Shown: piece by piece, positions 1 to 64,000 of the stretch
How the letters are laid out: each line of letters opens with the position of its first letter
Position numbering within the stretch: the stretch's first letter is position 1
Source of the DNA: a virus
Reading direction: 5' to 3' (one strand)
Length of the DNA stretch: 64,000 nucleotides
Virus genome (UHGV): UHGV-0125199
Made by a program: the position numbers and the translations under genes
Notes under the pieces: model-generated
Seen by the model: the letters and a program-made list of their open reading frames with translations, nothing else
Told to the model about the DNA's origin: nothing
Database searches by the model: none

Positions 1-66
1 GCTACTGCAACAGCAACAGTCATTCCAACCATCGGATTGTTACCAAATACAAAAACGCAGCTTTTA

Positions 67-156
67 TTGTACTTATTTGTATCTATTCGTACTCAAATTC
101 CATGAAAATAGAGACTTAACACAGATTGTGCGTATTTATTTGTATCTATTTGTATC
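67..156. promoter_or_regulatory. Two direct copies of tatttgtatctatt[c/t]gta (about 20 bp each, at ~70-88 and ~134-153) upstream of the HTH gene; putative operator or iteron sites
   Basis: Repeated motif read directly in an AT-rich intergenic leader. Confidence 0.25.
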
Positions 157-223
157 CATAAATATTTATCGTATTTATATTTTGGTACACAAAATGTACA
201 CAACCTGTATACCATTTATAACG

Positions 224-406
224 CTAATCATTGCTCTGATATGATTCGTATTTTTCAAGGAACTTTTCGAGAGAAGATTTTCTAATTCTGAACGATTTAA
301 ATTTTAATACAGGAATCATTCCTTTGTCAATAAGTTCATATACATAATTTTTATTAACGTGAAGTATACTTGCAACTTGAGCAACTGTATATACCATTTC
401 TTCCAT
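224..406 (-). CDS. Small HTH DNA-binding protein (excisionase/MerR-like fold)
   Basis: 60 aa; 'YTVAQVASILHVNKNYVYELIDKGMIP' resembles Xis/AlpA/MerR helix-turn-helix. Confidence 0.4.
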   Translation of the reverse strand: MEEMVYTVAQVASILHVNKNYVYELIDKGMIPVLKFKSFRIRKSSLEKFLEKYESYQSND

Positions 407-625
407 TATATTACACCATCCTAAATTATTTATTAAATCATATTTCCAATAAAAATATCATAAAACTGTATTACCAAACAATAAATCATAATTACACTGA
501 TTATAAAATATGGAATATCATATCGATCTATTGTGTCGCCAGTCGCTTTAAAAAGAATAAAAGTAATACTAATTGATATGAATAATATGATTAGGTTTAC
601 AAGTATGTAACTTAACATATATCAC

Positions 626-1144
626 CTACTTTCCTGTTGAGCCAATACCGCCAGTGCGTTCAGTTGTAATTTCTTCTTCATCTGCAGCACCGAATGGAAC
701 AAATACAGCCTGTACAATTTTGTCGCCTTCTTCCAGTTCAAGCGTGTCCTCTCCGTTGTTCTTAATGCAGATAAAAATATGTCCTTCGTTATCCGCATAG
801 GCATAATCGGCATCTACAACTGGAACAGTATTGGCGATCATCATTCCTTTCTTAATCCCAAGACTACTACGCGGGAAAATCAGCATTACGTAATCTCTAT
901 CCATTTCGCACCTAAGACCAGTTGGAATTGTAATACTTTGATGCGGAGTCATTTTAATATTGAAAGGCGTACTAATATCATGACCGGCACTACATGCTGT
1001 GCTTCTCTTTGGAATATTAATATTCTTATATTTTTCTGATAAGTATTCCATTTTGTTTTCAATGTAGACATCTCCTAAAATACCTTTGCAATCTTCTACA
1101 AACTGTTCAAAACTCACTTTGCTAAACTTCGCTACTTTTCTCAT
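626..1144 (-). CDS. dut: dUTP diphosphatase (trimeric dUTPase)
   Basis: Motifs PRSSLG, VVDADYAY..G and C-terminal RTGGIGSTGK match dUTPase motifs III-V. Confidence 0.85.
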   Translation of the reverse strand: MRKVAKFSKVSFEQFVEDCKGILGDVYIENKMEYLSEKYKNINIPKRSTACSAGHDISTPFNIKMTPHQSITIPTGLRCEMDRDYVMLIFPRSSLGIKKGMMIANTVPVVDADYAYADNEGHIFICIKNNGEDTLELEEGDKIVQAVFVPFGAADEEEITTERTGGIGSTGK

Positions 1145-1147
1145 AAA

Positions 1148-1480
1148 TTAAATCACTCTCTTTCTAATAATTTTTGCTTTTACCATGTCATCCATAATGT
1201 CAGACAGTCTCGTATATACTGTTCTATAGACATCGTTCTTTCCTTCGTTTGTATATTCTCTGTCGTAAAATGCTGTATACAATGTATCGTTACACACATC
1301 CATGACATCATATCCAATATAGTTATCTAAAGATGAGACAAGAAATTCTGCAGCAATTACTGTCTTTGACTTGTTCTCATATAGAGGAAGAAACAACTTA
1401 TAATTTAAGCCGTACTTCCTGAATCCAAAATTGGTTAATTTACTATGCGTACATTGTCTATGTAATTTAAGCTGTTTCAT
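1148..1480 (-). CDS. hypothetical protein
   Basis: 110-aa ORF in the co-directional chain, 3 nt from dut. Confidence 0.3.
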   Translation of the reverse strand: MKQLKLHRQCTHSKLTNFGFRKYGLNYKLFLPLYENKSKTVIAAEFLVSSLDNYIGYDVMDVCNDTLYTAFYDREYTNEGKNDVYRTVYTRLSDIMDDMVKAKIIRKRVI

Positions 1481-1649
1481 AATTTATTACTCCTCTGACT
1501 TGTCTTTATTTTTGAAATCATCGTATTGTTTGTCAAATCTGCTATAAAATTCGTCTGACCGTTTTGACGTTACACACAACGACATTATTACAACAGAAAA
1601 AATTGACCCTAAAAAGAATCCTGCTACAATACCAATTAATGCATCCATA

Positions 1650-1925
1650 TCAATACTCCTCGTAAAATGTCTCTTTACTTATTTTCTTTTTATTATTCGC
1701 CTCTGCAGCAAGAACTTTATTTAATGCTTGTTTACGATCGTGAAACACGACTTCTCCTAAATCAGAATAATTAAATAGATAAGCATGTTTGTCTACTTTG
1801 TCGCATCCAACAAAATAATCTTTTCTTACTGTTCTGATTATAAGTTGGCATACATCAAATATGCCAACCGTAGGAATGATTCTTGCATAATACAGAATAT
1901 CTTTTACTTTTACTGATTCTCCCAT
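1650..1925 (-). CDS. hypothetical protein
   Basis: 91-aa ORF overlapping the nrdG end by 16 nt. Confidence 0.3.
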   Translation of the reverse strand: MGESVKVKDILYYARIIPTVGIFDVCQLIIRTVRKDYFVGCDKVDKHAYLFNYSDLGEVVFHDRKQALNKVLAAEANNKKKISKETFYEEY

Positions 1926-2458
1926 AGAATCACACTTCCTTGCTCTAATGTTTTCTTGACATCAATCACTCTCTGGTTTGTACTGCCTGCCCAGTGATAT
2001 GTAACGTCTCTCTTGTCTTCTTCATAGCGCCCATCTACAAGTACATCACACTGTTTTACAATTTCTCGGCGCATTTTCAGGAACTTGTCTCTTTCTGGAT
2101 TAAAATCATTAGTAACAACTGGATACATGATTTGTTCCCATGTGTATCCGGAATACAGCCAGATTGTTTTTTCTGGATATGAAAGACGAATTTCATTAAC
2201 CAAATCCAGAACGGATTCAAGATTTTTTTGATGAAGTGGATCGCCACCAGTCAAAGTAATTCCAGAAATATAATCTTTTGATAGTTCATTGAATATTTCA
2301 TTTTTAGCTTTTATATCAAATTTAGCTCCATCATTCGGATCCCAAGTAATAGGATTCTGACAATTTTTACAATGGTGATCACAGCCAGAACACCATAAAC
2401 AAACCCTTAATCCTGTTCCGTTCATCATGTCATCGTGAGTTATATCATGATATTTCAA
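1910..2458 (-). CDS. nrdG: Anaerobic ribonucleotide reductase activating protein (radical SAM)
   Basis: 'LWCSGCDHHCKNCQNPITW' matches the NrdG Cys cluster (E. coli SGCVHECPGCYNKSTW); lies next to nrdD. Confidence 0.8.
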   Translation of the reverse strand: MKYHDITHDDMMNGTGLRVCLWCSGCDHHCKNCQNPITWDPNDGAKFDIKAKNEIFNELSKDYISGITLTGGDPLHQKNLESVLDLVNEIRLSYPEKTIWLYSGYTWEQIMYPVVTNDFNPERDKFLKMRREIVKQCDVLVDGRYEEDKRDVTYHWAGSTNQRVIDVKKTLEQGSVILWENQ

Positions 2459-2516
2459 ATTAAATTACCACCCTTTCTTTTGTGGGTTATCATTTGAGAC
2501 AACCCACAATATTGTT

Positions 2517-3476
2517 TTACATACTCTTTCTGTCTGCAATTTCAGCCATCTTTGCGTCATTCAATCTTGTATCCCCATGAACTCTTGAATACGACAGATA
2601 TCCATTCATTCTTTCAATCTTTGTCAAATCGTTACTTCCACAATTCGGACAAATATCCATATTTAATTCTTCATGCCCGCAATTATTGCAGTACGCAAGT
2701 GATAAATTTACACCTTCATAAAACCCCATTGACATTGCCCGTCTTACAAGTGTCTTAATCGCTTCAATATTATATCCAATCGGGTACTTACAGTACTGAA
2801 TACGTCCACCTTCGATATAATTCCAAAATCTATGTTCTAAGTCCTGTTTCTGAATTGGCGTAATATCCTCCCAAACACCACAATGAAAACTGTTGCTTAC
2901 ATATTCTCTATCTGATACACCAGGAATGATTCCATATTTTTTACGAAACTGTTTTACCTGAAGTCCACATAAGTTTTCTGCTGGGGTACCATAAATTGCA
3001 TACAACCAGCCATCTTCTTTTTTATACTCTTTTACTTTCATATCAATATATTTCAATGTTTCAACTGCAAATTCACCATCCTCAACAAGAGATTTACCAT
3101 TGTATAACTGCTGTAGTTCATTTAATGCTGTAATGCCAAATGACGCAGTCATAGGTTTTAATAATGGTTTAATCTTATCTGTTGGATTCAAATGTCCACC
3201 CAGAAATCCGCCCTCACAATATCCAAGCGGATTAGTTGACGCTTTCATCTCTCCTAAGTAATCATAAGTTCTCTGATGTAATTTACGAATCATTTCAAGA
3301 TAATAATCAAGAACTTTATGAAAATCTTTATTTTCTTGTCTTGCCTTTGCAAGAATCATCGGGAGATGTAATGATACTGCACCGATATTGAACCTTGAAA
3401 CAAAAATCGGTTCATCATTTTCATCCGCCGGCTCCATTCCCCCTCGTTCATACCAAGGAGAAAGAAATGCTCTACA
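2517..3476 (-). CDS. nrdD: Anaerobic ribonucleoside-triphosphate reductase NrdD, exon 3 (CRAFL... to the glycyl-radical C-terminus)
   Basis: Begins 'CRAFLSPWYE' (E. coli PMG|CRSFLGVWE). Zn ribbon 'CNNCGHEE..CPNCGS' and glycyl-radical motif 'RMNGYLSY'. Annotated ORF start codons are intronic. Confidence 0.8.
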   Translation of the reverse strand, partial: CRAFLSPWYERGGMEPADENDEPIFVSRFNIGAVSLHLPMILAKARQENKDFHKVLDYYLEMIRKLHQRTYDYLGEMKASTNPLGYCEGGFLGGHLNPTDKIKPLLKPMTASFGITALNELQQLYNGKSLVEDGEFAVETLKYIDMKVKEYKKEDGWLYAIYGTPAENLCGLQVKQFRKKYGIIPGVSDREYVSNSFHCGVWEDITPIQKQDLEHRFWNYIEGGRIQYCKYPIGYNIEAIKTLVRRAMSMGFYEGVNLSLAYCNNCGHEELNMDICPNCGSNDLTKIERMNGYLSYSRVHGDTRLNDAKMAEIADRKSM

Positions 3477-3751
3477 CATATTCATCAATTGTCACCAATT
3501 GTACTGACTAGCTTTTCCCTCTGAGATGTCCTAATTCTCGTCATCAGGCGGTATCTTTGGAAACAGTGCTTATCTCTGTTTCTACGACGCTACACTCATC
3601 ACGTCTAGTCGATTGACCTTGTATAAAAGGCACAGCTTCATCTATAGTACAAACGATCTCTCTCCTATAGACCTATCTGTTAGCAATTCAAACGAATCAC
3701 ACCCACTAAGCAAGTGGTTTAATACCGTTTTACATGGGCTGATTTGCACTT
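3477..3751 (-). other. Group I intron 2 in nrdD (no ORF, ~275 nt)
   Basis: Breaks the conserved ISPMG|CRAFL motif. 5' exon ends in U (GGT|), intron ends in G (atG|TGT). R-like 'ATCGACTAGACG' and S-like 'AAAGATACCGCC' core elements. Stop codons in all frames. Confidence 0.55.
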
Positions 3752-4291
3752 ACCCATAGGACTAATAACTTTTCCGTATTTATGGTACATTTTAGACACT
3801 GTTGTATCTCCATCTAAACTTAACCAGTCTGGATACATTGTTTTTGCAGAAGTTTTAATTCCTTCTTCAAACAATTCTTCGTTTACTTTGCCTTTTCCGT
3901 GCAGCTCTTCTGTATAAAGAAATACAAGTTTTGGGAACAATACAGGCTTTTTATTTCCGTCTTTTCCTTGTCCTTCTCTATGTACTCTAAGAAATGTTTT
4001 TGAAGCCATTTTAGCAAAAGAATCTGTTCCCAGACCAAATGTAATGGTGATGAAGGGATAGTCCCCTCTGCTGGATGAGACAGTATTAAATTTGTATTCG
4101 AGTCCTTGATAACCTTGTGCCATATCACGTTCTACTTTTCTCATAGCGTAGTCATGAGCTTTCTGTTCAAAATCTGAATGTCTATAATCCAGTAAGTTAT
4201 CTGCAATATCATAAAATTCGTGTTTGTATTTTTCATAACTTTTTTCAGCATATGGCACTAACACCTCATCAATCTGCGGAAGTGTAAAACC
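3752..4291 (-). CDS. nrdD: NrdD exon 2 (GFTLPQIDEVL ... KVISPMG)
   Basis: Aligns to E. coli NrdD 'IYGGTTINRIDEVLAPF...TPMG'. ORF ends KCKSAHVKRY* and start TTG are intronic. Confidence 0.75.
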
Positions 4292-5196
4292 CAAGTGTGT
4301 TTACACACACATGCACTATTTCTTCAATGATTGCTAATCATTGCCTTGCGCTTCGATGCAGGATTTTCACCTATACATCTACTCTACTCACTTCTTCATA
4401 TTCATTCTCGCTATATCGAATGAATATTATGTTTTCGATAGTCTCTGAACCTTCACATAAATCTTCTGTTGATATTTATTTAATTATTTATCCCTTCTAT
4501 AAGAAAATAGAAATTTTTATTCTCGGATTCATTTTTTGCTATTCTTCTTATTTGCGTACAAGAAACATTTGTTCCTCTTGACGCAGCCTCAATACTTTCA
4601 TATACTGTATGTACATTGGTTTGTTTATCAATGCTAATACACCGTCTTTTCATTAACTTTGGTCGGTTTATGGGGCGGTGTAATTTATCATAGGCATGTT
4701 TTTCGTTTTCTGAATATGTAGCCCATTCTAAATTGTCTACTCTGTTATTTTTTCTATTTCCATCTATATGATTTACGGTTGTTTTATTAGTTGGATCATC
4801 ATTTTCTAAAAATGCTTCTGCAACTAATCTATGAATCTTAAAACATTTTCTTTTGTTATTTTTTCTCAAATGTATCTCACATACTTCTACTCTTTTGTTG
4901 TAGCATATTGACAGAATTTTGCCTCTTATTAGTTGCATATTATCGTATCGTCCTTTTACATATCTGTCTAAACTTCTGATTCTACCAAATGTACTTACTT
5001 GATACATTCCTTCATAATCTCTAATATCTTTCCAAATTTCTTCTATATATAACACTCTCCTTGTTTTATACAGAAGATTTATGTGCTTGGCACACCGTTC
5101 CGTTTCCGGTTCAGTGTTAGCAGTCTTTTAAATTTTGACCACACCGCTTATTTAAGCGTTCACAAGGTTTTTAAGTACGGCAGTCGGATTATTTTT
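4292..5196 (-). mobile_element. Group I intron 1 in nrdD carrying an HNH homing endonuclease gene
   Basis: Splits QQYG|GFTL (E. coli HIYGG|TT). 5' exon ends in U and intron ends in G (ttG|GGT). Contains the 191-aa HNH ORF. Confidence 0.6.
4480..5055 (-). CDS. HNH homing endonuclease (intron-encoded)
   Basis: 'NHIDGNRKNNRVDNLEWAT' HNH motif plus N-terminal 'EGMYQVSTFGRIRS' NUMOD4-like motif, inside the nrdD intron. Confidence 0.8.
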   Translation of the reverse strand: MLYIEEIWKDIRDYEGMYQVSTFGRIRSLDRYVKGRYDNMQLIRGKILSICYNKRVEVCEIHLRKNNKRKCFKIHRLVAEAFLENDDPTNKTTVNHIDGNRKNNRVDNLEWATYSENEKHAYDKLHRPINRPKLMKRRCISIDKQTNVHTVYESIEAASRGTNVSCTQIRRIAKNESENKNFYFLIEGINN

Positions 5197-5847
5197 ACCG
5201 TACTGTTGACTCGCAGCGCTTAATGTAATATCACCAATCACATCAAATGCTGTGTCTAATGTTTTTGGCTCGTTATACCACACATTACCCATTTCGAATC
5301 CACCACGCATTACTTCTGCGACATTAAACAAGCAACAGTTCATCGTATCCCTTCTAGCTGACATGTCATGAATATAAATATATCCATCATTGATAGCCTG
5401 CCTTTCTTCTACTGTCAGGAAGAATTTCTTATACAACTGCTTGTTCAATTCATTAAATACAAGACTTCGCTTTGTAGATACGAGAGCACTATCAGTGTTA
5501 CTGTTTTCCTTATCCCCGATGTACATAATTTTCTGACTCTCTTCGTATACCGTATCCATCATATGTACAAAATCAAGTTTATAATTACGATATTGCTGAT
5601 ATTGATATCCTACTTTTGGAAACAAATCAAGAAGTGTTTTTTCTACAATATTATGAATAAAACCTACAGGAACTTCATCATTCTCAAAGTCTTCTTCATC
5701 AACCTCGTTAAGAACTCTGTTGCAGATCATTCCATATTCATCTTGTGAAAATGTAAAATTTTCTCTCTGTGCAGATTTATCAATAGCATTAATAATTTTC
5801 TGTTCGTTATACTCTTCTAGTGTTCCATCCTTCTTAATTACCTTCAT
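5197..5847 (-). CDS. nrdD: NrdD exon 1 (ATP-cone N-terminus to ...SQQYG)
   Basis: 'MKVIKKDGTLEEYNEQKIINAI' ATP-cone; body aligns to the NrdD N-terminal half. Confidence 0.75.
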
Positions 5848-5865
5848 TAATCACATCATCCTTTC

Positions 5866-6081
5866 TTACTTCTGAGAACTATCTTTTGCTGTCTTCGTTG
5901 TAGTTCTAGTTCTTTTGGTTTTCTGTTCCGTTGCATTATTCGCTTCTTTCGGTTCGTTTTCTTCCAAATCTTCATCATCAGAATCAGACCATTCATCATG
6001 ACTTTTGTTACTTCTAGTCACATCTGTGCCTTTGAGTGCACGAATACATTTTGTGTTACAACGCATTTTATTTGATGCCAT
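5866..6081 (-). CDS. hypothetical Ser/acidic-rich small protein
   Basis: 71-aa ORF in chain. Confidence 0.3.
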   Translation of the reverse strand: MASNKMRCNTKCIRALKGTDVTRSNKSHDEWSDSDDEDLEENEPKEANNATEQKTKRTRTTTKTAKDSSQK

Positions 6082-6211
6082 AATTTGCAGAATTCGGAAA
6101 ATTAAAACATCCCATTTTTAGCCTTGTTATAACGGTAATAATTTTTTCTATTACTGTTATAACAAGGATTCCAGGGGTTCGGGGATGGAAGATCCCCGTA
6201 TTATTTCTGCA

Positions 6212-6355
6212 CTATTTATTTTTCTGAAAATGGCATATTATAATGTGCTGATCAACACATTTTGCAACACCCTCAAACAGCGCCCAGATTGGGATCCACA
6301 TTGTTGTACCGATTGCGAAAATCACTGTACCCAGTTGATTAAAATCCATGTTCAT
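6212..6355 (-). CDS. small hydrophobic protein (47 aa; not in the ORF track)
   Basis: Strong RBS GGAGGTGAG immediately upstream of ATG; MNMDFNQLGTVIFAIGTTMWIPIWALFEG... has a single TM-like segment. Confidence 0.35.
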   Translation of the reverse strand: MNMDFNQLGTVIFAIGTTMWIPIWALFEGVAKCVDQHIIICHFQKNK

Positions 6356-6356
6356 C

Positions 6357-6548
6357 TCACCTCCTAACAAAACCACTACCACCATCTCTCACGTTTAAAC
6401 ATAAATGAGAGGTATCATCAATATTTCCATGTGTTTTCGTGTGTCCAATACTATCAATTACATATTCTTCTTCTCCTAATCTAACTGTGACGAAATCATC
6501 AGGATACATACCCAATTCTCGCATCAACATGCCACTTGTTCTAATCAA
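6357..6548 (-). CDS. hypothetical protein
   Basis: 63-aa ORF in chain. Confidence 0.25.
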   Translation of the reverse strand: MIRTSGMLMRELGMYPDDFVTVRLGEEEYVIDSIGHTKTHGNIDDTSHLCLNVRDGGSGFVRR

Positions 6549-6553
6549 TTTAT

Positions 6554-7108
6554 CTATTCTCCCTCTCTCGTTTTTAAATATTCAAATATTTCATCTACTA
6601 AATCATCGATATTTTTACCGTCGTTGTTATAAAAGATTCTATCTGCTAATTCTTCCGCACCTTTAAAATCTTTATTGTCATGTAAAATCCTACGATCAGC
6701 TTCTTCTTTTTTATCTCCACGTTTGGATAATCTGTTTCGAATTGTCTTATTATTTGCGTATATATAAATAGAAATGTGTTCATCTAACTCGTCCTTGATG
6801 TCTCTATAACCATCCGGAGTTAGAATCACGATTGATTTGTTATCAGATCTGGATATTTCATCTAGGGGAGAACCATAATACCACGTCCCGTCTACTGTGT
6901 TATATTTCTTCCACTCTGCAAAATATCTTGTATTAGTAAGCTCTTTAAATTCATCAACGGTAATAAACTTGTAATCAACTCCATCAACTTCACTTTTTCT
7001 TGCCGGTCGTGTTGTGGTGGTAACAATTTTCTTAAATCCTCTTTTTACAAGTTCATCAACAATTCTGCTTTTCCCGCTTGCTGTTTTACCAAAAATAATA
7101 ATCGCCAT
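6554..7108 (-). CDS. Guanylate kinase-like nucleoside monophosphate kinase
   Basis: P-loop 'GKTASGKS' and 'TTTTRPARKSEVDGVDYKF' guanylate-kinase signature. Confidence 0.7.
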   Translation of the reverse strand: MAIIIFGKTASGKSRIVDELVKRGFKKIVTTTTRPARKSEVDGVDYKFITVDEFKELTNTRYFAEWKKYNTVDGTWYYGSPLDEISRSDNKSIVILTPDGYRDIKDELDEHISIYIYANNKTIRNRLSKRGDKKEEADRRILHDNKDFKGAEELADRIFYNNDGKNIDDLVDEIFEYLKTREGE

Positions 7109-7308
7109 TATTCAGACTTCACCTCTGTTTCTTCTGCAATAATTGGTGTTTTATTAATAAATAATACTCGTCCATTATCGTCTACGCACATTGCTTTATA
7201 TAATGTAACTTTGCATTGGTGCTGTTCTGCATCCACATATCTTTCACATGTATCTTTTACAGGACAATCATTTTCTTCATGTTTACAATAATAAATCATA
7301 TCTGACAT
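7108..7308 (-). CDS. hypothetical Cys-rich small protein
   Basis: 66 aa; start overlaps neighbouring stop. Confidence 0.3.
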   Translation of the reverse strand: MSDMIYYCKHEENDCPVKDTCERYVDAEQHQCKVTLYKAMCVDDNGRVLFINKTPIIAEETEVKSE

Positions 7309-7931
7309 TATTCATTTGTTCCTTTTCTGATATTCGTTTTATCACAGATTTGACTCTCAAATCCTTTAATATATTCCATTAGTTCCTCTTCAAAAGCATC
7401 TGTTTTGTTATACCCACATGGGAACATCTCAGGACAAAGACCATTTCTATACACGCATTCTCTAACCATTCTGCTTGCTGCTTCCGGCTCAAACTTAACA
7501 ATTTCATCTTTAACCATCTTAAATGCTTTTCTTGTCTCATAACTAGCACAATTACACAATCTCTTTCTTGCCACGTTGATTAATGCTTGGAAATTGAAAT
7601 AATATGTAGCACTCTGCAATGTATTTCTATCAGGAACTTCATCATAGTCATTCCTGTCACTTCTAAGAGATGATACAAACGGAATAACCCAATTTGAATG
7701 ACGCACTAAATGTCCATGTACAAATTGCGGCGCATCATAGATTTTTAAAATTACAAATCCGAGTCTAATTGGGGAATGTTCTGCCATTAAAAGTTTCAAT
7801 TTCCAATCATGATCAGGATAAGAACCTTTGTCTTTTCCAATCGTAGTCATTGTTGCATCTTTAATCTGCTGCCACATATCTTCAGCCCATTTGATTTCTA
7901 CTCGCATTTTTGTTAAATCTGGTTTATTCAT
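7308..7931 (-). CDS. thyX: Flavin-dependent thymidylate synthase ThyX-like
   Basis: 'AEHSPIRLGFVILKIYDAPQFVHGHLVRH...SSLRS' resembles the ThyX HxSPxEH..F.F.I...SR....QLxRHR...S core (RHS instead of RHR). Confidence 0.5.
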   Translation of the reverse strand: MNKPDLTKMRVEIKWAEDMWQQIKDATMTTIGKDKGSYPDHDWKLKLLMAEHSPIRLGFVILKIYDAPQFVHGHLVRHSNWVIPFVSSLRSDRNDYDEVPDRNTLQSATYYFNFQALINVARKRLCNCASYETRKAFKMVKDEIVKFEPEAASRMVRECVYRNGLCPEMFPCGYNKTDAFEEELMEYIKGFESQICDKTNIRKGTNE

Positions 7932-7932
7932 G

Positions 7933-8172
7933 TTAGTCCTCCAAAGCCCACAGTTTCATATCTTCTTTGAATTTATTTTTTACATACTCATCTTCCGAGT
8001 GGAGCACAACTGTGCATTCTCTTTCGAGTCCAATTCCCATAATCCCAAGAATTGATTTAGCATCAATCTGATATCTCCCACAAATATAATCAATATCTTC
8101 TTCATAATTGTCACAAACCGTTGCAAATAGCATTGCATTTTTTACAGTATTTAATTTAATTCTGATTTCCAT
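7933..8172 (-). CDS. hypothetical protein
   Basis: 79-aa ORF. Confidence 0.3.
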   Translation of the reverse strand: MEIRIKLNTVKNAMLFATVCDNYEEDIDYICGRYQIDAKSILGIMGIGLERECTVVLHSEDEYVKNKFKEDMKLWALED

Positions 8173-8219
8173 AATTTTAGTTCCTTCCTATTATAATGTT
8201 GTTTCGGTATGCAGAATAA

Positions 8220-10223
8220 CTACATGCCCAACATCTCAATTAATTGTTCTTCATTAATAATCTGAACACCCAGTTCTTTTGCTTTTTTATTTTTACTGCT
8301 ATTGGATTCTATATCGTTATTGATTAAAGCAAATGTGGATTTTGTTACAGAACCTGTTACTTTCCCACCGAATTTTTCAATAGCTTCTTTTACTTCATCA
8401 CGATTTTTGAATTTATATACTTTTCCGGTAACAACAAATGATTTGCCATTCAAAGAATTGTTTGTTTTAGAATTGTCTTCTGATTCAAACGTCATAAGAG
8501 AAGCAAGATAATCTGCAATATTACTCATATCTTCAAACCAAGAATGAATATTGTTATTTAATACATCTCCAAAACCGTCAAGCTGCGTAAAGTCATAATA
8601 ACCAATGCTTGCATCTCTAAACTTGTCCCATGTACCAAAAGCTTTAACCAACTCTTTTGACTGTGATGTTCCAATCCCAGGAATACTTAATGATGCAATA
8701 AATTTATCCAATCTTACGGTTTTACTATTTTCAATTGATGTTCTTAACTTGTCTACTGACTTCTTTCCAAATCCACTCATCGTAGAAAGCCTATCATAAT
8801 ACTGGTCAAGATTGTAGATGTCTGTAATCTCTGCAATCCATCCAAGTTCAATGAGTTTCTTAATTGTTTCTTCTGACAAACCTGAGATATCCATACCTTT
8901 CTTGGAAACAAAATGAGAAACTCTTCCTAGTAGCTTGCCTTTACAATGAGGATTAACACACATTAAAACTTCTGAATCGTTTTCTTTTACAATCCGAGTT
9001 GGTGATTCGCAGACAGGACACTGTGATGGAATCCGGATATAAGCTGATTCTCTATTTTTTGCAGATAAGTTTTCTTTTACTTGTGGGATAATTTGATTTG
9101 CTTTATATACAGTAATTGTATCTCCAATTTGTAAATCTAATTTAGTAAGAATACTTACATTGTGAAGGCTGGCTCTTTCCACCATAGTCCCATCAATTTC
9201 TACAGGATCGAAAATTGCTACCGGTGTTAATGAACCAATCTTACCCATTGACCATTCAATATTCTTCAATACCGTTTCGGCTTCTTCATCGTAAAATTTA
9301 AATGCAATAGAATGTTTAGGATGATGACCTGTCATTCCAAGTGACTCTCCGTATGTAATATCATTGTACGTTGCCACTAAGCCATCAATCGGGAAGCTCT
9401 TTTCCTTTGCACGTTTTCGTAATTGTTCTACCACAATATTAATAAATTCAGCATTGCAATTTCCACGAATAGGTAAAAATGGAACTGTATCAAATCCCAA
9501 ATTTGAAGCATACTGCAATCTATTGATAAAACTACTTGACGCAATATCTGTTGGCACTTTCCACGCAATAAATTTAATATGGCGCTGTGCTGCAATTTTA
9601 CTGTCTAATTGTCGTACAGATCCAGAAGCTAAATTTCTTGGATTCTTATATTTTTTGTCTTCTGGTAAAAACTCGTTGATTTTATTAAAATCGTCATATG
9701 TAATAATCGCCTCTCCTTCGATTTCAAAATGACCTTTATAATCAATCGATAACGGAATATTTTCAAACACTTTTGCATTATGTGTAATCAATTCACCAAT
9801 CTCTCCATCTCCGCGTGTTTCTCCTTGAACCAATTCGCCGTTTTCATACGTTAAAAGACATGTCAATCCATCCATTTTCAGACTTAAAATACAGTCTTTA
9901 TCTCCAGCAAATTTTACCAAATCATCTACAGATTTTGTTTTATCTAATGACAACATCGGATGAGAGTGCTCTACTTTTTCTAATTCAGATTTCACCTCGT
10001 ATCCAACGGTTTGTGTTGGCGAATTCGTGTACACGACACCAGTTTCATTTTCAAGTTCTGATAATTCATCGAATAATCTATCGTATTCTGCATCAGAAAC
10101 ATCAGATCTTGCTTCATTATAATAGACATCCCGATATTCATTTAGCTGCTTTACAAGCTCTTGAATTCTTTTAACCTTATACATCAAATCACTCCTTTGC
10201 ATTTTTTCTTCGTTCATAATCAT
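8220..10223 (-). CDS. ligA: NAD-dependent DNA ligase
   Basis: Adenylation motif 'KMDGL', Zn finger 'CPVCESPTRIV..CVNPHCKGK', HhH and C-terminal BRCT; 667 aa. Confidence 0.9.
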   Translation of the reverse strand: MIMNEEKMQRSDLMYKVKRIQELVKQLNEYRDVYYNEARSDVSDAEYDRLFDELSELENETGVVYTNSPTQTVGYEVKSELEKVEHSHPMLSLDKTKSVDDLVKFAGDKDCILSLKMDGLTCLLTYENGELVQGETRGDGEIGELITHNAKVFENIPLSIDYKGHFEIEGEAIITYDDFNKINEFLPEDKKYKNPRNLASGSVRQLDSKIAAQRHIKFIAWKVPTDIASSSFINRLQYASNLGFDTVPFLPIRGNCNAEFINIVVEQLRKRAKEKSFPIDGLVATYNDITYGESLGMTGHHPKHSIAFKFYDEEAETVLKNIEWSMGKIGSLTPVAIFDPVEIDGTMVERASLHNVSILTKLDLQIGDTITVYKANQIIPQVKENLSAKNRESAYIRIPSQCPVCESPTRIVKENDSEVLMCVNPHCKGKLLGRVSHFVSKKGMDISGLSEETIKKLIELGWIAEITDIYNLDQYYDRLSTMSGFGKKSVDKLRTSIENSKTVRLDKFIASLSIPGIGTSQSKELVKAFGTWDKFRDASIGYYDFTQLDGFGDVLNNNIHSWFEDMSNIADYLASLMTFESEDNSKTNNSLNGKSFVVTGKVYKFKNRDEVKEAIEKFGGKVTGSVTKSTFALINNDIESNSSKNKKAKELGVQIINEEQLIEMLGM

Positions 10224-10467
10224 CCAACATGAAGTTTAATTTTGGACAAAACCCTCTATCTTCTAATGTTTGAATCACATCATCAACTTCGTATTCTGAA
10301 TTTGAAGAAATAGTTTCTTCATATACAACATCAGATTTTCGTTCTCCACAAACTGTACATTCGGATACGGAAACAGCCATAATATGTTTACACTCATAAT
10401 CCATTACGATTGTGTAATATTTGCCGACTTCTTTATATTCGTGATTACATTTAAAAAATTTAAACAT
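10189..10467 (-). CDS. hypothetical Zn-ribbon protein
   Basis: 92 aa with CNHE..C / CTVCG Cys pairs. Confidence 0.3.
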   Translation of the reverse strand: MFKFFKCNHEYKEVGKYYTIVMDYECKHIMAVSVSECTVCGERKSDVVYEETISSNSEYEVDDVIQTLEDRGFCPKLNFMLDDYERRKNAKE

Positions 10468-10471
10468 TAAA

Positions 10472-11302
10472 TCATCCCTTCATTTTCTGAACTTTATATG
10501 CATCTACAACGTTTTGCATTAATGTCAATCTTGTGAGTAATCCTACCCCGCCGGGTACCGGCGTAACATATGTATCATTTAAACTACTCTCAAAACCAGC
10601 ATTGTTTACATCACCACATAATTTTCCATTCTCATCTCGATTAATTCCAATATCTACAACAAGTTCACAGAAATCTTGGAAGTCTGAAAAATCAAAATAG
10701 TTTGGAACTCCAACTGCAGAAAAAACATAATCTGCGTGTCTAGTGTAGTACCATGTACTCGGAGTCGTACTATTGCAGCATGTAACTGTTGCTCCTTTTT
10801 CGATCAGCATATTAGTCAATGGAAGCCCAACAATTCTACTTCTGCCTAATACACAGCAATCTTTGCCTTTAAATTCAAAGGCATTGTATTCCATCCAATC
10901 GATAATTCCTTTTGGCGTACATGGTTTGAAACAACTATCTCTTCTAAATCCATCCACATCTTTTTCTGGTGGAATCAGATTCTGTAATCTTTCCAAATTA
11001 TATTTACCTGGAATTGGAAGTTGAATAATTATTCCATCTGCATCAGAATTTGCAATATCTGTGATAACACATTCAACCTCCTTTTGTTCTGTTGTATTAG
11101 AATAAATATTTACATGACGCATTTCAATTCCAATTTCATCACAATCTTTTTGCTTACCTTTAATATAGGAATTTGAAGCCTGATCATCATCAATCTGAAT
11201 TACAGCGAGGACTGGTTTTTTATCAAGATGTTTGATCTCTTCTTTTAGTTCCTTCTTTTTAATTTCTACATAGTCTTTGCATGATACAATATCAGTTCTC
11301 AT
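10472..11302 (-). CDS. folD: Bifunctional methylene-THF dehydrogenase / methenyl-THF cyclohydrolase
   Basis: 'VLGRSRIVGLPL' and 'VTPVPGGVGLLT' FolD signatures; 276 aa. Confidence 0.85.
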   Translation of the reverse strand: MRTDIVSCKDYVEIKKKELKEEIKHLDKKPVLAVIQIDDDQASNSYIKGKQKDCDEIGIEMRHVNIYSNTTEQKEVECVITDIANSDADGIIIQLPIPGKYNLERLQNLIPPEKDVDGFRRDSCFKPCTPKGIIDWMEYNAFEFKGKDCCVLGRSRIVGLPLTNMLIEKGATVTCCNSTTPSTWYYTRHADYVFSAVGVPNYFDFSDFQDFCELVVDIGINRDENGKLCGDVNNAGFESSLNDTYVTPVPGGVGLLTRLTLMQNVVDAYKVQKMKG

Positions 11303-11306
11303 AACT

Positions 11307-13580
11307 TCAATCTCCTTTTACTCTCCTTTTTAATAATTTCTGCATAGATGTATTTCTCGCTAAATTAGCTTTTTTCTTAATAGCTCTGTTCACAGTTGTT
11401 ACATCTCCAAAATGAAAACACCGTTCTTTCATTCGTGTGAGTCCTACATAAATCAAATTAGAATTTAACATATATGTATGCGCTGATGGAGTAAGCAAAA
11501 TAACTACTTTTATACTACTTCCTTGAGATTTATGAATAGTAATACAGTATCCCAATCCACACATTTGCATTGCACTTCTATCGTACTCAACCAGAACATC
11601 GTCAAATTCAATAACAACCTTGTTTTGAGTTATCTCTCTAATTTTTCCGGTTTCACCATTTGCAATAAAAGTTTCTTTCGGAGCATCTTCTGAAACAAAA
11701 TCATCTTCGTAATAAATCATTGCGTGATAATTATTTACATTTTGAATAATTATGTCATCTTTATAGTAGACTACATCACCTATTTTCATATAAGATTGGC
11801 TTCCATAATTTTTATTCGCTATTTTCTGTAGCTGATTATTAATTTCTACCTGACCAAAATCGCCTTTTTTATAAGAAGTCAACACTTGAATATCATCCAC
11901 TGTGTAATTTGTAGACAATAGTTTCTTATATAAAGCTATTACATTTTTTACAAGTACGCTTGAGCCAACATTAATAAAAGCATAGTCTTTGTTTTCTCCA
12001 AAATATGTACACTGCTGTTTTACATCTTCAAGATATGTCTTACATTGTCTTACATCTGTTGCAATTTTCATCAAACCACCTTCGCCATATCTAAACACTT
12101 TAGTAAGCGTGACCGTTGGAATCAATTTTGACTGCATAAAATCATGTAACAAATTTCCACATGAAACAGATGGTAACTGTGCGTTGTCTCCAATCATAAG
12201 TAATTTTGTATGTTTAAAGTCAACCGCATCTACAACATGCTTAAACAGATTTAAATCAACCATAGAAAACTCGTCTATAATCAGAACATCACAAGTCATT
12301 TTCGCCTCTTCGTTGTATCCCCAATTGTTAGGCGGCATATACCCAAGACCTCTATGAATTGTACTTGCATGTTCATTTGTATTTTCTGACAAGACTTTCG
12401 CAGCTTTTCCAGTAGGGGAAAACAGTTCATATGATTTATTATTGTCTTTTAACATATGTATAATTGCTTGTGTAGAAAATGTTTTTCCTGTACCACCGGA
12501 TCCATTTAGAATACAAATATTATATTTACATATGTATTCAAGAATCTTTATTTGTTCATCTGATAATTCACAATCATTATCAATGATTCTATATTTCTCG
12601 ATATCGTAATCCCATGAAATATTGTTCTTTAATCCATCAATTATCGTTTCTGCAATAGCGCTCTCTGTTTCGTATGTAGATTTCAATGATACACACATTG
12701 TATCTTTATCGTAAATAATGCTTTCATGTTTGATGCAATCAACAAACAAGTCAGAACAAGCTGGAGTTAATTTCATACATTGATTTCTTAAATCAACAAT
12801 ATTCATTACTGTATGTCCATCATTTTCATTCTCTTCCAATAAATACAACACACATGACAAACATCTTTGCTTGCTCGTTTTTAAATCACAAGAAAATTCT
12901 ATAATCGGGGTTTTACCATTTTTAATGTTGTTTATAGATTCTCTTTCTAGCTCTAGCAGAATAGAATCCGCTGTTTTAAAACCAACTCTTGCTAATCCAC
13001 ATAAACACTTATACGGATCTTCTCTCATTTTTTGTTTTATCATTTGTACAGACGAGTATTTTTCATGCAGTTTTTTTACCATAGATAGAGTTAGCATTCC
13101 TTGAAATTCCGTAACAATTTCTGCAAGACAAAAATTCTCAACAATCTTATTTTTGATTACTTCAAACGTATACTCTTTGATACCTGGCGTTTTGTTTAAA
13201 TCAATATCCTCTAATCTATTATTGATTACCCTATCTACAATGTCTGGATAAACCTCGCATAGAACATCGGCTTGATTTTCTGTGAGAATTTCTCTTAAAA
13301 AGATATATGTTTCTTCGGCGCTCGTTGGTCTATCTCTCTTAATGTTTGTTACCTTGTAACCGTATCCATATTTAGATAACTGTTCAACTGCAGCAACTTC
13401 ATAATTTGATCCAATACCAAGTTCGTGAATCTCACCTGTTAAAGTAACATTGCCATATTTTGTGAGCTTTATATCCGGATATTTATTTTTGTCAACATCA
13501 ACGGCGTAGATTTTAAAATCTCCACCGTCATATGTCTTTCTAACCACAGAACATTTAAATTTAACTTCTTTTTTATCCAT
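11307..13580 (-). CDS. SF1B Dda/RecD-like DNA helicase
   Basis: Walker A 'GSGGTGKTF', 'SPTGKAAKVL', C-terminal 'YVGLTRMKERC' helicase motif; 757 aa. Confidence 0.75.
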   Translation of the reverse strand: MDKKEVKFKCSVVRKTYDGGDFKIYAVDVDKNKYPDIKLTKYGNVTLTGEIHELGIGSNYEVAAVEQLSKYGYGYKVTNIKRDRPTSAEETYIFLREILTENQADVLCEVYPDIVDRVINNRLEDIDLNKTPGIKEYTFEVIKNKIVENFCLAEIVTEFQGMLTLSMVKKLHEKYSSVQMIKQKMREDPYKCLCGLARVGFKTADSILLELERESINNIKNGKTPIIEFSCDLKTSKQRCLSCVLYLLEENENDGHTVMNIVDLRNQCMKLTPACSDLFVDCIKHESIIYDKDTMCVSLKSTYETESAIAETIIDGLKNNISWDYDIEKYRIIDNDCELSDEQIKILEYICKYNICILNGSGGTGKTFSTQAIIHMLKDNNKSYELFSPTGKAAKVLSENTNEHASTIHRGLGYMPPNNWGYNEEAKMTCDVLIIDEFSMVDLNLFKHVVDAVDFKHTKLLMIGDNAQLPSVSCGNLLHDFMQSKLIPTVTLTKVFRYGEGGLMKIATDVRQCKTYLEDVKQQCTYFGENKDYAFINVGSSVLVKNVIALYKKLLSTNYTVDDIQVLTSYKKGDFGQVEINNQLQKIANKNYGSQSYMKIGDVVYYKDDIIIQNVNNYHAMIYYEDDFVSEDAPKETFIANGETGKIREITQNKVVIEFDDVLVEYDRSAMQMCGLGYCITIHKSQGSSIKVVILLTPSAHTYMLNSNLIYVGLTRMKERCFHFGDVTTVNRAIKKKANLARNTSMQKLLKRRVKGD

Positions 13581-13589
13581 AATTTTTCA

Positions 13590-16500
13590 TCACCTAATCA
13601 CCTCATACTCTGTAAGGATATCTTCTAATTCGTCTGTCGCTTCCCACTTACCTTCTGCATTTGGTCGTTTCTTAAACTCTTGAGCGAAGTCATTTATTTT
13701 AAGAACAGACCACTGACCAAATGGGTCTTCCTTGAAAATTCTTCCTTGCTTAATTCGGGTTTTAATTTCTTTGCCAGTTCTAATTTGTCTCGCTGTAATA
13801 TATGGTTTTGTCGTATCTTTGTAAGTTTTGAAATCTGTAACCATATAATACAGTGGAGAAACTTGTGAATTAGTATATAAAATTGAACCAAGATATTCTT
13901 TTTCAAATTTCATAGACTCTATAATCCCCATTGCTTTATTCTCTGCTTGTCTACTTAATTCACATAGCAATCCAATATTATCTAATTCCTTAAACAACGT
14001 AGCGGTTTCTTTTCCTGAATATTTTTTCATCAAAAATTCTGTTACTCCAAGTTCTTCGAGCTTCTTTTTGTTAATTTGTTTTTTACGAGCAAATTTATCA
14101 AAATATTGTATTAATTTCAAAAGATATTTATTTTCACCAAACTCCTTAAAGAAATTTAAACCTGTTAAAATCATAAGCTGTTTTGAATTGACAGAAGTTT
14201 TTTCATCGATATCAAATAACAACTCAAAGAAATTGCTATATTCATTATTCCCTAATTCGTACAATTCATCTGCAATTTTTTCATTACAGAATTTAATGGA
14301 AGATATTCCTTGATATATCGAATTGCTATTTTTGTCAAACTGATATTCAGCTTTTGATTTTCTGAACTGAATTGGAAGAATTTCATAACCTTTTGATATA
14401 ACATATTCTTTGATTTTTAGAGATTTTTCGTCGTCAGATGCATATATATTTAAAGCCGTTGTGAGAGTCTCTAACGGGTAATAATGTCGTAAATATCCAC
14501 ATGCAAATCCTAAAAATGAATATGGGTCGGCATGATTCTTTGAAAACAAATAATTAGATGCGTCAATAATAACTTGTAAAAATGATTCAATAATCTGTTC
14601 TGCATCTTCTTGTTCTACATCATAATCATCTTTCATTGTCTTTATAAAACCTTTAATATAGTGTTCAGATTTTTTACCATCTATATTGGTCATATATCCT
14701 CCGTCTTTTATAATCGGAATATCTGTTTCAGTTCCAGTTTTCTTACTAAAGTGACGACGTACAATATCAGCTTCTCCCATTGTAAATCCACAAAACCTAT
14801 GTAAGAATTCAATAATCTGTTCTTGGTACACCAAAAATCCGAGTGTAGGTGCCAAGAATTTGTTTAACTCATCATTCCCATTGTCTCGATAAATACCTGC
14901 TGCCAATTTTGTTCTGTATGATTCACCAGCCGGTCGAATTGCTCCATTAGCCATACTCATCAGATCGATGTATGATAAATCAGGATTTTTCTCTTTAATT
15001 TTTTCAATAACCTGTGGTCGTAGAATATCTCTAAGATACGATCCAGCAAAATCAGATTCAAACTGAAATATTAAAGTTGTATCTTTTGCAATATCTTCCC
15101 ATACTCCTTTATCCTCAAAATCCAGATTATCAGGTGTCAAAAACGGAATTCCTACCGCATCACATGTCTTGTAGATAAGCCCAACACAATCTAATCCCAA
15201 TACATCAAGTTTTACGAAATTTAACGAGTCGATTTCTTTCATATTAATTTGCGAAATAGGTTTTTCGTCTGATGAAATATATAACGTCCCAAATACATCA
15301 TCTACTGGATAAGGGGCTACAACTAACCCAGCCGCATGTCTACCTAAACTTGTGATCGTGCCAACTACGATATCCACATACTCAAACAGCTCTGAGTATT
15401 GCAAGCGATATTTTTCTTCTACAAATTCATGTTTATTCTCATCTTCCTGAACAAGATTTGACAATACCTGTGTTTCTTGTGGAGTCATCCCTAACGCACG
15501 TCCAACATCTTTGATTGCACCTTTCATCTTGACAGTATTAAATGTAATGATGTTACAACAATGTAATTTTTCTCTATTGAATAGATATTCTCTTACTTTC
15601 CATCTATCTTCTTTAAACCAATCTGAATCGATATCGGCAAGACTAACTCTCTCCTCATTCATGAATCGCTCGAAGTTCAGATTAAATCTTATTGGATCAA
15701 CTTCTGTAATTCCTAATAAATATGCAATTAAGCTTCCAGAAACAGAACCTCTTGAATATCCATATTTAACTCCATTTTTTCTTAATTCCGTTTTATAATC
15801 TTCCTCTAGAAGCATAAAGTCTAATGCATTGTTATGGATATATGTTTTCAATTCATATACAATTCTGTCTTGGTATTCTTTATAATTCTTCTTTTTGTCA
15901 ATACCTCTCCATTTAATCCCTGATGATATTTTCTTTTTTATTTCTAACAAAGAATCGTCATACAACTTTGGATATTTATATGAATAATCAAGCTTGAATT
16001 CTTCAATTCTGTCAGCCATTTTATTTGTTTCTTCTATTGCTTTTATATAAACATCTTTTGCAATAGCAAATTGTTTTTCATATGCAGATACTAATTCATC
16101 GTAACTTTTAAAGGTCATATCCCATGCAGATTCACTATCAAATTTAACATCTTTGCTTTTCTGCATAATAGCTCGTCCACGCATATGCTCATCATTTAAG
16201 GAATGCGTGTCTGTTCCTGCAATAAGCGGAATGCCATACTGTTCAGAGATTTTCACAAGATATTGATTATACTTTATCTGCATATCATCACAATGATGTT
16301 GAATTTCTAAATAGCATCTATCTTTATTTTTGATAAGAAAGTTCAGAAAATCTTCTTGAATATCAGGTGTTCCACTTGCTAAAATCCCTCCAATGCAAGC
16401 TGTTGTGATTAAAATATTTTCAGAAGTATTTATTAGCTCTTCAAACGAAATTCTAGGTTGATAATAAAAATGACCATCTCTTACAAAAGCCTTTGAAGAT

Positions 16501-16910
16501 AAAGTATTCAGTTCCTTTACACCTTCATAATTTTTAGCAATTAGCACACAATGATAATTATCACGAACTTGGAATTTATTTTCTTCTAAAAACTCATATA
16601 TTTTATTCTGCGCTTCTTCTGGATCAGTACCCAATAATGATTCACATAATTCAGTATCATCAGGATATTGATACAATTCTTTTGTTACATAGAATTCTTC
16701 TGCATGAATATATTTCATACCAGCCTTTTCAATCGCGTTTTTCTTGTGAACCCATTCAAGAACACTTCCATGTTCTGAGAACGCCATCGCTTTCATACCA
16801 AGAGATTTTGCATAGTCAATATATTCGTTGTATTTTGTAACACTATCGATATTTGTGACTCCATTCGATAAATCACTATGTAAATGATAAACCACATAAT
16901 TCTTCTCCAC
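13590..16910 (-). CDS. DNA polymerase III alpha subunit (PHP domain, DnaE/PolC family)
   Basis: N-terminal PHP 'VYHLHSDLSNG...AFSEHG'; 1106 aa with polymerase core. Confidence 0.85.
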   Translation of the reverse strand: MEKNYVVYHLHSDLSNGVTNIDSVTKYNEYIDYAKSLGMKAMAFSEHGSVLEWVHKKNAIEKAGMKYIHAEEFYVTKELYQYPDDTELCESLLGTDPEEAQNKIYEFLEENKFQVRDNYHCVLIAKNYEGVKELNTLSSKAFVRDGHFYYQPRISFEELINTSENILITTACIGGILASGTPDIQEDFLNFLIKNKDRCYLEIQHHCDDMQIKYNQYLVKISEQYGIPLIAGTDTHSLNDEHMRGRAIMQKSKDVKFDSESAWDMTFKSYDELVSAYEKQFAIAKDVYIKAIEETNKMADRIEEFKLDYSYKYPKLYDDSLLEIKKKISSGIKWRGIDKKKNYKEYQDRIVYELKTYIHNNALDFMLLEEDYKTELRKNGVKYGYSRGSVSGSLIAYLLGITEVDPIRFNLNFERFMNEERVSLADIDSDWFKEDRWKVREYLFNREKLHCCNIITFNTVKMKGAIKDVGRALGMTPQETQVLSNLVQEDENKHEFVEEKYRLQYSELFEYVDIVVGTITSLGRHAAGLVVAPYPVDDVFGTLYISSDEKPISQINMKEIDSLNFVKLDVLGLDCVGLIYKTCDAVGIPFLTPDNLDFEDKGVWEDIAKDTTLIFQFESDFAGSYLRDILRPQVIEKIKEKNPDLSYIDLMSMANGAIRPAGESYRTKLAAGIYRDNGNDELNKFLAPTLGFLVYQEQIIEFLHRFCGFTMGEADIVRRHFSKKTGTETDIPIIKDGGYMTNIDGKKSEHYIKGFIKTMKDDYDVEQEDAEQIIESFLQVIIDASNYLFSKNHADPYSFLGFACGYLRHYYPLETLTTALNIYASDDEKSLKIKEYVISKGYEILPIQFRKSKAEYQFDKNSNSIYQGISSIKFCNEKIADELYELGNNEYSNFFELLFDIDEKTSVNSKQLMILTGLNFFKEFGENKYLLKLIQYFDKFARKKQINKKKLEELGVTEFLMKKYSGKETATLFKELDNIGLLCELSRQAENKAMGIIESMKFEKEYLGSILYTNSQVSPLYYMVTDFKTYKDTTKPYITARQIRTGKEIKTRIKQGRIFKEDPFGQWSVLKINDFAQEFKKRPNAEGKWEATDELEDILTEYEVIR

Positions 16911-16925
16911 TTACTCACCTCAGTT

Positions 16926-18137
16926 CTATAAATCATTTAACCAAGACATATCATCCTCGCCCAGTATTTCGCCCGGTGTATTAGATGTAATGTCCGCCCC
17001 AACACCTGCAAAAATATTATCTTGCTGCTCTTTCTTAGCATTTAGCTTATCCAAATATTTTTTATATGGTAGATGTACATTCGGAGAGTAAGCACACAAT
17101 GTAGAAAAGTAATAGCTTTGTTTCTCTACTTGATCGTCTGAGTCCCAGAATTCATTTTCTGCTTCTGACAAATTATTGTCTTTCAGCTTCTGATATTTAT
17201 TTTCTTTTTCTTCAATTTCGCAAATTGTGTCAATGATATCTGTCGTCCATTTATTCAAAAGCTCATCTGTAATCGGAACTGTTACAATACAATCATTCAT
17301 TTTATATTTTTCTTGCACCTCTTCCGGAAGACATTTGATGTCATTTGTTTGCATAAGAAGATCAAGATACTCCAACTGTTTCTCCTCGTATCCACATTTT
17401 TTTAACCACATCTTCACACTGGTCTGCAATTTCACACCAATCTGATTTCTTTCAATTTCTCTCGTTGTCCATTTCCCATTTGCTTGCTGACAATCAATTG
17501 AGACATACTTTAGAAAATCCCATGAGATGCGAATCTTATCCATTGGAATCCCCATTTGATTCAGAGCAATTGCATACACAATTAACTGTCCGCATTCGTT
17601 TTCTGCTTTTTTACCTTTGTAAATGGAACTTGTTTTCCAATCTAAGATATGATAATTACCGTCATCATCCTTATAAACAGCATCAATATATCCCTGGAAT
17701 ACGTTGTTTCCAATTTTTGCAGTAACAAATCTTTCGATTTCCATATGCTGTTTAAACATTTTGTGATGATTAAAGAAATGCTTTAGACATTCATAATATT
17801 TTTGTTTGACACTTTCATTTTTCTTTTCGTCATTTCTGTCAAATTTTAGATCCGCCACTTCTGCGGTTAACCAAGAATCTTCAAATTTTTCATCCATTTC
17901 TTCATATTTAATATGTCCTAAATACAAGTTTTCCATAATATCATGTGACATCCCACCAGTTACCACATAAATACAATCATCTCTGTCTTCTGGAACATGC
18001 TTAATATATTTTAGATAGTACTCATATGGAGATGTATGGTATGCATTGAATTTAGACCAACTCCATAATCGATCAGTTTTGTAATAAGACATAATCTCTT
18101 TTAATTCTTCTCTTGTTTTTCTTCCTATGATAAACAC
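16926..18137 (-). CDS. PD-(D/E)XK (RecB/Cas4-like) nuclease
   Basis: 'YIDAVYKDDDGNYHILDWKTS' D..D/ExK motif. C-terminal 'DDMSWLNDL' tail shared with the SSB-like protein. Confidence 0.6.
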   Translation of the reverse strand: MFIIGRKTREELKEIMSYYKTDRLWSWSKFNAYHTSPYEYYLKYIKHVPEDRDDCIYVVTGGMSHDIMENLYLGHIKYEEMDEKFEDSWLTAEVADLKFDRNDEKKNESVKQKYYECLKHFFNHHKMFKQHMEIERFVTAKIGNNVFQGYIDAVYKDDDGNYHILDWKTSSIYKGKKAENECGQLIVYAIALNQMGIPMDKIRISWDFLKYVSIDCQQANGKWTTREIERNQIGVKLQTSVKMWLKKCGYEEKQLEYLDLLMQTNDIKCLPEEVQEKYKMNDCIVTVPITDELLNKWTTDIIDTICEIEEKENKYQKLKDNNLSEAENEFWDSDDQVEKQSYYFSTLCAYSPNVHLPYKKYLDKLNAKKEQQDNIFAGVGADITSNTPGEILGEDDMSWLNDL

Positions 18138-19220
18138 CTACTTTCGTAACGATTTTAAATATTCTTTGTGTTCATGATCGTCATATACAGTCCTGTATTT
18201 CACCATGAACTCATATATCTGATTTCGCGCATCTGCTGGCGAATCTTTATCACCTATGATTCCCCATCTGTCGTACATATAGCTCACTTTTCTAATATGA
18301 TAGAATTTCTCGCAGCAATGTCTTACATGATTAATATCAATATCCTTATCAAAACAGATAATTATTTCCTTATTTAAACCGATTAATATCCTTGCCTGTT
18401 CATCTGATATTTCATGTCCAGAAACAGCAACGCATGTCGAATCACAAAGACTGTCTCTTTTTAATACAGATTTTTCACTTTCTACAACCACGACATAATT
18501 TGATTTTTCAATCGACTCTCTATTTTCATATAAACCATATAAGTTGATTTGCTTTGGATATCCTGGAGTAATGTAATATTTTTTGATATCGAATAGATCA
18601 TAATTTTCAACCGTTGTCCTCATGTTGTATCCCATTAACTCGCCGGTAAGCCAATACCGTAATGGAATTACATTTCTCTTGTATTTATAGCTGTATCCAA
18701 GACTAAATTTTTTGACCGTCCACGGCATGACGCCTTCTTTATACCAGTCTATATGTATATAAGGAACAAATGTATCAAGCTCTTTCTCATCGCGCACTTC
18801 AAAGTCAAGTACATTAACCTTTTTTCGCCTTGTTTTAACCTTTTTAAATATCTGTAATGGGTCTATTTTTTCTTTTTTCTTTTCTTCCTTTTTGAATGAA
18901 AGTTCAAGATCTAAAATCTTATGTAAATTTTTCACAGCTTCCCATGTTGTATGCTTCTTATGTTTGGCATATAAATTGTATTGAACGAGTGTGATTATGT
19001 CTGATTTATCATCAAAAAATGTTTCCCTTGTATAATCTGTGACATTTAAATATTCGTTATTTTTTACAGTCACGCATGATTTGTTGTCGCCATCTATATT
19101 TCCGCACGAATAATATTCTTTGTTTTGATGGTAAACAATGTGGTGACAACCTATCTCCTGTAACACAAACTCAATCTTGTTTTCTTTATATATGTAAGTT
19201 TTTAATTCGCTAATCGTCAC
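18138..19220 (-). CDS. DnaG-like DNA primase (Zn-binding plus Toprim)
   Basis: 'GCHHIVYHQ..SCGN' Zn motif. Toprim 'VVVVESEKSV' ... 'ICFDKDID' (E, DxD). Confidence 0.6.
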   Translation of the reverse strand: MTISELKTYIYKENKIEFVLQEIGCHHIVYHQNKEYYSCGNIDGDNKSCVTVKNNEYLNVTDYTRETFFDDKSDIITLVQYNLYAKHKKHTTWEAVKNLHKILDLELSFKKEEKKKEKIDPLQIFKKVKTRRKKVNVLDFEVRDEKELDTFVPYIHIDWYKEGVMPWTVKKFSLGYSYKYKRNVIPLRYWLTGELMGYNMRTTVENYDLFDIKKYYITPGYPKQINLYGLYENRESIEKSNYVVVVESEKSVLKRDSLCDSTCVAVSGHEISDEQARILIGLNKEIIICFDKDIDINHVRHCCEKFYHIRKVSYMYDRWGIIGDKDSPADARNQIYEFMVKYRTVYDDHEHKEYLKSLRK

Positions 19221-19239
19221 AACACTGTTTACCGCCTTT

Positions 19240-20739
19240 CTAAAAGTCTACTGGAACATTTGTTATTCCAACCTCTTTGATAATATTTCTGGACATATCA
19301 TGCTCGATTACTACCTGATATCTATTTGCTGAACCTTCACGATTCTTAATAATAAATAGAATCTGATAATGTTTGTCCTTATCTAGTTTTACCGGAATTT
19401 TCGTCTTTCCATTTTTACCTTCTAATTTATATACTCTTAATTCTCTCTTTTCCCCTGTATATTCATCATCGTATAAATCACGAATCATGATACATGTTGA
19501 TGCAACATCAATGATATTTTTAGACATCCCGATATTATCCTGTGTATAATACCTTTGCTTCACACTACCCTTTGCCAGCTGAAATGTAATTAAAATATGA
19601 AGGTTTTTCGCCTCTGGCTTAATAACATCATTAATCTTTACCATGTTCTGTTGCATTTCAAGCCATGATTTTTCACTTACATTACCTGCGTCAAGTTTAA
19701 ATGTATCTAAAAGAAAATACTTAACTCCCATACTTGAGTATTTCTTTATTGTTTTTATCGCATTTTCTGTTTTATATTGTTGGAATGGAAGAATTGTAAT
19801 GATATGATTGTCTGTTTGCTCTTTTAGCCAATCTGCTGCCTTGTATAGAATTTCTTTTGTTCCTTTTTCAAAATGTCCATCTCTTACAACATGCTTCTGT
19901 AGATCATCTTTAATGATGTTATTTGCTACAAATACAAGAAGTTCCCTCTGCCACTTTCCTAAACCGTCCTCATTAACAATGATTACAATTCTTTCTTTTT
20001 CTTTTATGGCTGTTGGGATAACTGCATTTCTTGCAAACGTTGATTTGCCGACATTACTCAAACCGCCAACCAAAGTAATACTCCCCAGATATTGACCACC
20101 GGTTTCTTTCGTAATAATATCCATATTATTATATGGAAGACCGACTGCATACCCCTCGTCCAATTTATCAATCAACTCGTATATTCCGTCACAAATGTCG
20201 TAGCTTTTTACATCGTAATCAATGTTTGAAAAAATATCGTTGAGCTGTGCTTCCCACTCATTGTAAATTTCCTCTGCGGTCATATCGCAATAATCACTTA
20301 ATCTATCATTAACAGCGCAACGCATCTTTGCCAATTTAATTACGCTATTCCATTTTCGAAGTTCATCAATATATCCGTAAAGATTTTCTGATTTTACATA
20401 TCCTCCTGCCGCTTCGATAGTTTCATATCCACCATACTCATCATATTTTTCTCTTAACTTTGGATGCTTTTCAAGATACAAACCAACAGTAATTTCATCT
20501 AATGTTTTTTTCTTTTCTACCTTTATAATGTCATCCGCAATTGTCCAGTAAACTCTCCAAACATTATTGCCAAACTCTTCTAAATGTAAATTTGTCTCAT
20601 AAATCAAATCTGAATTTTTGTATAAAATCGCAACAATATTTGCCTCATCAGCTTCTTTATATTTGTTTACTTGTTTGATAGTTTCAATTAATTCCTTTTC
20701 AAATGGTGTTAATTTTTTTGCGTTTGTTTTTGTTGCCAT
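19240..20739 (-). CDS. DnaB-like replicative helicase
   Basis: RecA-fold Walker A 'GGLSNVGKSTFARN' in the C-terminal domain; 499 aa; adjacent to primase. Confidence 0.55.
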   Translation of the reverse strand: MATKTNAKKLTPFEKELIETIKQVNKYKEADEANIVAILYKNSDLIYETNLHLEEFGNNVWRVYWTIADDIIKVEKKKTLDEITVGLYLEKHPKLREKYDEYGGYETIEAAGGYVKSENLYGYIDELRKWNSVIKLAKMRCAVNDRLSDYCDMTAEEIYNEWEAQLNDIFSNIDYDVKSYDICDGIYELIDKLDEGYAVGLPYNNMDIITKETGGQYLGSITLVGGLSNVGKSTFARNAVIPTAIKEKERIVIIVNEDGLGKWQRELLVFVANNIIKDDLQKHVVRDGHFEKGTKEILYKAADWLKEQTDNHIITILPFQQYKTENAIKTIKKYSSMGVKYFLLDTFKLDAGNVSEKSWLEMQQNMVKINDVIKPEAKNLHILITFQLAKGSVKQRYYTQDNIGMSKNIIDVASTCIMIRDLYDDEYTGEKRELRVYKLEGKNGKTKIPVKLDKDKHYQILFIIKNREGSANRYQVVIEHDMSRNIIKEVGITNVPVDF

Positions 20740-20754
20740 TTGTTACTACGCTCC

Positions 20755-21228
20755 TTACCATAAATTTTTCAATTTGTCGTTCTTCAATTCTTTGGTCTTT
20801 GTTTGGTAATGAGCCGCTTTATGTGTCAGAATTTCAGTATCCATATTTTCGACTTTTTCATCGTTGCGTTCTTTTCTTTTAACCATCTCATAAACGTCAT
20901 TAATATTGTTTTTTACAATTGCACAAATGTAATTAACCTTTTGCATTTCTGACTCAAATGTTTTTCCAGATAATGCAGCCAATATTCTTGGTCTGCATAT
21001 CTGGAATGTGTATAAAATGATTTTGTATGGATACTCAGCCTGATTTTCAATAAGTCTATTTTCGATAAACTTTCCCGTTCTTATCCCTTTTAATTTTCTG
21101 CAAATGTTTTGCGGAATGTTTTGATTATCGTCGTAAAATAAGATCTCTTTTTTTACATAGTCATACAATTCACTCCACTCTTTTTTCTCAACTTCTGTCA
21201 TCTTTATCGGTTCAGGCTTTACTCTCAT
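20755..21228 (-). CDS. hypothetical protein
   Basis: 157-aa ORF between helicase and AAA ATPase. Confidence 0.3.
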   Translation of the reverse strand: MRVKPEPIKMTEVEKKEWSELYDYVKKEILFYDDNQNIPQNICRKLKGIRTGKFIENRLIENQAEYPYKIILYTFQICRPRILAALSGKTFESEMQKVNYICAIVKNNINDVYEMVKRKERNDEKVENMDTEILTHKAAHYQTKTKELKNDKLKNLW

Positions 21229-21240
21229 TACATCACCACC

Positions 21241-22356
21241 TTAAGCAACAATACTTAACGCCTGTTCAGCAATCGATAAATCATCAATCAAAGTTGGATT
21301 TGTATATCCGTGTTCTTTTGAAAACTCAAGAAGAGGCTTGATTGCTTCCATATTTCCTTTGTTATCTTTAATAAAATCTTTAATCTGTTCGATTACAGAT
21401 TCGATTTTTTTCTCTTCCTTTTTCTCAGCCTCTTTTTTCGCAAGCTCTTTCAGCACTTCCGCTTCTTTTTCAGCCTGTTCTTTTTCGGACTGTTCAAATG
21501 TTTTCCCAGATTTAGCCTGCTCTGCTTTAATTGCATCTGTAATCGCCTGGATAAATTCATCTGTATCAAATGCAACCTCATCAACAATATCTGCAAAACG
21601 GGATCCGCTGTCTAACGCCATATTGTCATCTCTAAACTTGATTTTTCTATGCTGATCAACAATTTTATTTACAGTGATATCTTTTTTTGTTACAATGTTT
21701 TTCTTTCCGGTTTTTTCTGTAACAATTGTTCTGTCATAGTACCCAAGCCCAAGGAAATGCATTTTCTTTTTCAGTAGATTGAAATAAACCTTTTCAACAT
21801 CTGATGTTAATGTCTGATAAGTTGTTCCTGTTGCAATATCTGTTACTTCTTTGTTCTTTACATGTCCAATAACAATTGTTGCTACACCAACTTTTCTTAA
21901 ATCTTTAATGATATTGAACATAAGCTCAAATGCTTTTGCCTGACCTTTCTGGAATCCATTCCATGCTCCATCAATTGTATCTGCCTTTTTATCCATGTGG
22001 TCTTTGTTCCACAATCTAATCGCTTCCTGCTCTGCCAACTTAATCCAACCATCGTATGTATCCACCACAATTGCTCTTAAATCTGCATAATCTGTCGTTT
22101 TATTATCAATAATATCTTCTACGATATCTTCTACATCTGCCCATTCATCACAATCTTCATACACAATTCCTTCGATTGCATCTGCACCGGCTTCTCCATT
22201 CATCTCAAGAAAAATGTATCCTTCTTCTCCTGCTAACTTTTCACATACTTCTTTAATAAGTGTTGTCTTTCCAATTTTAGGTTCCCCTAATAAACAAATG
22301 TTATATTTAAGCGGATCAATTTTTACTTCATTTTTCTTTCCAAATCTTCTTGCCAT
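21241..22356 (-). CDS. AAA_24/Sak4-like phage ATPase
   Basis: 'ICLLGEPKIGKTTL' Walker A near the N-terminus and a KE-rich C-terminus, typical of phage RecA-like AAA_24. Confidence 0.6.
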   Translation of the reverse strand: MARRFGKKNEVKIDPLKYNICLLGEPKIGKTTLIKEVCEKLAGEEGYIFLEMNGEAGADAIEGIVYEDCDEWADVEDIVEDIIDNKTTDYADLRAIVVDTYDGWIKLAEQEAIRLWNKDHMDKKADTIDGAWNGFQKGQAKAFELMFNIIKDLRKVGVATIVIGHVKNKEVTDIATGTTYQTLTSDVEKVYFNLLKKKMHFLGLGYYDRTIVTEKTGKKNIVTKKDITVNKIVDQHRKIKFRDDNMALDSGSRFADIVDEVAFDTDEFIQAITDAIKAEQAKSGKTFEQSEKEQAEKEAEVLKELAKKEAEKKEEKKIESVIEQIKDFIKDNKGNMEAIKPLLEFSKEHGYTNPTLIDDLSIAEQALSIVA

Positions 22357-22488
22357 AAGTTGTTGTCCTCCAAAATTAAATGTATTGTGTTTTGTATTAT
22401 TTTCTGTCTATGCAGTTATGTACTGCATAGACTTGTTTGCAATTCATATTTATAGTTTCTTATTTGTGTTTATCTTAAGTTGTGTATT

Positions 22489-23676
22489 TTAACCAAGTGC
22501 ATCAAGCCAAGACATATCGTTTGGATTTGTTGCCTCCTCATTTGTCTCATCTTCTCCATGAGTATCTTCAACTGCATCTTCTGATTCTTCTTCATACATA
22601 AAATCAAGAGTTAAATCATCTTCATCATATTTCTGTTCAAACTTCTGAAGCACTGGTGTTTTTGTCCCGTCTTTCCCTTCAACATTTTTAATCAATGGTC
22701 TTCTAATAACCATTCTCTTTTCTTTTCCTGAATTCACTGTACATTTCTGAAGAGCTTCTTCCAATGTAAATACTCCAATCTCAATAAGGGCTTTAACATC
22801 GTCAGGGATATCATCTTCTGTTGCTGTTACAAGTGCGCCACCCTCAATCAGATCTCCTTCAAATGTAATCTCTGTAACTCCTCTTTTTACCTTGAAAAGT
22901 TTTTCAATTACTTTCTGTGAAATTTCTGGTTTAGTTAGGTCAAGTTCATACTCAAATGCTTTGTCATATGGGATATTGCATCTAACCTCTTTACCTTTGT
23001 ACTCTTTTACATAATCGAGAATCTTTGCATAGATAGGTAAAATTCCTGTTGATTTGTCCGACTTTCCAACGCTATCTCTTGTAAGTAACATTGTCTGTGT
23101 GAAGTTGGCATGATACTTACTTCTGTCATCTACTTTGGAAAGCACAAGACTAGAAATCTCTTTTCTTACTTTTACATTTCCTTCATATGAAGAATATTTA
23201 AGCTGTCCTTTTACATTAACAACCATTCCGTCCTCAAGGTTTTCATTGATATAAGCAATCATGTCGTATGGTGTTAAGAATTTCTTATAAAATACTTTTC
23301 CATTTTTGTCTTTTTCAAGACCAACAGTCATAAAGCATAAATCACCTACAGATTCCAGAATTTTTTCATCAAATCTATCATCCCAATCAATTGTGAATCT
23401 GTTTTCGAAATCGTCTTTTCCGTCTTCGTCTTTTCCATGCACATAAACAACATTGTCACGTTCTGCACCATATCCACCCATGAGTTCTGCATAAACTGTT
23501 CCACACACATCACCACAATCAACTCCAAGATTTAATGAGTTATAAACCCAATCAGATTTTTCGGAACGCTCGTCCAATTTGTATGTATAATCAGCACTAA
23601 TCTTTGCCTCTCCAACTAACACAAATGAATTTGCCCATCCTTTTTTCTCTAATACTGCCTTTTCTTTTCTTGCCAT
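22489..23676 (-). CDS. Putative ssDNA-binding/recombination-associated protein with acidic C-terminal tail
   Basis: 395 aa ending '...EESEDAVEDTHGEDETNEEATNPNDMSWLDALG'. Context beside AAA_24 ATPase. Function inferred. Confidence 0.3.
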   Translation of the reverse strand: MARKEKAVLEKKGWANSFVLVGEAKISADYTYKLDERSEKSDWVYNSLNLGVDCGDVCGTVYAELMGGYGAERDNVVYVHGKDEDGKDDFENRFTIDWDDRFDEKILESVGDLCFMTVGLEKDKNGKVFYKKFLTPYDMIAYINENLEDGMVVNVKGQLKYSSYEGNVKVRKEISSLVLSKVDDRSKYHANFTQTMLLTRDSVGKSDKSTGILPIYAKILDYVKEYKGKEVRCNIPYDKAFEYELDLTKPEISQKVIEKLFKVKRGVTEITFEGDLIEGGALVTATEDDIPDDVKALIEIGVFTLEEALQKCTVNSGKEKRMVIRRPLIKNVEGKDGTKTPVLQKFEQKYDEDDLTLDFMYEEESEDAVEDTHGEDETNEEATNPNDMSWLDALG

Positions 23677-23890
23677 AAATTCAATCTCCTTCTAAATGTA
23701 TATTTTTTATATGTGAACGACCGCGTAGCAGCCGGAACATAGAGTTACTAATATGTAAATTTCTATGTAAACCCCGAAAATGGGTGCATTTAAGAAACTG
23801 TCGCTCTTTCACGACAAATTTTTAAAATATTCAATTCTATAATTGTGATTTATAGAAACTATTGATTTGCAATTTTATATGTGAATTATC

Positions 23891-24160
23891 TTACTCAATT
23901 GATAATTCTCTTAGATCTGCAACTGTCAAATCAGTTACATAGAAGAATTCTGTGTGTGATCCAAAATCTATTTTTAATTTATCATTCTCAAGATATAATC
24001 GTTGGTAATATGTCTTGAATCCTCTGTCTTCTAATACTTTATGTATATCTCTCCAAAGCTCTTTTTTGTTCCTCGGATGAGATATGCCCTTGATCTCGTT
24101 TTTGTTTGTATGAAATTCCAGTTTCATTCGATTTTTACCCCCAACAAACGTAGCAACCAT
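23891..24160 (-). CDS. hypothetical protein
   Basis: 89-aa ORF. Confidence 0.3.
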   Translation of the reverse strand: MVATFVGGKNRMKLEFHTNKNEIKGISHPRNKKELWRDIHKVLEDRGFKTYYQRLYLENDKLKIDFGSHTEFFYVTDLTVADLRELSIE

Positions 24161-24220
24161 GCGGGTTCGTGAAATACAAATTTTTGAATTTTTAAATTGT
24201 TGTATCTCTTATTCGCCATT

Positions 24221-24556
24221 TTATTCTAATTCCCTCCTGTCAATTCTTTGTCCACATTTCGGACAAAAATCATATTCATCATAATCAATTTCATAATGTT
24301 CATTACAGTTTGGACAGATCCATGTATCCCATATAAATGTTCCATCTGGAGCATACCCGTCTCCCTCGATACTTGGTTTCTTCGCTGTATCACGGGATTC
24401 CAATTCATGTATATGTTCTGTTGTAGTCCCCGGCATGACTCTGACAAAACGGATAATGTCTAACAATGTTCCATAATTTTTAGGAACCTCATCATCATCT
24501 TTGAAGCCATACAAAAGATTCAATACATCTTCTTTTTTTATTAACTCATTTCCCAT
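24221..24556 (-). CDS. hypothetical Zn-ribbon protein
   Basis: 'CPNC...CPKCG' motif. Confidence 0.3.
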   Translation of the reverse strand: MGNELIKKEDVLNLLYGFKDDDEVPKNYGTLLDIIRFVRVMPGTTTEHIHELESRDTAKKPSIEGDGYAPDGTFIWDTWICPNCNEHYEIDYDEYDFCPKCGQRIDRRELE

Positions 24557-24612
24557 TTCTTATTCTCCACAATCAAATGCCCAATTCTGTTTTATATGTA
24601 AACCTGTCCATA

Positions 24613-24969
24613 TTACACATCCTGTCTTTCTGGTAGATTTGCAATCTGTCTTGCTAATTTTGCTTGTTCTCTCCAATCTGATTCGTAACAACATAATGCA
24701 TACAATCCTTTGCAATCATTGTCTTCATATTTATCAAGACACATAAAATATTCAACCTCACTTTTCCACTCAATAGGACAATAATCACAAATGTATTTTG
24801 TATTTTCACAACAAAAACAATTGTTTCTTATATAATATCCTTCTCTGTCACAATATTCTTCTTTTAAACCTTCGATATATTGATCTCTCTTTTCTTCTTC
24901 AATTCTATCTGCAATCCAATTCCACATTTTTCTATGCCATAAAATTGCTTCTTCTCTTGTTAATTTCAT
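24613..24969 (-). CDS. hypothetical Cys-rich protein
   Basis: 118 aa with many Cys. Confidence 0.3.
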   Translation of the reverse strand: MKLTREEAILWHRKMWNWIADRIEEEKRDQYIEGLKEEYCDREGYYIRNNCFCCENTKYICDYCPIEWKSEVEYFMCLDKYEDNDCKGLYALCCYESDWREQAKLARQIANLPERQDV

Positions 24970-25015
24970 ATTTCTTATTCTCCTTATGAAATAATGCTTC
25001 TTTCAATTTTTACTA

Positions 25016-25297
25016 TCAAAAAGCCAAGTAAATAAATGCAATCACATAATGTATAATTTGATCCTGAGTATAAGTTATTTTATTCCATCTTGCTTTTAAT
25101 GCATCTGTTACTACATGAACAATAAAAATGATTGGTAGCTGCCATGTAAATCCAAACACAATATAAAATGGGAAACAATACAGAAAGCAATGTACAAACA
25201 AGTGATACCAGTTCTGACCTTTCGTCTTTGCAATAAAGTCACATTGTAAAACGTAATCACCAATCAAATGACACATGATAATATTTAATATCGTCAT
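25016..25297 (-). CDS. small membrane protein
   Basis: 93 aa, hydrophobic helices. Confidence 0.3.
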   Translation of the reverse strand: MTILNIIMCHLIGDYVLQCDFIAKTKGQNWYHLFVHCFLYCFPFYIVFGFTWQLPIIFIVHVVTDALKARWNKITYTQDQIIHYVIAFIYLAF

Positions 25298-25312
25298 ATT
25301 TCTTATTCTCCT

Positions 25313-26221
25313 CTAATCTAATAATTCATCAAGAAATCTTGCAAGTTTATAAACATCAAATTTTGATCCTGCTGCTTTTGGATGACCACCTCCTCCATAT
25401 TTCTTTGCAATCATACCCATGTCAACATCATCTTTGATAGTTCTATAAGAAACTGAACGTGTACTCATATTTACAATTGCAATATAATCAAGTTCTCTAT
25501 TCAATTTACATAATTCATTACCTAATTCACTGATATATTTATCTGCAAAAACAACACCATACATATATTCTCCATTGCACTTAACAATAATTGTCTTATC
25601 TTTTTCTTTGATATATTTTTCAATTTCATTCCTATTAAATGACAACATCAAACTTGACTCTTGGTCAAAATGAGGAAATTTGCCAGATTCAATACTTCTA
25701 ATACACCACGTTTCAAATCTTTCTCTTCCATATAAATACATCAAGTCGTTTACATCTTTTGAAACTTGTCCTTCTTTACCAAGTGTTGACCATCTCCATG
25801 AGTCGTAATCTGTTACAATTCTTACAAAATCACTTACATCCACATCTAAATATTTATGGTCAATCAGATATTTACTAAATAATTCTGTACCGCTTGTCAT
25901 AAGACCTGTATCATTATTCTCTGTTTCAACAGTACACCAATCATATTTATTGAGTTCTAATGCTGTTTTGTGATGATCAAATAATTTAAAATTATTTTTA
26001 TAATCATTATCAATCACAGAAGCCAAATCATCCTTAATACTAATGTCTGTTATAAAACATGTATCATGACTTTTATCCATTTTAGTGATATATTCTCTTA
26101 CAAGTGTATCTACTTCATCATAGTTACAATATGTAATGTCTACATTTTCACTAAATGTCAATCGTGCCAGAACCGCACAACTAACGCCATCCAAATCCAG
26201 GTGTGTGAATAATTTAATCAA
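25313..26221 (-). CDS. DHH/DHHA1 phosphoesterase (NrnA-like nanoRNase / pAp phosphatase family)
   Basis: 'HLDLDGVSCAVL' (DxD), 'FDHHK' (DHH) and 'GGGHPKAAG' (DHHA1 GGGH). Confidence 0.8.
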   Translation of the reverse strand: MIKLFTHLDLDGVSCAVLARLTFSENVDITYCNYDEVDTLVREYITKMDKSHDTCFITDISIKDDLASVIDNDYKNNFKLFDHHKTALELNKYDWCTVETENNDTGLMTSGTELFSKYLIDHKYLDVDVSDFVRIVTDYDSWRWSTLGKEGQVSKDVNDLMYLYGRERFETWCIRSIESGKFPHFDQESSLMLSFNRNEIEKYIKEKDKTIIVKCNGEYMYGVVFADKYISELGNELCKLNRELDYIAIVNMSTRSVSYRTIKDDVDMGMIAKKYGGGGHPKAAGSKFDVYKLARFLDELLD

Positions 26222-27613
26222 TTACATTCTCCTTTCAATTGCTACTTCTAATAATTTTTCTTTTTTATTAGGGCATTCTTCATCAATTACTAATCGTAAT
26301 AATTCATTTAGTGTATTGCCTAATTCTTTGTTTTCTTTATAACCAATACTCATTAAATCGTTGCCATTGACAGCTAAATCTTTAAGTGTAAAACATGTTT
26401 CTTCTCGTAGAACTTCTTCAAGAATTTGTTTAATATTATTAACTTTGTTAATCCTATACTGCTCATAAGATTCTTTCTGCCCTAAAATATCTGCTTTCCT
26501 AACTTCCAATAGTCTTCTAAACTGTTCTACTCCAATCTTATTGATCCATCTTCTCACATATTTTTTACCAACCTCAAAGGTTGCATCATGGTAATACACC
26601 AATTCAACCACATTATTTCTTGTCTCATTGTCAAATTTGAGACGTTTCATAATATTGTCTGTAATGTCTGCACTAACTTTTCCATGTCCTTTAAAGTGTC
26701 TAATACCGTCTTCGCCATCTTGAAATGAATGAGGTTTTCCAATATCATGAAAGAAAACCGCCAATCTAACAGCCAAATTATCGGATTTACAATGTTCAAT
26801 TGAATGTACTGTATGACTGTAAACATCATAATCGTGATATGGGTTATTCTGTTGGAATTCAAACATATCTTTTAATTCCGGTATAAACAATGCAAACACA
26901 TCTTTATATAAAACCATTTCTACACAGAAATCTCTTGATGCGGCGATTTTGCAAAACTCACTATTTATTCTCTCAATCGAAATATTCTTCAAATTTTTGT
27001 ATTGTTTATTGATTTCATAACTTGTTTCCGGGGTCATCACAAATTCAAGTTGAGAAGCAAAACGAATTGCTCTCAAGATCCTTAAAGCATCTTCTCCAAA
27101 TCTATCTTTTGCAGAACCTACACATTGAATTTTTTTATATTCAATATCTTCTAATCCCCCAAATGGATCAATTAATCCTTCGTCATCATTATATGCCATA
27201 GCATTTATCGTGAAATCCCGTCTCTTTAAATCTTCAACTAAATTACTTGTAAAAGTTACTGAGTCAGGTCTACGACTGTCAGAATAGTTTCCATCAATAC
27301 GAAATGTTGTTAATTCATATGGCTCTCCATTAACCACAACAGTTATAGTTCCATGTTGTAAGCCAGTTTCAATTACTTTTTTATCTTTGAAAATCTCTAA
27401 CATTTCGCTTGGTGTTGCAGATGTACAAATATCCCAATCGTGAATTGATCTACCTATAATACTATCTCTTACACAGCCACCTACTACATAAGCGGAATGT
27501 CCGTGATTTTGAAGTGTATTAATCAACTCATTTGCGTTAGACGGGATGTTTATTTTCAATGGAATATTACATTCTTTACAGAAACGACCTTTCAGTTTTC
27601 CAGAAATTTCCAT
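26222..27613 (-). CDS. cca: tRNA nucleotidyltransferase (CCA-adding enzyme) with HD domain
   Basis: 'VGGCVRDSIIGRSIHDWDI' Pol-beta NTase head and 'FFHDIGKP' HD motif. Confidence 0.85.
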   Translation of the reverse strand: MEISGKLKGRFCKECNIPLKINIPSNANELINTLQNHGHSAYVVGGCVRDSIIGRSIHDWDICTSATPSEMLEIFKDKKVIETGLQHGTITVVVNGEPYELTTFRIDGNYSDSRRPDSVTFTSNLVEDLKRRDFTINAMAYNDDEGLIDPFGGLEDIEYKKIQCVGSAKDRFGEDALRILRAIRFASQLEFVMTPETSYEINKQYKNLKNISIERINSEFCKIAASRDFCVEMVLYKDVFALFIPELKDMFEFQQNNPYHDYDVYSHTVHSIEHCKSDNLAVRLAVFFHDIGKPHSFQDGEDGIRHFKGHGKVSADITDNIMKRLKFDNETRNNVVELVYYHDATFEVGKKYVRRWINKIGVEQFRRLLEVRKADILGQKESYEQYRINKVNNIKQILEEVLREETCFTLKDLAVNGNDLMSIGYKENKELGNTLNELLRLVIDEECPNKKEKLLEVAIERRM

Positions 27614-28641
27614 TAAATATCTCCTTTCACAATTCTTTCATTTACATACATTTTAAACTCTTCAATTCTCTTGTAATCCGGCACATCTGGCAGTGAAGTA
27701 TTCTCTTTAGCATAATCGAATCGTTTTTCGTATTCATTTAACAAGTCATAAAATTCAGAAGTTGGTTGCCTGTTACTATCTAAATATTCTCCGTTTCGTA
27801 TGCTCATAAGTAAATCATGTTCGTTTTCTCGATAAGTAATAATTTCTTCTTTTTCAAGAATATCAATGCACATCATATATAATCTAATCAAATGAGCCAT
27901 ATGCTTTCCAAGTTTGTCCTTGTTCATTGCTTTTTCGTTTCGTCTACCGATTTTGTTATAGCTGCTTACAATTGCTTTCATTTCATTCCACATACCAGTC
28001 CAATCTCTTAGTGGATAATGCTTTAAATCAATGTCCATAAAAATTTCAGTATCATAGCCTTCCTGTACTGCTTTATCTGTATAAAGATTGAGCGATCCAT
28101 CATTCATTGGGAAGTAACGGTTTTTAAAATCATAGCTTGCATTATTGATTGATTTTAAAATGTACTCTTCGTTTTGTGCCTGTCCAACTAATCTAGCAGC
28201 TTTGTTCTCCATACGCCTTAATTGACTTGAAGCGTATCCGGCAAAAGAATTAATACAAATCTTGGATAAGAACATTTTTCTATTATTCAATAATTCTCTT
28301 CCAACATCAGACAAATATAAATAATGTTCAGGTTTACATCCTAAAATTTCAATAGTGTTAGGATTATTTGATTTTAGTAATTGTAAAATTTTATTGAATG
28401 AATAAACTGTCGTATCTGTATTTGTTTCCACAACCTGTTCAAAGTCCTTTCCAAGAAGGATTTCTTTTTTACTGTTTAACGCAATTCCTCTTACGTCTAA
28501 ATCACTATCCTCTTTATCCATTCCATATGCGTGACTACCTCCTAATGTAAGTAAAATAGTATTGCTACCCAAGTGTTTATTCTCTTTTAAAAAATCATAT
28601 TCTTTTTGTTTTACTGCTTCTTTAATTTCCCATAGATTCAT
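27613..28641 (-). CDS. Predicted nucleotidyltransferase (Pol-beta superfamily)
   Basis: 'LTLGGSHAYGMDKEDSDLDVRGI' matches the GS..YG...SDxD NTase motif. Confidence 0.5.
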   Translation of the reverse strand: MNLWEIKEAVKQKEYDFLKENKHLGSNTILLTLGGSHAYGMDKEDSDLDVRGIALNSKKEILLGKDFEQVVETNTDTTVYSFNKILQLLKSNNPNTIEILGCKPEHYLYLSDVGRELLNNRKMFLSKICINSFAGYASSQLRRMENKAARLVGQAQNEEYILKSINNASYDFKNRYFPMNDGSLNLYTDKAVQEGYDTEIFMDIDLKHYPLRDWTGMWNEMKAIVSSYNKIGRRNEKAMNKDKLGKHMAHLIRLYMMCIDILEKEEIITYRENEHDLLMSIRNGEYLDSNRQPTSEFYDLLNEYEKRFDYAKENTSLPDVPDYKRIEEFKMYVNERIVKGDI

Positions 28642-28711
28642 ATTAAACCTCTTTTATAATAAAACTAAATTTTCAAATCTTCTGAATTTATTTCTATCTT
28701 TCCACCAGATT

Positions 28712-29032
28712 TTAAATCAACAAGATAACATTTTTTACGGAGAGATTTCCAAAACATTTAATTTTAATAATCTCATCTTGTCCATCGATTTTTTCTAAAT
28801 CATATATACAAAAATAGTCTGGGATTTTTAATTGATACTCTTTCCCATTAATATACACGTAATATTCACCATCACTATATGATCTACATGTTATTTCTCC
28901 ATCTGAATGTTCTAAAATTCTTTCGATACGATTATACTTTTCTTCTAGCTCCTTATACTTTTTTTCTAGCTCCTCAAATCTATCCTTGCTAACCCACACT
29001 TCTTTTAACACCTCTTTCATTTTTATTCCCAT
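28712..29032 (-). CDS. hypothetical protein
   Basis: ORF in chain. Confidence 0.3.
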   Translation of the reverse strand: MGIKMKEVLKEVWVSKDRFEELEKKYKELEEKYNRIERILEHSDGEITCRSYSDGEYYVYINGKEYQLKIPDYFCIYDLEKIDGQDEIIKIKCFGNLSVKNVILLI

Positions 29033-29232
29033 CTAAATCCAACAGAATATCCAATAATCTGAAATGCTTTGATTACTACAAATGTCACAACTGTTAATTC
29101 CAAGTTAAAGTCAATAGGCAAAATCAACGTTAATAATTTCATCGCTCCACATACAAGCAAACACTGAATGGAATACAGAATGTTGAAAAATATAAGCGCT
29201 GAGAATCCTGTAATTTTAAAGTTCTTTTTCAT
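29023..29232 (-). CDS. small membrane protein
   Basis: 69 aa, hydrophobic. Confidence 0.25.
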   Translation of the reverse strand: MKKNFKITGFSALIFFNILYSIQCLLVCGAMKLLTLILPIDFNLELTVVTFVVIKAFQIIGYSVGFRWE

Positions 29233-29245
29233 ATCATTCTCCGTT

Positions 29246-29707
29246 TTAAATCTTTACACAACTGCAGCTTTTTAAATTAATTACATATTTATTGACATTC
29301 TTCTCTCTATACTTATCCATGTAGGTTTCTTTCAACTTAATAATATCTTCGTCATCTTTATCCTGCTCTGCTTCAAAAACAGCTCCTGGATCATTATCTT
29401 TTCCACCCAAAAGAACGCCTTTTACTTTATATTCTCTACCATTCTTATAGATATAAAAACAATCATGAACGCATTTTCTTCCTTTGTCAGTATCTACAAA
29501 ATGATCTCCTTTTGGATTAACAACAACTATACCTTTTTCGTTTCCATATTTAAAATGTCTGTTAATTTCATCAAACTGCTCTTTTAAATCTTCGTAAAGA
29601 TGAGTATAGTACCAAATATCACTATAAATTTCTCTAACTAATTTATTTGTATCTTCTACTGTTTGAAGTAATGCATCATATTCCATCTTGCTAACCCACA
29701 TAATCAA
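29246..29707 (-). CDS. hypothetical protein
   Basis: ORF in chain. Confidence 0.3.
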   Translation of the reverse strand: MIMWVSKMEYDALLQTVEDTNKLVREIYSDIWYYTHLYEDLKEQFDEINRHFKYGNEKGIVVVNPKGDHFVDTDKGRKCVHDCFYIYKNGREYKVKGVLLGGKDNDPGAVFEAEQDKDDEDIIKLKETYMDKYREKNVNKYVINLKSCSCVKI

Positions 29708-30213
29708 TCCTCAACTTCAAAATAATATTTCTTTAAGCGTTCCTTCCCAATAGAGTTAACCGCTTGTGCCCCGATCTTTTTGGATGAAAAATAAATATCA
29801 TTCCTCTTGTGACAATATGCATCTGTAAAATATACGTCTCCATCCATATAAGAATAGTACATACACCATTTTTCTTGATTCTTATCTGCCCAATCAATTT
29901 CGTATTCATTATTCTCTTCTGCGAATCGTCGTAATTCTGTTTCTACTTTTGCTTTTTCTAGGGTAAACTTTGCTTCTTCTTCAGTTTTAAAGCAATTACC
30001 AATTCCATAACAACCATTATCTATATGATCATTTTCCCATATACTGTTCCTGACAGCACCGTACTCAGATATACAGAAATAAATTTCATTATATTCTGGT
30101 TTCAAAATCTTTCTTTTAGATCCATTGGATTTCTTAATCAACTTCATCAATTGTTCTCTTTCTTCCTCTGAAAGATTCTCCATATTTACTGTAATATTAT
30201 TCTCCATAAACAC
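29704..30213 (-). CDS. hypothetical protein
   Basis: ORF with overlapping start/stop. Confidence 0.3.
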   Translation of the reverse strand: MFMENNITVNMENLSEEEREQLMKLIKKSNGSKRKILKPEYNEIYFCISEYGAVRNSIWENDHIDNGCYGIGNCFKTEEEAKFTLEKAKVETELRRFAEENNEYEIDWADKNQEKWCMYYSYMDGDVYFTDAYCHKRNDIYFSSKKIGAQAVNSIGKERLKKYYFEVED

Positions 30214-30750
30214 CTACTCCTCTTCGTTTAAATCAATTTTTACATTCTTCCATTTCTTGTAAGCATCCAAATATAATTCATTTTTATCACCATTATATGT
30301 AAGCTCGTAATACATTCCATCAGAAATATTTGTACTTAATAATGCTTTATGATTCTGTAGCGTTTTGCAATACCACACAAGATAGACATCTTCCTGTGTA
30401 ATAAGTACGTTGTCTGTTTTGTCTGAATGCTCATTGAAATACTTCACCACGTTTTCTTTGCATAATCCAATAAATTTTTCACTACTCATAATCTTATTCT
30501 CCTTTTTCTTTTCTAGCTTTTTTACAATTTCTCTTGTATCTTCTAATAATTTTTTTAATTCTAAATATGATTCACTCGGTTTGCATTCCTCATCATGATC
30601 TCTTGTAAACGATACACATTTGCCATTAGTCTTATCTTCTACAATTAAGAATTCACCTTTATTTTTAATAGCTTCAAACTGTTCATGCCAAACTCTTACA
30701 TGTCTTACATTACTAAAATCTAACCCTGATGGTACTGACATATTATTCAC
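30214..30750 (-). CDS. hypothetical protein
   Basis: ORF in chain. Confidence 0.3.
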   Translation of the reverse strand: MNNMSVPSGLDFSNVRHVRVWHEQFEAIKNKGEFLIVEDKTNGKCVSFTRDHDEECKPSESYLELKKLLEDTREIVKKLEKKKENKIMSSEKFIGLCKENVVKYFNEHSDKTDNVLITQEDVYLVWYCKTLQNHKALLSTNISDGMYYELTYNGDKNELYLDAYKKWKNVKIDLNEEE

Positions 30751-30773
30751 CTCCTACGAAACGAAAGTTTCAT

Positions 30774-31163
30774 TTAAAAAATCTTTTGATCCTGCTCCCT
30801 TAAATACTCAACAAACTCATCTAATGGCAATTTCTTTTTTGCATCTTCAAATGTAAAGACTTTATTCCTTTTACTAAAAAGAGTGTGTATATATGCATTT
30901 TGTATTTTTTTACTTTTTATCTTAACGACAAACTCGTCCCAAAAACTAAATACTTCTTCCTTTTTTATAAGAGATTTTTTTATTTTTGACCAAGGTATAA
31001 TTTCATCAATTATCATTTTTCTAATAGAATCAACATCAACAACCTCTTTCGTATCGTACATATCACCTTTGTCCTCTATGTATCTCAAATCACCATCAGA
31101 TATGTAAACAAACATTTCTTCATTTATTACCAATCTTTTACTCACTTCATAAATAGATTTCAA
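30774..31163 (-). CDS. hypothetical protein
   Basis: ORF in chain. Confidence 0.3.
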   Translation of the reverse strand: MKSIYEVSKRLVINEEMFVYISDGDLRYIEDKGDMYDTKEVVDVDSIRKMIIDEIIPWSKIKKSLIKKEEVFSFWDEFVVKIKSKKIQNAYIHTLFSKRNKVFTFEDAKKKLPLDEFVEYLREQDQKIF

Positions 31164-31241
31164 ATCTCATTCTCCTTTTACTTGCCATTTTGGAATACTG
31201 CATATAGCTGTGACACCATATGCAGCTAATATATTATTCTC

Positions 31242-32102
31242 TTATTTGTCCGTTACAACAGTATTCGCTCCATTGACTGTTACAAATCCATGTTCCATAT
31301 GAGCTTCTGCTTCTTTCATTCTGATCAGTTCGTCTGTAATCGATTCTGATTTTAATCTGTTAGCCTCCGCTTCAGCTTTCGCCTTTGTAATTTCAATCTG
31401 AGCATCTGCTTCTGCCTGAATTTTTTCAGTCTCTTTCTGAACTTTTACCTTCTCCTGCTCCGCCTCTGCTTGCTGTTTCTCCTGAAGCGCTTTAACTCTA
31501 GCATCGATAGATTCCTTTAATTTGTCATCCGGATGAACATCAATAATAGACGCGTCAAGCACTTCAATTCCGAATGATTTTGTAAATTCATCATTTAAGT
31601 ATTCTGTCAATTTATTATTGATTTCAGATCTATTCCCGCTATATATTTGCATCATACTGTAATCCGTTGTAACTTCTGAAATTTTTGATTTTAATACTGT
31701 TTTTACTCTTTGTTCAACAATATCTTCTCCGTTCATCCCTTTAAATTTTTTATATGTATTGACAACTTCTTCTGGTCTGTATCTATATGACATCTGAAAA
31801 CTAATTGAAATACTTGCATCATCTGATGTCGCTACCTTAAACGAATCATCTTCCTCACTTCCATCTCTTTTGTCTTTTGAAAGAATCAGCTGTTCATTCC
31901 CAATTGTGAATTCTTTTACTTTTAAAAATGGATTGATAAAATGATATCCTTGACTAAGTGTTTCATCTTTTACTCCACCTTTCATGGAATATACAACCCC
32001 AACTTTACCCGTATCTATTTTTTCAAATGATTTGATTGTAAATACTCCTCCTACAACCGCTGCAGTTAAAACAATTCCTACTACTAATCCTTCTTTACTC
32101 AT
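31242..32102 (-). CDS. SPFH/band-7 (HflK/C-like) membrane protein
   Basis: N-terminal TM, 'VGVVYSMKGGV...GYHFINPFL' SPFH core, Ala/Glu/Gln-rich coiled-coil tail. Confidence 0.7.
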   Translation of the reverse strand: MSKEGLVVGIVLTAAVVGGVFTIKSFEKIDTGKVGVVYSMKGGVKDETLSQGYHFINPFLKVKEFTIGNEQLILSKDKRDGSEEDDSFKVATSDDASISISFQMSYRYRPEEVVNTYKKFKGMNGEDIVEQRVKTVLKSKISEVTTDYSMMQIYSGNRSEINNKLTEYLNDEFTKSFGIEVLDASIIDVHPDDKLKESIDARVKALQEKQQAEAEQEKVKVQKETEKIQAEADAQIEITKAKAEAEANRLKSESITDELIRMKEAEAHMEHGFVTVNGANTVVTDK

Positions 32103-32262
32103 GTTTTTCTTTCTCCTTCTCGTTTGTTTTTTCTTTATTAATATCCTTGTCCAGTTTTACATCATCTCTTTTCATTGCATTCACAACTTTATTTCCGATG
32201 TAAATTACCAACAAGGTAGCAACCGCAAATCCCATTGCTGCAAGTAAAAATACTACCCACAT
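32095..32262 (-). CDS. small single-TM protein overlapping the SPFH start (possible NfeD-like partner; not in the ORF track)
   Basis: 55-aa ORF 'MWVVFLLAAMGFAVATLLVIYIG...KEKEKHE*' overlaps SPFH start by 8 nt. Confidence 0.3.
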   Translation of the reverse strand: MWVVFLLAAMGFAVATLLVIYIGNKVVNAMKRDDVKLDKDINKEKTNEKEKEKHE

Positions 32263-32333
32263 TTTCTATTCTCCTTTTATCTATATGTTTTATAATATAT
32301 ATAACAAAAATTATTCAAAAAATAATAAGGTTA

Positions 32334-32747
32334 TCATAATTCCGAAAAATCAAAGTGCTCACCGCAGCTACACTCAACTGTTCCAAACACTCCAATTGAT
32401 GTTGGCGTAAATTTATATGTATAGCTTCCGCCAATTGTCCCACTATATCTCATCTTTTTAGAAGATTTTGTAATTCCATGAACTTTTCCTTCGTGTTCAT
32501 TCTTCCATTTCTTAATTCTCTCATTTTCAATCTTTGTAATTGGAAATCCACGCCGAAGATCTTCTCTCATATTATCTAACTGTTGATTCATCTTCTGAAT
32601 TTCTTCATCTTTGCTATATTCGTCCGTTAGTCTTTTATTCTCTTTTACAAGACGGTCAATGCGCATATCTTTGTTTTTACATTCATCCATAATAAAATCA
32701 ACTGCGTCATGAACTGTCCTACACGTTTTCTCTGATCTCACCAGCAT
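32334..32747 (-). CDS. hypothetical protein
   Basis: ORF in chain. Confidence 0.3.
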   Translation of the reverse strand: MLVRSEKTCRTVHDAVDFIMDECKNKDMRIDRLVKENKRLTDEYSKDEEIQKMNQQLDNMREDLRRGFPITKIENERIKKWKNEHEGKVHGITKSSKKMRYSGTIGGSYTYKFTPTSIGVFGTVECSCGEHFDFSEL

Positions 32748-32749
32748 AA

Positions 32750-33094
32750 TTAATCCTCTTTTTTCTTATTCTCTTCTTGATTCACTCCAACATTCGCTAT
32801 TTTATAAAGAATATCGTATAACCATTCACGAAAACTACACTTTCGTGATTCAAATTTATCAGCTATGAAACAAAGTAATATAATTACAAATATAATTACA
32901 GGTGAAAACCATCCGCATAAACATATACATAATAAATCTCTTACATTAAAATAGTCCTTTAAATCTTCTTTGTTATATTCACTTTTCCTTAAAGTACTAA
33001 GAAGCAAAAACAGCCATGAAAGAAAACCTACAAAAATCCACGATGCAATAATAAAAATAATTACCACCTCCGTTCTGCTACGATATAAAACCAA
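32750..33094 (-). CDS. membrane protein
   Basis: two hydrophobic helices. Confidence 0.3.
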   Translation of the reverse strand: MVLYRSRTEVVIIFIIASWIFVGFLSWLFLLLSTLRKSEYNKEDLKDYFNVRDLLCICLCGWFSPVIIFVIILLCFIADKFESRKCSFREWLYDILYKIANVGVNQEENKKKED

Positions 33095-33097
33095 GAT

Positions 33098-33340
33098 TTA
33101 ATTTATATTAATAAACGATTCTCCATTTTGATTCATAATACTGATAGTATGACTTCCTTTTAATAGTCGCATGATACTAGCAATTTCTTTTTCACATTTA
33201 GGGCATAAATCTTTTTGCTTAGAATTAGTTGTTACAGTTTGAAAAGATCCAACGGATAGTTCCGGCAACACATAATCAGGCGTATGTTCACACTCTTTAC
33301 CGCATAGATCACAATAGTATTTTTCTTCAACTTTTTTCAT
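33098..33340 (-). CDS. Zn-ribbon protein
   Basis: 'CDLCGKEC...CPKC'. Confidence 0.3.
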   Translation of the reverse strand: MKKVEEKYYCDLCGKECEHTPDYVLPELSVGSFQTVTTNSKQKDLCPKCEKEIASIMRLLKGSHTISIMNQNGESFININ

Positions 33341-33343
33341 AAT

Positions 33344-33544
33344 TTAATTCTCCATTTCTTCAAGTATTTCTCTTATCTCTTTATTTTGTTCTTGTCTTAA
33401 TTTCGATTTAAACATTCTTCGGTTTTTCTTTTTCATTTTAGACCATCCATTATGATTATTCGCCCAACATGCATACCGTTTGCTAAACCACGACTGACCA
33501 TATTCTGAAAACTGTCTTCGAGAGACTTCATTCGACTTCTTCAT
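33344..33544 (-). CDS. small basic protein
   Basis: 66 aa, K/R-rich. Confidence 0.25.
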   Translation of the reverse strand: MKKSNEVSRRQFSEYGQSWFSKRYACWANNHNGWSKMKKKNRRMFKSKLRQEQNKEIREILEEMEN

Positions 33545-33554
33545 TTATTCTCCC

Positions 33555-34310
33555 TTACAATTCAATATAATTCCATCTTTTCTTATCTTCATATTTCCAC
33601 TGGATCTGTCCTTGGTAAATTCTGGTTTCTATATTCTCTACATTATCCATACCAAGGATAAATTCTCTATAAGAATCAATATCTCTCTCGGATAAACCAT
33701 GAATTGCTTTAAAAATGTCTAAATTCTTACAAATATGCTCTACTGACCATTCATAATCCGTTAACGATAATTGTCTTTTAAACTCTTTTACATTTTTGTC
33801 TACTTCGGATTTTGCTTCTTCATATGTAAAATAGACTTTATCAGGACGAATTGAAACATGATCAATATGATGCTGCCACATAGGATATTTCTTTAAAATT
33901 CTATATCCTTCTTTAGTAATATCTTCTCCAATAACACCATGAAAAATCGTATTGTCTTTCACTAAAATTCCTTTATCGTATGCATGTTTTATATTTTCAG
34001 GATTTTCAATATCAATAAGACCAAACTCTTTTTCTTCTTCTGTTAGATCAGAATATGTCATTTCAAACAACTTCGTATTATACGCCCAGCCTTTCGGCAA
34101 CTTCTTGTATTTGGTTTCACTTTCAAATTCATCAATAGGAATTCCATTCACTAATCTTCTTTCTCTTAAAACAAGATAGTCGATAACAATTGCATCAGAA
34201 AACTGCTCGTCCACTATTCCATACCTTACTGTATACCCACCATTACCTTCACTATGACACCAATAAACAATATCTCCATTTTTAAATCTTTTCTCAAATC
34301 CCTGTTTCAT
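33555..34310 (-). CDS. hypothetical protein
   Basis: 251-aa ORF. Confidence 0.3.
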   Translation of the reverse strand: MKQGFEKRFKNGDIVYWCHSEGNGGYTVRYGIVDEQFSDAIVIDYLVLRERRLVNGIPIDEFESETKYKKLPKGWAYNTKLFEMTYSDLTEEEKEFGLIDIENPENIKHAYDKGILVKDNTIFHGVIGEDITKEGYRILKKYPMWQHHIDHVSIRPDKVYFTYEEAKSEVDKNVKEFKRQLSLTDYEWSVEHICKNLDIFKAIHGLSERDIDSYREFILGMDNVENIETRIYQGQIQWKYEDKKRWNYIEL

Positions 34311-34324
34311 ATTTTACTTTTCTC

Positions 34325-34867
34325 CTACAAAATTCTGTCCAATTCATCATCTGAAGCTACAATTCTTTCCACTTCATATCCGAGATTGTTTAGAAGCATT
34401 ATCCAATCCCAATTAGACAATCCATGTCCACATATATCGAAATCATCTCCATATCTTAAAACGCTGAAACTATCTGATTCATTTGTAATAACTCTGATCT
34501 TCTTCGATTTATCACCATATTTTTTATGATATCCTTTTAAAACATCCTTGCATTCTTGAATTACTCCTTCCATAAATTCAATATCACCTTCAACGCTTTC
34601 CATTGCTTCCGAAAGTATATAATTAAAATCGTTTGAAGAACATTTTCCAGCTAATGAATTGTCGCTGCTTCTGGTTTCCATATAATAAGAATCATCTTTT
34701 AACTTTTTAATATCAATGGTATATCCGATAAATTTTGCAATAAAATGATCATCATTTTTTAAATCTTCATTTACAAGTTTCACTTCTTCATTTTTAAACT
34801 TTGCAATGGCTTCTCTCATCTGCACACACCTACTTTCTAAAAAACTTATAAGGATCTCCAATTCCAC
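34325..34867 (-). CDS. hypothetical protein
   Basis: 180-aa ORF. Confidence 0.3.
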   Translation of the reverse strand: MELEILISFLESRCVQMREAIAKFKNEEVKLVNEDLKNDDHFIAKFIGYTIDIKKLKDDSYYMETRSSDNSLAGKCSSNDFNYILSEAMESVEGDIEFMEGVIQECKDVLKGYHKKYGDKSKKIRVITNESDSFSVLRYGDDFDICGHGLSNWDWIMLLNNLGYEVERIVASDDELDRIL

Positions 34868-35123
34868 ATGACTTTACAATCTCAATAGCAATATCAGCCG
34901 GAATATAAACAGCTTCATCAGATGAATTGTCTCCGCAAATATATTCTCCATTTAATGCTGCGTATAATCGTAATTGATCAATAACCATATCCATATCAAA
35001 AGCTACCGGCTGTTTATCAATCAAATCGTCAATGTATCCAACTCCAACTTGACCAGGAGAAAATCCTGTTTCTTTTGCAAACTGTTTTGCTAGTTTTTGC
35101 TTATCAATAAATTCTGTACTCAT
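34830..35123 (-). CDS. hypothetical protein
   Basis: 97-aa ORF. Confidence 0.3.
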   Translation of the reverse strand: MSTEFIDKQKLAKQFAKETGFSPGQVGVGYIDDLIDKQPVAFDMDMVIDQLRLYAALNGEYICGDNSSDEAVYIPADIAIEIVKSCGIGDPYKFFRK

Positions 35124-35129
35124 ACTTTA

Positions 35130-35558
35130 TTATCTTTCTCTGTATTCCAAGTTATCTATTTCTAAACTGCTAATATATTCCATTAAAATATTTTTAGCAG
35201 TTGCTTCATCAAAAATAATATTTCTCGTTGGAATTTCTCCAGCAATAAAAACCGTCGGTTTAGATGATACTAGAGCATTCATTTTATAAGCAATGGGTTC
35301 AATAGGGGCTTTTCTAAATATAGAACGAAAACCCATATAGTCATTGGTATATGCTTCACAATCAAAAGCTAATCCTGTATAAACTTCGTCCCATTCAAAA
35401 TCATTTTCATTAAATAGGCATGTGTCTTCTATATATAAGTAGTCATCATCGCTTATTGCACAGTATTTTTTAGCAGCATTCAAATTTGTGAATACCCCTT
35501 CTACTGAATAATCATCTCCACCCTTAGTTCCACTTGTAACCATATACACATTCTTCAT
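35130..35558 (-). CDS. hypothetical protein
   Basis: 142-aa ORF. Confidence 0.3.
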   Translation of the reverse strand: MKNVYMVTSGTKGGDDYSVEGVFTNLNAAKKYCAISDDDYLYIEDTCLFNENDFEWDEVYTGLAFDCEAYTNDYMGFRSIFRKAPIEPIAYKMNALVSSKPTVFIAGEIPTRNIIFDEATAKNILMEYISSLEIDNLEYRER

Positions 35559-35590
35559 TTTTATTCTCCCAATGAAAGTTCTCTTTCAAA

Positions 35591-35872
35591 TTATTTCTCC
35601 ACAACTACATTATTATCTTTAGGATTATTTGCAATGTGCAATTCTGCATAAACTTCATAGACATCCGACTTAAAGAATGAGTTGCTGTAAACAAGTCCAT
35701 CTAATAAATTCACCGCACAATTTTCTCCGATATCTGAAAGTTTCATATAGTAAGTTTCTCTGAAGCAAAATACATGTCCTGATTTAATATTCATTACATT
35801 TGTCATCATTTTCTTATTCGATACAATTTTCATATAATCAGTCATCCTTCCTATTTTTATAAATGACACCAT
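35591..35872 (-). CDS. hypothetical protein
   Basis: 93-aa ORF. Confidence 0.3.
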   Translation of the reverse strand: MVSFIKIGRMTDYMKIVSNKKMMTNVMNIKSGHVFCFRETYYMKLSDIGENCAVNLLDGLVYSNSFFKSDVYEVYAELHIANNPKDNNVVVEK

Positions 35873-36001
35873 TTATTTACTAAGTCCGCCTGCTTTTCTG
35901 TGAGTTCTGTAAGAAGAATCTCATTTAATAAATCAAGCTGCAATTCAGCCATCTCTCTGCAAATCTCTCCACACTCTGGCTCTGGTTTTTCGATACAATT
36001 T

Positions 36002-36304
36002 TTACATGCTCCGGTACAAATCTTCATATTTAAATCGCTCCATTTCTTTCTTCTGTTTCTGAATCTTAATTGCCTGATCACAAATAATCTCGCGTAACAT
36101 TTCAATGTCTTGTTTATGCATATCAGTAGACGTATTAGCCATTGTATTTGTTTTTATCAATGAACAAATACACTCCATACATTCTGTCATATCATCAACA
36201 GTAATATCTGATTGACATCCGTTTTCTACCATCAAATATAATTCACTCAAATTTTTGTTATATTGTCTAATTGTATCGAAATTTTCTTCAGATAATTTTC
36301 TCAT
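36002..36304 (-). CDS. hypothetical protein
   Basis: 100-aa ORF; downstream 35857..36105 ORF overlaps and is probably shorter (Cys-rich, from internal Met ~36027). Confidence 0.3.
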   Translation of the reverse strand: MRKLSEENFDTIRQYNKNLSELYLMVENGCQSDITVDDMTECMECICSLIKTNTMANTSTDMHKQDIEMLREIICDQAIKIQKQKKEMERFKYEDLYRSM

Positions 36305-37230
36305 TATTCACACCTCGCTTTATCACACTCATGAAATCTTAATAACATGTTATATTTTTCTTTGCCAAATATGTTTTTCCATTTATTTTTAGTTTTTTCC
36401 GTGTTCCAATTAAAAGGCATCATGTGATAATTAATTAAAAAACAACAATCTAACAAAAAATCATCGGTATTATATTCTTCAAATGGATTATGTAATGTTG
36501 TTAAAACACAATACGATCCGACGTTTTCATGTCCAAAATAATGAGCAATCCCATTTTCATCAATCGTCTGTGTGCACAATTTACCAAAATCATGTATTTT
36601 TGCACCAAGAAGAAAACCGCTTTTATATACATCATAAGGATGAGCCAAATCTGAAAACTTGTTATATGTAAAATCACAATGGTCTTCTAAATACATATTG
36701 TGGTGCGGATTTTTTTGATCAAATCCTGTCATTGATATCATAACTGCATTTGGAAGGATTTTTTCAGCATATGAATATCCCATATCATGAATAATAATTT
36801 CACTAAATCCTTCTTCTTTAAAAGGAATTTGAAATCTTCTTAACTGCTTTTCGAGTACATATTCTGGTACTGTATGTTCTCTATTCTTATTATCTTTAAC
36901 ACAATCTTTGTATTTCTTAGGTACAATATAACAAATCTTCTCAACATCCAATTTTTTCACGTGCTCAACAATCGCGCGTCGTGACTTTATCGTGATATTC
37001 GTTGCATCTGCAATTACATTTTTATTCTTATTTAATGATTCTCTTATTCTCTTATTAAAAATATTAAACACTTTTTCATTATCAGATTGATTTTGGCATG
37101 ATCCAAATAATTCTTCTCTAATTGCATCTGAAGATACAATCTCTGCATTATATTTGATAGCTAAATCTTTTGCAATGCTGGACTTTCCGCTTCCAGAAAG
37201 TCCACACATAATAAATAATTTTGGCTTCAT
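36304..37230 (-). CDS. Polynucleotide kinase (P-loop) fused to HD phosphohydrolase; putative RNA end-healing enzyme
   Basis: N-terminal 'FIMCGLSGSGKSSIAKDL' Walker A kinase. C-terminal 'PHHNMYLEDH','AKIHDFGK','FGHENVG','RFHECDKAR' HD-domain residues. Confidence 0.6.
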   Translation of the reverse strand: MKPKLFIMCGLSGSGKSSIAKDLAIKYNAEIVSSDAIREELFGSCQNQSDNEKVFNIFNKRIRESLNKNKNVIADATNITIKSRRAIVEHVKKLDVEKICYIVPKKYKDCVKDNKNREHTVPEYVLEKQLRRFQIPFKEEGFSEIIIHDMGYSYAEKILPNAVMISMTGFDQKNPHHNMYLEDHCDFTYNKFSDLAHPYDVYKSGFLLGAKIHDFGKLCTQTIDENGIAHYFGHENVGSYCVLTTLHNPFEEYNTDDFLLDCCFLINYHMMPFNWNTEKTKNKWKNIFGKEKYNMLLRFHECDKARCE

Positions 37231-38535
37231 TTACATTGCTTCCTCCATCAGTTCTTCAGCCTCTTCCATATCCGGAACATCTGAAGTATCTTTAATAATT
37301 GATTCAATTACCTTAAACTCAAACACTTTGTCCTTATAAGCTGTAAATGATTCTCTATTGTCAATACGTACAACCACACCTTCAGCAATGTGCGTTCTTC
37401 CAATTTCGTCTGCCGGCATACCAGATAAATATTTATTCACTCTTTCCATTAGATCTTCTTTTGTTGTATAAATAAATTTTTCTAATTCTGGAACATATTT
37501 TACACCAAGTTTATCACACCAAATTTTAACCACTTCCCAAGGAACTTCCATTACTGTTCCATCACCGGTTGTCATAGTCATACGATAAACATACATCTCA
37601 GATTCTCCTGGCTGACAACCATAAGAAAATGTTGTCTCTTTCCCAAACTTCTTTGTAAACTCTTTATCTTTGACTTTTGAATTTGATGCAGAACCCATAA
37701 TTGGTGTAGTCTCATTTACATATCCTACAATTTCGTAAAACACTTCACATCCTTCAGGTAATTTATCCTTTAATAAATCATGATATTTTTTTCTGAATGC
37801 ATTATCAGAATAATATCCATCTGTGCTATTCAAATCTTTAATTACAACTCTTCTACTTCCAGACACAACAGAAATTTCTTTTGTCTGTTTCTGTTTCATA
37901 TGTAATAATTCTCTCAATTTATTGTTCTTCTTTGTGATTTTTAATGTCTTAGCAGTACGAGCAGAAGTTCCATGAAGCTTACGTGTAATATAGATCGTAT
38001 CGCCAGGCTTAAAAGAATTTAAATTATATGCAAGCTGCGCAGTATCTTTATGTTCTTCAAAAAATGGATAGGAAATATTTTCTTTATACTTCTCTTTCTT
38101 TTTATTAGAGTTAATATTACTCCTTTTATTTCCTCTTGGAATATACTTTTTACAAATCTCATGTCCTCCAAGAACTGTAATTTGATCTCCATCTTTCAGT
38201 TTATTAATATCAGTATATTTCGAAAGTGTATCAATTGGTAAAATCAGTCCTTCAGATTTTTCACCTCTTAATCTGATTGCGGTTACATTTCTCTTATTTG
38301 GATCCATATAACCACCAACGTTATTACCGTTTTCATCCTTTGCTCTCACAAGTTTGTTGTCATTTGCATACTCTTCAGAAAGCTGTCCATCAGACGGAAA
38401 GAATACAACCCTCTGTCCATCTTTATAACTCAAATCCACAATTACATTCTGTCCGAATACCTCTACACACTGTAAACGGTCAGCATTGCTATGTTTTCTT
38501 AATCCTTTAAGTGTTGTAATATATCCACAATACAT
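37231..38535 (-). CDS. RNA ligase (Rnl2/Rnl5-like KxHG nucleotidyltransferase) with N-terminal tRNA-binding OB-like domain
   Basis: N-terminal 'RKHSNADRLQCVEVFGQ' resembles Trbp111/CsaA tRNA-binding OB. 'ITRKLHGTSAR' matches RNA ligase motif I KxHG[TS]. Confidence 0.55.
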   Translation of the reverse strand: MYCGYITTLKGLRKHSNADRLQCVEVFGQNVIVDLSYKDGQRVVFFPSDGQLSEEYANDNKLVRAKDENGNNVGGYMDPNKRNVTAIRLRGEKSEGLILPIDTLSKYTDINKLKDGDQITVLGGHEICKKYIPRGNKRSNINSNKKKEKYKENISYPFFEEHKDTAQLAYNLNSFKPGDTIYITRKLHGTSARTAKTLKITKKNNKLRELLHMKQKQTKEISVVSGSRRVVIKDLNSTDGYYSDNAFRKKYHDLLKDKLPEGCEVFYEIVGYVNETTPIMGSASNSKVKDKEFTKKFGKETTFSYGCQPGESEMYVYRMTMTTGDGTVMEVPWEVVKIWCDKLGVKYVPELEKFIYTTKEDLMERVNKYLSGMPADEIGRTHIAEGVVVRIDNRESFTAYKDKVFEFKVIESIIKDTSDVPDMEEAEELMEEAM

Positions 38536-38540
38536 AATTA

Positions 38541-39092
38541 CTATTCCTCTCTTTCATATTCGTCTACTTCTCTACATATCTCCCTATAATAATCAGATGT
38601 TCCATTTTCATATTTATCTCCATCATCTACATCTTTACAATATGGACATATATATCCTTCTCCGTTTTTAATAAGGATATCTGTTCGCATTAGCATCCCG
38701 CATTTATCACACACATCTACATCTTCAAATTCAACATCAAGTTCTCTTTTGATAATATCAATCTTATATCCTAGGATGAATTCTTTCTCAATTAAAACCC
38801 CAATTATTTCTGAATCAAAAATATCTGAATCATACCATTCCAGTGAATTTCTATAATCAAATAATTTCTTATTATCTGTGTCAATACAAGCTTTTCCAAA
38901 AGCTGCATACCACGAGCACGTTCCCGTCACATACTCAATTCCTTCGTCTGCAAAGTCATACGGTGATATTCCAGTAATTCGAATAAGTTGATATAAAAAT
39001 TCATTCAAAAAATCATCTGTGATCAAAATTTTAATATCTGATGGAATTGTATATTCAATATGTACACTATCTACACTTCTTACTATTGGCAT
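38541..39092 (-). CDS. hypothetical Zn-binding protein
   Basis: 'CDKCG..CPYC'. Confidence 0.3.
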   Translation of the reverse strand: MPIVRSVDSVHIEYTIPSDIKILITDDFLNEFLYQLIRITGISPYDFADEGIEYVTGTCSWYAAFGKACIDTDNKKLFDYRNSLEWYDSDIFDSEIIGVLIEKEFILGYKIDIIKRELDVEFEDVDVCDKCGMLMRTDILIKNGEGYICPYCKDVDDGDKYENGTSDYYREICREVDEYEREE

Positions 39093-39110
39093 AAATTGAT
39101 TCTCCTTATC

Positions 39111-39626
39111 TCAACATCTCGCATATTCATCTACAAATTTCTTCATTACTCTCGAAACATGTGGCTGAGAACATCCGGCAATTTTCATTATTTCCACTTG
39201 TTTATATCCTTGTAAAAATAATGAGATGATAGGTTTATGTTTTTCTTTCATTTTATTAAATGCATTTCGAATAGCAACTTTATGAATACAATCGTTTTCA
39301 ACATTTTGATCCGATTGAATTTTATCAATAAATTCTACCTTGTTTCCGGATTCATTCTCGTACTCTGTGTTATAATATAGAATCTCATTTTTTGGAATTG
39401 TCCTTTGACGTAACTCTTTTTTCTTTTCGCTATACACTTCATTAAACATACATTTGAATGCATATGTAGAAAATTTGGACGTTCCTTCATTAAATGTTTT
39501 CGCTGCTTTACACATTCCAATTGCAGCCAAATCATACCAATCTTCCATATTTAATTTTTCTTTTTGTAAAAATCTATAGATCAAATTATGATTGTCAGTT
39601 ACTAACTGCCTCTGATAATCTGTCAA
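39111..39626 (-). CDS. RNA polymerase sigma factor (sigma-70 family, regions 2 and 4)
   Basis: 'YKQVEIMKIAGCSQPHVSRV' region-4 HTH; N-terminal region-2-like 'DWYDLAAIGMCKAAKTF'. Confidence 0.6.
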   Translation of the reverse strand: MTDYQRQLVTDNHNLIYRFLQKEKLNMEDWYDLAAIGMCKAAKTFNEGTSKFSTYAFKCMFNEVYSEKKKELRQRTIPKNEILYYNTEYENESGNKVEFIDKIQSDQNVENDCIHKVAIRNAFNKMKEKHKPIISLFLQGYKQVEIMKIAGCSQPHVSRVMKKFVDEYARC

Positions 39627-39738
39627 TTTATCACCTCATTTATAACAAAATTTTTAAATAAGATATTTATCTCCTTTTAATTCACTCATTTTCACTATAC
39701 AATCTGTAATTTTTACAATAGTAAAAAGACATTTATTC

Positions 39739-40167
39739 TCATTGGTCAGAATTAATTAAATTACATACAAGTTCGTTTAGTTCATTCTTTTTACTTTTTG
39801 GTATGTAACACACAAATTCTGTATACATATCTAAACCTTCCTTATATCTATTAATTTCATTTTCTTCTTTACAAAAATCAATATTATGTTCATTGCATAC
39901 CTTAACTAAAACGTCCCTTAAATGATACCCATCGCAACTATCCGATCCTGTTTTCTGAATATCAATATCTTTGCTTATAACATTATCAACTTCAATGTTC
40001 GTATAACAATTATTCCCTTTTCCGTCTAAATCAGTTATGCAAACCTTATTGTTAATTAGGTTATACCATATCTTTTCGAACGTTTCACTCTTGACTAGTC
40101 TATTTTCTTCATACCTTGAAAAACTATAATATCCTACGGCTCTTACCCTTAAATTAACCAAATTCAT
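39739..40167 (-). CDS. hypothetical protein
   Basis: ORF. Confidence 0.3.
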   Translation of the reverse strand: MNLVNLRVRAVGYYSFSRYEENRLVKSETFEKIWYNLINNKVCITDLDGKGNNCYTNIEVDNVISKDIDIQKTGSDSCDGYHLRDVLVKVCNEHNIDFCKEENEINRYKEGLDMYTEFVCYIPKSKKNELNELVCNLINSDQ

Positions 40168-40193
40168 AGTCTATATTCCTCCTATTATTGTTG

Positions 40194-40439
40194 TCAATCT
40201 ACCACCACAGTTAATCCACTCTTTATATTCTCTTCTGGTTTACTCCACTCTTCATATTCCAAGACTGTATCATCTTCTTCATAGGTGTCTCCATCCATGG
40301 AAATCAGTTTCCCATTCTTACTCGCAGCGCAACCAATGAATATGGATTTTCCGTAATATTTTTCTTTATCTTTTGGAATCTTTAATCTATATGAGATGTA
40401 ATCGTAATCTTTATTTTTAATCAGATCTTTAACTGTCAA
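40194..40439 (-). CDS. hypothetical protein
   Basis: ORF. Confidence 0.25.
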   Translation of the reverse strand: MTVKDLIKNKDYDYISYRLKIPKDKEKYYGKSIFIGCAASKNGKLISMDGDTYEEDDTVLEYEEWSKPEENIKSGLTVVVD

Positions 40440-40770
40440 AATATTCTTTCACCTCATCGAATCCTTTATAAGTTATTCCTTCTTCAATTGGTTTTAAAAA
40501 ATCGCATAAAAATTTTAAAATTTTCTTACAGTCATCAACTGTTTCCACCTTATCCAAATTCAACTTTGGAGTATAATATGTTCTTGTATTGGACAAACCT
40601 TTTATATTCTCTTCCTCTATATCTTTGCTATGATCAAATGCTCTTAATTCTTCTTTTGATAACCATTTAATCCATGCACCACAATCACTACAATACAATC
40701 CCGTATTGTTACCCTTTTGATCAGTATATAAATCTGTGCTGCCACATTTTTTACAACAATTTTGATACAT
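40429..40770 (-). CDS. Zn-ribbon protein
   Basis: 'CKKCGS...CSDCG'. Confidence 0.3.
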   Translation of the reverse strand: MYQNCCKKCGSTDLYTDQKGNNTGLYCSDCGAWIKWLSKEELRAFDHSKDIEEENIKGLSNTRTYYTPKLNLDKVETVDDCKKILKFLCDFLKPIEEGITYKGFDEVKEYFDS

Positions 40771-40815
40771 TTATTTTCCTCTTTTTTTTATGAAACTATT
40801 CTTTCATTCATCTTA

Positions 40816-41130
40816 TTACAAAAAAATAATATCTTCGTATTCTCCTGTATAACATGGCATGATTACTGTATTAAAAAACTTTTTATCAATCCTCTCATCA
40901 CACCACATTTTCCCGGATCTAAATCCTATGAATGATTTTGATGCTTCCACCCAGATTAATTTTGTTCCGTCTGTAAATTCTGTTCGTAATTCATATTTAC
41001 TATGAAATTTTTTAGAAACAATTTTACCACATGTTTTCTCAATTCCTGACATAATATCAATCGCTCTATAATAATCAAACTCAACAACAGCCCATTTTTT
41101 TATCAAACATTTTTTTAAATCCTGGTTCAT
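40816..41130 (-). CDS. hypothetical protein
   Basis: ORF. Confidence 0.3.
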   Translation of the reverse strand: MNQDLKKCLIKKWAVVEFDYYRAIDIMSGIEKTCGKIVSKKFHSKYELRTEFTDGTKLIWVEASKSFIGFRSGKMWCDERIDKKFFNTVIMPCYTGEYEDIIFL

Positions 41131-41148
41131 TATCTTACTACATCTCCA

Positions 41149-41547
41149 TTACTTATTTTGGAATATCTTTGTTCCAACTCCTTCGACTTCAACTTGACAA
41201 ACTGCTTGTCTTACAAAAAATTTATCGCAGCACTTATTAAACCATTTCTCAATTTCATCAAAGTTTCCATAATCTCTCAAATCGCCAAATACTGACACAG
41301 TTGTTGAAGCCATACATGATTTATCAGGATTATGCCATATGCTCATCTCCAACGTTCCTTCTGATCCCATTGGAAGATATTTATGTTTGTCTTTTACCTC
41401 ATAATTCTCATCATATTCAATATTGCTCATACCTCTGTAATCAACTTGTTTTCCAAAGATATCAATAATTTCTTCATCTGGTATTTCGCCAATACTATTT
41501 AATCGGAAACTTGCATTCACATGTGTCCACTGACTCATAATTTTCAC
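41149..41547 (-). CDS. hypothetical protein
   Basis: ORF. Confidence 0.3.
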   Translation of the reverse strand: MKIMSQWTHVNASFRLNSIGEIPDEEIIDIFGKQVDYRGMSNIEYDENYEVKDKHKYLPMGSEGTLEMSIWHNPDKSCMASTTVSVFGDLRDYGNFDEIEKWFNKCCDKFFVRQAVCQVEVEGVGTKIFQNK

Positions 41548-41824
41548 CTCTTAAAATTAACCTTTCATATATTTGCTCAAACAACAAGTGTCTTTTCCAA
41601 TATTTTTGTCATCATTCTGATATATAATTTTTTCCACCACGTAAGCTTTATACCCAAATAATCTTCTACAAAATCTTCTGTTCTCATGTTTCTAAATTTC
41701 AATATTAGTGAAACTTTTTCATCATTTACATTCAATCTCAATTCACCATAGTAGCTGCGCAGCTTTACTCACATGTGAACGTTTGTCCTTCCTTTTGTTT
41801 TATAATTACTGTTTAAATATTCTC

Positions 41825-42166
41825 TTACAAATTAAAAAGTTTATAGTCTTCCCACTGATATCCACTTCCACACGGAACAATATTCAAATACAATTGAGAA
41901 ATAGTCGTGTTATTCGCATCAATCCACGCTTTTCTCCATCTATATCCTCTTGCTCCGGCATTAGGATTAATTATGATCCACTCTTCGCCGTCACTAAATC
42001 TTATTTCTGAACGGATATAGTCTGATTTTGAAATACGTTTAAATACAGTTTCAATCCCAGATTCGTTTTTCTCGTTTTCAATTTCTAATAATTTATTTAT
42101 TCCAACTTCTATATCACTCGTATAGATAATACATTTTACGATTTGATTACTACATGCTCCTTTCAC
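41825..42166 (-). CDS. hypothetical protein
   Basis: ORF with AAAGGAG RBS. Confidence 0.3.
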   Translation of the reverse strand: MKGACSNQIVKCIIYTSDIEVGINKLLEIENEKNESGIETVFKRISKSDYIRSEIRFSDGEEWIIINPNAGARGYRWRKAWIDANNTTISQLYLNIVPCGSGYQWEDYKLFNL

Positions 42167-42328
42167 TTAATTTATCCTCCACTCCTTCCCATGTAAATTG
42201 ACTTGTAATAAACTCATGGGTATATTTTTCCCCCAAGTTGTTTTATAATCAGTACGCATAAATTTGCCCATTTCGATTAAAGCATCGACAACTTTATTGA
42301 TATTAATTTCTATCATTTTCTTCTCCAT
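42167..42328 (-). CDS. small hypothetical protein (53 aa; not in the ORF track)
   Basis: ATG ORF 'MEKKMIEINI...HGKEWRIN*' abutting the next gene. Confidence 0.25.
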   Translation of the reverse strand: MEKKMIEININKVVDALIEMGKFMRTDYKTTWGKNIPMSLLQVNLHGKEWRIN

Positions 42329-42542
42329 TTGAAACGTGAGTTTCAATCAAATATCTCTGCAATATAATTATCTTTTTGAACTGTTGTTATTGTATTGCTA
42401 CATCCGTCTGTCCTAAATGTATATTCTCTCATATTGCATCTGCGCTCTTTTATTATTCCGGATTCGTATTCTTTTCGTATCTTCTTTGCATATTCTGTTC
42501 TTTGATATTTAAGACAGAAATATTCTTTCCCACAAACAGATT

Positions 42543-44237
42543 TTACTCTGTCTGTGGATTTATAAAATTTCCGGAATTAATATCCTCATATAACCTATCA
42601 AGTGCAATCTCAAATGCGCCAACACCTGAGAAAAAACTACTCAATTTCAAATTATCAAACAAATAAGGCATAGCTTTATAAAGCTCTACATATATGTAAT
42701 AAAGAACATCTACCACAATTGAATTGCCTGCCTGCTTATACAATTGACTATTTGAAACTCCTACTTTGTGTGCTGCGTCAAAATCTTTATCAGAAAATCC
42801 CATAAGTCTGAAGCACTCCTTTGGAGTTAGTTTGCGAATACGGATTGGAGATTCAATCTTACAAATACCAGTTTCTGTCGCAGTAATAGTTGGACTAATA
42901 TTCCCATCATCCTGGACTCTACCTCTTCTCGTTTTGCTATCTGGATAAGACAAATCTGCAACACCACCAATTTCACATTCGATATATCCCTGTTTTGTTG
43001 CTTGTTTGATTGCAACTTTGTTTCCTTCTCCTTTATTCGTAGTTAATGTTGGAGACAATCCATTTTCCGAATAAACAGACCCATTCATACCATTACCAGA
43101 TGGGTTGATATTCCCAATTTTTAGAACAGCAGTTCCTTCAGATTTTCTGTTGCTAATTCCTCTATCCTCTCTCGCTGCAATGCAATTTGCATATTCGATT
43201 AACTCTGGTTTATTATATGATTTATCAATTCCACATAATACATGTGGCTGTCTTCCACCACCTTGCATAGTCGTTAAAGTAGGACTAATATGACTATCAT
43301 CCCACACGCCTCCGGCATATCCTGTTCCGAAATCTTCTCGATTTACATTTCCAATAAATTTAGGTTGGTCAATTTCTACAACTCTTTTATCACCACATGA
43401 ATCAATTGTTCTTAATGCACCACATACATCATTTTTATAAGTTCGAAGCCCCTCATCTTCTCTTTCTTCACACACAAATTTATCATTTTGACTTTTCTCA
43501 TATTTACTTTCAATACTCGATATAAATTTTTGGGTTTTCTCATCAGAAATATAGAACTTCTCATCGACTTCATCTTCCAATAAATCCTTCAATCTTAATC
43601 CATTATCAAAAGGTTCTGGAAATTCAAACTTACCATTATCCAAATCCTTTTTAATAAATAACAGATACACACGTTCTCTGTTCTGTGGAATTCCATAATT
43701 TTTAGCATTCAGAACCTTCCAATATACGTTATATCCATATTCTTCTAATTCATCAGTAAATAATTTAAATGTTGTGTCTTTAAACTGTTTTCCAACGATA
43801 TTCTTTACATTTTCATAAATTCCAAAATTAGGTCTATTTGATCTAACTACTCGTAAATATTCAACAAGAAGAGATGATCTTGTCTTTTCAATATTTTTAC
43901 TTCCACAATTCGGACAACAATCTCTTTTACTCCAATGAACTGTTAATGGATTATATTCAAAATGCTTTCCATTATCATCCACACAATCTTTACAAGTCCA
44001 CACAGAGCCTTTTTGTTTACCAGCCACACTGAAATCCTGGCACGGTGATCCTCCACAAATCATATTAAAATTATCTAACTCAGTTTCATCAACCTTTGTA
44101 ATATCGCCAAGATTTTTACTTTCATCAACATTATGAATAGCACAATAACTTTTTGTTGCATATTTATCAAATTCACAAAAATTTACAAGTTCCCACTGTT
44201 TATCTGAATTATATTTTTTATCCTTATTTTCTACCAT
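42543..44237 (-). CDS. DNA (cytosine-5)-methyltransferase, apparently circularly permuted (motif I at C-terminus), with Zn-ribbon insertion
   Basis: PCQDFS (IV), YENVKN (VI), QNRERVY (VIII), 'RKLTPKECFRLMGF' (IX), 'GNSIVVDVL' (X), then C-terminal 'FFSGVGAFE' (motif I). N-terminus starts at motif II 'CEFDKYATKSY' with in-frame TAA and AGAGG RBS just upstream. Confidence 0.8.
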   Translation of the reverse strand: MVENKDKKYNSDKQWELVNFCEFDKYATKSYCAIHNVDESKNLGDITKVDETELDNFNMICGGSPCQDFSVAGKQKGSVWTCKDCVDDNGKHFEYNPLTVHWSKRDCCPNCGSKNIEKTRSSLLVEYLRVVRSNRPNFGIYENVKNIVGKQFKDTTFKLFTDELEEYGYNVYWKVLNAKNYGIPQNRERVYLLFIKKDLDNGKFEFPEPFDNGLRLKDLLEDEVDEKFYISDEKTQKFISSIESKYEKSQNDKFVCEEREDEGLRTYKNDVCGALRTIDSCGDKRVVEIDQPKFIGNVNREDFGTGYAGGVWDDSHISPTLTTMQGGGRQPHVLCGIDKSYNKPELIEYANCIAAREDRGISNRKSEGTAVLKIGNINPSGNGMNGSVYSENGLSPTLTTNKGEGNKVAIKQATKQGYIECEIGGVADLSYPDSKTRRGRVQDDGNISPTITATETGICKIESPIRIRKLTPKECFRLMGFSDKDFDAAHKVGVSNSQLYKQAGNSIVVDVLYYIYVELYKAMPYLFDNLKLSSFFSGVGAFEIALDRLYEDINSGNFINPQTE

Positions 44238-44384
44238 TTACCTCTATATAAGAGGTGTGTACACACATTTTACCTAGGATTACTCATTTGTCCTTTCTTA
44301 AATATCTATGTAATAAGACCATTTGCAACTGATCTGATTCAAATGAAAAATATATTTCAAATGACGTTCGCGACCGTCAATATA

Positions 44385-44762
44385 TTATTCTCTGTTGCTA
44401 TTTATTTTTTTCAGAATTTTATTTAACAATTCTGTAACTTCATCAAAATCACCACTTAATGATTCACCTGTTGTTTTAATTTGATAATTCCATTCATCCT
44501 TACGAGCCAATTCAATAGGTCTTCCATAATATAAAACAGTTCCTTGAGCCACTGTTACATCTTCATACTTTGAATAATAATCTTCTTTCAGAATCTTTAA
44601 CTGTTTCTGGCATCCTTTGTTGTATGATTTAACTTTTGGATCAAACAATGAAACATACTTATCTTTCCCATAATTAATTGGTTTGAATTTGTTTACAACA
44701 AGTAGAACTCCATCTGTTATTCTATATAAATCTTGATATTCTGTTTCTGCTAATACCTGCAA
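44385..44762 (-). CDS. hypothetical protein
   Basis: ORF. Confidence 0.3.
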   Translation of the reverse strand: MQVLAETEYQDLYRITDGVLLVVNKFKPINYGKDKYVSLFDPKVKSYNKGCQKQLKILKEDYYSKYEDVTVAQGTVLYYGRPIELARKDEWNYQIKTTGESLSGDFDEVTELLNKILKKINSNRE

Positions 44763-44840
44763 ATTTTATACGACCAAATCTCGCAATTTAATTCCCACTT
44801 ATTTAATTCAAATTCTGTTGTCTTTGAAACCATGAAAAAA

Positions 44841-45035
44841 TTATTCATCTACTTTTCTTCCACAAATAGGGCAATAATTGATTTCAAGCTGCTTATTTCT
44901 CCATGGTTCTGGAATCATCCCCAATGGTCTTTCTATATCCAAAGCGTAATATTTCCTGTTGTCTATATCTTCACATTCATACATGTTAATTTCCTTTAAT
45001 TTTGGACTTATACGATTGCAAAATTCACAACACAT
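44841..45035 (-). CDS. Zn-ribbon protein
   Basis: 'CCEFCN...CPICG'. Confidence 0.3.
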   Translation of the reverse strand: MCCEFCNRISPKLKEINMYECEDIDNRKYYALDIERPLGMIPEPWRNKQLEINYCPICGRKVDE

Positions 45036-45055
45036 TATTTACATCACCACCCTTT

Positions 45056-45745
45056 CTAAAATCCAGTTTGATAAGTTTCAAAATTTATATTTCCTTTTCC
45101 AACAACACTTACAGAATTATCTTCCCATTTTTCACCTTTACTGTAAAACTTCGTGTCATCTTCATACACACCTTCTGTATGGATAACTTCAAAATCAATT
45201 TCTCCATCAAAGTCTTTAATCAATGTGGTTGTCCATGGACGCTCAATATGATAATTAAAGTCTGGATTATACTTCAAAACTTCATCTAGTAAAAATACTC
45301 CAACCATCCCAGCATCTGCACAGAACTCTCCAAGCTTTTCATGCGTATCAGAATTATAAGTTGTGCAAGACCAATCACCATACAACGTATCTCTACAGAT
45401 ATAGTTTTTAATCCCTAACTCTTCCATGTCTTCTCCATAGTTGCATAGTTTCCAATCATCAACATTATTTTTTCTATATTCCTGAATGGCTGCTTCATAT
45501 TTTTTATTCTCTTCTTCATACTGTTCAGATTTATGAACCCATTCTTCTAATAAAAACTCTTTTGGAAAACCAGTATCTTCTTCTAACGCTTTAATTTCGT
45601 TTTCATCCATTTTTCTGTAATCTGGATAATATTTCTCTCTACTATGAGAAAAATAATCTTTTGCTTTAGGATATTCTCCTACCTCTTTCTTTTCTTTGCA
45701 GATATAACATGGATCTGTGATAATAATATTTCCTTTAAATCTCAT
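45056..45745 (-). CDS. hypothetical protein
   Basis: 229-aa ORF. Confidence 0.3.
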   Translation of the reverse strand: MRFKGNIIITDPCYICKEKKEVGEYPKAKDYFSHSREKYYPDYRKMDENEIKALEEDTGFPKEFLLEEWVHKSEQYEEENKKYEAAIQEYRKNNVDDWKLCNYGEDMEELGIKNYICRDTLYGDWSCTTYNSDTHEKLGEFCADAGMVGVFLLDEVLKYNPDFNYHIERPWTTTLIKDFDGEIDFEVIHTEGVYEDDTKFYSKGEKWEDNSVSVVGKGNINFETYQTGF

Positions 45746-46020
45746 CTTCTCTCCTTCTCACACCATTCAAAAAAGTCATACATACCGTGATTTCTAATAC
45801 CATCTGATTTTCTTTTCAAAAACGGTATTAACTCATGCATAAAACTATTTACCCCACCAATATTCAATTCATAAACATAATTTGAGAGCGCATAAAAGAT
45901 ATACTCTGCAACATCTTTTCTACCGGCTGCTCTTGATTCCGCTTTCATTTCATCAAGTTCTTCTTCTGATAGCTCGTAAAACACCTTAGAACTAACAACA
46001 TTTTTCTCTATCTTTTTCAA
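45742..46020 (-). CDS. hypothetical protein
   Basis: ORF, overlapping start. Confidence 0.3.
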   Translation of the reverse strand: MKKIEKNVVSSKVFYELSEEELDEMKAESRAAGRKDVAEYIFYALSNYVYELNIGGVNSFMHELIPFLKRKSDGIRNHGMYDFFEWCEKERR

Positions 46021-46071
46021 AACAAAAATTACCTCAACATACTATTTGAAAATTGTATTTTATCAGTCATG

Positions 46072-46659
46072 TTATTCTTCTTTCAGTTTACTAATCTGTT
46101 CTTCCAATTCTTTAATTTGCATCTGTTTTCTTCTGGTGGCATAATTTTTAAAAAACTTATCATATGTATTTTTATAATGAACATATGCCTCATCTCCATT
46201 ATCCACTGAATAATACAATGCGTGATTCAACACATCTTCGTATTTAGGTTTTACATTATGTAGCTCTTTATAAAACTCTTCAAAATATTCAACATCATAA
46301 TAATCGCCAAAAATATAACCTCCAGTTGGGAAAGATATTTTTAATAATTCTTCCTCGTCAATATCACCATAATTTGTAATATTTTTAAAACTGAAAATTC
46401 CTATTCCATATTCAATTTCTTTAAAACCTTTATACGCCATAACATTTTTATCAATGTTCCATTTTTTGTATTTATATGCAATACTCAATAACTTCTTCGT
46501 TAGAGCATATAAGTCTGACAAGTCACTGTTATATATCCCTTTATTAAATCCATTTTCTTCTAAAATCTGCTGTACTTCTATCAGTACGTCTAATACTTTT
46601 AAATACTCTTCTTTGTAACTTTTCATTTTATTTTTCACCTCATGAAGCAGACATTTCAT
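46072..46659 (-). CDS. hypothetical protein
   Basis: ORF. Confidence 0.3.
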   Translation of the reverse strand: MKCLLHEVKNKMKSYKEEYLKVLDVLIEVQQILEENGFNKGIYNSDLSDLYALTKKLLSIAYKYKKWNIDKNVMAYKGFKEIEYGIGIFSFKNITNYGDIDEEELLKISFPTGGYIFGDYYDVEYFEEFYKELHNVKPKYEDVLNHALYYSVDNGDEAYVHYKNTYDKFFKNYATRRKQMQIKELEEQISKLKEE

Positions 46660-46750
46660 CTACAGCAGTATCCATTCCATATTTAACGCCTGGTTTTAAA
46701 TCTGGTCGCACTCTGACTTGATTACCAACTTTATATTTCATGCGTCTCTC

Positions 46751-47590
46751 CTATTCTTCAAACTCTGTTTCTTCTGTTACCGTTGAATTGTCACAAATTG
46801 TTACCATTGTATTTTCATTTGGAATAATGGTCACTTCTTCATCTTTCAAATTCCAAAACGAAATCTGGTGCCCTTCTCCATGCAACAATTCACCATCCCA
46901 CTGAAGAATGTCTGTTGACAATTCAACTTTTCCAGGAAGAAGTGTCATTAACTTTGCTCTCTTGCCTGTATAATCAATATTCTCTACCAATGACCTGATT
47001 TCCGGATAAATTTCACACACTCTTGTATACATATCAGGCATAAATCTTTTAAGTTGATCACAGAACTTTGGGATATATTCTTTCTGATAAGAAGATATTT
47101 CTCCGCCCATGAGTGCATATGGTCTATATTTAATAAGTTCCACAATAAATTCAGGTGTAAAATCTTCTTTCTTAATCATGTCATTATCTACAAAGAAATC
47201 ACTATTTCGAATCGGATTATTATATCCATTAAGATGTGGCAATCCAAGATAAACATAATCTCCAATTTCGCATACAAAATTTAATGGTTTTAACGCATAT
47301 TCAACATCTCCGTATTTTCCTTTATATTCCATTACTAAACATCCACATTTCCGCGCTGCTTTTGTAAACCCTTCTTTCTTTTCAATTGTGCCGTAAGGAC
47401 ACTTATGCCGCCATAATCCATTCAGCATCACACAACATTTGCGCTTATAAGCATCGCAATTTTCGCAATTATTACACTTATAAACAGAAATACGTTCTCT
47501 GTCACTTTTTCCAGATTTAAAAATGCTGGTTCTCGGATTATAATATGTAAAATTAATTGGCTTGTACTCTTCTATAATAATCACTCCCAC
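46751..47590 (-). CDS. hypothetical Cys-rich protein
   Basis: 'CNNCENCDAYKRKCC' cluster. Confidence 0.3.
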   Translation of the reverse strand: MGVIIIEEYKPINFTYYNPRTSIFKSGKSDRERISVYKCNNCENCDAYKRKCCVMLNGLWRHKCPYGTIEKKEGFTKAARKCGCLVMEYKGKYGDVEYALKPLNFVCEIGDYVYLGLPHLNGYNNPIRNSDFFVDNDMIKKEDFTPEFIVELIKYRPYALMGGEISSYQKEYIPKFCDQLKRFMPDMYTRVCEIYPEIRSLVENIDYTGKRAKLMTLLPGKVELSTDILQWDGELLHGEGHQISFWNLKDEEVTIIPNENTMVTICDNSTVTEETEFEE

Positions 47591-47694
47591 CTATATTTAA
47601 TTTTGTAAATTTGGAATCCATGCTTGACTAAACATGTAAAGATATGTAATATATTAGTTGCGTTGGATTCCTAATTGTCCAATGTATTGTGTTT

Positions 47695-48057
47695 TCAGAC
47701 ACCCATCAAAGTTTGGTCGCGGAGATGAGTGTCTGTTTTATTATTCACTTGTCTTCTATGTTTCATTATGTATCTTCTTCTGGATACTTCTCTCAGAGCA
47801 TATCCATCATGCAATCTTCTGTAATTATTTGTAATACCATATAACATTTGATAGAGTTTCTTTGTATTCAAATACTTAAGTTCAAATGTGAAAGTTGTGT
47901 CTTCAAATTCTAATCTTCTAAAATTTGATTTATCATTATTACAGTCTTCTTTTTCATATTCAATTGATATAGAAGCGTTTTCTATATTTATTTTCTTACC
48001 AGTTTCCAGATTGATGAAACTTGCATCTCCAATTTTATACGTGTTAATATTTTCCAC
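47695..48057 (-). CDS. hypothetical protein
   Basis: ORF. Confidence 0.3.
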   Translation of the reverse strand: MENINTYKIGDASFINLETGKKINIENASISIEYEKEDCNNDKSNFRRLEFEDTTFTFELKYLNTKKLYQMLYGITNNYRRLHDGYALREVSRRRYIMKHRRQVNNKTDTHLRDQTLMGV

Positions 48058-48059
48058 CT

Positions 48060-48470
48060 CTATTCTTCCGGAAATATCAATGTTCTTCCGACAAATCGTT
48101 TCAGTCGCTCATTAATGTCTTTAGAAAAGCAATTATTCTTCGACATAGCATAAGCGTCAATGCAACACTCTACAATTACATTTCTATCATCAAATTTAAT
48201 ACATCCAATTGTTGATCCTGGCATACGAATTACAATTGTGTTGCCCCAAATGCTTCTTGAGTCATATATGTAACATAAAGAATATGGATGAACATCTCCA
48301 AAATTATATCTAACATTGTTGTTAAGATATTCTGTAATTTCGCATACACATTCTTCAGCAATTATGTTTGGTTTTCTTTTAGTTAAAATAATTTCATCAC
48401 CGATGTTACCACCTCCAAAAATTGAAATCACGGTTTCATATTTTAAACTTACGAATATCATGAATACCAT
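48060..48470 (-). CDS. hypothetical protein
   Basis: ORF. Confidence 0.3.
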   Translation of the reverse strand: MVFMIFVSLKYETVISIFGGGNIGDEIILTKRKPNIIAEECVCEITEYLNNNVRYNFGDVHPYSLCYIYDSRSIWGNTIVIRMPGSTIGCIKFDDRNVIVECCIDAYAMSKNNCFSKDINERLKRFVGRTLIFPEE

Positions 48471-48940
48471 TTAGGAACTTCTCTGTATGCTTTTACAACA
48501 TCTGCATATCCTAAATCAGATAATAATTTTAATAGTGTATTATCCGCGTGTTCCTGATATTTTATTGATCTACATTCTTTTAATATCTCTATATATTTAT
48601 CAGATAGTCCTTTTATAAAAGTAGATTTTTCATTTTTACTAAAATGCTCTGTTTCATGATCAAAAATCCATTCACCGACTTCATCAATATCACAATATGA
48701 ATAAAACCCGAAGTAGTCTGCGCCATATTGTAAATCAGATAATTCTTCTTCTGAATGAAGAATAATTCTTTCACAATTATCATATGCATCTTCATCCAAG
48801 AGATCTGTTATTTTTTCTCCGTCTTTATTGTAGGCTTCAATTGTTTGAAGATGTGGATGTTTCAACTCAAATTCATGATGTTCGCATTCATACTCATCTT
48901 CAAACTGTTTTCCATCGTCTGCAATATATACTGTTCTCAT
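48458..48940 (-). CDS. hypothetical protein
   Basis: ORF. Confidence 0.3.
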   Translation of the reverse strand: MRTVYIADDGKQFEDEYECEHHEFELKHPHLQTIEAYNKDGEKITDLLDEDAYDNCERIILHSEEELSDLQYGADYFGFYSYCDIDEVGEWIFDHETEHFSKNEKSTFIKGLSDKYIEILKECRSIKYQEHADNTLLKLLSDLGYADVVKAYREVPKWYS

Positions 48941-48972
48941 ATTTAATCTACTCCATTATTTTATTTTTGTTA

Positions 48973-49725
48973 TCAACTTTTATCACTCTCGTGTTTAAAA
49001 CTAAACGACGGCATCATTTGCAATTTAAACAAATTCTTTTCGTGCATCTGGTCAATTTTCTTCTTTAATTGTTTATCATCAATTAGACCTGTTCTGATAT
49101 ATTTATCGAGAACATCATATGTAAATCCCAAGTTATCTTCATCTGTTTTATCACAAAGACCATCGGATGGAATTTTCTCAATGAACTCTTTCGGAAGTCC
49201 TAATGCATATCCGACTTCCTTAACTTCCGTAACAGTCAGATTAGACAATGGACTGAAATCACCAACACTATCTCCCCACCTTGTACTATATCCAATCCAA
49301 TCTTCAGATAAATTACATGTATTCGCAACTCTTCCATTTACAGTCTGAGACACAGCATATAATGTAGCCATTCTAATTCGCGCCGGCAGATTGATAGAAG
49401 ACTGTCTGCTCCAGTGATCGTCCAATTCAGACTTCACTTCATGTTTAATATCTCTTACTGCATTGAAAATATTCACCTCAATATTTTCAATTCCAAGATG
49501 ATCAACCACCTTCTTTGCAACATCAATATCTTTTTGTTTACCGTTTGGCATTAGGACTCCAAGCACTCTTTCTTTTCCTAGAGCTTCAACGCAGAGTGCA
49601 GCAACAATCGTCGAATCCTTCCCTCCTGAAATACCAACAACTGCTTTACAACCACTTCCGTTCTCTTTAAAGAAGTTCTGGATCCATTCAATAATTTCAG
49701 TTTTAATTTCATTTGCATTAAACAT
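48973..49725 (-). CDS. nadE: NH3-dependent NAD+ synthetase
   Basis: PP-loop 'VVGISGGKDSTIV'; 250 aa. Confidence 0.85.
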   Translation of the reverse strand: MFNANEIKTEIIEWIQNFFKENGSGCKAVVGISGGKDSTIVAALCVEALGKERVLGVLMPNGKQKDIDVAKKVVDHLGIENIEVNIFNAVRDIKHEVKSELDDHWSRQSSINLPARIRMATLYAVSQTVNGRVANTCNLSEDWIGYSTRWGDSVGDFSPLSNLTVTEVKEVGYALGLPKEFIEKIPSDGLCDKTDEDNLGFTYDVLDKYIRTGLIDDKQLKKKIDQMHEKNLFKLQMMPSFSFKHESDKS

Positions 49726-51215
49726 TAAAATTCTCCTCCATGTAGTCTATCTCTAATTTCTTTTAACGATTGTTCTTTTAATAATTCTCCATCTTTAAAG
49801 ACTGTAATTAACATATTTCCACGTTTTTCATAATCAGTAGCCTGTTTCCATGTAAGCTCATCCTCGTAATAAATACTTCCATCATATCGTGTATATACTC
49901 TGCAGCATCCTTTCTGTGATTTCTTAAAACCACCGTCCTTAGGATTTTTAAAAATTGGAGTAGCTTTTCCATCAATCTCACAATATGTTGCTTTAATACA
50001 AGAACTAAAAGTGTCTCTTGTAAATGGTTTTAATACTCCGTCTTCTTCGATGCACTGAAATGAAAACGACCCAACTCCTAATGCTACATTTGAACACGCA
50101 AATCCATTTTTCATAAGAATTCTGTAAATTTCTTCACATCTCTGTACTGTAATTGAGTCACCGTAAATTGCTTTTACATGTGGATCTAACACTTTATACC
50201 CCTTGCTATTAACTGTCCCACCAAATTCTTCCCATAATTTAAATACAGTTTTTGTTACAACTTCTACACAATCTCCAGAATCTCCACGCATCAACATGCA
50301 TCCGTTATGATTCATGATTTCTGTTTTTAATTGAGGAAGAATATTATCGATGATATTCCAATAATCATAAGAGTCAAGAACTGCTGAAAAACTTGTGTTT
50401 GGATAGATTTCAGTAAGTAATCTTCTTAATAATGTAATCTCGTCTCCATCTACCGCATAATTACTGCACATTACAGAATGTTCTGTGCTAGGACTTCCAT
50501 ATGCAACAGGTTCTTTTGTACAATCACAAAAATAATTCTTTTCAAGATAAGGAATAGTTGGAACGGTTGCTGTATTCAAAAATGATAAACACCACCCAGC
50601 GCCTGCTTTTACCGCTGATTCCAAACACTCTTCTCCCCGGAAGTCAAAGGCACCAAGAGCTTTTGATCTTGGAATATAGTCATCACAAGTTAGACCATAA
50701 TAGTGATTAACGATGCTACGATAGGTCATTCCTACTGTTGCTGCTAACATTGGATGCCACATTTCTGCCGAGATAAGACTTTCTAAACTCTGAGGTAACC
50801 ATGCAAAATCTTTATGTGTATTTGTAATACCAAACATAGGCACATGCATTGGAACAATTGTACCTTCTGGCAATGAAACAATCTCAATTGGCAAATATCC
50901 CAATTTATGTAGACTTTCAATCTTGTCAATTTTATACGCATCCTTACCAAGTGATGCATCCATAATTCTTTTATATTCATAAATAATTTCTTCAAAAGGT
51001 TTGTCAAAAAATTCTTCATTGAAATAATCAATCAGATACGTTTTAATAAACCCCTGTAATCCAAACATTACTACTTTATCCCATCGTTTTACACGACTCA
51101 TTCTAGGAGTAAAATAGGAAACTGATTTTGTAATATTTTCAGGTAGCATTTCTGCATGAACCGCTTTATAAAAGTCAATTAATAACATTGGATTTGTCTT
51201 ATTCGTCATATTCAA
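49725..51215 (-). CDS. Nicotinamide/nicotinate phosphoribosyltransferase (type II PRTase; NAMPT/NadV or PncB family)
   Basis: 496 aa, size and composition typical of NAMPT/PncB. Between prs and nadE. Family-level call only. Confidence 0.65.
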   Translation of the reverse strand: MNMTNKTNPMLLIDFYKAVHAEMLPENITKSVSYFTPRMSRVKRWDKVVMFGLQGFIKTYLIDYFNEEFFDKPFEEIIYEYKRIMDASLGKDAYKIDKIESLHKLGYLPIEIVSLPEGTIVPMHVPMFGITNTHKDFAWLPQSLESLISAEMWHPMLAATVGMTYRSIVNHYYGLTCDDYIPRSKALGAFDFRGEECLESAVKAGAGWCLSFLNTATVPTIPYLEKNYFCDCTKEPVAYGSPSTEHSVMCSNYAVDGDEITLLRRLLTEIYPNTSFSAVLDSYDYWNIIDNILPQLKTEIMNHNGCMLMRGDSGDCVEVVTKTVFKLWEEFGGTVNSKGYKVLDPHVKAIYGDSITVQRCEEIYRILMKNGFACSNVALGVGSFSFQCIEEDGVLKPFTRDTFSSCIKATYCEIDGKATPIFKNPKDGGFKKSQKGCCRVYTRYDGSIYYEDELTWKQATDYEKRGNMLITVFKDGELLKEQSLKEIRDRLHGGEF

Positions 51216-52029
51216 ATACCTCTACTTTCTCATGTTCTTTTGTAAAAATACTATTTGTCGTGAACACTCTGTCAATCAATCCACTACTCAATACTTCTCC
51301 TTCGAGGATTGTATTTTCACAATGAGATACATATAGATAAATCTCCTTTGCTCCCAGTTCCTTTAACTTAATAGCTGAATGATAAAATGTTCCGCCACGA
51401 CTTGAAATATCATCTACAATTAAAATTTTTCTTCCTTTAATCAGATTTGTCATGCCTGAAACATCTAGTCCTTTAATCTCCCCTGTTTCCCAATCGCGCT
51501 TTTTAATACCAAAAGCATAAGGAAGATCAAACATTGTAGAATAACGTTTCATAGCTCCTTCGTCCGGATAGAACATTGTAAGATTATTTGTGCCACCAAT
51601 GTATTCACTTTCAATCGCTTTCCACACATATTTGTCTGGATATTTAATTAAAACTCTATCAATAAGAGCTTCGCTTACAGATGAATGTGGATCTAATACT
51701 GTTACAGAATCAAAATTCAGCCAATTAATAACTTCTGCAAAATACTTTAATGTAAATACATCTTCTGTTGTTTTAACACGATCTTGACGACTGTTTGGAA
51801 TATATGGCATATTCAAGTACAAATTTGTAATACCATGAGAATTAAGGTGTTTGACAATATAAATCAATGTCACCAATTCTTCATTATCTTCAAACAACCA
51901 GGTAATAGTTGCTTCTCTGTAATTTTTAAAATCATAAGAAACATCCTCTTTAAGCAAGAGAGTTCCATCTGGAAATTTCTTTGTATTTACTACTTCTCCA
52001 TTAATTTTAATCATAAGACTTTTCTCCAA
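51199..52029 (-). CDS. prs: Ribose-phosphate pyrophosphokinase (PRPP synthetase)
   Basis: PRPP-binding 'ILIVDDISSRGGTF' motif. Confidence 0.85.
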   Translation of the reverse strand: MEKSLMIKINGEVVNTKKFPDGTLLLKEDVSYDFKNYREATITWLFEDNEELVTLIYIVKHLNSHGITNLYLNMPYIPNSRQDRVKTTEDVFTLKYFAEVINWLNFDSVTVLDPHSSVSEALIDRVLIKYPDKYVWKAIESEYIGGTNNLTMFYPDEGAMKRYSTMFDLPYAFGIKKRDWETGEIKGLDVSGMTNLIKGRKILIVDDISSRGGTFYHSAIKLKELGAKEIYLYVSHCENTILEGEVLSSGLIDRVFTTNSIFTKEHEKVEVFEYDE

Positions 52030-52579
52030 TCACATTAATTTGACAAGATTTCATCACTTCTAACGCAGCTCTATGCTTTTCAGGAGTGACACCAGCGCAG
52101 CACGACGCATCGACTGTAATTTCCATTTCTGGCACCCATGCTTTAATTAATAGAGCATTCGACACTACACAAATATCAGTACATACACCAACAAGTTCAA
52201 CGCTATCATAATCATTACTAGCAAAACCGCCATGGATACATTCTGCAAGGTAATTACTTCCAAATCTATTTTTATTAATTACGTGTTTTGCGTAAGATTT
52301 TAATTCGTCTACAATTTCCCATCCATTTGTTCCAATAACACAATGCTCTACAGGCAATTTTTTACCTTCCTGAGTATCTAAATAACCATCCAAATGTGTG
52401 TCTTTTGTGAAGAAAACTACATCACCGTTATTGTAATATTCTTCAATTTTTTTCTTTACATCCGGAACAATTGCAACTGCTTCTTTTGTTCCCAAATTTC
52501 CACTCACAAAATCGTTTTGCATATCTACTACAACTAAAACCTTCATATTCCCTATTCTCCTTCTACCAATTCCAAGCAT
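52007..52579 (-). CDS. pncA: Nicotinamidase / isochorismatase-family hydrolase
   Basis: 'VVVDMQNDF' and catalytic-Cys 'VGVCTDICV' motifs. Confidence 0.7.
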   Translation of the reverse strand: MLGIGRRRIGNMKVLVVVDMQNDFVSGNLGTKEAVAIVPDVKKKIEEYYNNGDVVFFTKDTHLDGYLDTQEGKKLPVEHCVIGTNGWEIVDELKSYAKHVINKNRFGSNYLAECIHGGFASNDYDSVELVGVCTDICVVSNALLIKAWVPEMEITVDASCCAGVTPEKHRAALEVMKSCQINVIGEKSYD

Positions 52580-52833
52580 TCTTTCAGAAAGTTTCTTACT
52601 CTATCACGCCCACTTTCGCAATATATACCTGTATAACATACCGGCTTATTCCAGAACGCCATCCATGCTCTTTTAAATCTTCCAATAATTCCTTTAAAAT
52701 CTCCACCGCAATATGAATCCTCAAAAGAGATTTCAAAATCAGTTGAATTTTCCGTTGTATATTTAGAAAACACAACTGCTTCTGCATTATCATCACATCT
52801 GATGGTGGCTGTTTTTACATTGTTTTTCTTCAT
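52552..52833 (-). CDS. hypothetical protein
   Basis: ORF. Confidence 0.3.
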   Translation of the reverse strand: MKKNNVKTATIRCDDNAEAVVFSKYTTENSTDFEISFEDSYCGGDFKGIIGRFKRAWMAFWNKPVCYTGIYCESGRDRVRNFLKECLELVEGE

Positions 52834-52873
52834 ATATTAGCTCTCTCTTTCTCCGTTTGAATTTCTGCTTTCA

Positions 52874-53056
52874 TTATTTAACTAAGCTATCAATATTTAC
52901 AGAAAATCCATCAAACTTTCCTGTTGATAAATATTTTTCTGTATCAAAAAACATTATTTTCTTTCCTGATATCCCCATAGAAACACCATTATCTATCAAT
53001 GATTTTCTCAATAATTCAAGAATAATTTCTATTTGTTCTTTCGCAGCTTCTGACAT
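52874..53056 (-). CDS. hypothetical protein
   Basis: ORF. Confidence 0.25.
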   Translation of the reverse strand: MSEAAKEQIEIILELLRKSLIDNGVSMGISGKKIMFFDTEKYLSTGKFDGFSVNIDSLVK

Positions 53057-53508
53057 TATTTATTCTCCTTCATTTTGTATGGTTCTGGAAGTGGCTGCCA
53101 TGCAAATATTACTCCGTCATAAATCCCATGTTCGTCATACCAAAGACCGTACTCGTCTTCCTTTTTAAACCTCATTCTCTTTACCGGATATTCTTCATCG
53201 TCACACGTTACAAGATATACACCTTCTTTCTTAGGCATATTTTGTTCTGTGTAAGGAATCCAGTCATTGTCTTTCTTTCCGTCCTCGTATCCTTTTTGAT
53301 ACCATTTTCTTCGGCTGCAATCTCCACAATTTGGAATATCATCCATGTGAGAACGTATGGTGTCAACTACATATTCCATTGCTCTTGCATATCCTTTTAC
53401 TTCATCAAATTGCAAAGGATTTCCTCTTACACATCTTCGCATTTCTTCATGCGCTAATTGTGATTCATTCTCCATCTCTTCCAAAATCTTTTCTAATACG
53501 TTCATCAC
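53056..53508 (-). CDS. hypothetical protein
   Basis: ORF. Confidence 0.3.
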   Translation of the reverse strand: MMNVLEKILEEMENESQLAHEEMRRCVRGNPLQFDEVKGYARAMEYVVDTIRSHMDDIPNCGDCSRRKWYQKGYEDGKKDNDWIPYTEQNMPKKEGVYLVTCDDEEYPVKRMRFKKEDEYGLWYDEHGIYDGVIFAWQPLPEPYKMKENK

Positions 53509-53690
53509 TCCACCTCCAAATCACCTTTTATTAATCTGTTATACGTCCAATCAAGCAGCATCAATAAATCATCTTTCGTAGTTCTGTCGTGTGTTTCAAG
53601 TGCTAATTCTTCCTTTACAATTCGCAACTTTTCTTTGTCGCTACAATCGCAAAACTTTTGTCTGTTATACTTCAGCCTGTTATACTTCAT
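53505..53690 (-). CDS. hypothetical protein
   Basis: ORF. Confidence 0.25.
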   Translation of the reverse strand: MKYNRLKYNRQKFCDCSDKEKLRIVKEELALETHDRTTKDDLLMLLDWTYNRLIKGDLEVE

Positions 53691-53905
53691 TACTCTTCTC
53701 CCAACAAGCGGACTCCCAAAATACTTTCCTGTGTCTCAACATATTCCTTCGCTTTTCTCAATACGTATTCTGGAATTTTTCTCTGCATTGCTCTCTTGCC
53801 ATTTAAAATATCACATACATCTAATATTGATCTTACACCTGCACGAAGAATATAATTGTAAGTCATAGTGTCCACTCCTAAATATTCCATTTTTAGATCC
53901 ATCAC
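53690..53905 (-). CDS. small HhH protein resembling RNA polymerase alpha-CTD
   Basis: 'YNYILRAGVRSILDVCDILNG' alpha-CTD-like helix-hairpin-helix. Confidence 0.25.
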   Translation of the reverse strand: MMDLKMEYLGVDTMTYNYILRAGVRSILDVCDILNGKRAMQRKIPEYVLRKAKEYVETQESILGVRLLGEE

Positions 53906-54309
53906 TCCACCTCCAACAACTCTGAATTATCAAAAAAATTCCCACAAACTTCATAATTCCTTTGATTTACTGCACCTATTCCATATCTTGCACCGGATTT
54001 TGTTTCAAGCATCCATGCAGATTCTTCTAAATCAAATACAACACGATATTTTACAGTGACAATACCTTTGTGTTTTTCTACAACAATATCATCCTCCCAA
54101 ATCTTCTTACCATTCTTGTCGGTAAGTCCGGTGTACTGGCAGAGGGTGTCGGGGTCAATCAAGTCATTAAATATATTAGTTCCGTTACAAATCAGATGTT
54201 TTATCGGCTTACCATCTTCTGTTAGCGGATTGGTAATATATGCATATTGACCTTCCCCCCATTCACCATTATCTATTCTCTTCGCTTTAAAAAGGATTTC
54301 TCTACTCAT
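53902..54309 (-). CDS. YopX-family phage protein
   Basis: 'FKAKRIDNGEWGEGQY...TGLTDKNGKKIWEDDIV' YopX signature. Confidence 0.5.
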   Translation of the reverse strand: MSREILFKAKRIDNGEWGEGQYAYITNPLTEDGKPIKHLICNGTNIFNDLIDPDTLCQYTGLTDKNGKKIWEDDIVVEKHKGIVTVKYRVVFDLEESAWMLETKSGARYGIGAVNQRNYEVCGNFFDNSELLEVE

Positions 54310-54469
54310 TTTCCTTTCCTCCGTTCTGTCGCATCTGCTCTATGTAAATATTTGTGGCGCATCTTACAATCTCTGGTTTCATTCCATCGTAAACAGTTCC
54401 TTGTGTAAAATGTTTGTCACACGATCTTTTAATCATGTATAGGATATCTTCAAATGCCTGTTCTTTCAT
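54302..54469 (-). CDS. small hypothetical protein (55 aa; not in the ORF track)
   Basis: ATGA overlap with upstream gene stop, and own stop overlapping the YopX start. Confidence 0.3.
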   Translation of the reverse strand: MKEQAFEDILYMIKRSCDKHFTQGTVYDGMKPEIVRCATNIYIEQMRQNGGKENE

Positions 54470-54693
54470 TCTTCCACTCTCCTATTCCACATTCCCCTAG
54501 CCGTAGCTTCTAAAGCACAATTTCGTGTTGCAACTCCGCATTCTTTGCAGTACACAAAAGCTGATATAACTTTTCCATCAAATCCGTAATTGATTTTCAG
54601 CATTGCTTCTCCACCACAAAATGGACATTTCTTCAATTCTTCCATGCTATTCACTCCAATCCAATCTCTGACCGCAATGATTGCAGCAATCAA
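54466..54693 (-). CDS. Lar-family (restriction-alleviation-like) Zn-ribbon protein
   Basis: 'LKKCPFCGGEAML......CKECG' matches the Lar_restr_allev pattern. Confidence 0.4.
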   Translation of the reverse strand: MIAAIIAVRDWIGVNSMEELKKCPFCGGEAMLKINYGFDGKVISAFVYCKECGVATRNCALEATARGMWNRRVEE

Positions 54694-54940
54694 AATCCCA
54701 ATAACGAAGCATTTTTATATCTGCCATATTTCCAAACAGTTTTTTGCATCCAGGACACGATGCTTGTCCATTCCAGTTTTCTACTTTCTTCGGCAACTGC
54801 TTTTCCAGTGCTTCGATTGCGATATCTAATGATTCTCGCAACATATAATATCCGCTTGTAGGATAATTCGCTTTTATTACTTCTATCGCTTCTCTAACTT
54901 TCTTTTCGTCCACTTTCTGTACCCTTTCTAACCCTAACAA
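54647..54940 (-). CDS. Cys-rich hypothetical protein
   Basis: 'CPGCKK...CCNHCG'. Confidence 0.3.
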   Translation of the reverse strand: MLGLERVQKVDEKKVREAIEVIKANYPTSGYYMLRESLDIAIEALEKQLPKKVENWNGQASCPGCKKLFGNMADIKMLRYWDFDCCNHCGQRLDWSE

Positions 54941-55091
54941 CCTCTTTGTCTGTCTCTTTTACTACTCTTCCACTTGCACATTTCACGCATTTTATTCTCC
55001 AACCGCCATTGTGTCTTTCAAAGTGTCCAAATCCAGGTTCTATACATTGACCACAACAATAACAACGCCCTGCATATTTATTTCTTGCCAT
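54894..55091 (-). CDS. Cys-rich small protein
   Basis: 'CYCCGQC...CVKC'. Confidence 0.25.
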   Translation of the reverse strand: MARNKYAGRCYCCGQCIEPGFGHFERHNGGWRIKCVKCASGRVVKETDKEVVRVRKGTESGRKES

Positions 55092-55476
55092 CTTCCATCA
55101 CCAAAATCCCTTCATCAATCAAATTATTTACTGTTTTCAACAAGTCTTCCTGTACTTTTAAATCATTTTCGTGCTCGATATCTTCAGATCTAAAAAACTT
55201 GTTAAATTTATAAGTACTCATTCCTCCCAAACAATTACAATAAACACGAATTCTACTATTGTAATATGGCTTATCATATATACCTATCCAAAACTCGTTA
55301 TCAGTGCCGTACTGTATATCTTTATCAGTCCCAACCGTTCCACTAATACACCATGCATTGATAACATTATTTCTCCAAAATAAAGGTTCCTTAATTTGGG
55401 ACTCATCACCAACTTTGAGTTTTTTAATTTTCTTCATTGTTAAGTTGTATTTATTTTCTACTTTAGTTTTCCTCAT
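55078..55476 (-). CDS. hypothetical protein
   Basis: ORF. Confidence 0.3.
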   Translation of the reverse strand: MRKTKVENKYNLTMKKIKKLKVGDESQIKEPLFWRNNVINAWCISGTVGTDKDIQYGTDNEFWIGIYDKPYYNSRIRVYCNCLGGMSTYKFNKFFRSEDIEHENDLKVQEDLLKTVNNLIDEGILVMEDGKK

Positions 55477-56024
55477 TGCTTTTCCCTATTCGTAGGTTTC
55501 CCACCTAACAAATTTCCTTCTTCGTCTCTGTCATATTTCCACATCAAATAATCACACCAATTATCATTGTTAAAATCACTCATGTTGTAAAACGGATCAG
55601 GATCATCTATAACATATTGCTTGTCAAATCCTTTAATTTTCACATTTACATCATCTACAATAACTCTTTTTGATAATCTACAAATCCATTTCATAAATTC
55701 CTGAAATGTATCTTCAAATTCTCTATCACGTAATGCACCATCAACAACAAGAATATATTCGTCTTGTGTATGTAACCAACCACGTTTATAACTTCTTCTT
55801 CCTCTTGAATCTCTTAAGTTATTTGTTCCCTCAAAAAATTCATCGCTACTGCTTGAGCTGTTATATCCTCTTTTTTGAATCACATATACTTCCATATCTC
55901 TTTCTGATCCGGTAACAACCGGAAGATGATCAAGTACTGTTTCGAGAATATATCTCTTTTCATGTTCTGTCCTACCTAGAGGAGAAACAACAATTGTCCC
56001 ATGTACATATGTCCAACTACTCAT
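55473..56024 (-). CDS. hypothetical protein
   Basis: ORF. Confidence 0.3.
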   Translation of the reverse strand: MSSWTYVHGTIVVSPLGRTEHEKRYILETVLDHLPVVTGSERDMEVYVIQKRGYNSSSSSDEFFEGTNNLRDSRGRRSYKRGWLHTQDEYILVVDGALRDREFEDTFQEFMKWICRLSKRVIVDDVNVKIKGFDKQYVIDDPDPFYNMSDFNNDNWCDYLMWKYDRDEEGNLLGGKPTNREKQ

Positions 56025-56270
56025 TTTATTTACCTCTTTTGATATTAATCACATCGGTATTTACAATCTTATATCACATGCAGCTCACAAACATTTTCAA
56101 ATAGCGACAAATGAAATAGTTTGTTGAATCAACGTTTACAGTTTCTAAATATTCGATTTACTGTAGGTGATATTTGATTATAAACACCGATGAAAATCAT
56201 ATGCAGAACTTTATGTATCTTATTTTATTGGAGGTATGAAACATGTATAGAAATTTATTCCGCATATGAA

Positions 56271-56341
56271 TTGTAGATAAAGGATTTGAACCTTTTCTTA
56301 TGCGCCACACTACATCGTGCTACCATTTACACTAATCTACA
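56271..56341 (-). other. tRNA-like element (good acceptor, D and T arms; no canonical anticodon stem), possibly a tRNA pseudogene
   Basis: Minus-strand TGTAGAT..GTGT-AAATGGTA-GCAC..AAAGG-TTCAAAT-CCTTT-ATCTACA-A. The 21-nt anticodon region cannot form a 5-bp stem. Confidence 0.25.
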
Positions 56342-56465
56342 ACTTTTAGGATATTATTATGAAAACTAGATCATTACTATTTAAGGAGAGCAATATTACT
56401 ATGAGAACCAAAAAAACAATAAAAAATATTATTTAAAATCCAATACAAAATAGTAATAACCTAAA

Positions 56466-56538
56466 TGGATCATTCGGGACTCGAACCCGAAACCGATCGG
56501 TTATGAGCCGATTGCGCTCACCATTGCGCCAATGATCC
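56466..56538 (-). tRNA. tRNA-Met(CAU) (or fMet/Ile2-lysidine); CCA not encoded
   Basis: Minus-strand cloverleaf: acceptor GGATCAT/ATGATCC, D GCGC/GCGC, anticodon stem ATCGG/CCGAT with loop CTCATAA, T stem TCGGG-TTCGAGT-CCCGA, discriminator A followed by TTT. Confidence 0.8.
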
Positions 56539-56570
56539 TTATTCTGTGCCGCTCGTAGCAGCACATTTTT

Positions 56571-56753
56571 TTAATTGAAACTTCTATAAAAATCTCCTGT
56601 TTTATCAATGCTTCTGCAAACCATAGATTCAATTTCTCGTTTCATTTCTTCGCCACATTCAGGACACATATGTCCATCTCCTGTATACTCTTTCATCGAC
56701 ATCGTGATAATTTTTTTGTGTCCACATTTTGGACATTGAAATGGATAATTCAT
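56571..56753 (-). CDS. Zn-ribbon small protein
   Basis: 'CPKCGH...CPECGEE'. Confidence 0.3.
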   Translation of the reverse strand: MNYPFQCPKCGHKKIITMSMKEYTGDGHMCPECGEEMKREIESMVCRSIDKTGDFYRSFN

Positions 56754-56772
56754 ATTATTTATTTCTCTCCTT

Positions 56773-57144
56773 TTAGCCTTCTAATTTTCTTAGTTCTGTC
56801 ATTAAATTCACTAACTCTCTATTGTTCTTATTAATTAAACGATTGATTTCTTTGATTCTATCAATACGTTCTTCTTCCTCTTTACGTTTTGAATATGCCT
56901 CCATATTAACAACGCCGACTACCTGAGCTGTAGGATTTTCGCCATATACACTCACAGGTAAAATTACTTTTACCTTTCCTAATACTCTCCTATCTTTGTT
57001 TCTTGCATTTACAACCACAAGTGTATTATTCAAATTTGCTGTTCTAAGTAATTCATATTCTTCCTTATATAATGCAAATCCATAATCTTTTTTGTTATGG
57101 TCTTCTAGTAAGTTCACAATTGCAACTAAATCACATACTGTCAT
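56773..57144 (-). CDS. hypothetical protein
   Basis: 123-aa ORF. Confidence 0.3.
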   Translation of the reverse strand: MTVCDLVAIVNLLEDHNKKDYGFALYKEEYELLRTANLNNTLVVVNARNKDRRVLGKVKVILPVSVYGENPTAQVVGVVNMEAYSKRKEEEERIDRIKEINRLINKNNRELVNLMTELRKLEG

Positions 57145-57190
57145 AGTTTTATTCTCCTTTTTAATCTAATAATTCTTTATCGATAATCTG

Positions 57191-57555
57191 TTTCCATCCT
57201 TATATTTGTATAAATTACATCTTCTTTTTCTATTTTTTATAATGCAGCTTTTCGCTCGCATTTCAATCATCATACTAATGTAAATTACATCCATTTCGTG
57301 ACGTATCTCTGATACAAAACATATAATTTCAATCCTCATACTTATGTAAACTACATCTTTATAAAAGTCTTTGGTGTTACTATTGTCTTTTATTTCAATC
57401 CTCATACTTATGTAAACTACATCGAGGTATTGAAATGGTTGACTTTGGTATCACATTATTTCAATCCTCATACTTATGTAAACTACATCCTCTCTTACAA
57501 AAATCTGCATTTTAAGCATTTCAATTTCAATCCTCATACTTATGTAAACTACATC
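57191..57555 (-). CRISPR. CRISPR-like array: four perfect 32-nt repeats (ATTTCAATCCTCATACTTATGTAAACTACATC on + strand) with 34-nt unique spacers, plus two degenerate distal repeats; lies downstream of and co-oriented with tnpB
   Basis: Perfect repeats at 57326-57357, 57392-57423, 57458-57489, 57524-57555 (period 66). Degenerate copies at 57191-57221 and 57261-57291 (3 and ~8 mismatches). Repeat contains 5-bp hairpin ATGTA-aac-TACAT. Spacers all different. Confidence 0.75.
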
Positions 57556-57762
57556 ATCAAAAATACACAAATATGACATATCTATTTTATGTAACTTACA
57601 CAATTCTAAGGTTACAAAAGCGTTATCCGTTTTCGTATATGTAAATAAATGATTACTACTCACTGATTTCTTTTATCTACTTTAGTGCGAATAAACCGTA
57701 TAACTTATGTTCACTTCATATTCGCACATGGCGGCGTTGAACCTGCAACCATGTATATGTAT
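57556..57762 (-). ncRNA. Structured non-coding scaffold between tnpB stop and the array (omega-RNA/tracr-like candidate)
   Basis: Perfect 9-bp inverted repeat GTGCGAATA...TATTCGCAC (57675-57727), second stem CATGG..CCATG, and a repeat-like segment 'ttatgtaacttacaca' (~57587-57602). Confidence 0.3.
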
Positions 57763-58062
57763 TTAAGCTATTTGCTTCTTATATTCTTTCTCTTTAGCCA
57801 TGTTCAAAATATTAATTGCAGCATTAATGTCTCTATCATGAATCGCTCCACATTCAGGACAAATCCAGCCTCTTATTTTTGTATCTTTTGTATTTACGTT
57901 CACAAAACCACATTTACTGCATGTTTGTGTTGATTTTTTATATTGTCCAATTGCAACAACCGGTACACCATATTCTTCACCTTTTCTTTTTAACAAAGTA
58001 AGAATTTCTCCCATCGCTGCATCAGATAAATTATCATTTCTCACTCTTGTTTTTCTTGACAT
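57763..58062 (-). CDS. tnpB: TnpB/Cas12-like RuvC nuclease, C-terminal part (Zn finger plus RuvC-III), separated from the N-terminal part by a frameshift
   Basis: 'CSKCG...[19 protein letters not shown]' is the canonical TnpB C-terminus. Overlaps upstream ORF by 29 nt at gtcaagAAAAAcaag. Confidence 0.75.
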   Translation of the reverse strand: MSRKTRVRNDNLSDAAMGEILTLLKRKGEEYGVPVVAIGQYKKSTQTCSKCGFVNVNTKDTKIRGWICPECGAIHDRDINAAINILNMAKEKEYKKQIA

Positions 58063-59167
58063 ACATATCTTTAACCGACAAAGTTTCTATTCCAATAAAG
58101 TCTGATCTTTTTATAACTTCTAACACCATATTCTCCATATGATATTTTCTTTGTCGTGTTACCTTTCTTTCTAATTTTGCTTTTTTAAATTTTGTTTCTA
58201 TGTATCTTTTAGAAGGCTTTAATTCAACATTTTCTTTTCTTAATTCACTTAATCTTTTCCTAAACTCAATATTGCTATACCCTTGTCTTCTGGATAATTG
58301 CCTATTTAACATCTCACGATGTTGACGAACACTTCCGTCTCTACCATTTTTGAATCTAGGATTATCATATTTTGTTCCGTCTGATAAAGTCATCAAAGTT
58401 GAAATTCCAACGTCAATTCCTATTTCTCTTTTCTCTTCTTCTACTTTCACAATCCTATAAATATCTTTCATACATAGCTGTAAAAAGTAATCGCCACAAT
58501 TATCTTTTTTTACAGTTGTTAATATTTGTTGTTTCTTATGTAAATTCACATATTCTTCAAAATTCATCATGCATGATGAATCAAACCAGACATTTTTTAG
58601 ATATCCTTTAATCCCCCTAATCTTTACCTTTCCGATTTTAGCTAAATTAAAATATGCTACATTTTTATTCTCCTCATTAAAGCTCATTTTTCTCAGAAAT
58701 TCTTGATATGTATAACTTGTTCTCGGATGTTTCTTTGAATAATATGGAGGTTTACTGTTCTCAATCGGTCTTTTAACTCCCTTTCCATTTGTTTTCTTAT
58801 TAGAATTTTCTCCACTCACTTGAGCATCCAATCGCTTCGACAAATCACACAAGAAAACTCCATTCTCACCAGACAAAGCACCCGCTGGAATCAATTTAAT
58901 GTCTTCTCTCCTACTTCTTAACACATCCAAATACTGTTTCTTTGCAATAGACTTTACATCCGGAAAATGAACAGTTTGTCCTGCATTCTTTTGGTCTGGT
59001 CTTTCAATTGTATTAACTTTATTTTCAAACATATCGTAAACAGCCATATTACACGCCTTATGTAAAGCCAAAATAATTCTATCTATTAATTCACTCTGCT
59101 CTTTATTCGGATACATTCTAAAATTGAAAGTATATACCGGTATTTTTATAACTTTTTCAACTAGCAT
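58034..59167 (-). CDS. tnpB: TnpB/Cas12-like RuvC nuclease, N-terminal part (WED/REC-like region, RuvC-I, RuvC-II)
   Basis: N-terminus 'YTFNFRMYPNKEQSELIDRIILALHKACNMAVYDMF' (TnpB 'rlyPt.eQ...fg..r.vyN'). RuvC-I 'IGIDVGIS', RuvC-II 'FIGIETLSVKDM'. AAGGAGG RBS and TTGACA upstream. Confidence 0.75.
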   Translation of the reverse strand: MLVEKVIKIPVYTFNFRMYPNKEQSELIDRIILALHKACNMAVYDMFENKVNTIERPDQKNAGQTVHFPDVKSIAKKQYLDVLRSRREDIKLIPAGALSGENGVFLCDLSKRLDAQVSGENSNKKTNGKGVKRPIENSKPPYYSKKHPRTSYTYQEFLRKMSFNEENKNVAYFNLAKIGKVKIRGIKGYLKNVWFDSSCMMNFEEYVNLHKKQQILTTVKKDNCGDYFLQLCMKDIYRIVKVEEEKREIGIDVGISTLMTLSDGTKYDNPRFKNGRDGSVRQHREMLNRQLSRRQGYSNIEFRKRLSELRKENVELKPSKRYIETKFKKAKLERKVTRQRKYHMENMVLEVIKRSDFIGIETLSVKDMYVKKNKSEK

Positions 59168-59274
59168 TTAACCAGACCTCCTTTTGCTACATTTCATACC
59201 ATATACTGTATTTTTATATCAACTAACGCACTATATAATGTGTCAAATTCCAAATGAAATCGAGATTTAATTAT

Positions 59275-60039
59275 TTAAGATTCGGTGATAAAAAACGGAC
59301 GAACACCATAATCGCCCCAAACGCAACCGCCGTAGCACACGTTACCACCACCGTAAACAACCTGAACACAGGAAGCATCTTTTCTTGATTTCGTCTGATT
59401 TGGAGTTGACAGCCAGTATGGATAATTGATTAGTGGAAGTTTTTCACCACATTTTCTGAATAAATCAAAAGTCGGAATAGACAATACATCATCTTTTACA
59501 ACACCATAATCATTAAATCCATCCATACTAAGCAAGTTATTTTCAACTGGAGTAATACTATTTCCATATTTACATTTAATGTCTTTTGCAAGCTTGCACT
59601 CTTTAAGATACTTTCTTACAGAAGATTCTGCGTAGTTATTATTGCTGCCAAAACTCATATTCGTAAGAACTCCATACATAAAATGATATATCTTTCCATA
59701 CATTCGAATGTTTGTCCAATAATATCCAAATTCCTCTTTAAAGTGCTTGTTCATAAAATCTTTAACGGATTCTCTAAATTCATCTTCATATCTCTCTGGA
59801 TCGTTACTATACCATTCTGGTACAATATCCTGATCGACTTTATAAGTCCACTTTGAAATATCGGAAGTGATAATATATTTCTCTGGCGGAATTAATTCTG
59901 CTCTCACAAATTTCTTAGAAGCATTAAATTCATTATCTTCTACATCCAATTTTTCAAGCAAACTTGAATGACTTTCATTTCCTAACGGAGCAAGTTCCAC
60001 CCTATTCTTAAAAATAATTCCACTTTTAAACTCACACAT
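59275..60039 (-). CDS. hypothetical protein
   Basis: 254-aa ORF upstream of tnpB. Confidence 0.3.
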   Translation of the reverse strand: MCEFKSGIIFKNRVELAPLGNESHSSLLEKLDVEDNEFNASKKFVRAELIPPEKYIITSDISKWTYKVDQDIVPEWYSNDPERYEDEFRESVKDFMNKHFKEEFGYYWTNIRMYGKIYHFMYGVLTNMSFGSNNNYAESSVRKYLKECKLAKDIKCKYGNSITPVENNLLSMDGFNDYGVVKDDVLSIPTFDLFRKCGEKLPLINYPYWLSTPNQTKSRKDASCVQVVYGGGNVCYGGCVWGDYGVRPFFITES

Positions 60040-60071
60040 AATTTATTTCTCCTATTTTTTACTTGTTCCAT

Positions 60072-60656
60072 CTAAACAATCTCGATCTGTTCTCCTGTTA
60101 GCTCTTCCAACTTCTTCCGCATTTCCTCCACGGTCATTTTCTTCGATTCGGCGCGTTCCCAAATGAGTTCGAGGTTGTCATCGTCTAATATGCTCTCTAA
60201 AATTGCTCTTCGGCAAATCTTAAATACCTTCATGATAGTCAATCTAGGATATTCGTTTTCCAAGTTTTCGTTGTATGCACTTAATTCATAATGAGAATCC
60301 TTCCCGACCAAACATTCATCAATTACTAATCTTCTATCTCCGTCTCTGTATTCCACTACCATCCCATCTCTCAAATCTGCCTTTTTAAATTCTTTCTGCA
60401 TGTAATCACCCCATTCCAGGATTTTATACCCTTTGATTTTGTAGTACTCATTGCGTGAGTACTCACCATATCCTGTATAGCATGGTTCACTGAGATGTTT
60501 TCCATATTCTGTACATTCTAAATAACTCTCTCCATTTCTCCACTTCATCCCGTGCTCATGCATTCTCTTGCAAAAGTCTTTCGCCTCTTTCTCGGTCTTG
60601 CAGTGCACCGCAATCTTATTGTCTGTATCCTTAAATTCGTCCCAGTTAAATCTCAT
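60072..60656 (-). CDS. hypothetical protein
   Basis: 194-aa ORF. Confidence 0.3.
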   Translation of the reverse strand: MRFNWDEFKDTDNKIAVHCKTEKEAKDFCKRMHEHGMKWRNGESYLECTEYGKHLSEPCYTGYGEYSRNEYYKIKGYKILEWGDYMQKEFKKADLRDGMVVEYRDGDRRLVIDECLVGKDSHYELSAYNENLENEYPRLTIMKVFKICRRAILESILDDDNLELIWERAESKKMTVEEMRKKLEELTGEQIEIV

Positions 60657-60846
60657 CTTTCTTACCTCATTCTTCCTCTTTTATATATTTTGCTACAAAC
60701 ATCAATGCTCCAACTCCTAGTACAAACCCGTAGAAAAATGCCTCTTCTCCAAGTTCATATAATCTGGCACCGGCTAAACAGGATGTAATCAACCCACCAA
60801 TTGACATTATGTTCCAAAAAGTTTTCTCCATATGTAATTCACCACC

Positions 60847-62328
60847 TTATCCTACAAGTTCATACTTGTTCCTTAAAAATTCACCAATATCATTTACCAT
60901 GTATGTATAATTTTCTTTTTGATCTTTAATATATGTAGAATTTCTGTTAAAGAAACTTCCCATCCACTCAGGAATTTCTAAATCTATGTTTGTTTCAAAG
61001 CTGTACGCAACAACAGCAAGTAAAGAATTCATGTTTTCAGGCTCAAGAAGCTTAGATGAACCGTCAATTTTTTTGTCCTTCCGTAGTTTTTTTACCCAAT
61101 CATTTAAAGAAATCTTGTAAATTTCAACATCTTCACCAATCACATCTTCTTTAACATTTTCTTTGATAAATTCAAGAGCGTTCTGGTCTGAAGAAGCATT
61201 ATCTATTACATTATTCTCTCCCACTTCGACAAGACTTTCTTCATCTTCTTTAATATGTAAATACTCTTTCATAAGAGCAGTTAAGATGTTAATTTTCTCT
61301 TTTAAAATAGCCTTACCTTTTGTATGACGATCCTCATTTAATTTGTCAAATGTTGCTCCATTTACATCTTTTTTATATAAAGACTTTTCAAATTCTTCTA
61401 CAAAATCCTTAAACTTAATATCATCTAATCCAAATTTAGCAAACTCTTTAAACACAGGGATCCAAACAATAACATTTTTTGGCACAAACACTTCTGTGAA
61501 ATTATCTTTGCACACAGATTCAATCCTGCTAAAATATTCATTTACAGTATCAAAGTGTTCTTCCGTTGCGTTCTCATTTAGATATTTGCTCATGTTCTTT
61601 ATTGCACTTTTCCAGTTATCAAAGAAAAACGTTGTCATGACAGATTCACATACAAGTCTTTCTCTAATACCTTTCGATTGCTGCTTACCGGAACAAGACA
61701 TACAATTTTTAAAGAATTTATTTTTCTCAGATATTGTCCTTATTTTTCTTGCATGTAAATCAATATAAGTAAATGCTTTCTGAGATGTATTCATTCCCAA
61801 ATGATTGTTGTATCTTCTCACCAATTTACTAATCTGTGACATCGTACAATGCTGATGTATTGTAATGTCAATCTGATAATCATCAAACATTTTTTTCAAT
61901 TCTGGCGGTAACATTTCATATGTTTTTCTTCTCAAATCATATTCAACAGATTCCCAAATAACTTTTCCGTATTCATCTTTACAGATTTTATTATTTTCAT
62001 CTTTCTTTTTTCTCTGATATTGGATAATTGGATCTTCTAAAGCAGCTGTAATTTTATAGTTTTCATGCTTAAATTTAATCAACGCAGAACTTCTTTGCAT
62101 TCCATCAACAATGTATTGCTGCACAACGTCTTCGTCCAAATCTTCTTCTCCTAAGATAATTGGGGGAATATAATCATCAGTTAATACAGTTTTGATTAAC
62201 TCATTCACCATTCCATTTTCCCAACAAAACAGTCTTTGAACGTCCTGATTATCACTAATATCTTCTTCCACAATCTTTTCTAAATAAGAATCTAGCGATA
62301 ATGTCTTTTTTCTAATTTTCTTTGCCAT
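60847..62328 (-). CDS. DUF262 (ParB/Srx-like, GmrSD N-terminal-type) domain protein
   Basis: 'QRLFCWENGMVNELIKTVLTDDYIPPIILGE...YIVDGMQRSSAL' matches the DUF262 core (DGQQR-type motif). No obvious HNH/DUF1524 C-terminal half. Confidence 0.5.
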   Translation of the reverse strand: MAKKIRKKTLSLDSYLEKIVEEDISDNQDVQRLFCWENGMVNELIKTVLTDDYIPPIILGEEDLDEDVVQQYIVDGMQRSSALIKFKHENYKITAALEDPIIQYQRKKKDENNKICKDEYGKVIWESVEYDLRRKTYEMLPPELKKMFDDYQIDITIHQHCTMSQISKLVRRYNNHLGMNTSQKAFTYIDLHARKIRTISEKNKFFKNCMSCSGKQQSKGIRERLVCESVMTTFFFDNWKSAIKNMSKYLNENATEEHFDTVNEYFSRIESVCKDNFTEVFVPKNVIVWIPVFKEFAKFGLDDIKFKDFVEEFEKSLYKKDVNGATFDKLNEDRHTKGKAILKEKINILTALMKEYLHIKEDEESLVEVGENNVIDNASSDQNALEFIKENVKEDVIGEDVEIYKISLNDWVKKLRKDKKIDGSSKLLEPENMNSLLAVVAYSFETNIDLEIPEWMGSFFNRNSTYIKDQKENYTYMVNDIGEFLRNKYELVG

Positions 62329-62348
62329 GATTATATTCCTCCAATTTT

Positions 62349-62975
62349 TTATTCACACAATAACACTTTTACATTTTCATAAAGACGCATAGTCCCAAGT
62401 ATATTGTCTTTATATTCTCTTTCTGTTATGTTTAATTCTTCAATAATTTCATCTTGAGTGTATCCATCGCATATGAGATCGACCGCCTTTTGTTGCTTAT
62501 AAGATAAATTGCTCTTATACATTTCAATTTTATCTGTTGTGGGGTGAAGTCTATTTATAATTTCCCCTTCTAAATTAAAACCAGAAGAAATGCCTTCTTC
62601 CAACGTGTAATCTTCATCTGGATCAACTTTCATATGTATGGATATATCTGGAATAACTATAGGATTTCCGTCCTTATCTCTCATAATTTTTCCTTTACTA
62701 TCTGTTACAAGATTACATCTTTTAAACCTTATACAATCTCTTTTCCACGTTTCTTTTCTTCTTACAAGGTTTCCATAGAAATATGTACTAAATTTACAAT
62801 TTTTCGACTCATCATATGTATCCATACTCTTCAGAAGAATATCGACAGCTTTATCATAATAATCATCCCAATACATTTTCGGGATATTTGTTTTGGAAAT
62901 GATTTTGTCGCATATTTTACGAATTTTTTTCATGTCATTTCCGATATAATCTTCGAGAATTTTATTCTTGTCCAT
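62349..62975 (-). CDS. sigma-factor-like protein (region-4 HTH)
   Basis: C-terminal 'LSYKQQKAVDLICDGYTQDEIIEELNITEREY' sigma region 4/LuxR-like HTH. Confidence 0.35.
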   Translation of the reverse strand: MDKNKILEDYIGNDMKKIRKICDKIISKTNIPKMYWDDYYDKAVDILLKSMDTYDESKNCKFSTYFYGNLVRRKETWKRDCIRFKRCNLVTDSKGKIMRDKDGNPIVIPDISIHMKVDPDEDYTLEEGISSGFNLEGEIINRLHPTTDKIEMYKSNLSYKQQKAVDLICDGYTQDEIIEELNITEREYKDNILGTMRLYENVKVLLCE

Positions 62976-63005
62976 CTTTATAAACCTCTCACAATGTCAC
63001 AATAT

Positions 63006-63704
63006 TTATGTATGTTCCTCATCAAAGAAGTCATCGTCTTCAATGATTCTTATCTCAAATCTTCTAGTACCAAGACGATTAAAAGTTTTTTCGATGTTCT
63101 TAATCCCAATCGTACATTTTGTATTATCCAGGACGGATTGAATAATTACCAACTCATCTTTAATCTGTCTTCGTTTTTCAAGAATTTCTTTTTCCAACTT
63201 ATATAATTTGTATCCATCACAGCCTGACTTCCACTTTTCTAATTCAATCTGATGCATACAGTTTGACAATTCACGATCAACATTTGCCAATTTTTTATGT
63301 AATACTGTTCTTCTTCTCGTAGCGCCTTCCACAAATTCGCTACACTGTCTTGATTTTTCGATCCACTGTACAACCTCATCGCACGGTATGTACGAATCTT
63401 TTCTTATGTATTTCTTCTCTTCTGATTGCACATTATCTGTTTTTGTTTTGTCCTGAAGAACTTCCTGTTCAGATTGTGGAGCAGGTTTTACTTTAAAATG
63501 AAAGTTCTTCAATACTTTTGGAAGATTCTTTAGAATATTATCAGCTTTATCCTTTTCAAATACTTGAGCGTTGCGTTTAGAACAAGTTACCGGAGAACCT
63601 TCAGGACTTAACCTGATGTACAATTTGTCGTTTGTCACGACATAATTCATTTCAACCACCCTTCCTTTTTTACTTTTCATTGCGTTATTCACTACATTTG
63701 ACAT
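63006..63704 (-). CDS. hypothetical protein
   Basis: 232-aa ORF. Confidence 0.3.
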   Translation of the reverse strand: MSNVVNNAMKSKKGRVVEMNYVVTNDKLYIRLSPEGSPVTCSKRNAQVFEKDKADNILKNLPKVLKNFHFKVKPAPQSEQEVLQDKTKTDNVQSEEKKYIRKDSYIPCDEVVQWIEKSRQCSEFVEGATRRRTVLHKKLANVDRELSNCMHQIELEKWKSGCDGYKLYKLEKEILEKRRQIKDELVIIQSVLDNTKCTIGIKNIEKTFNRLGTRRFEIRIIEDDDFFDEEHT

Positions 63705-63862
63705 GATTTTCTAAAAAATTGCATCAGAAATAAGCGTTTAGAAACTTGTCCACACGATTGAACTTCTCATGGCTAAAGCCACGAGATTCTTGGGAACTCT
63801 TTTCTATTGAAAAGATATTTACCAAGCTAACTCGATAGTTCCTACCGTTATTATTTATTTCG
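63705..63862 (-). ncRNA. Putative omega-RNA / right-end region of a second TnpB element
   Basis: Follows tnpB-2 stop; contains 8-bp hairpin CTCATGGC-taaa-GCCACGAG; no ORF. Confidence 0.3.
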
Positions 63863-64000
63863 TTACGCTACTTCTAATATCCTTAATCCTTCATTTAGAA
63901 TATTTATCGCAGCATTTATATCTCTATCGTGATGAGTATGGCAACAAGGACAATCCCATTCTCTAACATTAAGATTTTTAGTTTCTTTATTCACATATCC
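63863..64000 (-). CDS. tnpB: Second TnpB-like protein, C-terminal fragment (gene continues past the window edge)
   Basis: Minus-strand translation '...[33 protein letters not shown]' is a canonical TnpB Zn finger plus RuvC-III. No Met start inside the window, so absent from the ORF track. Confidence 0.6.

What the first reader, a model, noticed from the sequence alone, without database searches (positions are those of the whole stretch)
57556..57762. Structured tracr/omega-RNA-like scaffold between tnpB and the array, containing a repeat-like segment
- Downstream of the tnpB stop (minus strand) there is a perfect 9-bp stem GTGCGAATA(25 nt loop)TATTCGCAC and a CATGG(17 nt)CCATG stem.
- Nearer the array sits 'GTGTAAGTTACATAAAATAGATA', which resembles the repeat (GATGTAGTTTACATAAG...).
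- This is what would be expected if the array repeats arose by duplication of the 3' end of a TnpB omega-RNA scaffold.
- The scaffold probably supplies the non-repeat part of the guide RNA.
Basis: partly seen in the sequence, partly recalled or inferred. Interest (0 to 1): 0.55.

Follow-up and report, generated by a model that had tools for sequence, protein, structure and literature searches.

The report
Phage TnpB-derived tracrRNA beside CRISPR array
The 200 bases between a phage's TnpB-like nuclease gene and its small CRISPR array most likely encode a conserved, folded helper RNA (a tracrRNA descended from a transposon guide RNA) that pairs with every repeat of the array; it belongs to the recently described "TranC" transposon-to-CRISPR intermediates, and here the array is aimed at rival phages.

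Summary
**Observation.** Confirmed. Both stems and the repeat-like segment are at the stated places.

**What it is.**
- The region (minus strand, 57752→57589) is a conserved structured RNA scaffold found next to homologous effector genes in about 45 gut phage and metagenome loci.
- On 22 sequences, 45 proposed pairs are 95% paired, against 33-45% for slid controls. Sixteen pairs show compensatory changes.
- The "repeat-like" segment is really an anti-repeat. It looks repeat-like only because it is nearly palindromic here.
- The P1 loop (UUCAA) pairs with the repeat's 3' tail (UUGAA). This pairing covaries across clades.

**Family.** The effector is a homologue of LaTranC (PDB 9jfo, E = 2e-66). 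A covariance model of P1+P2 finds the same module beside LaTranC-clade genes.

**Function.** Three of the five window spacers match ~40-kb phages: two at 34/34 with a 5'-TTC flank, the third at 31-32/34 with TTT. This fixes the guide orientation.

**Verdict.** This is a tracrRNA of a TranC-type system, so a new member of a known kind. No expression data exist.

**Extras.**
- The effector gene is naturally split into two conserved ORFs.
- The repeat and the leader end resemble type I-C arrays.

The parts
58034..59167 (-). Effector ORF 1 (377 aa): N-terminal part of a TnpB/TranC-like nuclease (WED/REC, RuvC-I 'GIDVG', RuvC-II 'GIETL')
   Evidence: Pfam OrfB_IS605, E = 3.8e-13. The merged protein hits NCBIfam guided_TnpB at 192 bits and LaTranC 9jfo at E = 1.8e-66. 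dN/dS is 0.07 against 89%-identical relatives.
57763..58062 (-). Effector ORF 2 (99 aa), in the +1 frame and overlapping ORF 1 by 29 nt: Zn-finger TNB domain plus RuvC-III 'HDRDINAA'
   Evidence: Pfam Cas12f1-like_TNB, E = 8.7e-21. The same split occurs in three clades with different junctions. dN/dS is 0.04-0.07.
57727..57753 (-). Its loop GUUCAA (57737-57742) pairs with the repeat tail UUGAA as a pseudoknot
   Evidence: The closing pair covaries (UA 13, CG 4, GC 1, GU 1, UG 1). The stem changes to GGUGGG/CCCACC in L026. Loop and tail covary: UUCAA/UUGAA, CACAA/UUGUG, CCCAA/UUGGG, UCUG/CAGA. Conservation starts here in units that stand alone without a gene upstream.
57685..57727 (-).
   Evidence: 96% of cells are paired, with CG->UG and GC->AU changes. 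The sequence is kept in relatives down to 33% protein identity. It is absent in L114, L091 and L096 and shortened in L010, so it is dispensable in some lineages.
57614..57683 (-). Conserved AAAGUAG (57677-57683), then P3 (AUAAAAG 57670-57676 with CUUUUGU 57614-57620) enclosing a variable stem-loop (candidate 57641-57663). A GAAAA block nearby may form the triplex described for TranC/TnpB guide RNAs
   Evidence: P3 covaries: AU 13 / GC 9 and UA 18 / CG 3. Across clades: AUAUGAG/CUCAUAU, GCCAAAG/CUUUGGC, GCAUAAG/CUUAUGC. The triplex is inference only.
57589..57611 (-). Anti-repeat: AR1 CCUUA (57607-57611) pairs with repeat UGAGG; AR2 GUGUAAGUUACAU (57589-57601) pairs with repeat nt 2-14
   Evidence: AR1: AU 11 / UA 10 at one pair. 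AR2: 13 pairs, 7 with compensatory changes, 92% paired. Clear reverse complements are seen in L010, L014 and L107.
57556..57588 (-). Conserved 33-nt linker / leader end (..UCAUAUUUGUGUAUUUUUGAU) directly upstream of repeat 1. It could be the loop of a cis tracr-crRNA hairpin, the array leader with an integration site, or both
   Evidence: The sequence is conserved across clades. Its end TTTGCT|G resembles the type I-C leader-repeat junctions of B. halodurans (PMC6519985) and of L197 and L239. No consensus promoter or terminator was found.
57190..57555 (-). CRISPR array: 6 repeats of 32 nt (57524-55, 57458-89, 57392-423, 57326-57, then degenerate 57260-91 and 57190-221) and 5 spacers (four of 34 nt, one of 38 nt)
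   Evidence: Spacer content differs between near-identical phages. Spacers S1 and S2 match other phages 34/34 and S4 31-32/34. The 5' flanks are TTC, TTC and TTT.

Best explanation
The region most likely encodes the tracrRNA of a phage-borne TranC-type (TnpB-to-Cas12 intermediate) system.

**RNA and fold.** An RNA of about 165 nt is read from the minus strand, starting near 57752. It folds into three helices:
- P1, a hairpin.
- P2, the 9-bp stem.
- P3, which encloses a variable stem-loop.

It ends in a single-stranded anti-repeat.

**Pairing with each repeat.** Every 32-nt repeat of the array transcript pairs with this RNA in three places:
- Repeat nt 2-14 pair with AR2.
- UGAGG pairs with AR1.
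- The 3' tail UUGAA pairs with the P1 loop, forming a pseudoknot.

Together these rebuild an omega-RNA-like scaffold with the spacer as its 3' guide.

**Effector and target.** The two-piece nuclease (ORF 1 carries RuvC-I and RuvC-II; ORF 2 carries the Zn finger and RuvC-III) binds this RNA. It attacks DNA carrying a 5'-TTC motif followed by the spacer sequence. The targets are co-occurring ~40-kb phages.

**Shown:** the structure and its covariation, the anti-repeat, homology to the LaTranC clade, spacer matches and PAM, and purifying selection on both ORFs.

**Inferred:** transcription start and end, whether the tracrRNA and array form one transcript, how the RNA is processed, and that cleavage takes place.
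For: **Conserved layout**
- The order gene, scaffold, array is kept in phage loci from 98% down to 33% protein identity. Spacers differ between loci.

**RNA structure**
- RNAalifold and pair counting on 22 sequences give 45 pairs with 95.4% of cells paired, against 33-45% when partners are slid.
- 16 pairs carry compensatory changes, and 0 of 500 shuffles reach the observed values.
- Covariation of the pseudoknot and of P3 extends across clades.
- The fold z-score is -3.6 on the minus strand and -1.8 on the plus strand.

**Family membership**
- The effector is a homologue of LaTranC (9jfo), E = 1.8e-66.
- Covariance model R1 (P1+P2) scores 101.8 bits in the window and 60-72 bits in L026-L028.
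- R1 scores 38.5 and 32.6 bits (E = 6e-7 and 2e-5) beside genes 60% identical to LaTranC.

**Function**
- Spacers S1 and S2 match IMG/VR phages 34/34, and S4 matches 31-32/34 with its mismatches at positions 26 onwards, the end far from the PAM.
- Four of five distinct protospacers, counting two from sibling phage L002, carry a 5' TTC. This equals the LaTranC PAM (bioRxiv 10.1101/2025.09.28.678669).
- dN/dS is 0.04-0.08 on both ORFs.
Against: - No transcript data are available.
- The simple scans found no promoter or terminator in the region.
- Rfam has no matching family.
- P2 is missing in some array-bearing relatives such as L114, so it is not essential everywhere.
- The single-sequence minimum-energy fold of the window chooses a different pairing for the P3 region.
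- The repeat also resembles type I-C repeats and keeps a weak hairpin of its own. The crRNAs could therefore also, or instead, be used by a host Cascade complex.
Confidence: 0.8

Rival explanations
1. The region is only the leader and promoter of a type I-C-like mini-array. The phage keeps the array so that the host's type I-C Cascade/Cas3 uses its crRNAs against rival phages. The nuclease gene next door is unrelated to the array.
For: - The repeat is 32 nt and ends GGATTGAAAT, as do the B. halodurans and Roseburia hominis type I-C repeats.
- The hairpin register and the TACAT loop are the same as in type I-C repeats.
- The leader end TTTGCT resembles type I-C junctions.
- Spacers are 34 nt and the PAM is TTC, both typical of type I-C (PMC6519985).
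- No adaptation genes lie nearby.
Against: - Helices P1, P2 and P3 covary, and a leader needs no such fold.
- The anti-repeat and the P1 loop co-vary with the repeat. This includes clades whose repeats are not type I-C-like: L026, L027, L032 and L262.
- The same scaffold sits beside TranC homologues in every clade.
- Orphan scaffolds carry a single guide and no array.

Dual use by both systems is not excluded.
Confidence: 0.1
2. The locus is a decaying relic. The tnpB gene is frameshifted, so the scaffold and array are leftovers without function.
For: - The effector reading frame is broken at 58034-58062.
- The two repeats farthest from the scaffold are degenerate.
Against: - The split recurs in three clades with different junctions but the same ORF 2 start, MS(R/K)KTR.
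- Both ORFs show dN/dS of 0.04-0.08 at dS of about 0.6-0.75.
- All catalytic and Zn-finger residues are intact.
- Spacers turn over between 98%-identical phages, and two match present-day phages 34/34.
Confidence: 0.05
3. The region is an ordinary omega-RNA at the right end of a mobile IS200/IS605 element (or simply the 3' UTR and terminator of tnpB), and the array happens to lie next to it.
For: - The protein scores as guided_TnpB.
- The P1/pseudoknot/P2 layout is omega-RNA-like.
- Orphan copies keep the last 9 nt of the gene, which suggests past duplication or mobility.
Against: - The scaffold starts 10 nt after the stop codon, not inside the ORF.
- No TnpA or other transposase family was found in the neighbouring ORFs.
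- Scaffold and array co-occur over the whole family.
- In the window the scaffold ends in an anti-repeat rather than at a guide.
- No terminator was found.
Confidence: 0.05

Closest known systems
LaTranC and other TranC systems (transposon-CRISPR intermediates; Jin et al., Cell 2025;188:6283, doi 10.1016/j.cell.2025.09.004; PDB 9jfo/9jfp/9jfq)
   Same: - The effector is TnpB-sized (466 aa when the two ORFs are merged) and homologous to LaTranC (E = 2e-66).
- The array is short, with 32-nt repeats, and has no adaptation genes beside it.
- The tracrRNA lies between effector and array.
- The PAM is 5'-TTC.
- The P1-P2 scaffold module is detected beside LaTranC-clade genes.
- The model of an omega/reRNA split into tracrRNA and crRNA fits.
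   Different: - This is a separate clade. The window protein did not bring up LaTranC among its best 120 hits.
- The effector is split into two ORFs.
- The repeat tail and leader end are type I-C-like, whereas LaTranC-clade repeats end GGAGCAGAAG.
- The system is carried by 90-165-kb gut phages.
- LaTranC's own RNA could not be compared directly.
TnpB omega-RNA / reRNA of IS200/IS605 elements (e.g. ISDra2; PDB 8h1j, 8bf8)
   Same: - The scaffold lies 3' of the nuclease gene on the same strand.
- A pseudoknot joins a 5' hairpin loop to the segment just before the guide.
- The guide lies 3' of the scaffold.
- Orphan relatives (L091, L096, L119) are single-guide RNAs of this kind.
   Different: - In the window the RNA does not overlap the ORF.
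- It ends in an anti-repeat, and the guide-proximal part is supplied in trans by array repeats.
- No TnpA gene or IS ends were found.
- No Rfam family matches.
Cas12f (type V-F) tracrRNA:crRNA
   Same: - A miniature TnpB-derived effector uses a long structured tracrRNA encoded between the gene and the array.
- The repeat:anti-repeat duplex is formed in two segments.
   Different: - Cas12f loci usually carry cas1, cas2 and cas4.
- There is no significant sequence-model match here. The only type V model hit, C2c8, scores 77 bits against a cut-off of 350.
Type I-C CRISPR arrays (B. halodurans, Roseburia hominis)
   Same: - 32-33-nt repeat ending (G)TGGATTGAAAT.
- The same register: 3 nt, 6-bp stem, 5-nt loop, 6-bp stem, 1 nt, 11-nt handle.
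- 34-nt spacers.
- TTC PAM.
- Leader end TT(T/C)GCT.
   Different: - No Cascade or cas3 genes are present.
- The repeat stem is AT-rich and imperfect.
- The repeat co-varies with a tracrRNA, which type I systems do not use.

Membership tests
TranC (TnpB-derived CRISPR-like system) guide RNA / tracrRNA | Effector homologous to TnpB and to a characterised TranC | tested here: met
   NCBIfam guided_TnpB scores 192 bits against a cut-off of 100. phmmer against PDB gives LaTranC 9jfo at E = 1.8e-66, with the RuvC D/E/D residues and the Zn finger aligned.
TranC (TnpB-derived CRISPR-like system) guide RNA / tracrRNA | CRISPR array beside the effector, with spacers that vary between relatives | tested here: met
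   The window has 6 repeats and 5 spacers. Spacers differ in 89-98%-identical phages. Arrays are present in all clades examined.
TranC (TnpB-derived CRISPR-like system) guide RNA / tracrRNA | Non-coding scaffold with an anti-repeat complementary to the repeat (omega/reRNA split into tracrRNA and crRNA) | tested here: met
   Helices 5 and 6 comprise 18 pairs, about 92% paired, and 9 of them show compensatory changes.
TranC (TnpB-derived CRISPR-like system) guide RNA / tracrRNA | Scaffold homologous to that of the characterised LaTranC clade | tested here: met
   Covariance model R1 (P1+P2) hits downstream of genes 60% identical to LaTranC: L262 at 38.5 bits (E = 6e-7) and L263 at 32.6 bits.
TranC (TnpB-derived CRISPR-like system) guide RNA / tracrRNA | 5' PAM/TAM next to targets, with the guide 3' of the repeat | tested here: met
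   Protospacer 5' flanks are TTTTC, TTTTC, ATTC, TTTTC and ATTT. The LaTranC PAM is 5'-TTC (bioRxiv 10.1101/2025.09.28.678669).
TranC (TnpB-derived CRISPR-like system) guide RNA / tracrRNA | The RNA is expressed, binds the effector and is needed for DNA cleavage | not testable with these tools
   This needs RNA-seq and biochemistry.
IS200/IS605 TnpB omega-RNA | RNA overlaps the 3' end of tnpB and ends at the transposon right end, with the flanking DNA as its single guide | tested here: not met
   The scaffold starts at 57752, 10 nt after the stop codon (57763-57765), and is followed by an anti-repeat and an array. Some orphan relatives do have a single guide.
IS200/IS605 TnpB omega-RNA | Association with TnpA or IS ends | tested here: not met
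   No transposase family was found in the five neighbouring ORFs scanned, which lie within about 3 kb of the effector gene. IS ends were not searched for specifically.
Type V CRISPR-Cas (Cas12f, C2c8 and similar) | Match to a curated Cas12 subtype model, and adaptation genes nearby | tested here: not met
   V_cas_c2c8 scores 77 bits against a cut-off of 350. No Cas1, Cas2 or Cas4 domains were found in the adjacent ORFs. The rest of the window was not scanned.
Type I-C CRISPR array | Repeat of the type I-C family (32-33 nt, hairpin plus the 11-nt handle ..TGGATTGAAAT) | tested here: inconclusive
   Identity to the B. halodurans repeat is 21/32 for the window repeat and 23/32 for L010b, in the same register (hand alignment against the repeat). 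The stem is AT-rich and imperfect. No statistical test was made.
Type I-C CRISPR array | Cascade/Cas3 genes (cas3, cas5c, cas8c, cas7) beside the array | tested here: not met
   None were found among the ORFs scanned around the array.
Any Rfam family | Covariance-model match | tested here: not met
   cmscan of 56000-59500 at E <= 10 returned only two tRNAs and chance hits, and nothing in 57556-57762.

The most novel reading that the evidence does not exclude
The locus may be a class 1 / class 2 chimera carried by phages.
- The array (repeat plus leader end) would be a captured or imitated type I-C array.
- The host's type I-C Cas1-Cas2-Cas4 could then load TTC-flanked spacers into it in trans.
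- A transposon-derived tracrRNA would adapt those type I-C-style crRNAs to a two-subunit (naturally split) TnpB-like nuclease that shares the TTC motif.

If so, TnpB would have gained CRISPR arrays by matching its omega-RNA 3' end (GGAUUGAAAU) to an existing repeat handle, rather than only by duplicating its own RNA end.
Probability: 0.3. Interest if true: 0.8.

Novelty: new member of a known kind. Interest (0 to 1): 0.55.

Why it matters
TranC systems are the proposed stepping stones from transposon TnpB to Cas12, and few of their guide RNAs have been defined.

This locus and its relatives offer:
- **A comparative structure.** The tracrRNA structure, including its pseudoknot, is backed by covariation.
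- **A natural series.** The relatives include single-guide, split-guide, multi-array and nuclease-dead forms.
- **Real targets.** Spacer matches show phage-against-phage use.

The scaffold definition could be used directly to design single-guide RNAs for a compact nuclease. The naturally split effector and the type I-C-like array raise testable questions about how arrays were acquired and how spacers are loaded without adaptation genes.

Tried and rejected
**Searches that found nothing useful**
- Rfam scan of 56000-59500: nothing in the region.
- INPHARED phage search with the locus: only a 71-nt transposase match.
- INPHARED search with the concatenated spacers: no match.
- Genome-contig scan with the protein alignment: only distant Poribacteria TnpBs.
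- Plasmid search for a type I-C repeat: no match.
- Promoter and terminator scan: counts no different from shuffled sequence.
- Exact scan for spacer S3 in IMG/VR: no match.
- LaTranC itself is not in the protein collection. The best hit is 61% identical, so I used clade relatives instead.
- The Cell 2025 paper is not held in the library. TranC facts are taken from papers that cite it.

**Ideas considered and rejected**
- *The frame break is a 4-nt duplication or a sequencing error.* Rejected, because the same break is conserved in relatives.
- *The frame break is a programmed +1 frameshift at AAA-UGA.* Judged unlikely, because clade c has a different frame relation (an ATGA overlap) with the same ORF 2 start.
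- *A long-range helix GGUUG/YAACC replaces P1.* Rejected, because P1 has a covarying closing pair and changes to GGUGGG/CCCACC in L026, where no matching YAACC partner is evident by eye in the region shown.
- *The CATGG/CCATG stem is not conserved.* This was my first impression. I revised it, because the inner three pairs covary.

Full report
**1. The observation**

All features are on the minus strand of the window.
- The 9-bp stem is GTGCGAATA (57719-57727) paired with TATTCGCAC (57685-57693).
- The second stem is CATGG (57749-57753) paired with CCATG (57727-57731).
- The segment GTGTAAGTTACATAAAATAGATA lies at 57579-57601.

The interval 57556-57762 is exactly the non-coding stretch between the stop codon of a TnpB-like gene (TAA, 57763-57765) and the first repeat (57524-57555). 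The array has six 32-nt repeats. The two farthest from the gene are degenerate.

The minus-strand RNA 57524-57752 folds at -57.3 kcal/mol, with z = -3.6 and 0 of 200 shuffles as good. The plus strand gives z = -1.8.

**2. Surroundings**

The gene is read as two ORFs.
- ORF 1 is 59167..58034 (377 aa, Pfam OrfB_IS605).
- ORF 2 is 58062..57763 (99 aa, Cas12f1-like TNB domain).

When merged, the protein scores as guided_TnpB (192 bits). Its best solved relative is LaTranC (9jfo, E = 1.8e-66), with the catalytic D/E/D residues and the Zn finger aligned. TranC is the "transposon-CRISPR intermediate" class of Jin et al., Cell 2025. I could read about it only through citing papers: PMC13565253 and bioRxiv 10.1101/2025.09.28.678669 and 10.64898/2026.03.27.714800.

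**3. Related loci**

I used protein searches, a scan for the invariant 20-mer GTTGYAGGTTCAACGCCGCC, and look-ups of contigs. These gave about 45 copies of the scaffold in IMG/VR phage contigs (90-165 kb) and human-gut metagenomes.
- In all of these where the gene is present, the order is gene, scaffold, array.
- Spacers differ even between phages whose effector is 98% identical.
- Deeper relatives (33-40% protein identity: L026, L027, L028, L032) and relatives of LaTranC (L262, L263) have the same arrangement.

**4. Structure**

I aligned 22 scaffolds through the first repeat (A3). RNAalifold and pair counting of an explicit structure gave these results:
- 45 pairs, with 95.4% of cells paired, against 33-45% when partners are slid by 1-3 columns.
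- 16 pairs with changes on both sides.
- 0 of 500 shuffles reach the observed values.

The helices are:
- **P1.** N-GGU.GC.G[GUUCAA]C.GC.GCC-N'.
- **P2.** It shows CG->UG changes that work only on this strand.
- **P3.** RYAAAAG/CUUUURY around a variable stem-loop.
- **Two repeat:anti-repeat segments.** CC[AU]N pairs with N[UA]GG, and a 13-bp duplex follows.

Across clades:
- P3 changes to AUAUGAG/CUCAUAU, GCCAAAG/CUUUGGC and GCAUAAG/CUUAUGC.
- The P1 loop stays complementary to the repeat's 3' tail: UUCAA/UUGAA, CACAA/UUGUG, CCCAA/UUGGG and UCUG/CAGA. This supports a pseudoknot like that of TnpB omega-RNAs.

A covariance model of P1+P2 (R1) gives these scores:

| Locus | Bits | E-value |
|---|---|---|
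| Window | 101.8 | 1.1e-22 |
| L026-L028 | 60-72 | 3e-12 to 3e-15 |
| L262 (LaTranC-clade relative) | 38.5 | 6e-7 |
| L263 (LaTranC-clade relative) | 32.6 | 2e-5 |

Scaffold units that stand alone, without a gene upstream, begin their conservation at the same base as window 57752. The RNA therefore does not need the ORF.

**5. The repeat-like segment is an anti-repeat**
- In L010 the repeat begins GATGCAATCTACAT, and the scaffold carries ATGTAAATTGCAT.
- In L014 the match is 12/12 as a reverse complement.
- In L107 almost the whole repeat except its last 8 nt is complementary.

In the window the segment is nearly palindromic (GUGUAAGUUACAU). It therefore resembles the repeat and also pairs with it over 13 bp, three of them G-U.

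**6. Function**
- Exact scans of IMG/VR found spacers S1 and S2 at 34/34 in two ~40-kb phage contigs.
- S4 matched at 31-32/34 in five contigs of the same group, with mismatches at positions 26 onwards, the end far from the PAM.
- Two spacers of a sibling phage hit the same group.
- The 5' flanks are TTTTC, TTTTC, ATTC, TTTTC and ATTT. This is a TTC/TTY motif, the PAM reported for LaTranC.

These matches fix the crRNA as repeat-then-spacer on the minus strand. They also indicate phage-against-phage targeting.

Both ORFs are under purifying selection: dN/dS is 0.04-0.08 at dS of about 0.6-0.75.

**7. Mechanism proposed**

The tracrRNA (about 57752→57589) pairs with each repeat in three places. 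This rebuilds an omega-RNA-like scaffold whose 3' guide is the spacer. The two-piece nuclease then cuts TTC-flanked targets.

Not shown:
- The transcript ends.
- Whether the tracrRNA and array form one transcript. The anti-repeat lies only 33 nt before repeat 1, so the first unit could fold in cis as a natural single guide.
- How the RNA is processed.

The 33-nt linker is conserved. It may be the array leader.

**8. Rivals**
- *Leader only, or use by a type I-C Cascade.* This is made plausible by the type I-C-like repeat, leader end, spacer length and PAM. It does not explain the covarying fold or the scaffold's presence in clades whose repeats are not type I-C-like.
- *A decaying relic.* Contradicted by the selection analysis and the conserved split.
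- *An ordinary omega-RNA or 3' UTR.* Contradicted by the anti-repeat, the constant array association and the lack of transposase genes.

**9. Comparison and novelty**

The RNA works like the tracrRNA of TranC and Cas12f systems, and it is homologous to the LaTranC-clade scaffold. It is not a classical omega-RNA, because it does not overlap the ORF and has no single flanking guide. It is not a curated Cas12 subtype, and it is not in Rfam. I file it as a new member of the TranC kind.

The split effector, a nuclease-dead sister clade with several scaffold-array units, orphan single-guide copies, and the type I-C-like array go beyond what I could find described. They are listed separately.

Noticed in passing
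window 57763-59167 (-): The effector is encoded as two overlapping ORFs of 377 aa and 99 aa, in different frames. The same split occurs in three clades with different junctions: the window/L004 type, the L024 type, and L014/L025 with an ATGA overlap. ORF 2 always starts MS(R/K)KTR. Both halves are under purifying selection. This looks like a natural two-subunit TnpB/Cas12-like nuclease, with RuvC-I and RuvC-II on one chain and RuvC-III plus the Zn finger on the other.
   Followed up: partly
L010-L013, L110, L121, L123, L128, L133 (metagenome/phage loci): A sister clade (60% identity, 440-448 aa) has lost the RuvC-I Asp (to R/H), the RuvC-III Asp (to A/T) and the Zn finger. It still carries two or three scaffold-plus-array units per locus, each with an anti-repeat matched to its own repeat variant. 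One spacer (L102) matches a non-coding stretch about 800 nt downstream of the gene in the same phage group. This could be a nuclease-dead, guide-RNA-directed regulator in phages.
   Followed up: partly
L091:7882-8018, L096:1533-1642, L119:9040-9126, L120: Orphan scaffolds with one guide and no array or effector gene beside them. In L091 the anti-repeat hairpin is fused to GAGGAUUGAAAU. In L096 that stem is deleted. L119 is a minimal form of about 90 nt. L091 and L096 keep the last 9 nt of the effector ORF upstream, so they derive from a duplication of the locus end. Whether they are ancestral omega-RNAs or deletion derivatives is open.
   Followed up: partly
window 57190-57588 (-): The repeat (GAT-GTAGTT-TACAT-AAGTAT-G-AGGATTGAAAT) and the leader end (..TATTTTTGAT; TTTGCT in relatives) resemble type I-C arrays such as B. 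halodurans GATTTTCGCT|GTCGCACTCTTCATGGGTGCGTGGATTGAAAT. The repeat length, spacer length and TTC PAM are also the same. Host type I-C adaptation proteins may load spacers into this array.
   Followed up: partly
window 56270-56342 (-) and 56466-56538 (-): Two tRNA genes lie downstream of the array. One is tRNA-Met (70 bits). The other is tRNA-like (47 bits) with an abnormal anticodon loop, which ARAGORN reports as 'anticodon (gt)'.
   Followed up: no
window 57703-57722 (-), P2 loop: The P2 loop carries a motif (AAGUnAnCAUAA..) conserved from the window to relatives at 36-40% protein identity. The repeat finder flagged it as repeat-like. It may be a protein or tertiary contact.
   Followed up: no
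L027:3945-4140, L028:3969-4150: In these relatives the scaffold ends with an omega-RNA-like CGAATTGAAAT plus about 20 nt. Only then does an array start, and its repeats end GAATTGTGAG. The P1 loop there (CACAA) matches the array tail, not the scaffold's own end.
   Followed up: no
L262:2501-4146: A LaTranC-clade gene is called as a 449-aa ORF plus an overlapping 99-aa ORF, whereas its relatives are single proteins of 531-533 aa. This may be another split or a frameshift.
   Followed up: no
window 57222-57259 (-): The oldest spacer is 38 nt rather than 34 nt. It is flanked by the two degenerate repeats, which fits decay at the trailer end of the array.
   Followed up: no
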